Source of the DNA: an uncultured virus (IMG/VR IMGVR_UViG_3300005669_000002)
Lineage: Duplodnaviria > Heunggongvirae > Uroviricota > Caudoviricetes
Strand: one strand, 5' to 3'
DNA: 20,000 bases
IMG/VR virus record: IMGVR_UViG_3300005669_000002
Location: 61,888 to 81,887 of that record
The notes under the pieces are model-generated. The model was not told the DNA's origin and searched no databases. It saw only the letters and a list, made by a program, of their open reading frames with translations. Made by a program: the position numbers and the translations under genes. Below are positions 1-20,000 of this stretch, in pieces. How positions within the stretch are numbered: the first letter of the stretch is position 1; each line of letters opens with the position of its first letter.

Positions 1-82
1 AGAACTGGGCATTAGCGGGTTAAGGGCAGGGGGAGAGGGACAAAAACAACGCTGCGACTACTGAAAAGATTTGAAACTTCAT
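1..82 (-). pseudogene. N-terminus of a secreted protein (signal peptide) interrupted by an in-frame TAA; runs off the window edge
   Basis: GGAG RBS then ATG at 82 gives MKFQIFSVVAALFLSLSPCP*PANAQF; basic N-region, hydrophobic core, A-N-A cleavage site after the TAA at 20-22. Confidence 0.45.
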
Positions 83-145
83 GGCATCACTCCAAAGGAT
101 TTACAATGCCGAGGCATCAACAACGGAACACACAACGGAGGGAAT

Positions 146-319
146 TTAGCTGTCAGAGCTATCAGGCGATTCGTCTAGAGCCTTTATCTTTCTGGCTAAT
201 TCAAAGAGTTGCTGGTGGGTTTCGCTTGTTCTAAGAACGTAGTCAACGCTTACCTCAGGATTGCGAAGTACAGACTCGTAAAGGCGTAATGCAATTTCGG
301 TCAATGATGGTGTTGTCAT
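146..319 (-). CDS. 57-aa hypothetical protein (below ORF-track cutoff)
   Basis: AGGAGCAAAGCAATG start cassette; MTTPSLTEIALRLYESVLRNPEVSVDYVLRTSETHQQLFELARKIKALDESPDSSDS*. Confidence 0.75.
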   Translation of the reverse strand: MTTPSLTEIALRLYESVLRNPEVSVDYVLRTSETHQQLFELARKIKALDESPDSSDS

Positions 320-337
320 TGCTTTGCTCCTAATCGA

Positions 338-664
338 CTAAAACTGATACACCCAGTCCGACGACCAACGTTTGCGAACACCCCAGCCTTTGGCAGGAAC
401 CAGCTTGTTTTCTTTCATGGTTCCGTGAAGAAACACAAACCGAGGGATTACCCGTGGTGAGTACATTCCATCTACAGCCAGATAGTAGTCTGTGCCGTAG
501 GAGCCATCTGGTAGCTTGACTAACGACTCGTTAAAGCGGAAGCCAAAAGCACGGGCTGAGGTGGCCAATAAGCGCTGGCGATCCAGGTATTCCTGGAATT
601 CAAAGAATGGAGAGTAGCTTTCTAAAACCTCGCAACCTTTGATAGTGGAAAAGAGTGGTGACAT
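338..664 (-). CDS. hypothetical phage protein, 108 aa
   Basis: ORF starts 3 nt after the upstream stop; GGAG upstream of ATG. Confidence 0.75.
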   Translation of the reverse strand: MSPLFSTIKGCEVLESYSPFFEFQEYLDRQRLLATSARAFGFRFNESLVKLPDGSYGTDYYLAVDGMYSPRVIPRFVFLHGTMKENKLVPAKGWGVRKRWSSDWVYQF

Positions 665-667
665 TGT

Positions 668-865
668 TTATTGCTCCAAGTATTTTGAAGCGGCTTTAAA
701 AAATGACTCTGCGGCGACATGAGCTTCTAGTGCTAGCCGCTCATAGTAAGGAGATGAAGGCTTGACAAGAGAAGGCCGAGTCTCTTTACCGATCATAATT
801 TTGTAAACCTCAGCAGCCATTTGGACTTGCAGGGTCAACTCATTTTTACTTTTGCTTTCGCTCAT
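668..865 (-). CDS. hypothetical protein, 65 aa
   Basis: GGAGTAATGCAATG start; first gene after the promoter at 981-1009. Confidence 0.75.
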   Translation of the reverse strand: MSESKSKNELTLQVQMAAEVYKIMIGKETRPSLVKPSSPYYERLALEAHVAAESFFKAASKYLEQ

Positions 866-980
866 TGCATTACTCCAAAATTACTAGCTAACAATCTTCT
901 GAAAGAACTCTCTCTGCCACACCCCGCAAGGCTTTTAGCCATTCTGGGTGCTTCGCAACTACGACTTACCTGTATAAGCT

Positions 981-1009
981 ATCTTATAGTTTGACGAGAC
1001 GTTAGTCAA
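981..1009 (-). promoter_or_regulatory. sigma70-like promoter
   Basis: TTGACT-17 nt-TAAGAT on the minus strand; overlaps a TTGAC-N9-GTCAA inverted repeat (991-1009). Confidence 0.55.
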
Positions 1010-1240
1010 GTAGAGCGCGGGTACCAGAGGGCTACTCGTCTAGTCTTTCAGAGATAGTTTGCTTGTTCGGACTTCTCCTGATGGATGCAGCGATCGTCGG
1101 GGAAGTAGTGGTCGTATCGCACATCCACAGGAGAAGCACTCACTCGCGATTGGTGACCTCGCCCTAGCTGGCAACCTCGGTCTGTGCGCTAGGAAACAGC
1201 CGGAAAGGTTGTGGAGGAGGGGACAGGGAAAAGTGGTTTG

Positions 1241-1561
1241 CTAGAAAGGCAGGTAGTAACCCATCGCTTTTCCCAGCACTACTTGATACTCAGGGTCGGC
1301 GTCCGGCATTACTTCATCTAAAGAAGTCTTGCCAATCAGAATATCGTCCGCCAAGGCATAAAACTCTTTCAAAAACTCGCTTAGGTTTGGGCGTGGCCAG
1401 CGCAGATTTCGGGTCAGCCCAAGCTCTTGAGCAACTTTACGTGCTGCTACCACGGGTTCTACGTTGTGCTCCAGGATAAGCCAAAAGTAGCGCCTAAAGG
1501 CTTCCTTGCTTCCCATCGCAAATGGGTTACTGATTGCGGAAAAGTTAAGTGTGGTTGTCAT
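1241..1561 (-). CDS. hypothetical helical protein, about 106 aa
   Basis: ORF track 1241..1579; ATG at 1561 preferred because GAAGG lies upstream. Confidence 0.7.
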   Translation of the reverse strand: MTTTLNFSAISNPFAMGSKEAFRRYFWLILEHNVEPVVAARKVAQELGLTRNLRWPRPNLSEFLKEFYALADDILIGKTSLDEVMPDADPEYQVVLGKAMGYYLPF

Positions 1562-1622
1562 GGCTTTGGTTACCTTCAAATTAAACGACAGGGGGAGAAA
1601 GTATAAGCCACTTCCCTCCCTG

Positions 1623-1853
1623 TCATTCGGGCTGTTTATTTAATCGTGAAACCTGGATCGTAACTTTGTAACCCAAGCAGCTCAGGTCTCTCTCAGCGAT
1701 CGCCCACCTAGGGGGCTTCCCTGCCAGCCATCGGGTAAGACGGTGATGAATTGCTTTGAGAGCTTCATCAGTCTCAGCCCCAATAATTTGACTAGCGCCG
1801 TAGAGGGTAAGCCCTTGTTCGTCAAGAGCTTGTTTTAGAAGGGCTTCCATCAT
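1623..1853 (-). CDS. small XRE/Cro-like HTH regulator (Aca-like position)
   Basis: LKQALDEQGLTLYGASQIIG...LTRWLAG-KPP...LGYKVTI pattern resembles XRE HTH; ATGA overlap with upstream gene. Confidence 0.6.
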   Translation of the reverse strand: MMEALLKQALDEQGLTLYGASQIIGAETDEALKAIHHRLTRWLAGKPPRWAIAERDLSCLGYKVTIQVSRLNKQPE

Positions 1854-2197
1854 TTAGCCCAAAGCTCCCGGTGCTTAGCTGGGACTGAATCGATACCCCA
1901 CAATTTGATAGCTTCTTGAATTGAAGCAAGCAATTCTTTTGCGGTCATTTCACAAATCCTGCCAGTGTCGATGACAGACTTGACGCCTACATTCTCAATC
2001 GTCATTCCAGGGGGTGTGCAGCCATATGGCTCAATTTCGCGTCGACTTGGGAAATACCAGTCTCCTGGGCTATCGCTGTCGGCTGCAATTAACCCGTTTT
2101 CAAACTCTAGAACGGTGTAGGAGTGGTAAACACCGTATTCCTTGTCCTCGGCTGTCACTTCCAAAACCTTAGCTATGAGAACTTTGCTGGCCACCAT
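1850..2197 (-). CDS. small acidic hypothetical protein, 115 aa
   Basis: AAGGAG 8 nt before ATG; first gene after a strong promoter. Confidence 0.8.
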   Translation of the reverse strand: MVASKVLIAKVLEVTAEDKEYGVYHSYTVLEFENGLIAADSDSPGDWYFPSRREIEPYGCTPPGMTIENVGVKSVIDTGRICEMTAKELLASIQEAIKLWGIDSVPAKHRELWAK

Positions 2198-2232
2198 TCA
2201 CATTGCTCCTTGTTACTTGCTCGACTAAATCA

Positions 2233-2261
2233 AGTATCGCCAATTCTGGAGATAGTGTCAA
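2233..2261 (-). promoter_or_regulatory. sigma70-like promoter with overlapping operator palindrome
   Basis: TTGACA-17 nt-GATACT; TATCGCCA-N4-TGGAGATA (2235-2254, 7/8 symmetric) covers the spacer and part of the -10. Confidence 0.65.
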
Positions 2262-2350
2262 CCCTTTCATCGCAGATATTCTCTCTCCCAACCCAGAAGG
2301 ACAGGGAGAAAATTGGGCCTTATCTAGCGTCACCCAAAGTTACAAATTAG

Positions 2351-2552
2351 GGCAATGACGATGGATGACGGATGGACGGGTAAAACCCTCGACCAAATAA
2401 CTAGAGGGAAACGTTCTCTAGGCACGTTCAAAAAGAACGTTTAGATCTTATTTCCTTTCTAAACTGGGAAAGAGTGTAATAACTGTCTAATCCGTCATTG
2501 CCAGGGGTTTCGAGGTTTTACAAACGTCATCACTACCGTCACAACCATCATT
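2351..2552. other. long imperfect inverted repeat enclosing two small hairpins (structured non-coding element)
   Basis: TGACGG/GACG/GTAAAAC/CTCGA blocks at 2355-2392 mirrored at 2510-2552; internal CTAGAG..CTCTAG and ACGTTC-AAAAA-GAACGT; GGCAATGACG (2351) complementary to CGTCATTGCC (2493). Confidence 0.45.
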
Positions 2553-2574
2553 CTCTCCCCTGCCTAGAGAAGAA

Positions 2575-2663
2575 AAGTTAGATAAAGTGACAGGGGGAAG
2601 TTAGATAAAGTGACATTGCCGTGTCATCTTCGATGACGTGTGGATGTCTTATTGGATGACGTG
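2575..2663. repeat. 23-bp-period direct repeat array (iteron-like)
   Basis: AAGTTAGATAAAGTGACA at 2575 and 2598; GATGACGTG at 2632 and 2655; TGAC core at 2588, 2611, 2634, 2657. Confidence 0.7.
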
Positions 2664-2745
2664 CCATGAGCCATCCCCTCCCCCTGTCTTCTAGTGAGAC
2701 GTGACAGAAGTGGCTCAATTTAGTTGATGAGTTGTCAGATTGGTT

Positions 2746-2820
2746 AAAATAAAAATGCGGCCCAGGCTTTAGGGAACCCAGACCGCCAGCTAAATGCTTG
2801 AGGATGCAAGCCTAGCCATT
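2746..2820 (-). ncRNA. putative antisense RNA of about 75 nt against the leader of the antirepressor-like gene
   Basis: Minus-strand TTGATG-18 nt-TACAAT promoter (2856-2827); minus-strand 10-bp GC/GU hairpin (2757-2786) followed by AUUUUUAUUUU. Confidence 0.45.
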
Positions 2821-2887
2821 GCATAAATTGTAACCTTGCTGGCTTTGTGGCATCAAGCATCTTGAACCCACTACAAAGGATACAACC

Positions 2888-3694
2888 ATGTCCAGCTTAC
2901 AGACGACTGAAACCAATGTTCCTGGCGTTGAACTTATTTACTTGGAAGACCAGGATGTCGCCGGAATTCATATTCGAGGACTGGCTAGGCTACTGGGCTG
3001 CGATCAGAAAACCGTCCAGAGATTAACCGAGGGTGTGACGCCACAGCGTTTGTTGAACGTTGAAATCCAGACTGGGGGCGGCTTTCAAGGTGTGACATTC
3101 GTTTTGGAGGACGGAGTTGTTGAAATCCTGGAAAAACTGATTGATGGAAAACACAAAAAAGAGACTAAAGACTCTGCTCGTGCTTTATACCGTCAGTTTG
3201 CTAGGGCAGGCTTCAAGCTGTACACAATGCTTAAAGTAGCCCCCGACAGACTAAAAGTTAAGATTGACAGCTATGTCGAAGAAGTAGAGGCGTTGAAACT
3301 TAAGCGAGACATCTTAAAACTGGAAAATGATTTGTTTGACAAGCGCCATTATGTAGTCACGGCATTGCCTGAGGCATTACAACAAAAGGTTCTTGGTTAC
3401 ACAGAAGTCAAGGTGGTTGAGTATCGCGATCGGATCCTTAAGGATGACGAGGTACTTCGGGATGGCTCCACCATTCAAAAGACCGAGATGTGCCAACGGC
3501 TGGGGCTAATGACCAAGACAGGTAAGCCAGACTTTAAGGCGTTAAACCACTTCTTGGAAAATGTCGCCTTACCCAGCGAAGCGTTTGAACTAAAAGCCAG
3601 TATTCGCGAAAATCTGGAATTGAAGCGCGAGTATTGGCCGCAAGTGCAAGAATACTGGACAATAGCTGAACGCCAGCGATGGCTGGGGGAGTAA
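2888..3694 (+). CDS. putative phage antirepressor-like DNA-binding protein, 268 aa
   Basis: AAGGA RBS; N-terminal GIHIRGLARLLGCDQKTVQRL HTH-like segment, IQTGGGFQGVTFV wing typical of phage antirepressor N-domains, central coiled coil. Confidence 0.6.
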   Translation: MSSLQTTETNVPGVELIYLEDQDVAGIHIRGLARLLGCDQKTVQRLTEGVTPQRLLNVEIQTGGGFQGVTFVLEDGVVEILEKLIDGKHKKETKDSARALYRQFARAGFKLYTMLKVAPDRLKVKIDSYVEEVEALKLKRDILKLENDLFDKRHYVVTALPEALQQKVLGYTEVKVVEYRDRILKDDEVLRDGSTIQKTEMCQRLGLMTKTGKPDFKALNHFLENVALPSEAFELKASIRENLELKREYWPQVQEYWTIAERQRWLGE

Positions 3695-3837
3695 ACCTTG
3701 AAGCACTGGTGCATTGTCGATCTGAACAATCCTAAGGCTGATAGGTTGATGGAGGTTGGGTATGTCGCCAACAACAAAGTTTGTTGTTGAACAGCGCAGC
3801 CTCCCTAGTGAGTTTGGCGGGAAGGTGTATTAAGGTC

Positions 3838-4002
3838 ATGGCAGAAAAAACGTTTGACGAGTTGGCCGATCAAGTTGTTCAAGCAATTGCAGGCATTAAA
3901 CGGCAAATGGAAGGGCTGGGCTGTAGCGAAGAAACTCGGCTAAGCGTTTTAAGAGGAATGTTGCTGTCGTTTGGCGGATACAAAGCAGACGACAATAGCT
4001 AA
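3838..4002 (+). CDS. hypothetical protein, 54 aa
   Basis: ORF track 3781..4002; ATG at 3838 (MAEKTFDELAD...) preferred. Confidence 0.55.
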   Translation: MAEKTFDELADQVVQAIAGIKRQMEGLGCSEETRLSVLRGMLLSFGGYKADDNS

Positions 4003-4024
4003 TCCCCTCTTCCCCTGTCCCTCT

Positions 4025-4062
4025 CAAAACGAAAGGTCTATGGGAAACCCCATAGACCTTTC
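4025..4062. terminator. intrinsic terminator downstream of the tRNA, between convergent units
   Basis: Perfect 14-bp stem GAAAGGTCTATGGG/CCCATAGACCTTTC with 4-nt loop; GUUUUG follows on the minus strand. Confidence 0.75.
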
Positions 4063-4065
4063 ACT

Positions 4066-4142
4066 TGGTTGCGGACACAGGGAGTTGAACCCTGCCGTCT
4101 AGAGCTTATGAGATTCTCATGAAACCGCGCCACTCGTCCGCT
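4066..4142 (-). tRNA. tRNA(CAT), Met/fMet-like, non-canonical, CCA encoded
   Basis: AGCGGAC-GA-GTGG CGCGGTT TCAT-G-AGAAT CTCATAA GCTCT-AGACG-GCAGGG TTCAACT CCCTGT-GTCCGCA-A-CCA folds as a 77-nt cloverleaf. Confidence 0.8.
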
Positions 4143-4153
4143 GTGTGCTGCAA

Positions 4154-6775
4154 TTATAGTACTCGTCCTTTCCCTCTGGCGGCAACTAGAGCAGCGGCTC
4201 GTTCTTTGAGCGATGGAATTGCGCCTCTGGCTTGGCCTACTGCTCGTTGAGCAGTAGCGTCAAACATAGCAGCATTGTTTCGAGCTTGAGCAGCAGCTTC
4301 TAGTGCTTGCTCATGGGCTTCCCCAATAGCCGACATTTTCTCTGCTGCTCTGAAGTCTCGTTGGTCAAGGTCACGGGCTTGGATAGCATCAACCATCCCT
4401 TGAGCAGCGATCGCTTTTTCTCGCAATGCCGCTACCCGTGGGTCTGTTTTAAGGGTTTCGGTCGGTGTAAAACTCCCTCCCAACCGAGCGGCTTGTTGCT
4501 CTAGGTTCTGACGAGCAACCTGATCGGATAGTCGCTCCTCTGTCGGATCGCCCCACACTCTACCCGCAGGTTCTAATGCGTGGTAGTCTCGTTGGTCGGG
4601 AGATATAGAGGTATAGCCTAACTTCTTGCCAGAATCCATGTCCATCAAAACTGTGGCAGCAGTAGGGTCAATCTCTCCCCTGTGCAATCGGTCAGTTGTA
4701 ACAAGAGTGTCCAGGGCATCTGACATATTGCCATAGCCAACAGGGTTCTCATCACCAATTTGGCCCAAGGCAATGTTGTATTTGTTCTGCCCTACCTGAT
4801 TAATTTTCCCGACCTGAGTAAGAGATGGTTGCCCATAGTCAGGCTCCCAAGACTTTTCCTGAGTAATTGAGAATGGTTTTTGTTCTACCACCTCAGGAGC
4901 AGCCGCATTAAATGAACGAGTGGAATCAGTTGAGTAATCCTCCGCAGGCAACGCCACCATTTCCACTTTCCCCGTCTGGGGGTTGGCTCCCACCACTCGC
5001 TTAGTTGTGCTGAGGATGGACAGGGGAGAAGTGGCTAGTTGTTGTTCAACCGTCTTAGCCGCTTGCATCCCCGGAGAGTAATCTCCTCCCGGCATAAGAG
5101 TTACCTTTCCAGCGACATCAGGCAACTGGGCATTCCTCATGCCTCCCCGCCCCACCAACTCATCTAAGGTATAGCGATCACGAGCAATAGGGGCGTAAGG
5201 AGTTCTAATTGGGCCAAGAGATGAAGGATTATCGTAAGTGGTTCCTTCAACAGTTTTCATCTGGAGTTCTGGCCGATTAGTATCAAAATCCCCATAGCGT
5301 TCTTGTTGGCCTTGGATGTGATTGTCATTTCCCCAGCCTTGAGCAGCAATGCCTGAACTTGGTCGGAACGTAGCGATGTCTGCTCCGCTCATACCTTGGC
5401 CAACCCGCGACACATTCTTGCGATCTAGTGGCAGATCCACTACGCCACTGTCAGGGCCAATCGCAGAATTGTAGACATCACTCAGCACATCCATTACAGA
5501 CTCTCGTCCAGGAATGACACGATCTCCAACCTTCACGCCAGGACTGTAGTTGGTCAGTCCTTCTGACTTAGGACGATAAAAATCGTCAACACTAATGTAG
5601 TTGGTGGTTCGGTTGTTGGGTTGTAGCGCCAATTCCGCAATCATTTTGCGGTTGTCTGTAATTGCGTTTTGAATGTGGGCGGGCTGGGCAGCTAATGAAC
5701 CTACGCTCATATTGGTAGCACGACTACGGGTGAGTTCTCCTGAGTCAAGCAAACCTTGAAGAGCAGGGGAAAGAGGCTCACCTACTAGAGTCCTTACTTT
5801 AACCCGTGCATCTGGATCAACTCCCTCCCCTGTCAGTTCTTGGCCAATACCTAATCGTGCCATGTTCTCAGCCAAGAATGCCGCTCGTTCATTCTGTGGA
5901 CGAACCCCCGCAGTGTTTAGCCCCAGCAACTCATAAGGGTCACGGGCCTTCAGGCCAACTAACTCAGTGGATGGCAAGCCCAATAGCTTAGCCATCTCGC
6001 TTCCTTTGAGAGAAGAGTCTTTGACCGTGCGTTGAAATGACTTAGATCCATCCAGTGTGCGGGTACCGTCCGTGCCATACCCACCTCGATAGAGGTTGTT
6101 GAGTCCAGAGTACTTCTGGCTGAGAATATCATTAGCAATGAATTGCTCCCTCAATGCGTTGGCTTTGTCTACTTGGCCTTGCGCTTCAAACTGAGAACCA
6201 ATGTTAGGGTCTGCATATACTCGCTGCCGGACATCTGCTTGGTACGCTGGCGAGTCCCCCAGGTTTTCGTGCAGCAACACCGGAAACGTTTGATTACCAC
6301 CTTGCAGATCAATGTCTCTAGCGCTACGAGGATTGGTTTGGTCGTACCGCCAATTCAGAACATCCCGCAGGTTGGGTGACTGCCCTGCTAGGGCTTCGCG
6401 ACCAACCATTGCTTCCCGATAGTCAGGCCACGCCTCATTACCCAACTGCCGACGATAGGCATCTACTTCTGCCGCTTGCGCTGCTGCTCTTTCCCCTGCC
6501 CTGGCTGCTTGAGCTTCTGGAGAAATAAGGGCAGGGGAAGGAATACCGCCTTGAACTCCAACGGAGCCGATCGAAGGACTTCGCCCCACTGGGGAAGGAA
6601 TGTTTCTAGCAGGGGTTGTTGCTAGGTCAGCCGCAATAGCTTGGTTGACGGTATCTGCGGCTGATTGGATAGTGGGCCTTTGAGACTGGAACCATGCCAT
6701 TGCTTCCTTGGGATTCACCATCCCTTGAGCGCCAGTCGCTTGGCGATAGGCGTCAATCGCTTGAGAGTAAGACAT
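4154..6775 (-). CDS. large Ala/Gly/Gln-rich, Cys-free protein, 873 aa; possible internal virion or ejected protein
   Basis: Long uninterrupted ORF; no recognisable catalytic motif; function inferred from composition only. Confidence 0.85.
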   Translation of the reverse strand: MSYSQAIDAYRQATGAQGMVNPKEAMAWFQSQRPTIQSAADTVNQAIAADLATTPARNIPSPVGRSPSIGSVGVQGGIPSPALISPEAQAARAGERAAAQAAEVDAYRRQLGNEAWPDYREAMVGREALAGQSPNLRDVLNWRYDQTNPRSARDIDLQGGNQTFPVLLHENLGDSPAYQADVRQRVYADPNIGSQFEAQGQVDKANALREQFIANDILSQKYSGLNNLYRGGYGTDGTRTLDGSKSFQRTVKDSSLKGSEMAKLLGLPSTELVGLKARDPYELLGLNTAGVRPQNERAAFLAENMARLGIGQELTGEGVDPDARVKVRTLVGEPLSPALQGLLDSGELTRSRATNMSVGSLAAQPAHIQNAITDNRKMIAELALQPNNRTTNYISVDDFYRPKSEGLTNYSPGVKVGDRVIPGRESVMDVLSDVYNSAIGPDSGVVDLPLDRKNVSRVGQGMSGADIATFRPSSGIAAQGWGNDNHIQGQQERYGDFDTNRPELQMKTVEGTTYDNPSSLGPIRTPYAPIARDRYTLDELVGRGGMRNAQLPDVAGKVTLMPGGDYSPGMQAAKTVEQQLATSPLSILSTTKRVVGANPQTGKVEMVALPAEDYSTDSTRSFNAAAPEVVEQKPFSITQEKSWEPDYGQPSLTQVGKINQVGQNKYNIALGQIGDENPVGYGNMSDALDTLVTTDRLHRGEIDPTAATVLMDMDSGKKLGYTSISPDQRDYHALEPAGRVWGDPTEERLSDQVARQNLEQQAARLGGSFTPTETLKTDPRVAALREKAIAAQGMVDAIQARDLDQRDFRAAEKMSAIGEAHEQALEAAAQARNNAAMFDATAQRAVGQARGAIPSLKERAAALVAARGKGRVL

Positions 6776-6919
6776 TGATAAACCTGACGGGTGATTCCGC
6801 TGTCTGCCAATAGATTCATGAATGGATCAATAAGCCCACTCAACCCATTAGCCAACCTGCGGAGTGAACTACTAACCCACCACCCATCAGTTCACTTACC
6901 TCATTCTCTCAGCAAGAAC

Positions 6920-7156
6920 CTAAAACGGTGCATCTGTGCTAAGAGCTAACTCTTTACCGTCAAAGCCTTGGTCAATTGCTCCCCACAACTCTTTGTCTTT
7001 TTGAACAACTAGCCTTGCCCTGGTCTCAATTTCCTCTTTTGAGTAAAGCGAAGCGAAGTAATCTTCATCATCCGGCCCATACTCTTCATCAAACAATTCA
7101 TCTCCTTCTTGCCCTAGCGCTCTAATCTCTTGGGCCAACTCATTATTAACAGTCAT
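6920..7156 (-). CDS. very acidic hypothetical protein, 78 aa
   Basis: GGAGCAACGCTATG start at 7156; EGDELFDEEYGPDDEDY tract. Confidence 0.7.
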   Translation of the reverse strand: MTVNNELAQEIRALGQEGDELFDEEYGPDDEDYFASLYSKEEIETRARLVVQKDKELWGAIDQGFDGKELALSTDAPF

Positions 7157-7282
7157 AGCGTTGCTCCAACTCACCATGACTATATTGGCCCAAGCCATGC
7201 CCAAATCACCAGATCTTTATAGAAAAAGGGCAGGGAAAGAGGATGTCATCTTGGCTAACTTCTCTGTGGACTTACTCCTGTC

Positions 7283-7537
7283 TTACTCTTCTTGCGCTGC
7301 CAGCGGTCTAACCACGTATTCAATAACAAACTCAATAAACCGCTTAAGCTCTTGCTCTGTCTTCCCAGTGGTCTGGTCAATCAAATGATTGATTGGTGAT
7401 TGGGCAACGCCAATGCTACAACCTGTTAGCCGATTAAATTGACCAACAAGCTCGTCATTTTCAAGACACGCCTCAATGACTGGGAGCAAGTCTTCTGCGT
7501 ACTTTTTAGCCTTGGCAGATTTTTCAACATCATTCAT
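7283..7537 (-). CDS. hypothetical phage protein, 84 aa
   Basis: AGGAAG RBS; operon context. Confidence 0.75.
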   Translation of the reverse strand: MNDVEKSAKAKKYAEDLLPVIEACLENDELVGQFNRLTGCSIGVAQSPINHLIDQTTGKTEQELKRFIEFVIEYVVRPLAAQEE

Positions 7538-7594
7538 GATTACTTCCTTCCTGTCTTACCTGCTTTAGGTTCTTGCATTTTGCGACAACCTCTA

Positions 7595-8077
7595 TCACCC
7601 AATCACTCTACTAATCACCACCCCCAACACCACTGGAAGAATTGCCCACCAGTAGTAGATGGCCAGAAATTGTAGTCGGTATCGCCAGATAAATAGCGCA
7701 GTGTTGTGGTTCTTAAACTGGGAGTATCGGTCAGTCACCCAGTTGTCCCGGTGGTGGGCAGTTCCTGGTCTGCGCATCCTTGCATCATGATTACGATCGC
7801 TCAGGGGGACAACATCCCATCCAATGATTTCGGTGCCAGCGATGGACTCACCCATCGGCAGACCTCGAAAGAGTTGGTCAAATACTTGACGGGGAAGAGA
7901 GCGTCGATAGTACATATGGTGAATTGCCGCAGTATGCCGGAGTGGGTTCATAGCACAGCAGTGGTACTTCTTGCGCCACTTACTTGAACGATAGGCCCAA
8001 TTACTGTGGTACTCAAATGAGATATAGCCGGGACGAGCTTGGAATCTGTTCCAATGAGCGCTATTCTTCTGGGTCAT
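7595..8077 (-). CDS. HNH-like protein with C-terminal transmembrane helix, 160 aa
   Basis: WxxRS..CC..IHHMYY..E..GWDVVPLSDRNH..H resembles the HNH HHxxY...LCxxCH motif with Cys lost; C-terminal AIYYWWAILPVVLGVVI is hydrophobic; start set at ATG 8077. Confidence 0.55.
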   Translation of the reverse strand: MTQKNSAHWNRFQARPGYISFEYHSNWAYRSSKWRKKYHCCAMNPLRHTAAIHHMYYRRSLPRQVFDQLFRGLPMGESIAGTEIIGWDVVPLSDRNHDARMRRPGTAHHRDNWVTDRYSQFKNHNTALFIWRYRLQFLAIYYWWAILPVVLGVVISRVIG

Positions 8078-8282
8078 CGTCGTAGCTGGGGCTGTCCCCC
8101 ACAAACAATTCGTAAATAGCTTCTGCTGCGGCAAGAACTGCTCTTTCCTGGGGATGCTTGGACTTAAAGAAATAGTCCAAATCACGGGGCGCGGCATACC
8201 CTTGTGACTTATAAATAACGTGGGCAATATCCGTCACGACTTGCCGCTGGGTTGCGTCAGTGCAAAATTCAAATTGCATCAT
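8061..8282 (-). CDS. hypothetical phage protein, 73 aa
   Basis: TAATG coupling to the upstream gene; globular-looking sequence. Confidence 0.75.
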   Translation of the reverse strand: MMQFEFCTDATQRQVVTDIAHVIYKSQGYAAPRDLDYFFKSKHPQERAVLAAAEAIYELFVGDSPSYDDDPEE

Positions 8283-8563
8283 TACTTCTGTTTAGTCCGT
8301 CTTTTCGCCAACTCATCTTTAAGACCTAACACTACTAGTGCGCTTTGGATTGTGGTTCGGCAGCAGCGGATCTTTTTCTCTTTAAGGGCAATCCGAATAC
8401 TGTTTAAGCTATGCCCACCGCGATACCAATCCGCTATCTGCGGATAGTTCAAAACCAATTCCTCCACCCCTGTCCCTCTCGTCCAGCGTGGCTTTTTGCG
8501 TTTGGCCTTCTTGATTGTTCGCTGGATGGTCGTGGAATTGGAGACAGGAGAGGGGGAACTCAT
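8282..8563 (-). CDS. basic HTH-like DNA-binding protein, 93 aa
   Basis: IADWYRGGHSLNSIRIAL...CCRTTIQSAL HTH-like segment; Lys/Arg-rich. Confidence 0.55.
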   Translation of the reverse strand: MSSPSPVSNSTTIQRTIKKAKRKKPRWTRGTGVEELVLNYPQIADWYRGGHSLNSIRIALKEKKIRCCRTTIQSALVVLGLKDELAKRRTKQK

Positions 8564-8598
8564 GGGAAGTTGCGACGAATCGTTTATAAGGATCGATT

Positions 8599-8874
8599 CT
8601 ATCCTTGTATTTCCTTAATTTCTTCCATGTCAAGAAACGATTCTGCCTCTTCGTAGGTTTCATCGGATACATATGAAAGCTCCCCGAAGCCCCCAAGGCT
8701 GTATCCAATCAATTGAGCAAACTGCTCTCGGTCTTCTTGGGCGAACTCAATTATGGCTAAGTCGTTTATTGTCTTTCCACTTGCTTTAAGCAAGTATTCA
8801 ACGATGGCGTTTTTCTTGAAACGAATTATCCCGTCATTTGTTTTCACTAGCGGTTGAATTGGGTGTCTGGGCAT
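8599..8874 (-). CDS. conserved phage hypothetical protein, 91 aa
   Basis: AAGGAG RBS; HPIQPL..GIIRFKKNAIVEYLL..EDREQFAQLIGYSLGGFGELSYVSD resembles a widespread uncharacterised phage family (from recall). Confidence 0.8.
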   Translation of the reverse strand: MPRHPIQPLVKTNDGIIRFKKNAIVEYLLKASGKTINDLAIIEFAQEDREQFAQLIGYSLGGFGELSYVSDETYEEAESFLDMEEIKEIQG

Positions 8875-8891
8875 TTTGAGTACTCCTTAAA

Positions 8892-9254
8892 CTATGACGA
8901 CACAACAAACCATAGCGACAAAACAAATGCCGCCCCTGCCGTTAGTGCCCCTATCAAAGGCATCCCCAGAAGAACAGACAGCAGGACAGGGGGGGTGGAG
9001 AAACTGAAGAACAGTAGAGTGGACTTAACCAAGGCCCGTCGCTTGGCCTGTATCAAACTTGCCCCCCAACTCCAGAATAATGCCTGCTGCTCGGCAATAT
9101 CCTCTGGAGCAATGCCCACCAATTCCTGGAACCGAGCCGACTGATCGTGCCAGCCTTCTTCAAAGGCCTGGGTAGCACTACCCCACCAGAGAGTAGAAAG
9201 ATTACGGCCAAGGGACTGTGCTGAATGCGCCTGCTCAGTGAGGGTGCCATGCAC
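8892..9254 (-). CDS. membrane protein with two C-terminal TM helices (start uncertain)
   Basis: ORF track 8892..9371; GTG at 9254 lies just after the upstream stop; hydrophobic C-terminus. Confidence 0.6.
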   Translation of the reverse strand: MHGTLTEQAHSAQSLGRNLSTLWWGSATQAFEEGWHDQSARFQELVGIAPEDIAEQQALFWSWGASLIQAKRRALVKSTLLFFSFSTPPVLLSVLLGMPLIGALTAGAAFVLSLWFVVSS

Positions 9255-9255
9255 T

Positions 9256-9552
9256 TCACTCGGCAGTTGCGGCGGTGACGGAGTTGACTGAGTACTCGGG
9301 GTTGTAGGACGAGTGTGACTTGAGGTTGGCAATTGCATTATGGGTTCCATTGGCAAATTGGACAAAGGCATCGGTTGAGTGTTCGGTCTGCTCCGCCACC
9401 AACAACGCTGAATTAAGTAGTCGCTCCATCCGATCCACGCTGTCTGTAAATTTTTTGGGGTTTGTTCCAGCGGATTCTTGCTGAATCAACCCCTCCCGAG
9501 TAACAGCTTGCAGAAAAATCTTGAGTTTTTGCACTGGAGTCAGCTTATTCAT
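9256..9552 (-). CDS. hypothetical protein, 98 aa
   Basis: 8-nt overlap with the upstream gene. Confidence 0.7.
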   Translation of the reverse strand: MNKLTPVQKLKIFLQAVTREGLIQQESAGTNPKKFTDSVDRMERLLNSALLVAEQTEHSTDAFVQFANGTHNAIANLKSHSSYNPEYSVNSVTAATAE

Positions 9553-9712
9553 GATTGCCTAGAGTGAAATGAAAGGTTTGCGCTTTTTGAAGAAATTCAA
9601 CCGCTGGATGAGCAACGGGGTAAACCTGGTACATCAGGTAGAGGCCCATGCCAAATGCGGGGGCTTGAAAAAGAAAGAATTTGAATAGTCGCCACCAGAT
9701 TTTAAGGAACAT
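9545..9712 (-). CDS. small single-pass membrane protein, 55 aa
   Basis: AGGAGG RBS before ATG 9712; MFLKIWWRLFKFFLFQAPAFGMGLYLMY. Confidence 0.7.
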   Translation of the reverse strand: MFLKIWWRLFKFFLFQAPAFGMGLYLMYQVYPVAHPAVEFLQKAQTFHFTLGNHE

Positions 9713-9911
9713 CACTTCCTCCTGCCCCGTATTGGCGATTGATGTAGGCAACCAGAATGCGCTCAAAAGCCCGAGCTTGCTCTGGTTGGTAGCAAGCCCA
9801 CATATTGGCGATTTCGCCAATTAGTTGATGAAGCTCGTAGGGGATTGCCTCCGATGGACAATGGCAGTCTGCCAAAATCCCCTCAATTAATCGTTGCTTG
9901 AGTTCGTCCAT
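9702..9911 (-). CDS. hypothetical protein, 69 aa
   Basis: GAGGTG RBS; TAATG coupling. Confidence 0.7.
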   Translation of the reverse strand: MDELKQRLIEGILADCHCPSEAIPYELHQLIGEIANMWACYQPEQARAFERILVAYINRQYGAGGSDVP

Positions 9912-10174
9912 TACACCACCTCTTTTTGCGCTGCTAGTGTTAACTGAGTCTGCTCAGTCTCAGTAAAATTTTCAGTCATTGGAACCAGTCCTTTGAATGA
10001 AGCATCAAATAGCTTCTGTCCCAACCGCCAAAGGGCTTCGTCTTCCAGCCACTCTTTAGTATTTAGCTGCACTCGGTAAATGGGTTTCCCCTCAGCATTG
10101 AATATACGTTGAGGCTTGCATCGGAAGATCGCCTCAAAAGTTTCTTGGCTTAATCGAATCTTTGGGTATGCCAT
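9911..10174 (-). CDS. hypothetical protein, 87 aa
   Basis: AGGAG RBS; operon context. Confidence 0.7.
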   Translation of the reverse strand: MAYPKIRLSQETFEAIFRCKPQRIFNAEGKPIYRVQLNTKEWLEDEALWRLGQKLFDASFKGLVPMTENFTETEQTQLTLAAQKEVV

Positions 10175-10379
10175 TACTTTTCTCCTGTTTCAAGCGTTCA
10201 ACTGCCCTTGTGTAAACCTCTTCCAGCACAGCATTCATAATGCTTGCTGTTGGGGTTTGAGAATCCGATTTCATAGAGTCAATTGTTGCCCTGAGTACAT
10301 CAAGGGCATCTTGAATTCCATTTGATCGAGCGTTTTCTATCGCTGCCTGCAATTGCAATTCAACCTCTAACTGACTCAT
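10134..10379 (-). CDS. helical hypothetical protein, 81 aa
   Basis: GGAG RBS and TGATG coupling at 10379. Confidence 0.7.
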   Translation of the reverse strand: MSQLEVELQLQAAIENARSNGIQDALDVLRATIDSMKSDSQTPTASIMNAVLEEVYTRAVERLKQEKSNGIPKDSIKPRNF

Positions 10380-10663
10380 CACTTCTCTCCCTGTCCCTTG
10401 ATTGACTTGAATCCGTACCAAACTCCAACCCCCAGACCTACCCCCATCAACTGAGATTGCCCAGAGGACAGGAGAGAAGCTCTAATTTGATTCAACCCTG
10501 CCGTCCGGTCTAAAAGGGCATTGGTCATGGAAAACATCAACCCCCCACTAATGACCAAGGTTGCTCCCAGGTGTCGTGCCCATTGGGGTAAGGCTTGAAT
10601 TTGTTGGCGACGAATTTCTTGTTTGATGATTGTTGAGTTCCCAAATGCTTTCTGGTAATTCAT
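10379..10663 (-). CDS. two-TM membrane protein, 94 aa
   Basis: ATG 10663 is 11 nt after the upstream stop; LGATLVISGGLMFSM and LMGVGLGVGVWYGF segments. Confidence 0.7.
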   Translation of the reverse strand: MNYQKAFGNSTIIKQEIRRQQIQALPQWARHLGATLVISGGLMFSMTNALLDRTAGLNQIRASLLSSGQSQLMGVGLGVGVWYGFKSIKGQGEK

Positions 10664-10674
10664 TACTCTTGCCC

Positions 10675-11112
10675 CTACTGAATTTGCTGATAGTAATTGC
10701 TGGCGGGAGCTTGACTGGGGATTCGATTCGAGAACATCTGAATCCCGAAATAGCCAAGGAAAAGGCAGGCTACCATTGCCGCCAGTCCCATCACCCAATC
10801 TTGTTGAGCGATCGTGGGGTTGGCAGCTTTCTGCTCCCGCTGGTGGCGACGTTGCTCTGCTAATGCCCAAGAATCGATCGCTTGAGAAACTAGCCCTGCA
10901 ATGTCGTGGTTCCCACCGATGTCCCCGCTTACCGTCACCCCATGCTTAGATAGCTCAATCTCAATGTGAGACTGCGGTATTTGTGGCTGATATTGCTCAG
11001 GCATCCGATAGCTAGTAATTGCCCCAGCCGTGGAGTGGATGGCAGGGGGAGGGTTATTGCCCTCTACCAATTCGTAGCCATCGTCAATCTGCAAATATGT
11101 CGGCATTTCCAT
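10675..11112 (-). CDS. membrane-anchored protein, 145 aa
   Basis: GGAGAGG RBS; WVMGLAAMVACLFLGYFGIQMF TM helix. Confidence 0.75.
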   Translation of the reverse strand: MEMPTYLQIDDGYELVEGNNPPPAIHSTAGAITSYRMPEQYQPQIPQSHIEIELSKHGVTVSGDIGGNHDIAGLVSQAIDSWALAEQRRHQREQKAANPTIAQQDWVMGLAAMVACLFLGYFGIQMFSNRIPSQAPASNYYQQIQ

Positions 11113-11141
11113 AGCCTCTCCCCCTGCCCCATCCTTTGCTA

Positions 11142-11534
11142 CTACTGTTCGTCGCCGTCTTCAAGCGTTACCCCAAATTGTTGTTGGGCCAGCGCCAACA
11201 AAGCATCACCCATTTGGTTGCCCATCGCACCAATATGCTCGATCGTCTTTACTGCTTCCTGTCCCATCGCATGAGTAGCTGCGACACGGGCTTGATGCCC
11301 CATCCCTTGTACCAGTGCAACAGAGCCGTCAGCTAGTGCATTACCAGAGGGGCCTAAGCCCTGTGCTTCTTGGGTTGCCCGAACATCCAATGGTGTAGGG
11401 CTGTCTTGTTCCTTCACTTTTTTCCCCCGTCCCTTCTTAGTCGGGGTGATGGCTGTGGTGGGCTGTTGTTTGCCCGACGCTGGCACCATCATTTCACTGG
11501 GGTCAATGCTGCTCGATTTCACCAGGTCTGTCAT
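11142..11534 (-). CDS. low-complexity hypothetical protein, 130 aa
   Basis: AAGGAGCAAGCAATG start; first gene after a promoter. Confidence 0.8.
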   Translation of the reverse strand: MTDLVKSSSIDPSEMMVPASGKQQPTTAITPTKKGRGKKVKEQDSPTPLDVRATQEAQGLGPSGNALADGSVALVQGMGHQARVAATHAMGQEAVKTIEHIGAMGNQMGDALLALAQQQFGVTLEDGDEQ

Positions 11535-11574
11535 TGCTTGCTCCTTGTTATCTCACTAAACTCTAAGCCTCTTT

Positions 11575-11604
11575 ATAGTAATGGCTCGCTGTTTAGGTTG
11601 TCAA
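11575..11604 (-). promoter_or_regulatory. sigma70-like promoter of the 11.5-6.9 kb gene run
   Basis: TTGACA-18 nt-TACTAT. Confidence 0.65.
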
Positions 11605-11712
11605 CAAGAAAGCGTTAATTCGTGTTCAGTTGCCCACCCTGCAAGACTTTCAAGCCTCACGTTTTACTACACACTTCGTAGCAATGCGGGATCTTTCGAT
11701 TGGCTTGACGAC

Positions 11713-11743
11713 AAAACAAAACCCCTGCCGGAAAGGACAGGGG
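11713..11743 (-). terminator. intrinsic terminator
   Basis: Minus strand CCCCTGTC-CTTTCC-GGCAGGGG followed by TTTTGTTTT. Confidence 0.7.
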
Positions 11744-11928
11744 GGAAGGGAGTTGTAGATGATTGGCGGTGAGTGTTATTCCACAATTGAATACTCGCAC
11801 AAATCGTCAACTGGCAGCACCTTAGGGGCAACGTCTTTAGCAATAAACAGGTGCCGAGACATTGTTCTATTGTTGCCCTCGAAAAAGTCAATACCCCAAA
11901 CTCCTGGGATGCCCCGCTGAATTCTTAC

Positions 11929-13314
11929 CAGGGAAGGGCGGGATGTCTGAAAGCCCTGTCTCTTTAGAGCAGGGATGAAAGACGACTCGTGCGAATTTAT
12001 TCGCATACCGTCTTTAACCAATGTTTTTCCTTGTTGATTCATCATTTTTGCGCTATAATAGTTAGCGTAACTCGATTGATCCTGATGCTAGTCTTTGAGT
12101 TTAAAGCCTACGGAAAGCCCAAACAGTTCGCAGCTATTGATGAAGCGATTCGTACCGTGCAGTTTATTCGGAATAAGTGCATCCGTTTGTGGATGGACAA
12201 CCCGAAAACTAATAAGTATGACTTGAGTAAGCAAAGCGCGATCTTGGCTCGTGAATTTCCGTTCGCTGATCAACTCAATTCAACTGCTCGTCAAGCAGCG
12301 ACAGAACGCGCTTGGACTGCCATATCTCGATTTTATGACAACTGCAAAGCTAAGATTTCTGGCAAGAAAGGTTATCCTAAATTCCAGAAAGATAATCGCT
12401 CGGTTGAGTACAAAGCGTCGGGATGGAAGCTTGCAGGCGATCGTAAATCGATCGCGTTCACCGATAAGAAAGGTATTGGCAGACTGAAAATGAAGGGTAC
12501 TCGCGACCTAAATTTCTATCAGCCAGACCAGATTAAGCGAGTGAGATTGGTAAAGCGAGCAGACGGCTATTACGTTCAATTTTGCATCAAGGTAGATCGA
12601 GAAGAGAAGATCGAACCAACGCATAAAACTATTGGTTTAGATGTTGGCTTAGAGTCTTTCTACACTGATTCACTCGGTAATAAAGTCGAGAATCCTCGGT
12701 TTTATCGGACGGGTGAACAAAGGATGAAGCGGGCGCAACGCCTTGTTTCTCGCAAAGTAAAAGGCTCTAGAAATAGACGTAAGGCTAGAGTTAAATTAGC
12801 TAGAGTTCACCTCAAAATAAGTAGACAACGTAAAGACCACGCTGTAAAGTTGGCGCGGTGCGTAGTTGCATCGAACGATGTCATAGTCTATGAAGATTTG
12901 CGGATTAAGAATCTGGTTAAAAATCATTGTCTGGCTAAGTCAATTAATGACGCTGGCTGGTATCAATTTCGAGTTTGGCTAGAGTATTTTGGTAAGGTTT
13001 TTGGACGGATAACTATTGCTGTCAATCCTGCCTACACGTCCCAAGAATGCTCTCGCTGTGGCACTGTGGTTAAGAAATCTCTTTCAACTCGCACACACAT
13101 TTGTCAGTGTGGCTGTCGATTGGATCGCGACCATAATGCTGGTATCAACATCCTTAACTCAGGATTGGGTACAGTAGGGCATACTGGAACCTCAATGCTA
13201 GACATTGGAATCGCTTGGGGAGATTTGTCCTCTACTGCCGTTGGTGCAAACCTGCGACAGCAAGACGGGTCATTGAACCAAGAATCCCCGTCTCTTTAGA
13301 GCGGGGAGTGTCAA
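11929..13314 (+). mobile_element. IS200/IS605-family element, tnpB-only (non-autonomous)
   Basis: TTAC at 11925-11928; left hairpin AAAG-CCCTGTCTCTTTAGAGCAGGG (11950-11974); right hairpin GAAT-CCCCGTCTCTTTAGAGCGGGG then TCAA end. AAAG/TTAC and GAAT/TCAA match the IS608 guide/cleavage pairs. Confidence 0.85.
12085..13299 (+). CDS. tnpB: RNA-guided endonuclease TnpB, 404 aa
   Basis: RuvC residues GLDVGL, VYEDL, DRDHNA; Zn ribbon CSRC..CQCG; start MLVFEFK; TTGTTG-17-TATAAT upstream. Confidence 0.95.
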   Translation: MLVFEFKAYGKPKQFAAIDEAIRTVQFIRNKCIRLWMDNPKTNKYDLSKQSAILAREFPFADQLNSTARQAATERAWTAISRFYDNCKAKISGKKGYPKFQKDNRSVEYKASGWKLAGDRKSIAFTDKKGIGRLKMKGTRDLNFYQPDQIKRVRLVKRADGYYVQFCIKVDREEKIEPTHKTIGLDVGLESFYTDSLGNKVENPRFYRTGEQRMKRAQRLVSRKVKGSRNRRKARVKLARVHLKISRQRKDHAVKLARCVVASNDVIVYEDLRIKNLVKNHCLAKSINDAGWYQFRVWLEYFGKVFGRITIAVNPAYTSQECSRCGTVVKKSLSTRTHICQCGCRLDRDHNAGINILNSGLGTVGHTGTSMLDIGIAWGDLSSTAVGANLRQQDGSLNQESPSL

Positions 13315-13328
13315 TCCACTACTAAAAG

Positions 13329-13886
13329 CTAAGTTCTCGTCTCTTCTGAGTACAAATACTTTAATCCGTCAATCTCAACAGCATCTTGCCAGCTTGGATC
13401 GAACACTGTGTATAAGGTGCCCCCTGTTACGTTTCGCTCATAGTGCAAGGCATAGGCCTCTTTGAGCTTGCGCCTACTGCGACCATGATTTGGCCCATAC
13501 GCATCAAGGTAGTAGTGCCTGATTGCGTTCCAGCTCGGCTCGTAGACTGGCGTGCTAAAAAGCTGCGTTTCAATCTCTTCATGGAAATGAAACACTGGGA
13601 CGATTCGAGCCTGAAACACATCACCCCAAGGCTCTGCACTCCCGTAATAAATTACTCCTCCTGTCTCGTTCAGGGGATAAACATCCCCTGGTGCAACAAA
13701 TTGCTGCCTCAAGTGACTCTGATACTTGCCACGCTTAAAGACCCATCCTTCGCATGGAGGGAATAATTTTGAATCCTCATGTGGTCGGAACATTTGCAGC
13801 AAGCATTCGTCGCCGAATTTCAGACCTTTCAACCATTGCTCATACTTGCCTTGATTGCAACGGCTTGAACCGATCAATAATCTCAT
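13329..13886 (-). CDS. hypothetical protein, 185 aa
   Basis: AGGAGG RBS; aromatic-rich globular ORF. Confidence 0.8.
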   Translation of the reverse strand: MRLLIGSSRCNQGKYEQWLKGLKFGDECLLQMFRPHEDSKLFPPCEGWVFKRGKYQSHLRQQFVAPGDVYPLNETGGVIYYGSAEPWGDVFQARIVPVFHFHEEIETQLFSTPVYEPSWNAIRHYYLDAYGPNHGRSRRKLKEAYALHYERNVTGGTLYTVFDPSWQDAVEIDGLKYLYSEETRT

Positions 13887-13904
13887 TTTTCCTCCTGCCT
13901 TTGT

Positions 13905-14465
13905 TCACCAATTCTCGTCATCACAGTCTCTCGCAACGACGGCATCCACCTCGATCGCTGGCCCTTCCGGGTTGGTTTCCTTGGCTTGGTATCGCTCCTG
14001 AATGACCGGAGCGAGGAGCTTAGTAAATGCCTTAATGGTGGGAGGATATCCACCTTTGCCGCCAATAGTGACGGTGGTGCCACGACTGACCAACCAATTA
14101 ACTATCTCGGTGTAATTGATGGTGCCATCCTCACTCATGCACTCGGCCCTATGATCCATAAATGCCTTGCGCCCTGGAAGCTCCGCAAGAACGTCACTGC
14201 CTCGCTTGGCTAGGGTGAGGCGATAAAGGTTCATCAAGAAGACCTCATAGGCTTGGTACCCTGTGAGCATTTCTCCCTTTCGCAGACCCAAGCACTTGCA
14301 ATCAGCGGTGATGGACTGAGCGCTAATGGCGAAAAATCGAGCTAAGTCCACCCGCTGGATCACGGGTGAGTTGAGGAACCACTTCTCTGGATCCTCAGGT
14401 ATCTTCTTGGCGGTGAAGTCTGCAAAGGGCAGAGCTTCAGCCACTATTCGTTTTGATTTAGCCAT
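13905..14465 (-). CDS. HTH-containing putative DNA-binding protein, 186 aa
   Basis: Start set at ATG 14465, overlapping the upstream stop; IQRVDLARFFAISAQSITADCKCLGL HTH-like segment. Confidence 0.6.
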   Translation of the reverse strand: MAKSKRIVAEALPFADFTAKKIPEDPEKWFLNSPVIQRVDLARFFAISAQSITADCKCLGLRKGEMLTGYQAYEVFLMNLYRLTLAKRGSDVLAELPGRKAFMDHRAECMSEDGTINYTEIVNWLVSRGTTVTIGGKGGYPPTIKAFTKLLAPVIQERYQAKETNPEGPAIEVDAVVARDCDDENW

Positions 14466-14814
14466 TAAACCCCCACCCCGGCAGACCTGGGAACTCTTGA
14501 ACTTCTGAAACTTTTTCAACGTCTAGTTCAACGTCATAGTTAGTGCCAAAGTCATCCCACCGGATAAACAAAGATAAGCCTTTAGATAGCGGTTTATCGA
14601 CCGTCAAGCAGGCGTACTGCATATTCCCACAACGTCTTGGCAAAAACATTGGCGGTGGGGCCAATTGATACTTGGTAGAAAACCCAAGATCTTGTGCCCC
14701 AATCACTGAGGCATAAATTGTTTGTCTAGTGGCGTCAGACAAATCAGCTTCGTCGTCGTCATACCCAAAACATTCCCGCATGGTTTTTTCTGCAATCTCA
14801 ATTTTGAGAATCAT
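14458..14814 (-). CDS. acidic hypothetical protein, 118 aa
   Basis: GGAGGAAACAATG start. Confidence 0.75.
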   Translation of the reverse strand: MILKIEIAEKTMRECFGYDDDEADLSDATRQTIYASVIGAQDLGFSTKYQLAPPPMFLPRRCGNMQYACLTVDKPLSKGLSLFIRWDDFGTNYDVELDVEKVSEVQEFPGLPGWGFNG

Positions 14815-14838
14815 TGTTTCCTCCCTGTCCCTTGAAAA

Positions 14839-15045
14839 CTACGACTTGACTGGCTTAATCTGCCAGTCTTCTACATCGTCTTGCCCCAAAGACAGAGGAA
14901 GATTTTCATAGCCTGAATCTTCAGGAAATTCAGGTTGACAGACATAAGTTTCAAACTCAACCTCATGAGATTCAACCTTAAAGGTGAATTGAGTCTGATC
15001 GTCTGGGGCGATCGCCGTGTATTCTTGGCCGATTTTTAACTCCAT
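14839..15045 (-). CDS. small highly acidic beta-rich protein, 68 aa (candidate anti-defence)
   Basis: AAGGAGCAAAGCAATG start at 15045; MELKIGQEYTAIAPDDQTQFTFKVESHEVE. Confidence 0.8.
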   Translation of the reverse strand: MELKIGQEYTAIAPDDQTQFTFKVESHEVEFETYVCQPEFPEDSGYENLPLSLGQDDVEDWQIKPVKS

Positions 15046-15079
15046 TGCTTTGCTCCTTAAATTAATTAACTGTGTTGTG

Positions 15080-15106
15080 TGGGCAGTTAATGGGATGCCC
15101 AGCCCA
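15080..15106 (-). ncRNA. H-type pseudoknot, copy D (covariant stem 1)
   Basis: UGGG-C-UGGGCA-U-CCCA-UUAAC-UGCCCA. Confidence 0.75.
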
Positions 15107-15114
15107 CAAACCAA

Positions 15115-16146
15115 CTAGATCAATGGATTCACAAAGCCCACTACCTCATGGGGAAGCAGCAAGGAAGGGGTGTTGAATCCACTTCCCCCAACAGCAGTGC
15201 GACCGCCCCAGCCATCAGGAGTAAACCCGTCTGCTGCTGCCATCTCAGCCTGAGTTAGGACGGGGAAAATCTTGGTCAAGTCAACCGCGTCCTGCCCCGG
15301 ATGTCCTGGGACAGTGCCAAGGGTGTACTGAAACCCCCCGTTGTTGTGGCTGCGACGGGTCAAGGTGACTGGCTTGTAGCCCATTTCTGGGTCTAATTTT
15401 GCCCACGCCATCAGTGTGGCACGGGGATCGACGTAACCCTTGATCTCCGACGTATCGGCATAAGGAATGCCTTCAACAAATGAGCAGCACCCCTTCTCTA
15501 GCAGCTCATCCCGTTTAGCGAGAAGGCTCTCAAAATACTTATCTGCTTCTCCCATCTCCCCTGGCCAGGGACGTTCACCCCGGACAGCCGCGATGATGTG
15601 TTCCACGCTTTGACGAAACGCCGTGGAATAGTAGAGCATCCGCTGCTCTTTGCTCCACTCTTTGCGATCCTTTGGAAGACCCATTTCCTCGCGAAGGGCG
15701 TCCGAGGAGATTTTCATGGCAGCGACTACTTTGAATGCCCAGTCGGGATTGACTTCATCAGCCGGATCCACGCAAAGGTGGTCGCACTCGTGTGCGATCG
15801 CTCTGAGCATTGAGAAGGCTTCGGTACCTGCCCCCCCCGCTAAGTCGCTGGGGCGTAACTGCAAGTACGCGGCAGCCACTACTGAGTCTGCGTCCAACAG
15901 AGTACTCACGCAGACCCAACTACCGCCCATAGCTTCTGGGATAGATCGATCGTCCCATGCTCCCTTCATGGGGGGCATTTCATCAATCTGAACCTTGGCA
16001 TTGCTGGTCTTGTTGTGGTGGTCGTACCACAAGTCCCCCTCCCGTGACTCCCATCCCGGTACTGTGCCATCCAGCATGGCGATCCGGTAGCCCGCATCGA
16101 TAAATGCCTGCAAATCTTCTAGTTCGGTGGTGATGATGTATTCCAT
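15115..16146 (-). CDS. DHH-like phosphoesterase/nuclease with permuted motif order, 343 aa
   Basis: WYDHH, LDADS, HECDH and C-terminal WGGRTAVGGS (DHHA1-like glycine motif); AAGGAGCAAGGCAATG start at 16146. Confidence 0.65.
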   Translation of the reverse strand: MEYIITTELEDLQAFIDAGYRIAMLDGTVPGWESREGDLWYDHHNKTSNAKVQIDEMPPMKGAWDDRSIPEAMGGSWVCVSTLLDADSVVAAAYLQLRPSDLAGGAGTEAFSMLRAIAHECDHLCVDPADEVNPDWAFKVVAAMKISSDALREEMGLPKDRKEWSKEQRMLYYSTAFRQSVEHIIAAVRGERPWPGEMGEADKYFESLLAKRDELLEKGCCSFVEGIPYADTSEIKGYVDPRATLMAWAKLDPEMGYKPVTLTRRSHNNGGFQYTLGTVPGHPGQDAVDLTKIFPVLTQAEMAAADGFTPDGWGGRTAVGGSGFNTPSLLLPHEVVGFVNPLI

Positions 16147-16176
16147 TGCCTTGCTCCTTGTATAAAACGTGTCGGC

Positions 16177-16204
16177 TAGGCAGTTTTCAGTCATGCCCAG
16201 GACT
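16177..16204 (-). ncRNA. H-type pseudoknot, copy C
   Basis: AGUC-C-UGGGCA-U-GACU-GAAAAC-UGCCUA (one G-U pair). Confidence 0.75.
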
Positions 16205-16209
16205 CAGAG

Positions 16210-16332
16210 CTAAATTTCTACAAATCCTTGAAAATTGCACGTATCACACCCACCACCATCACACGTAGGGCAGGACTGCTTGGGATTTGCAGCCCATCCC
16301 AGTTCCTCAAGGAACTGCTGTGAGCCTTCCAT
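16210..16332 (-). CDS. 40-aa zinc-finger microprotein (not in ORF track)
   Basis: MEGSQQFLEELGWAANPKQSCPTCDGGGCDTCNFQGFVEI*; DnaJ-type CxxCxGxG-CxxCxxxG; fills the intergenic gap. Confidence 0.7.
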   Translation of the reverse strand: MEGSQQFLEELGWAANPKQSCPTCDGGGCDTCNFQGFVEI

Positions 16333-16343
16333 ATCCGTACATA

Positions 16344-16604
16344 CTATTCAGCTTTGGTGAAGCCAAAATAATGAACGCTCTGTTGGTCGTTGCTGCGCTC
16401 AACGAACACCCGATCTGGCTCGTTGCGAATTTTGCCGCGAATGTCCTCAACCCAGTCAGGGCAATCTTCCGAACCTAACTCGCAAACATCTCCTGCACAT
16501 CCATCTAGGATGTTTGCGTCATCACAAATGCCGTCATTATCTGCAACTGCCTCGTACCCAAAACCTGAGGCACAAGGTTTGATTGAAAAGTAAGTGACTA
16601 GCAT
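16344..16604 (-). CDS. small acidic protein, 86 aa (candidate anti-defence)
   Basis: AAGGAGAAGCAATG start; Asp/Glu/Cys-rich. Confidence 0.75.
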   Translation of the reverse strand: MLVTYFSIKPCASGFGYEAVADNDGICDDANILDGCAGDVCELGSEDCPDWVEDIRGKIRNEPDRVFVERSNDQQSVHYFGFTKAE

Positions 16605-16658
16605 TGCTTCTCCTTTTTTCTGAACTTTGCAATTCGATGTCTTGTTGTGTCTGTTGCG

Positions 16659-16686
16659 TGGGCAGTTTTCAGTCTTACCCAGGACT
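16659..16686 (-). ncRNA. H-type pseudoknot, copy B
   Basis: AGUC-C-UGGGUA-A-GACU-GAAAAC-UGCCCA (one U-G pair). Confidence 0.75.
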
Positions 16687-16691
16687 GAAAA

Positions 16692-17009
16692 CTATGACAC
16701 TCGCTCCAGGATGCCAAATTCGTAGCCAATCTCCTCAATCTCATCACGACTGAGAATTTTGCCCTCTTGAGGACGGCCCTTTAGCTTAAAGACAATTGCT
16801 TTTTCGCACACAGCTTGGCTGTACACCATCCGATTGACAGGAACTTCAACCCCTAACAACTCCGTCAGAATTTCCGCTGTAGAAGCGTGACCCACCGCAC
16901 TCTGCCACTCAGATCCGGAAATCAAATCACGCACTTCTTGAAGTGTTGCCGAGTCGTAGCCGTAGCAACCGTAGTTGGTCAAAATACTTGTGTTCAAGAT
17001 CGTAATCAT
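16692..17009 (-). CDS. acrIII-1: DUF1874 / YddF-like viral ring nuclease (anti-type III CRISPR AcrIII-1 family), 105 aa
   Basis: ILNTSIL...SAVGHASTAEILTELLGVEVPVNR...AIVFKLKGRPQEGKILSRDEI matches the DUF1874 (STIV B116, B. subtilis YddF) signature, including the catalytic GH and conserved Arg. Confidence 0.88.
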   Translation of the reverse strand: MITILNTSILTNYGCYGYDSATLQEVRDLISGSEWQSAVGHASTAEILTELLGVEVPVNRMVYSQAVCEKAIVFKLKGRPQEGKILSRDEIEEIGYEFGILERVS

Positions 17010-17043
17010 TGCTTTCGCTCCTTAAATTAACTAGTCTGTGGCA

Positions 17044-17071
17044 TGGGCAGTTTTCAGTCTTGCCCAGGACT
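17044..17071 (-). ncRNA. H-type pseudoknot, copy A
   Basis: AGUC-C-UGGGCA-A-GACU-GAAAAC-UGCCCA. Confidence 0.75.
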
Positions 17072-17080
17072 TGAGTGAAC

Positions 17081-17290
17081 CTAAACTTTTACGATGAAAT
17101 ACTTCATGATGGGATCTTCATCCCAACTGTCGTCCCAGTCGGGAAGCCCCGTTGAAATTGGCCCAAACCAAAAGTCGCCTGGGTCTTTCTTGTTGTACCA
17201 GGCCACAACATAGCCTGATTGGCCCTTGTACCGATCGCGGACTTGTTCTGCGATCGCATCGTTCACATTCATATTGTTCTCCTTACCCAT
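17081..17290 (-). CDS. small acidic Trp-rich protein, 69 aa (63 aa from ATG 17272); first gene of the operon
   Basis: Two tandem AAGGAG..ATG starts at 17290 and 17272. Confidence 0.75.
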   Translation of the reverse strand: MGKENNMNVNDAIAEQVRDRYKGQSGYVVAWYNKKDPGDFWFGPISTGLPDWDDSWDEDPIMKYFIVKV

Positions 17291-17375
17291 TGTCTTGCTC
17301 CTTGTTCTCGCTACACTACTCAACCCATCCCATCCGAAGGAACTTTCTCTTCCCTGTCCCTTCTTCTATGTCTCC

Positions 17376-17404
17376 ACTATAGATTAACAATAAGGCAAAA
17401 GCAA
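17376..17404 (-). promoter_or_regulatory. sigma70-like promoter of the acrIII-1 operon
   Basis: TTGCTT-17 nt-TATAGT. Confidence 0.55.
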
Positions 17405-17749
17405 GCAAATACTTCACACCTCGTCAAAGACTTAAGACTATGCTCTTGCCATGACAGTCTCTAAACGAGTCTCAATAGTCTCAAAGTGAGAAGCACATCA
17501 ATTCAAGCCGCTTCGGATCGACAGAATGTTGACAGGGGAAGAGGATCTTGGGAATTTATCGACTGTGTTCAGATCCTCCCCTGCCAAGGATTTAAGCCGG
17601 AATTAATATGAGTCTCATAGGACTGAGGATGAGAATTGTAAAGTGCGCTTAACACTCTCGTCGAAAAACCCCGGAATCCTTGCTGCGTATAGCTTGTAAG
17701 GATTTTTCTTGTTGTCGTCTATTTCTGAAACCCTTGCTGTGAGGGGACT

Positions 17750-19200
17750 GTGAACTACCAGACACCAACCGCTTAGGCGGTATGGTGCTGGCTTCCCAAT
17801 TCATCGGCAACCGCCTCTACAGTCGTAGACTTGCGCCCAAACCGCTTTGGTCTTACATTGCCTCCAAGGGCAGTAGCGCTGGTTCCCAACGCCAATATCC
17901 GCAAGCCTTCATCTCTGATGTTCATTGCTGCATTCACGTCTCTATCATGGTGCTTCTGGCAATGAGGGCAGAGAAACGCCCGTACTGAGAGATCCATTTT
18001 CGGAATCGGCAGCAGTGTCGTATTGCAGAGATGAGACGACGGGAAGAATCGCCCAATTTCGAGGTAAATTTTACCGTCTTGCTCTGCCTTGTACTTGAGC
18101 ATGGTTTGAAACATCCCCCAACCTGCATCAGAAATTGACTTGGCTAGGTTGTGATTCTTGACCATGTTTTTTACTGCCAGATCTTCCACCACAATCACTT
18201 GGTTCTCGTTTACTATCTTGCGGGATAGCTTGTGAAGGAAGTCTTCTCTCACTCGTGAAATCTTGGAATGTACTTTCGCAAGTGCCCGTTTTGCCTTGCG
18301 GCGCTTGCTGGTCGTCTTGTCCTTTTTGCGGGATAGCTTGCGTTGCTTCCGTTTCAGGTTGCGTTCATGTTTTTTGAGATGCTTCGGGTTGTTGAACTTG
18401 GAGCCATCAGAAGTGACGGCAAAATCAATTAATCCAAGGTCAACCCCAATCGCTTTCCCTTCACTGCTAGATTCGGGCTTATCAATCCCATCATCTAGCA
18501 GAACGGAAGTATAATAGCGACCATCCGGAGTCCTAGACACGGTAACGGTCTTGATTTTGCCGAGACAATCCCGGTGGATTTTGGCTTTCACCACCCCCAG
18601 CTTGCCAGGAAATTTGATCTCAGCATTACTCAGAATTTTGACGTTCTGTGGATACTGAATAGACTGGCGACCATGCCGATTTTTGAACGTCGGGTATTGC
18701 GCCCGACCATCAAAAAAGTTGATAAACGCTTGAGACAGATTCAGTACGGATTGCTGCAAGCATTGAGAATAGCATTCTTTCAACCATTCATATTCTTGCT
18801 TCCAGACTGGGATCTGTTTCTTCATGTCGTAGGCTGACAAGCCTTTACCCGTCTCTTTATAGGTTGACGACATCACCGAAAGAGACTGATTCCAAACCCA
18901 GCGCACACACCCGAAAGCCTGGGCAAGATGGGCTTCCTGTTCATCCGTTGGGTAAATTCTGGCTTTGACTGCCTTTAACATGATTACGACCTTTATCACG
19001 CTTATGCAACTATGATAACATCTTGTTGTTGGTTTGTCCCTGATTCTGGGAAACTGGTTTACAGCGTGGGAGATTTGCTCGTTTCCTCCGTCTCCCCTTC
19101 CCGCGCCTTCGGCATAGGTCAAGGGAACGTCGTCAACTCGCTCGCATTCATCCCGACGCTCACCCGAAGCGGGTAGAGCGCGGGGCTTCTGCTGCTTCAG
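17750..19200 (-). mobile_element. second IS200/IS605-family tnpB-only element
   Basis: Left end (TTAG)CTGAAGCAGCAGAAGCCCCGCGCTCTACCCGCTTCGGGTGAGCGTCGGG hairpin; right end GAAGCCAGCACCATACCGCCTAAGCGGTTGGTGTCTGGTAGTTCAC; no tnpA; left boundary uncertain by a few nt. Confidence 0.85.
17773..18981 (-). CDS. tnpB: RNA-guided endonuclease TnpB, 402 aa
   Basis: MLKAVKARIYPT...FGCVRWVWN N-terminal HTH; RuvC GVDLGL, VVEDL, DRDVNA. Confidence 0.95.
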   Translation of the reverse strand: MLKAVKARIYPTDEQEAHLAQAFGCVRWVWNQSLSVMSSTYKETGKGLSAYDMKKQIPVWKQEYEWLKECYSQCLQQSVLNLSQAFINFFDGRAQYPTFKNRHGRQSIQYPQNVKILSNAEIKFPGKLGVVKAKIHRDCLGKIKTVTVSRTPDGRYYTSVLLDDGIDKPESSSEGKAIGVDLGLIDFAVTSDGSKFNNPKHLKKHERNLKRKQRKLSRKKDKTTSKRRKAKRALAKVHSKISRVREDFLHKLSRKIVNENQVIVVEDLAVKNMVKNHNLAKSISDAGWGMFQTMLKYKAEQDGKIYLEIGRFFPSSHLCNTTLLPIPKMDLSVRAFLCPHCQKHHDRDVNAAMNIRDEGLRILALGTSATALGGNVRPKRFGRKSTTVEAVADELGSQHHTA

Positions 19201-19243
19201 CTAAAAATGAGGCAAGGGAGAGGATATACACACTCTCTCTACA

Positions 19244-19573
19244 ATGATTGATAGAATAAAGAAGCCGCTAACGGCAATGAGTCGTGAAGGCGTGGCTTTG
19301 ACTTTTCAAATAGCAGAGTATTATTGCGTCTCTGAATCCGTAGCAAGAGACAATGTTCGTCGGCATCGAGACGAATTTGAGTTTGACGGGCTGAGACTGC
19401 TCCGTGGTAAAGCGTCAAAGGATGCGTGTGAGACAATCTCACACGGTTCTATTTCTGGCGCAGAAAAAACGTCAAATCTTACAATTTGGACTCCTCGCGC
19501 AGCATTAAGACTTGGAATGCTGCTTTTCCGGCCAGCCCCAGCCCTTGCACCTCCTCTAGATGCCATGCTCTAG
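19244..19573 (+). pseudogene. probably C-terminally truncated phage antirepressor-like (ORF6N-like) DNA-binding domain
   Basis: IAEYYxV..VRRHRDEFExDG..LRGK..LTIWTPRAALRLGMLL matches a family that, as I recall, continues RDSxVAKxVR; here it turns into a Pro-rich tail. Confidence 0.55.
19321..19566 (-). pseudogene. regulator N-terminus (RGGARAGAGRK, AT-hook-like) fused to antisense read-through
   Basis: Start overlaps the upstream gene's end; after residue 14 the sequence is the antisense of the convergent gene. Confidence 0.5.
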
Positions 19574-19924
19574 CGGAGAGACTAGAGATTTATTGATCTC
19601 GTCAATTAACCGCTCCACCCATTCAGCGATTATACTGTTCCACTCCTCATCCCAATTGGAGAGTGAGTCGAACGCTTCCTTCCAATGCGAAAAGGAATCA
19701 CCACACTGAACGCCATCAGCGAAGAAAGCCCAGCCATCCAGTTCACCACACTGAACGCCATCAGCGAAGAAAGCCCAGCCATCCAGTAACCTACCATTCT
19801 CGAAAATGCACTGCCCCAAGCGGGCAGGCGAATCGGCGTGAAACTTCCCATCGATTAACTTAGCCCAAATGCCCCAAGAGGCATCGTATTGAATGGAGCG
19901 GACTAAATCTTTTAATGTAGCCAT
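19556..19924 (-). CDS. acidic Trp-rich hypothetical protein with an internal 15-aa duplication, 122 aa
   Basis: AAGGAG 8 nt before ATG 19924. Confidence 0.75.
   Translation of the reverse strand: MATLKDLVRSIQYDASWGIWAKLIDGKFHADSPARLGQCIFENGRLLDGWAFFADGVQCGELDGWAFFADGVQCGDSFSHWKEAFDSLSNWDEEWNSIIAEWVERLIDEINKSLVSPLEHGI
19698..19787. repeat. perfect 45-bp tandem duplication
   Basis: TCACCACACTGAACGCCATCAGCGAAGAAAGCCCAGCCATCCAGT twice. Confidence 0.95.
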
Positions 19925-19958
19925 CGTCTTCACTCCTTGCCTTGTTCTCTACAATTCA

Positions 19959-19990
19959 AGTATTACACACTCTTCTGAAATATGCAATAC
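19959..19990 (-). promoter_or_regulatory. sigma70-like promoter with inverted repeat
   Basis: TTGCAT-17 nt-AATACT with TGn extension; GTATTACA (19960-67) and TGCAATAC (19983-90) are a 7/8 inverted repeat over the -10 and -35. Confidence 0.5.
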
Positions 19991-20000
19991 ATTTATCAAG

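Follow-up and report, generated by a model that had tools for sequence, protein, structure and literature searches.

The window analysed here, a stretch of 20,000 nucleotides, is the final part of a complete virus of 81,887 bp (CheckV 100%), an identical copy of which occurs in a second assembly. Within it, nine open reading frames (ORFs) on the minus strand run in one direction from position 17290 to 13329, and two unrelated TnpB elements enclose them (Table 1). An earlier sequence-only reading of this DNA had described a run of genes here; the shared strand of the ORFs bears this out, but the reading had omitted both the 185-aa ORF and the bracketing TnpB genes. One ORF encodes a DUF1874/AcrIII-1-type ring nuclease and another a protein with a predicted DHH/DHHA1 phosphoesterase fold, while the other seven look like coding sequences and match nothing known. 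Codon usage scores best in the ORF's own frame in all nine (0.11-0.32; 34 long phage ORFs taken as reference give 0.20 +/- 0.06, and off-frame scores are about 0), and a Shine-Dalgarno-like sequence precedes every start except that of the 40-aa ORF.

Table 1. Features of the block and its borders (positions in the window; genes in order of reading, then leader repeats)
Feature	Position	Strand	Remarks
Second TnpB	17773..19122	-	Pfam; 5' boundary of block; likely start 18987
69-aa acidic ORF, first gene	17081..17290	-	pI 4.48; AAGGAG ahead of ATG; in-frame codon score best
105-aa DUF1874/AcrIII-1-type ring nuclease	16692..17009	-	PF08960
86-aa ORF	16344..16604	-	pI 4.18; net -11; 5 Cys
40-aa ORF, CPTC...CDTC (4 Cys)	16210..16332	-	starts 11 nt past preceding stop; no clear ribosome-binding site
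343-aa divergent DHH/DHHA1-fold phosphoesterase	15115..16146	-	by predicted fold
68-aa acidic ORF	14839..15045	-	pI 4.05; net -12; in-frame codon score best
118-aa acidic ORF	14458..14814	-	pI 4.38; in-frame codon score best
186-aa ORF	13905..14465	-	start overlaps 118-aa gene by 8 nt
185-aa ORF, last gene	13329..13886	-	unnamed family, 67 representative clusters
TnpB (IS605 OrfB)	11989..13299	+	Pfam OrfB_IS605 and Cas12f1-like_TNB; 3' boundary of block
Leader repeat, copy 1	17034..17071	-	family D1, alignment A6; between 69-aa TAG stop and ring-nuclease ribosome-binding site
Leader repeat, copy 2	16649..16686	-	repeat search and alignment
Leader repeat, copy 3	16167..16204	-	ahead of 343-aa gene
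Leader repeat, copy 4 (degenerate)	15073..15102	-	D6; ahead of 68-aa gene

Five clustered ORFs (69, 86, 40, 68 and 118 aa) have pI values of 4.05-4.48, whereas just 6% of the 131 heuristic ORFs of the genome fall below 4.5. Four of the five had been singled out as strongly acidic, and they are present as described. Searches with the 69-aa ORF found no family match in Pfam, PHROG, NCBIfam or PADLOC, family searches with the 68-aa ORF were equally without a match, and neither the 86-aa nor the 118-aa ORF matched anything in Pfam, PHROG, NCBIfam, PADLOC or the PDB. The 40-aa ORF had been called a zinc microprotein: the ORF and its four cysteines exist, a zinc-ribbon microprotein is possible from its sequence, and PHROG gives weak matches only (E at least 0.01). 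The suggestion that the 186-aa protein is HTH-like did not hold up, since Pfam, PHROG, NCBIfam, PADLOC and PDB searches gave no sequence match and the ESM-Atlas leads to MerR/HTH clusters are sub-threshold (score at most 0.89, TM at most 0.36); this protein has only three close homologues. The model of the 185-aa protein (AF2, pLDDT 92.9) has a beta-rich N-terminal domain and a ferredoxin-like C-terminal domain. At E<=1e-3, structure searches with this model matched nothing in the PDB or BFVD, and its VIA alignment (Z 7.0) is restricted to residues 120-185.

The TnpB genes at the borders, which are 33% identical to each other, have 80-89% amino acid identity to cyanobacterial copies, and the best 80 TnpB relatives are all cyanobacterial. 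Judged by these relatives, the phage is a virus of cyanobacteria; the proteins of its own nearest relatives are 79-95% identical. Hairpin-like repeats lie around the plus-strand TnpB gene at 11951-11975 and 13283-13307 (repeats D7/D10), and nucleotide similarity at the second TnpB covers about 17745-19207.

Four genes of the block have in common a leader repeat of about 65 nt that is confined to this block. The core of copy 1 reads AGTCCTGGGCAAGACTGAAAACTGCCCA on the minus strand, and of the four copies only copy 2 is predicted to form a strong RNA hairpin (stem of 11 bp, -19.9 kcal/mol, z -3.6). The description of the run as promoter-led was not supported by a consensus scan: three promoter-like sites turned up, shuffled sequences gave 4.2 +/- 1.8, and the leader element itself showed no promoter consensus. 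On the gene strand there is a single site (17664-17635); the first gene begins about 345 nt further downstream, and the stop of the right-hand TnpB gene (17773) lies about 110 nt before the site.

The assignment of the 105-aa protein to DUF1874/AcrIII-1 was confirmed. It matches PF08960 (STIV_B116-like/DUF1874) over its full length (E 6.2e-24; 84.5 bits, cut-off 26) and PDB 2j6b with E 2.4e-15, and it matches the structures of AFV3-109, STIV B116, SIRV1 gp29 and Csx1-Crn2 alike. Its profile aligns with SIRV1 gp29 (2x4i) ungapped at an offset of +6, with H41 at the position of the catalytic H47 and with S43, T44, R60 and R79 at those of S49, T50, R66 and R85, residues whose catalytic and cA4-contact roles in gp29 are described in 10.1101/778746. 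Four of the five cA4-contact residues checked are kept, and K75 stands for gp29 Q81. By sequence, then, the protein is a bona fide member of the AcrIII-1/Crn2 family in a complete phage, and a literature search found no paper naming both 'cyanophage' and 'AcrIII-1'. It would be expected to dimerise, to bind cA4 made by a type III CRISPR system of the host and, using H41 as general acid, to cleave this cA4 to A2>P. The loss of cA4 would silence CARF effectors, for example the CARF-RelE that candidate host lineages encode: Cas10/Cmr2 scored above the cut-off in three of the five cyanobacterial genomes with the closest TnpB, and two of these three loci (G002 and G003) are of type III-D with a CARF-RelE effector, G003 also having Csx3. 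Type III-D loci with CARF effectors thus occur among the cyanobacteria carrying the closest TnpB relatives.

In real infection by this phage, the DUF1874 protein may not be an effective anti-CRISPR, as it could be expressed too late or act mainly on another host target. By the account in 10.1101/2023.01.10.523387, expression in the middle or late phase deprives SIRV2 gp37 of Acr activity during native infection, and gp37 inhibits a host lysine methyltransferase; the promoter scan of our block, with no more sites than shuffles give, would be compatible with late expression. However, the invariance of H41, T44, R60 and R79 among 41 homologues points to selection on ring-nuclease chemistry. In addition, the gene is placed ahead of the replication genes within the non-structural arm, and YddF and gp29 are reported to cleave cA4 rapidly in vitro (10.1101/778746). 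We consider a late or differently targeted role improbable.

For the 343-aa protein, which had been read as a phosphoesterase, sequence families give no support, as no match was found in Pfam (including DHH and DHHA1), NCBIfam, PADLOC or PHROG, but its predicted fold does. Foldseek, proposed as a check in the sequence-only reading, ranked PggH (7d62) first for the AF2 model (pLDDT 89.2) with E 3.9e-5 and prob 1.0, and the 48 matches listed belong to the DHH superfamily except for four, namely alanyl-tRNA synthetase (9a7x, 2zvf, 3wqy) and an uncharacterised H. pylori protein (6mtz). All 50 matches listed by VIA are DHH-superfamily entries. Here the alignments with 5yh1 (Z 11.2, rmsd 4.9, 262 aligned) and with PggH (Z 10.1, rmsd 4.2, 240 aligned) span residues 1-343, and NrN is also among the matches, with Z 7.9 (rmsd 4.5, 198 aligned). 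An alignment of 14 sequences (A1) contains 42 invariant columns, including DHH, DxD and GGR..GGS: D26, D38, D42-H43-H44, D85-x-D87 and D122 are invariant, as are W313, G315, R316, V319, G320, G321 and S322 of the C-lobe motif WGGRxxVGGS, with G314 in at least 90%. The model thus shows both lobes of a DHH/DHHA1 phosphoesterase fold in a very divergent protein, whose DHH motif and acidic clusters are invariant. In a profile-profile comparison with a cyanobacterial NrnA-like protein, only GGRxxxGG aligned (probability 0.15%), and a relative was found in one of 401 cyanobacterial genomes. The family is almost phage-only, and it is a new phage enzyme family.

This fold does not reveal the substrate: according to PMC10600005, PggH and GdpP are likewise the closest structural matches of NrN, an enzyme that breaks down SAM-AMP, a type III signal. 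As for genomic context, the phage encodes an EAL protein with intact motifs about 11 kb from the 343-aa gene. Of the 11 viral records that carry relatives of the enzyme, three contain EAL, compared with none of 49 control records bearing DUF1874 (Fisher p = 0.005; 0.026 with two near-duplicates counted as one). Besides this phage, the association is based on three records that represent two lineages, and shared ancestry may account for it. In the one cyanobacterial genome of the 401 that has a relative, a single case, the next gene downstream, in the same orientation, encodes a MASE1-PAS-GGDEF cyclase. A link of the enzyme to c-di-GMP turnover is therefore better supported than a link to anti-defence. 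As a metal-dependent hydrolase, it would act on short linear nucleotides such as pGpG and complete the c-di-GMP breakdown started by the phage EAL protein; it would not be a partner of the ring nuclease. The EAL co-occurrence and GGDEF adjacency also favour signalling over pure nucleotide salvage, in which a nanoRNase or pAp phosphatase would finish the degradation of host RNA and supply mononucleotides for phage DNA synthesis. In favour of salvage, the best matches include stand-alone DHH/DHHA1 enzymes (NrnA, PAP phosphatase 8a8k, TM1595), the phage encodes a dUTPase, and in one viral locus (L015) the relative has genes for ribonucleotide reductase, thymidylate kinase and HD_4 nearby; however, such a nucleotide-metabolism neighbourhood is seen in one of nine annotated loci. 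Salvage without a signalling role seems to us rather doubtful, and it overlaps with our preferred explanation because hydrolysis of pGpG and of nanoRNA is compatible.

The block as a whole had been proposed to be an anti-defence island, and its known Acr does provide an anchor. In a coherent island, the ring nuclease, a DHH enzyme for a second signal and inhibitory acidic proteins would act together: the enzyme, as a viral counterpart of NrN, would clear A2>P, cyclic dinucleotides or SAM-AMP, and the acidic proteins would block Cas, restriction or other defence proteins as stoichiometric inhibitors or DNA mimics. A cluster of five small acidic ORFs beside an Acr has the classic look of an acr locus, a lack of homologues such as theirs is typical of Acrs, the genes are tightly packed on one strand with ribosome-binding sites of their own, the DNA between the two insertion elements is plastic, and the degradation of a type III messenger by the structurally related NrN would fit. 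Yet none of the eight neighbours occurs within 4 kb of DUF1874 in 80 other viral loci, and DUF1874 is present in none of the 11 viral records carrying relatives of the 343-aa enzyme, whose neighbours vary from locus to locus, all differing. No conserved Aca-like regulator was found in the block, PADLOC and PHROG find nothing for the neighbours, none of the three type III loci examined in candidate host lineages showed CorA or was of the SAM-AMP type, and the 343-aa enzyme tracks EAL/GGDEF.

A coherent island is thus unlikely, though we rate it slightly above the other alternatives. The neighbours are anti-defence candidates only because they adjoin the ring nuclease in this one phage, so the term 'anti-defence island' remains a guess for what are a nucleotide-cutting enzyme linked to a different signal and small acidic proteins, which may be host-takeover or inhibitor proteins. 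We favour, with a probability of about 0.55, a patchwork accessory block of leader-sharing cassettes in the non-structural arm over a conserved anti-defence operon. Its genes are those of a known anti-CRISPR, a new family of phage enzymes and ORFans.

With known AcrIII-1/Crn2 proteins (SIRV1 gp29, 2x4i and 6scf; AFV3-109, 2j6b; STIV B116, 2j85; B. subtilis YddF), the ring nuclease shares its size, the catalytic His and the Ser/Thr/Arg/Arg contacts, and like AcrIII-1 ring nucleases it is virus-encoded outside any CRISPR locus. It differs in that its host is a cyanobacterium and its activity and dimerisation are predicted. The 343-aa enzyme has over its whole length the two-lobed fold of PggH (pGpG-specific, from Vibrio cholerae), NrnA, Pde2/DhhP, TM1595, Rv2837c and PAP phosphatase, together with the DHH tripeptide, flanking Asp clusters and the Gly-rich GGR..GG of the C-lobe; unlike these, it has D-G-T in place of D-x-D as motif I, compressed motif spacing and a long helical insert (about 86-217) between the lobes. 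NrN (Bacteroides fragilis, CorA-type III-B; 9lq9-9lqc) belongs to the same superfamily and has the same nearest structural neighbours, and its activity would suit a position beside AcrIII-1, but its Z score is below that of PggH, and the phage enzyme does not co-occur with DUF1874 elsewhere. Loci of acr genes have been found through guilt by association, beside a conserved aca gene for an HTH regulator. Our block resembles them in that a known Acr adjoins several small acidic ORFans on one strand, and differs in that no neighbour recurs beside the anchor in the 80 loci and in having no recognisable or conserved HTH gene. Finally, T4-type phages have PeSL elements, promoter/stem-loop repeats that mark the borders of cassettes in their hyperplastic regions. 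The leader repeat described here is limited to one block, has no promoter consensus and folds strongly in one of four copies, but, like PeSL, it is a short intergenic repeat that precedes several small accessory genes and could permit the shuffling of cassettes.

The two genes at the centre of this analysis, encoding a 105-aa ring nuclease and a 343-aa enzyme, belong to a block of nine minus-strand ORFs that runs from 17290 to 13329 and encodes proteins of 69, 105, 86, 40, 343, 68, 118, 186 and 185 aa. The ORFs are separated by gaps of 71, 87, 11, 63, 69, 24 and 18 nt and by one 8-nt overlap. An AAGGAG/GGAGG-type site precedes the ATG in eight of them (the exception is the 40-aa ORF), and all nine have their best codon score in their own frame, using a codon model derived from 34 long phage ORFs. 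The sequence-only reading had described a promoter-led run of small, acidic ORFs. The ORFs in question do exist, with isoelectric points of 4.48 (69 aa), 4.18 (86 aa), 4.05 (68 aa) and 4.38 (118 aa), and the 40-aa ORF has a value of 4.05. Since just 6% of 131 heuristic ORFs genome-wide fall below 4.5, this cluster of values between 4.05 and 4.48 is real. The promoter is another matter: a consensus scan found 3 sites, as compared with 4.2 +/- 1.8 in shuffled sequences, and only one of the promoter-like sites is on the gene strand, some 345 nt before the first ORF of the block and some 110 nt past the stop codon of the right-hand tnpB gene. This gene and a second tnpB gene bracket the block, a feature absent from the earlier account. 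The two are mutually 33% identical and represent unrelated TnpB-only elements of the IS605 family. An Rfam search of positions 11000-20000 gave no match. A bias in stop codons (TAG in 7 of 9 block genes and in 32 of 75 genes elsewhere, p 0.049) was borderline and was dropped.

Coordinates of the features discussed. Positions are those of the window unless a record is named; G000 is the phage's own record, G052 a cyanobacterial record, C a contig, and L002, L003 and L101 are loci cut from these records.
Feature	Coordinates	Strand	Remarks
Left TnpB (IS605 OrfB)	11989-13299	+	hairpin-like repeats at 11951-11975 and 13283-13307
Right TnpB (IS605 OrfB)	17773-19122	-	brackets the block on the other side
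343-aa enzyme	15115-16146	-	
105-aa ring nuclease	16692-17009	-	
Leader repeat	15073-15102	-	before the 68-aa gene
Leader repeat	16167-16204	-	before the 343-aa gene
Leader repeat	16649-16686	-	before the 86-aa gene
Leader repeat	17034-17071	-	before the 105-aa gene
873-aa ORF	4154-6775	-	largest of the window
109-aa ORF	19244-19573	+	on the opposite strand
45-nt unit	19698-19787		two perfect tandem copies within a 125-aa ORF near the record's end
EAL-domain protein	G000:C1:7131-8132 (locus L002)	-	outside the window; 333 aa, Pfam E 4e-44
Plus-strand block	~14.7-45.3 kb of genome	+	includes a C39-like peptidase and the 901-aa protein
901-aa protein	G000:C1:26744-29449 (L003:9744-12449)		intein splicing domain, Pfam E 8e-16
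Non-structural arm (long)		-	SSB, D5-type primase-helicase, dUTPase, Dam, HTH, KilA-N, Bro-N, EAL-domain protein; contains the nine-ORF block
Cyanobacterial homologue of the enzyme	L101:9901-10905 (L101 = G052:C1:2045000-2064999)		flanked by genes for a Uma2 endonuclease and a MASE1-PAS-GGDEF cyclase; a gene for a MHYT-PAS-GAF hybrid kinase lies upstream

The most interesting item in the block is the 343-aa protein, which, judging from its predicted structure, appears to represent a phage-specific DHH/DHHA1 family that folds confidently and goes undetected by sequence databases. Its start at 16146 is set by the repeated ribosome-binding context described below. The protein matched no Pfam family at E<=0.1, DHH (PF01368) and DHHA1 (PF02272) included, and no PHROG, NCBIfam or PADLOC model. 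Searched against PDB sequences, the 343-, 118-, 86- and 186-aa proteins found nothing below E 0.39, and tblastn of the 343-, 185- and 186-aa proteins against isolated phages gave no match. A large protein collection contained 14 relatives, and the 14-sequence alignment has 42 invariant columns. The AlphaFold2 model based on that alignment (pLDDT 89.2, pTM 0.86) has the two-lobed DHH plus DHHA1 fold. Foldseek placed PggH (7d62), a pGpG-specific phosphodiesterase, first among PDB entries (E 3.9e-5, probability 1.0), followed by PAP phosphatase, GdpP, the Thermotoga maritima phosphodiesterase TM1595, RecJ/Cdc45, Rv2837c, NrnA and DhhP; the probability was 1.00 for PAP phosphatase and GdpP as well, and 0.99 for TM1595. 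With VIA-align, residues 1-343 matched 5yh1 at Z 11.2 (rmsd 4.9, 262 aligned) and PggH at Z 10.1 (rmsd 4.2, 240 aligned), and all 50 entries listed belong to the DHH superfamily, including the SAM-AMP phosphodiesterase NrN of Bacteroides fragilis at Z 7.9 (rmsd 4.5, 198 aligned). On these structural matches, the earlier designation of the protein as a phosphoesterase was right as to fold, while the sequence families gave it no backing.

Invariant in the alignment of the 343-aa protein with its relatives are D26-G-T28, D38, D42-H43-H44, D85-A-D87 and C121-D122. These acidic and histidine clusters seem to be arranged in the canonical series (I, II, DHH, IV), their spacing being compressed and motif I reading D-G-T, and D26, D38, D42-H43-H44, D85, D87 and D122 are candidates for binding two metals. 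In the C-terminal lobe, W313, G315, R316, V319, G320, G321 and S322 are invariant and G314 is present in at least 90% of sequences, which gives the glycine motif WGGRxxVGGSG (313-323). An hhalign comparison with an alignment of cyanobacterial NrnA-like DHH-DHHA1 proteins set GGRxxVGG on GGRMMAGG, over 8 columns and at a probability of 0.15%, which is not significant.

The genes that accompany the enzyme may bear on its substrate. Full-length relatives occur in 11 IMG/VR records at 34-42% identity. Their Pfam neighbourhoods vary by locus (baseplate genes, KilA-N, HTH, RNR/thymidylate kinase/HD_4, MoxR-VWA, recombination directionality factor), no other gene of the block was found within 8 kb of them, and none of the 11 records contains DUF1874. 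An EAL domain, on the other hand, is encoded in three of the 11 (G407, G412 and G413, the last two being near-duplicates) and in none of 49 DUF1874-bearing viral control records (50 of 80 DUF1874 loci were submitted and 49 scored), giving a Fisher p of 0.005, or of 0.026 if the near-duplicate is counted once. A single-sequence scan for EAL had produced one weak locus, and an alignment-based scan was then used; this motif-based scan covered all viral contigs and yielded just 22 confirmed EAL loci, and the enzyme is absent from the other 19. The EAL protein of the phage itself retains the EAL, DDFG, K-x-D, EGVE and QGY motifs. Furthermore, a phylum-wide sample of 401 cyanobacterial genomes contained the enzyme once, and in this single cellular hit the gene immediately downstream, in the same orientation, encodes a MASE1-PAS-GGDEF diguanylate cyclase, with a large sensor kinase adjoining.

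The EAL and GGDEF context, combined with the first rank of PggH among the structural matches, makes completion of c-di-GMP breakdown the best-supported mechanism for the 343-aa enzyme, and we put its probability at roughly one in two. The EAL protein would convert c-di-GMP to pGpG, which the 343-aa enzyme would then hydrolyse to GMP. A role as a salvage nanoRNase is a rival explanation that overlaps with this pGpG reading. As for other substrates, PMC9779919 states that DHH folds do not disclose the substrate, and NrN is a case in point: its nearest structural neighbours are PggH and GdpP too, yet it degrades only SAM-AMP (PMC10600005). NrN is characterized by its link to CorA-type type III CRISPR signalling, and CorA is absent from the window and from the three type III loci scored in candidate host lineages. 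If the enzyme is a pGpG hydrolase, these phages would encode a complete pathway of c-di-GMP degradation, and with it a new route to rewire or disarm the host. Should its substrates be immune messengers instead, the enzyme would form a new class of anti-defence enzyme.

The phage that carries these genes is represented by a record of 81,887 bp, of which the window covers bases 61888-81887, with terminal repeats (an exact 21-bp repeat at the genome ends) and a CheckV completeness of 100%. The same phage was assembled in a separate metagenome contig (14,680 of 14,680 bases identical), and the window is identical in contigs from four DNA runs of one study, among which no variant lacks the insertion elements; the runs listed for the phage include no RNA run. 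When metagenomes were scanned with the 343-aa protein, an identical copy of the same phage was the sole result, and the DNA of the block matched no isolated phage or plasmid. Microseira, Leptolyngbya, Microcoleus and other cyanobacteria have copies of the right-hand TnpB protein at 80-89% identity, and all 80 loci kept for its relatives are cyanobacterial or come from unnamed metagenome-assembled genomes (MAGs). On this basis, 'cyanophage' is a fair label. (Elsewhere in the window, the 873-aa ORF has no match in Pfam, NCBIfam or PADLOC, and most of the remaining ORFs are equally unannotatable; the 109-aa ORF has a weak ORF6N-domain match below the cut-off, at E 5e-4, and a match to PADLOC PDC-M59A at 7e-6.)

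The sequence-only reading had named the 105-aa ORF as a DUF1874 protein, and this identification is confirmed. Sequence evidence could hardly place the protein more securely in the AcrIII-1/Crn2 (DUF1874) family: residues 2-97 match positions 1-100 of the 101 in PF08960 (E 6.2e-24, 84.5 bits against a Pfam cut-off of 26; 83.8 bits in a whole-genome scan), and the protein also matches phrog_5063 (1e-19) and a PADLOC model named Csx16 (1.6e-23). A PDB sequence search retrieved AFV3-109 (E 2.4e-15), Csx1-Crn2 fusions, STIV B116 and gp29 of SIRV1. A word-indexed search gave 337 homologues, 53-70% identical among the matches listed, one of which, from an Acaryochloris MAG, bears the name 'YddF family protein'. 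Aligned with gp29 (2x4i), a profile of 41 homologues runs without gaps at an offset of +6, from profile positions 26-94 to 2x4i residues 32-100. H41 thereby corresponds to the catalytic H47 of gp29, S43 to S49, T44 to T50, R60 to R66 and R79 to R85, and K75 occupies the position of Q81; H41, T44, R60 and R79 are invariant across the 41 homologues. The gp29 contacts N8, S11 and N13 are N-terminal to the ungapped stretch and have no certain counterpart in the 105-aa protein. According to 10.1101/778746, H47 is an absolutely conserved general acid, R85, R66, S49, T50 and Q81 are among the contacts with cA4, and both gp29 and the bacterial YddF convert cA4 to A2>P.

The gene is encoded by the virus and lies outside any CRISPR locus. 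A type III target for it in the host is plausible. Cas10/Cmr2 scored over the cut-off in three of the five cyanobacterial genomes with the closest TnpB relatives, and two of these loci, in genomes G002 and G003, are of type III-D and encode a CARF-RelE effector within the operon, with Csx3 close by in G003. (Both type III-D operons, L224 on G002:C140 and L225 on G003:C112, come from Microseira-like genomes and have CARF-RelE, PD-DExK and a PDC-S03-like gene within the effector-complex operon and an HTH-WYL gene upstream of it; G003 has two Csx3 genes.) A caveat comes from 10.1101/2023.01.10.523387, in which the SIRV2 homologue is reported to have no Acr function during native infection because its expression comes too late. 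In a survey reported in PMC12409355, AcrIII-1 was present in 36 of 28,114 phage genomes.

Whether the remaining eight genes form an anti-defence island around this anchor, as had been proposed, is a separate question. The anchor is real, but its neighbours lack comparative support: by tblastn at E<=0.01, none of the eight occurs in any of 80 viral DUF1874 loci (up to 4 kb on each side), and profiles of the two larger neighbour families found nothing in them either. (A single-sequence scan of viral contigs gave no DUF1874 loci; an alignment-based scan then succeeded.) As an anti-defence unit, the block has no support from comparison and is not refuted either. In a broader version of the idea, the phage would carry a kit that erases nucleotide signals: AcrIII-1 would remove cA4, the EAL protein would remove c-di-GMP, the DHH/DHHA1 protein would be a viral counterpart of NrN or PggH, and the acidic microproteins would inhibit defence proteins. 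The DHH/DHHA1 family would in that case destroy linear products (A2>P, pGpG) and so prevent feedback, or destroy a further immune messenger, for example SAM-AMP or a dinucleotide of CBASS. We consider this kit improbable; if it existed, it would leave filamentous cyanobacteria with several of their nucleotide-based immune systems blinded.

Besides the 343-aa enzyme, two further points of note are a repeated leader and the family of the 185-aa protein. The leader is an element of about 38 nt that begins AGTCCTGGGCAnGACTGAAAACTGCCCA, and its copies precede a near-identical ribosome-binding site and start. The four intergenic regions share one layout, consisting of the preceding gene's TAG stop, AGTCCTGGGCAnGACTGAAAACTGCCCAyrCaACAGA, a spacer and AAGGAGcaaaGCAATG. 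The phage genome has no further copy of the element in that form, and its exact pattern had no match in IMG/VR viral contigs. In 301 cyanobacterial genomes there was one hit with 2 mismatches, a number equal to that of a reversed-pattern control, so the leader is not a host repeat. We interpret it as a 5' leader or cassette boundary that these genes have in common. It may serve for processing or binding, or recombination may have left it behind, and it fits a block assembled from separately acquired cassettes. A hairpin was considered and set aside, as one copy folds strongly (z -3.6) and the others do not; a promoter or terminator was likewise rejected, there being no consensus match.

The family of the 185-aa protein has no name and comprises 67 representative clusters (E<=1e-3), with no Pfam domain in any of 56 scanned members; the 10 relatives that were looked up, all unnamed as well, are encoded on metagenomic contigs, the longest of 58 kb. 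Its model has a pLDDT of 92.9 and found nothing at E<=1e-3 in the PDB or BFVD. The N-terminal domain has no known fold, and VIA-align assigned residues 120-185 to a generic ferredoxin-like C-terminal domain (Z 7.0, rmsd 2.1, 61 aligned), a match within the range of chance. The family was not found by pattern in viral contigs or in the 401 cyanobacterial genomes, and an ESM Atlas search gave nothing usable. The 186-aa protein had been called HTH-like, a description we could not substantiate: it matched no HTH family in Pfam, NCBIfam, PADLOC or the PDB, with HTH leads below threshold only. It has just three close homologues and cannot be called an Aca-type regulator. The 401 cyanobacterial genomes yielded a single match, at E 0.009, which contains 2 stops and was taken as spurious. 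In several of the searches the 68- and 186-aa queries were longer by 1 and 2 N-terminal residues, respectively, a difference that probably leaves the results unaffected. The 69-, 86-, 40-, 68- and 118-aa proteins had no match in Pfam, PHROG, NCBIfam or PADLOC, or, for the 86- and 118-aa proteins, in the PDB; across all neighbours, PHROGs, NCBIfam and PADLOC gave nothing beyond weak PHROG hits, with E of 0.01 or higher, for the 40- and 86-aa ORFs.

Compared with known systems, the block differs from acr-aca loci, which are recognized by a conserved HTH regulator and by neighbours that recur beside the anchor; the block shows neither. The glycine motif of the 343-aa protein, WGGRxxVGGSG, may correspond to GGGRxxAGG in a cyanobacterial DHH-DHHA1 protein and to the reference GGGH-type motif of the DHHA1 lobe, whose role we take from PMC9779919. 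Proteins of the AcrIII-1/Crn2 family are homodimers that bind cA4 at their interface and cut it to A2>P. The 105-aa ring nuclease would do likewise; it is an ordinary new member of this known anti-CRISPR family. It extends DUF1874 to a cyanophage whose candidate host lineages have type III-D systems of the cA4 type. The 343-aa family, travelling with EAL genes, is the more useful result of the two.

What the first reader, a model, noticed from the sequence alone, without database searches (positions are those of the whole stretch)
15080..17071. Four covarying compact RNA pseudoknots punctuate gene junctions of an anti-CRISPR operon
Seen in sequence: a 27-28-nt minus-strand element occurs at 17044, 16659, 16177 and 15080. 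Its form is stem 1 (4 bp), C, stem 2 (6 bp), 1 nt, stem 1', (G/U)(A/U)A(2-3)C, stem 2'. Copy D replaces stem 1 AGUC/GACU with UGGG/CCCA (three compensatory pairs). The stem 2 changes in copies B and C give G-U wobbles only on the transcribed strand, which argues for an RNA structure rather than a DNA site. Each copy lies 5-9 nt after a stop codon and upstream of the next RBS. Known: a 1-nt loop 1 across a 6-bp stem 2 is the geometry of the T2/T4 gene 32 pseudoknot. Inference on function: an exonuclease barrier or processing signal that yields stable monocistronic anti-defence mRNAs; a decoy RNA like the pseudo-ToxI of phage phiTE; or a cassette-shuffling repeat like the T4-type PeSL elements. 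I cannot assign it to a named Rfam family.
Basis: partly seen in the sequence, partly recalled or inferred. Interest (0 to 1): 0.9.

Follow-up and report, generated by a model that had tools for sequence, protein, structure and literature searches.

The report
Widespread phage pseudoknot after stop codons
The four repeats are copies of a tiny, strongly conserved RNA pseudoknot that many unrelated phages place a few bases after a gene's stop codon or just before a tRNA, most likely to cap and protect the upstream message; no RNA catalogue I searched lists it.

Summary
Observation confirmed. Four minus-strand copies (17044-17071, 16659-16686, 16177-16204, 15080-15106) have the form N4-C-UGGGYA-N-N4'-(N)NAAAC-UGCCYA. 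They are the only four in this 81.9-kb phage genome.

They belong to a large family. Stem 1 was fully paired in 76 of 114 unique hits (33 different sequences), against 11 of 120 in a bacterial-genome control. With stem-2 positions left free, 53 of 54 variants were fully compensated. L1 = C in 80 of 80 and L3 ends in AAAC in 80 of 83. Rfam 15 gave no match.

I verified copies in named phages of Mycobacterium, Arthrobacter, Corynebacterium, Bacillus, Moorella, Lactobacillus, Paracoccus, Nostoc and Synechococcus, in crAss-like phages and in a microvirus.

The motif mostly starts 5-6 nt after a stop codon, often of capsid, SSB or Hsp20 genes. In several phages it ends 3-6 nt before a tRNA or tmRNA 5' end. 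Related phages carry a strong hairpin in the same slot.

Best reading (about 0.4, untested): a non-terminating 3'-end cap or decay barrier for the upstream RNA. The "anti-CRISPR operon" label rests on one DUF1874 gene.

Earlier notes of this scan (e1-5778907, e1-5805471) may describe the same motif on other DNA.

The parts
17044..17071 (-). Pseudoknot copy A: S1a 17071-17068, L1 C 17067, S2a 17066-17061, junction 17060, S1b 17059-17056, L3 17055-17050, S2b 17049-17044. It starts 9 nt after the TAG at 17081-17083. The next ATG is at 17009.
   Evidence: R1 43.4 bits
16659..16686 (-). Pseudoknot copy B (S2 UGGGUA/UGCCCA, one U-G wobble). It starts 5 nt after the TAG of the DUF1874 gene. The next ATG is at 16604. 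An alternative extended stem-1 hairpin is possible.
   Evidence: R1 43.6 bits
16177..16204 (-). Pseudoknot copy C (S2 UGGGCA/UGCCUA, one G-U wobble). It starts 5 nt after the TAG of the 40-aa ORF. The next ATG is at 16146.
   Evidence: R1 40.4 bits
15080..15106 (-). Pseudoknot copy D (S1 UGGG/CCCA, L3 UUAAC, 27 nt). It starts 8 nt after the TAG of the 343-aa ORF. The next ATG is at 15045.
   Evidence: R1 28.3 bits, E 3.8e-6
17081..17290 (-). Small ORF upstream of copy A (63-69 aa depending on the start); no family found.
16692..17009 (-). 105-aa DUF1874 / STIV B116-like protein, between copies A and B. This is the family of the viral ring nuclease AcrIII-1; that family name is recalled.
   Evidence: Pfam PF08960 6.2e-24; PDB 2j6b AFV3-109 2.4e-15; PADLOC Csx16 1.6e-23
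16210..16604 (-). Two small ORFs (86 aa at 16344-16604; 40 aa at 16210-16332) between copies B and C; no family found.
15115..16146 (-). 343-aa ORF between copies C and D; no family found.
14839..15045 (-). 68-aa ORF downstream of copy D; no family found.

Best explanation
The four elements are members of a large, uncatalogued family of compact H-type RNA pseudoknots carried by many unrelated phages. The fold is: stem 1 of 4 bp with variable sequence; L1, a single invariant C; stem 2 of 6 bp, UGGGYA/UGCCYA, which covaries; a one-base junction; and L3 of 5-6 nt or more ending in an invariant AAAC.

Proposed mechanism (inferred, not shown). The pseudoknot is a non-terminating 3'-end cap for the RNA upstream of it. 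RNA polymerase reads through it, because most copies have no U-tract, so downstream genes or tRNAs are still made. The transcript is then cut downstream, either by RNase P where a tRNA or tmRNA 5' end follows 3-6 nt later, or presumably by an endonuclease in the G-poor single-stranded spacer elsewhere. The triplex-stabilised knot then stops 3'-to-5' exonucleases from entering the upstream cistron.

The knot sits as close to the stop codon as it can (5-6 nt) without needing to be unwound by the terminating ribosome. That leaves no naked RNA between the last ribosome and the cap. In the window this would make the small early or accessory cistrons, including the DUF1874 gene, individually stable messages.
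For: Shown here:
(1) The structure is real. With only stem 2 specified, stem 1 is fully paired in 76 of 114 unique viral hits and 3 of 4 paired in 24 more, with 33 distinct 5' arms. The figure is 11 of 120 in the bacterial-genome control.
(2) With stem-2 position 3 or 4 forced off G and the partner positions left free, 53 of 54 unique instances are fully paired: AG/CU 47, AA/UU 4, AU/AU 1, GU/AC 1.
(3) On alignment A4 (62 distinct rows), 98.5% of cells are paired and 6 of 10 pairs change on both sides. Slid controls give at most 38% paired.
(4) L1 is C in 80 of 80 hits and L3 ends in AAAC in 80 of 83 when those positions were left free.
(5) The tie is to the upstream gene. Of 98 hits with an upstream ORF, the stop-to-stem-1 spacer is 5 nt in 28 and 6 nt in 17. 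Distances to the next start are broad.
(6) Of 81 upstream proteins, 7 are major head proteins, 9 are Hsp20 (one lineage), 4 are SSB, 2 are proteases and 48 have no family. The 88 downstream proteins are heterogeneous.
(7) A tRNA gene starts 3-6 nt after the knot in L017, L036, L044, L052 and L063, that is 5 of 120 viral loci. The same holds in Nostoc phage NMeng1 and Arthrobacter phage Molivia, where the order is SSB stop, 6 nt, knot, 3 nt, tRNA-Gly. In crAss-like phages cr7_1 and cr124_1 the knot ends 3 nt before the acceptor 5' strand of the tmRNA coding piece. In these cases the knot would stay on the upstream product after RNase P cleavage.
(8) Relatives have an ordinary strong hairpin in the same slot. 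In Streptomyces phage BRock it follows the capsid gene at -32.7 kcal/mol with a U-run, and the capsid is 71% identical to L062's. In Mycobacterium phage Patience it follows gp86 at -30.7 kcal/mol and ends 3 nt before tRNA-Gln, where its relative Labelle has the knot.
(9) A co-directional ORF follows within 150 nt in 92 of 94 CM hits. This fits an internal, read-through element.

Recalled knowledge, not from any call: the ribosomal helicase boundary near +11; 3' exonucleases need a single-stranded toehold of several nt; terminator and REP hairpins stabilise upstream mRNA.
Against: No RNA end, half-life or nuclease assay supports it, and no RNA run holds this phage.

The knot's S1/L3 A-rich triplex architecture is the one known (recalled) to resist 5'-to-3' unwinding by ribosomes. 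It is not known to resist 3'-to-5' exonucleases.

The near-invariance of L1 C, AAAC and much of stem 2 across phages of at least five host phyla may point to a specific partner rather than plain stability.

In the crAss tmRNA the knot lies in the excised intervening segment, where a protected 3' end has no obvious client.

In one lineage (L040, L060, L091) the knot follows a tRNA by 12 nt and precedes RtcB, so there it looks like a 5' element. In S-EIVl one copy precedes the SSB gene.

11 of 76 copies are followed by a U-run and could terminate transcription.

Gene packing in phages makes 'after a stop' and 'before a start' hard to separate.
Confidence: 0.4

Rival explanations
1. Processing ('punctuation') signal. 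The knot is itself recognised by an RNA-processing enzyme, such as RNase P or Z acting on it as a tRNA-like minihelix, or RNase E. It defines where polycistronic RNA is cut, as tRNAs punctuate mitochondrial transcripts.
For: It occupies a tRNA-like slot at the head of tRNA arrays, with the same 3-6 nt spacing as between the tRNAs themselves (L052, L063). It lies next to RNase P sites in at least 8 loci. Its stacked helices of about 10-11 bp resemble an acceptor/T minihelix (inference). Invariant loop bases fit enzyme recognition.
Against: There is no conserved 3' NCCA: positions after stem 2 are mixed C/U/A. There is no T-loop-like element. Cleavage at the knot's 5' side would leave capsid or SSB mRNAs unprotected 5 nt after the stop codon. 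Nothing was tested.
Confidence: 0.15
2. Ribosome roadblock or translational insulator. The knot is placed at the mRNA entry channel of the terminating ribosome. It stops read-through or post-termination scanning ribosomes, so that translation of a very highly expressed upstream gene is uncoupled from its neighbour, or a downstream tRNA is shielded.
For: The 5-6 nt spacer equals the spacing of frameshift-stimulating pseudoknots (the comparison is recalled). The architecture is of the BWYV type that resists ribosomal unwinding (recalled). Upstream genes are often highly expressed.
Against: The knot also occurs with no ORF upstream: in the tmRNA intervening segment, after tRNA-Lys, and in NMeng1 about 100 nt after the previous CDS. 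A stop codon already ends translation. No frame is extended beyond the stop.
Confidence: 0.12
3. Binding site or decoy for a specific partner, either a conserved host protein or a small molecule. This would make it a translational operator or riboswitch for the next gene, or an abundant RNA decoy that titrates a host factor.
For: L1 C, AAAC and much of stem 2 are almost invariant across very different phages. The topology resembles small pseudoknot aptamers such as preQ1-I (recalled). One copy lies before an SSB gene in S-EIVl, which recalls the T4 gene 32 operator.
Against: Downstream genes are unrelated to each other: DNA polymerase, endolysin, HNH, RtcB, dCTP deaminase, tRNAs. That argues against a gene-specific switch. 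There is no Rfam aptamer match at E up to 10. With one-base L1 and junction there is little room for a pocket (inference).
Confidence: 0.1
4. 5'-side barrier or leader for the downstream RNA. It would block 5'-to-3' decay (RNase J, RNase E scanning) like a viral xrRNA, or serve as a standby or leader element for the next cistron.
For: A start codon usually follows 20-40 nt later (61 of 119). The spacer is G-poor, 8% G against 20% upstream. The tRNA-Lys/knot/RtcB lineage fits. An earlier scan note likens a similar motif to plant-virus xrRNAs (e1-5778907).
Against: Where a tRNA or tmRNA piece follows, RNase P would detach the knot from the downstream RNA. Spacing to the start codon is loose while spacing to the upstream stop is tight. 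No Rfam xrRNA family matched.
Confidence: 0.07
5. Transcriptional attenuator or terminator after highly expressed genes.
For: 11 of 76 copies are followed by at least 6 U in 9 nt, including the microvirus copy. BRock has a terminator-like hairpin in the same slot.
Against: 65 of 76 copies lack a U-run. tRNAs and a tmRNA piece that must be transcribed start 3-6 nt downstream. Four copies in series within 2 kb of one operon would silence it.
Confidence: 0.05
6. DNA-level element: a single-stranded-DNA recombination site or cassette boundary, like integron attC sites or T4 PeSLs.
For: It is found in consecutive intergenic regions of small accessory genes (window; G003, G008, G017). Weinberg 2017 (passages read) describes the same arrangement for the unrelated 'DUF1874 motif'. 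Similarity between Labelle and Patience ends exactly at the stop codon before the knot.
Against: The wobble positions are G-U only on the sense strand: 27 U-G and 7 G-U among 62 rows. Orientation always matches the genes. It occurs in core modules after capsid and SSB genes and inside a tmRNA gene. Covariation alone cannot tell RNA from ssDNA.
Confidence: 0.03

Closest known systems
Intercistronic and 3'-terminal stabilising stem-loops of bacterial and phage mRNAs (REP elements, terminator hairpins, T7 RNase III-site hairpins); recalled from general knowledge
   Same: They sit just after a stop codon inside or at the end of polycistronic RNA and are proposed to protect the upstream cistron. 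Here, BRock and Patience carry such hairpins in exactly the slot where relatives carry the knot.
   Different: This element is a 27-28 nt pseudoknot with invariant loop bases rather than a long GC hairpin. It mostly lacks a U-tract. It is conserved in sequence across phages of many host phyla.
MALAT1 / MEN-beta 3' triple helix followed by an RNase P-processed tRNA-like structure (recalled)
   Same: A compact A-rich triplex-type structure lies immediately upstream of an RNase P cleavage site, so that the upstream RNA would end in the protective fold. Here a tRNA or tmRNA 5' end lies 3-6 nt after the knot.
   Different: That system is eukaryotic, nuclear and non-coding, with a U-A-U triple helix that needs an A-rich tail. 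No homology is implied. Protection here is not shown.
Luteovirid (BWYV-type) frameshifting pseudoknots (recalled)
   Same: About 28 nt, H-type, with a C in L1, a one-base junction (usually U here) and an A-rich L3 over stem 1. The distance of 5-6 nt from the codon in the A site is also the same.
   Different: There is no slippery heptamer: a stop codon takes its place. No -1, +1 or read-through frame is extended, with medians of 11-14 codons. Stem 2 is 6 bp rather than 3 bp.
T2/T4 gene 32 mRNA operator pseudoknot
   Same: An H-type pseudoknot with a one-base L1 over a 6-7 bp stem 2, in phage mRNA, followed by an unstructured G-poor stretch.
   Different: The gene 32 knot is a 5' leader element of one autoregulated SSB gene. 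Here the knot usually follows genes (SSB among them) and precedes unrelated genes or tRNAs. Only one S-EIVl copy precedes an SSB gene.
Plant-virus class 3 exoribonuclease-resistant RNAs (xrRNA-D; Steckelberg et al. 2018, PMC6299227, Results read)
   Same: A small hairpin whose apical loop pairs with downstream sequence; conserved bases just upstream of the 3' pseudoknot strand; intergenic or 3'-UTR placement; nuclease blocking without proteins.
   Different: xrRNA-D has P1 and P2 with conserved L1 and L2B and blocks 5'-to-3' Xrn1. No Rfam xrRNA model matched here. The direction of protection I propose is the opposite one.
'DUF1874 motif' of Weinberg et al. 2017 (PMC5737381, passages read)
   Same: It is found in consecutive intergenic regions (RNA, ORF, RNA, ORF) and named after neighbouring DUF1874 genes. 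The window has a DUF1874 gene between two knots.
   Different: It is described as a multistem structure with a conserved internal loop and a possible attC-like ssDNA site. No Rfam family matched the window's DUF1874 flanks at E up to 10, apart from a chance mir-1537 hit.

Membership tests
Any Rfam 15 family | Covariance-model match at or near the family's gathering score | tested here: not met
   Whole window at E<=1: 0 matches. Window 16640-17090 at E<=10: only mir-1537, 16.8 bits against a gathering score of 63. Six named-phage loci at E<=1: only a tRNA and a weak Plastid-ycf2 hit.
H-type RNA pseudoknot (structural class) | Two interleaved helices, each supported by compensatory changes | tested here: met
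   Stem 1: all 4 pairs change on both sides. Stem 2: 2 of 6 pairs change on both sides and 3 vary by wobble. 98.5% of cells are paired, against at most 38% when slid. In the unbiased scan, 53 of 54 variants are compensated.
-1 frameshift or read-through stimulatory pseudoknot | A slippery site or leaky stop upstream, and an extended ORF in the new frame | tested here: not met
   In 68 instances the median open length beyond the stop is 11 codons (read-through), 14 (-1) and 12 (+1). No shared slippery heptamer appears in the printed 12 nt before the stops.
Intrinsic terminator | GC-rich hairpin immediately followed by a U-tract | tested here: not met
   Only 11 of 76 copies have at least 6 U in the 9 nt after stem 2. 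The window copies are followed by C/A-rich sequence.
T4-type gene 32 translational operator | Lies in the 5' leader of the phage SSB gene it regulates | tested here: not met
   SSB genes lie upstream of the knot in 4 of 81 viral loci and in Molivia. Downstream genes are diverse. There is one exception, in S-EIVl.
Type III toxin-antitoxin antitoxin RNA (ToxI-like) or pseudo-ToxI decoy | Tandem array of about 34-36 nt repeats next to, or mimicking those next to, a ToxN-type endoribonuclease gene | tested here: not met
   Copies are 385-1100 nt apart and separated by ORFs. No neighbouring ORF has a Pfam, PHROG or PADLOC toxin hit.
RNA anti-CRISPR / solitary CRISPR-repeat mimic | Sequence matches the repeat of a host CRISPR array, so it is host-specific and found in arrays in host genomes | tested here: inconclusive
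   Every genome contigs row shown (80 of 120 loci) had a single match, none in an array. The same sequence occurs in phages of Actinobacteria, Firmicutes, Cyanobacteria, Alphaproteobacteria and Bacteroidales. No host CRISPR array of this particular phage could be examined.
Plant-virus xrRNA-D | P1 and P2 helices with conserved L1/L2B, an apical-loop pseudoknot, and a halt of Xrn1 at the base of P1 | not testable with these tools
   No Rfam hit. Only one hairpin is present. Nuclease resistance needs a bench assay.
Integron attC site / 'DUF1874 motif' | Imperfect palindrome folded as ssDNA with R/L core sites and an integrase nearby; or a match to the Rfam DUF1874 model | tested here: not met
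   No Rfam match. No integrase among the ORFs scanned. The knot also lies in core structural and replication modules and inside a tmRNA gene.
Canonical tmRNA pseudoknots (PK1-PK4) | Aligned to the pseudoknot positions of the tmRNA model | tested here: not met
   In cr7_1 the knot falls in an insertion within the loop (intervening segment) between the acceptor strands of RF04321, not in modelled positions.

The most novel reading that the evidence does not exclude
Phages of nearly all major bacterial host groups, and at least one microvirus, share one protein-independent, 28-nt triplex pseudoknot that acts as a universal punctuation mark of polycistronic RNA. It would be a nuclease-proof cap that ribosomes stop just short of and that RNase P cuts just behind. 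This would be the first prokaryotic-virus counterpart of eukaryotic-virus xrRNAs and ENE-type 3' protectors, and a ready-made minimal mRNA-stabilising part.
Probability: 0.3. Interest if true: 0.88.

Novelty: new variant of a known kind. Interest (0 to 1): 0.8.

Why it matters
If the reading holds, this is a very small structured RNA that is conserved in sequence and shape across hundreds of phages with hosts in at least five bacterial phyla, yet is absent from Rfam 15 and from the literature I could search.

It would show that phages control the fate of individual cistrons with a dedicated pseudoknot rather than with hairpins. It would give a defined model for how compact RNA folds stop bacterial exonucleases or ribosomes. 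It would also explain a recurrent architecture: stop codon, 5 nt, knot, 3 nt, tRNA.

In practice a 28-nt, non-terminating insulator and stabiliser would be useful in synthetic operons.

Cultured hosts exist for direct tests: M. smegmatis with Labelle, Arthrobacter with Molivia, C. glutamicum with phi673, and Nostoc with NMeng1.

Tried and rejected
Recoding (frameshift or read-through): rejected, because no frame is extended and no slippery site is shared.

Special role of UAG: rejected. All four window stops are TAG, but TAG is the commonest stop among the 26 ORFs I checked (14 of 26), and in other phages TAA dominates (62 TAA, 30 TAG, 6 TGA).

CRISPR-repeat mimic: no arrays among the rows shown in the bacterial-genome scan, and the motif is not host-specific.

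Nested MFE folding says little for a pseudoknot.

Expression data: no RNA holder was listed for this phage.

Finding isolates by similarity: L077:1250-1600 gave no match. Protein look-ups with Hsp20 and SSB gave only distant relatives, which I did not follow. BRock, LuckySocke and Patience lack the motif.

Limits of model R1: it misses copies with a long L3, as in Molivia and Edson, so copy numbers are lower bounds.

Literature. Four answered searches found no description of this motif: pseudoknot/bacteriophage/intergenic/covariation/RNA motif; the motif's own RNA words; exoribonuclease-resistant/bacteriophage/pseudoknot/RNase J; pseudoknot/bacteriophage/PNPase/intercistronic/mRNA stability. 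Passages read in preprint 10.64898/2026.09.22.753630 and in PMC5737381 did not describe it either. Supplements of these papers were not read and could hold motif lists.

Earlier scan notes: look-ups by sequence and by place found nothing.

Not attempted: the RNA-virus check suggested by note e1-5778907, beyond listing the ORFs of two short contigs; R-scape; and the metagenome-contig scan.


Full report
THE OBSERVATION. The window is the last 20 kb of an 81,887-bp virus record with direct terminal repeats. Read on the minus strand, 14900-17300 holds a row of small co-directional ORFs. Four intergenic copies of one element follow the TAG stops of four of them:
- A, 17044-17071: AGUC-C-UGGGCA-A-GACU-GAAAAC-UGCCCA.
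- B, 16659-16686.
- C, 16177-16204.
- D, 15080-15106: UGGG-C-UGGGCA-U-CCCA-UUAAC-UGCCCA.

The spacers from the stops are 9, 5, 5 and 8 nt, and the next ATG follows after 34, 54, 30 and 34 nt. That includes the three compensated stem-1 pairs of copy D and the strand-specific wobbles of copies B and C.

The fixed-spacing pattern gives 3 matches against 0.18 expected, and 0 of 200 shuffles reach 3. A relaxed pattern finds exactly these four sites in the whole genome, all on one strand. TAG is simply the commonest stop in this window: 14 of 26 ORFs checked.

THE ELEMENT BELONGS TO A LARGE FAMILY. I scanned viral contigs with a pattern that fixes only stem 2 and the AAC before it. The four bases either side, which the pattern did not constrain, form a perfect 4-bp stem 1 in 76 of 114 unique hits and 3 of 4 pairs in 24 more. 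There are 33 different 5' arms.

The same pattern in 596 Gb of bacterial and archaeal genomes serves as a control. It gave 11 of 120 with a perfect stem 1, and most had 1-2 pairs. The few real ones lie in MAGs of Omnitrophota, Chloroflexota and Bacteriovoracaceae and in a Tianweitania isolate.

To test stem 2 without bias, I forced its third or fourth base away from G and left the partner positions free. Of 54 unique instances read from 75 loci, 53 were fully paired: AG/CU 47, AA/UU 4, AU/AU 1, GU/AC 1.

On a model-made alignment of 70 matches (62 distinct), 98.5% of cells pair and 6 of 10 pairs change on both sides. Sliding the partners drops pairing to 25-38%. One caveat applies: that alignment mixes pattern-selected sequences, and stem 1 is fitted by the model.

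Leaving the loops free showed that L1 is C in 80 of 80 hits and that L3 ends in AAAC in 80 of 83. The 12 nt after the knot are G-poor, 8% against 20% upstream.

The H-type pseudoknot on the sense strand is therefore as well supported as comparative analysis can make it.

IT IS NOT CATALOGUED. Rfam 15 gave nothing for the window at E<=1. For the DUF1874 flanks at E<=10 it gave only a chance mir-1537 hit, caused by copy B's extended hairpin. For six named-phage loci it gave only a tRNA. Four literature searches and the passages I read did not describe it. Supplements were not read. Two earlier notes of this scan (e1-5778907, e1-5805471) describe a small, widespread phage pseudoknot after stop codons in other genomes. 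It may be the same motif, but no sequence is shown, so I could not confirm that.

WHERE IT OCCURS. In the 30 viral records searched whole, all chosen because they held a hit, copy numbers at E<=0.01 were 1 (18 records), 2 (4), 3 (3) and 4 (5). Copies are often clustered within a few kb, as in the window.

Short BLAST queries, then direct reading of the sequence, verified the knot in these named phages:
- Moorella phage MTATph1, Lactobacillus phage phiEF-1.1 and Corynebacterium phage phi673.
- Synechococcus phage S-EIVl (three copies read) and Nostoc phage NMeng1.
- A Microviridae genome, Sigmofec virus UA08Rod_4626.
- Mycobacterium phage Labelle, Arthrobacter phage Molivia, Paracoccus phage ParMal1 and Bacillus phage Edson.
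- The crAss-like phages cr7_1 and cr124_1. The cr124_1 copy rests on the BLAST match and the annotation; I did not read its sequence.

Model R1 misses Molivia and Edson because their L3 is longer, so all counts are lower bounds.

CONTEXT. Of 119 unique viral hits, 98 have an upstream ORF of at least 40 codons ending within 60 nt. The stop-to-stem-1 spacer is 5 nt in 28, 6 nt in 17, and 4-11 nt in 69. Only one is shorter than 4. The next start is 20-39 nt away in 61 of 119, with a long tail.

Upstream proteins (81 scanned): 7 major head proteins, 3 of phrog_1221, 9 Hsp20 (one lineage), 4 SSB, 2 proteases, single minor-head, decoration and adaptor proteins, and 48 with no family. Downstream proteins (88 scanned) are a mixture: DNA polymerase 3, RtcB 2, dCTP deaminase 2, endolysin, HNH, scaffold, and mostly nothing.

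So the motif is not specific to anti-defence operons. In the window only the 105-aa ORF is recognisable: PF08960/DUF1874, AFV3-109/B116-like, PADLOC Csx16.

THREE FURTHER OBSERVATIONS BEAR ON FUNCTION.

(a) A tRNA gene begins 3-6 nt after the knot in L017, L036, L044, L052 and L063, that is 5 of the 120 viral loci scanned. The same is true in NMeng1 (3 nt) and in Molivia, where the order is SSB stop, 6 nt, knot, 3 nt, tRNA-Gly. In six of these seven, position -1 is U.

In cr7_1 the knot lies in the intervening segment of a permuted tmRNA (RF04321, 66.4 bits against a gathering score of 47). It ends 3 nt before the acceptor 5' strand of the coding piece.

All of these are RNase P sites (established knowledge), so after cleavage the knot stays on the upstream RNA with a 3-6 nt tail.

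(b) Where relatives lack the knot, the same slot holds a conventional strong hairpin. Streptomyces phage BRock, whose capsid is 71% identical to that of L062, has a -32.7 kcal/mol hairpin with a U-run after the capsid gene. Mycobacterium phage Patience has a -30.7 kcal/mol hairpin that ends 3 nt before tRNA-Gln, where its relative Labelle has the knot. The nucleotide similarity between the two stops exactly at the stop codon.

(c) No -1, +1 or read-through frame is extended beyond the stop. Medians are 11-14 codons over 68 instances.

INTERPRETATION. The tight lower bound of the spacer matches the distance at which a ribosome with the stop codon in its A site need not unwind downstream structure. 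That figure, a helicase boundary near +11, is recalled. The knot therefore sits as close to the ORF as possible without being melted at each termination. It also sits immediately before cleavage sites.

Taken with (b), the most economical reading is a 3'-end cap. Polymerase reads through, since 65 of 76 copies have no U-run, and the RNA is cut downstream. The knot then keeps 3'-to-5' exonucleases out of the upstream cistron, while a 3-6 nt tail offers them no toehold (recalled enzymology). The invariant L1 C and the AAAC of L3 fit the major-groove and A-minor triples of compact luteovirid-type pseudoknots (recalled). Such triples would give a 28-nt element the stability of the 16-bp (Patience) and 14-bp (BRock) hairpins it replaces.

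I put this at about 0.4. Every mechanistic step after 'the fold exists and sits there' is inference.

WHAT SPEAKS AGAINST IT.
- There are no RNA data of any kind, and no RNA run holds this phage.
- This architecture is known to resist 5'-to-3' unwinding, not 3' exonucleases.
- The sequence invariance may mean a specific partner.
- The tmRNA intervening segment has no obvious need for protection.
- One lineage places the knot after a tRNA and before RtcB (L040, L060, L091).
- One S-EIVl copy precedes an SSB gene.
- 11 of 76 copies have a U-run.

The rivals, with my odds: a processing signal recognised as a tRNA-like slot (0.15); a ribosome roadblock or insulator (0.12); a binding site or decoy (0.10); a 5' barrier or leader (0.07); an attenuator (0.05); a DNA-level recombination site (0.03).

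COMPARISON WITH KNOWN SYSTEMS. The element works most like intercistronic stabilising hairpins and, in the tRNA-adjacent cases, like the MALAT1 triple helix with RNase P arrangement. It looks most like BWYV-type pseudoknots and shares the one-base L1 geometry of the T2/T4 gene 32 knot. It is a member of none of these: it fails the defining features of frameshift signals, terminators, the gene 32 operator, ToxI arrays, attC sites and every Rfam model tested.

VERDICT. This is a real, widespread and apparently undescribed phage RNA motif. Its structure is established comparatively, its function is inferred, and cultured systems exist in which to test it.

Noticed in passing
L340:1206-1233 (crAss-like phage cr7_1) and L341 (cr124_1): Both crAss-like phages carry a permuted (two-piece) tmRNA gene (RF04321, 66.4 bits; ARAGORN tag DNVNNIVDYTNVA*). 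Its intervening segment contains a copy of the pseudoknot that ends 3 nt before the coding piece. A tRNA-Cys overlaps the 3' end of the ARAGORN call.
   Followed up: partly
window 11989-13299 (+) and 17773-19122 (-): Two TnpB-like ORFs (OrfB_IS605 plus the Cas12f1-like TNB domain) bracket the small-gene operon. A 25-nt repeat (11951-11975 and 13283-13307, 88% identical) flanks the first one and may mark the ends of the IS element.
   Followed up: no
window 19698-19787: A perfect 45-bp tandem duplication lies inside the 125-aa ORF 19556-19933 (-) and duplicates 15 residues in frame.
   Followed up: no
window 16210-16332 (-): A 40-aa ORF with a CPTCDGGGCDTC motif (CxxCxGxG-CxxC, zinc-ribbon or DnaJ-like). 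It overlaps nothing and is followed by copy C.
   Followed up: no
window 15041-15065, 16142-16166, 17006-17030 (also 17287-17305 and 316-334): The ribosome-binding blocks after the knots are themselves repeats (minus strand: UUAAUUUAAGGAGCAAAGCAAUG-like). The whole intergenic unit of knot, CA-rich spacer and RBS is therefore paralogous.
   Followed up: no
window 16659-16695 (-): Copy B can also form an extended stem-1 hairpin of about 11 bp (UUUUCAGUC.../...GACUGAAAA; -19.9 kcal/mol for the 56-nt segment, z -3.6). This hairpin competes with stem 2 and caused the spurious mir-1537 hit.
   Followed up: partly
L342 (Mycobacterium phage Labelle) against L346 (Patience): Nucleotide similarity between these Patiencevirus genomes ends exactly at the stop codon of gp85/gp86. 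Beyond it, Labelle has the pseudoknot and Patience has a 16-bp hairpin abutting tRNA-Gln. The intergenic module has been swapped.
   Followed up: partly
L017:78-153 (-): ARAGORN calls a tRNA with anticodon CUA (labelled Pyl, so a possible amber suppressor) in a viral contig with eight tRNAs, one of which abuts the pseudoknot.
   Followed up: no
window 14900-17300: The octamer GCGATCGC (recalled as the HIP1 palindrome of cyanobacteria) occurs at least three times in this stretch, which hints at a cyanobacterial host.
   Followed up: no
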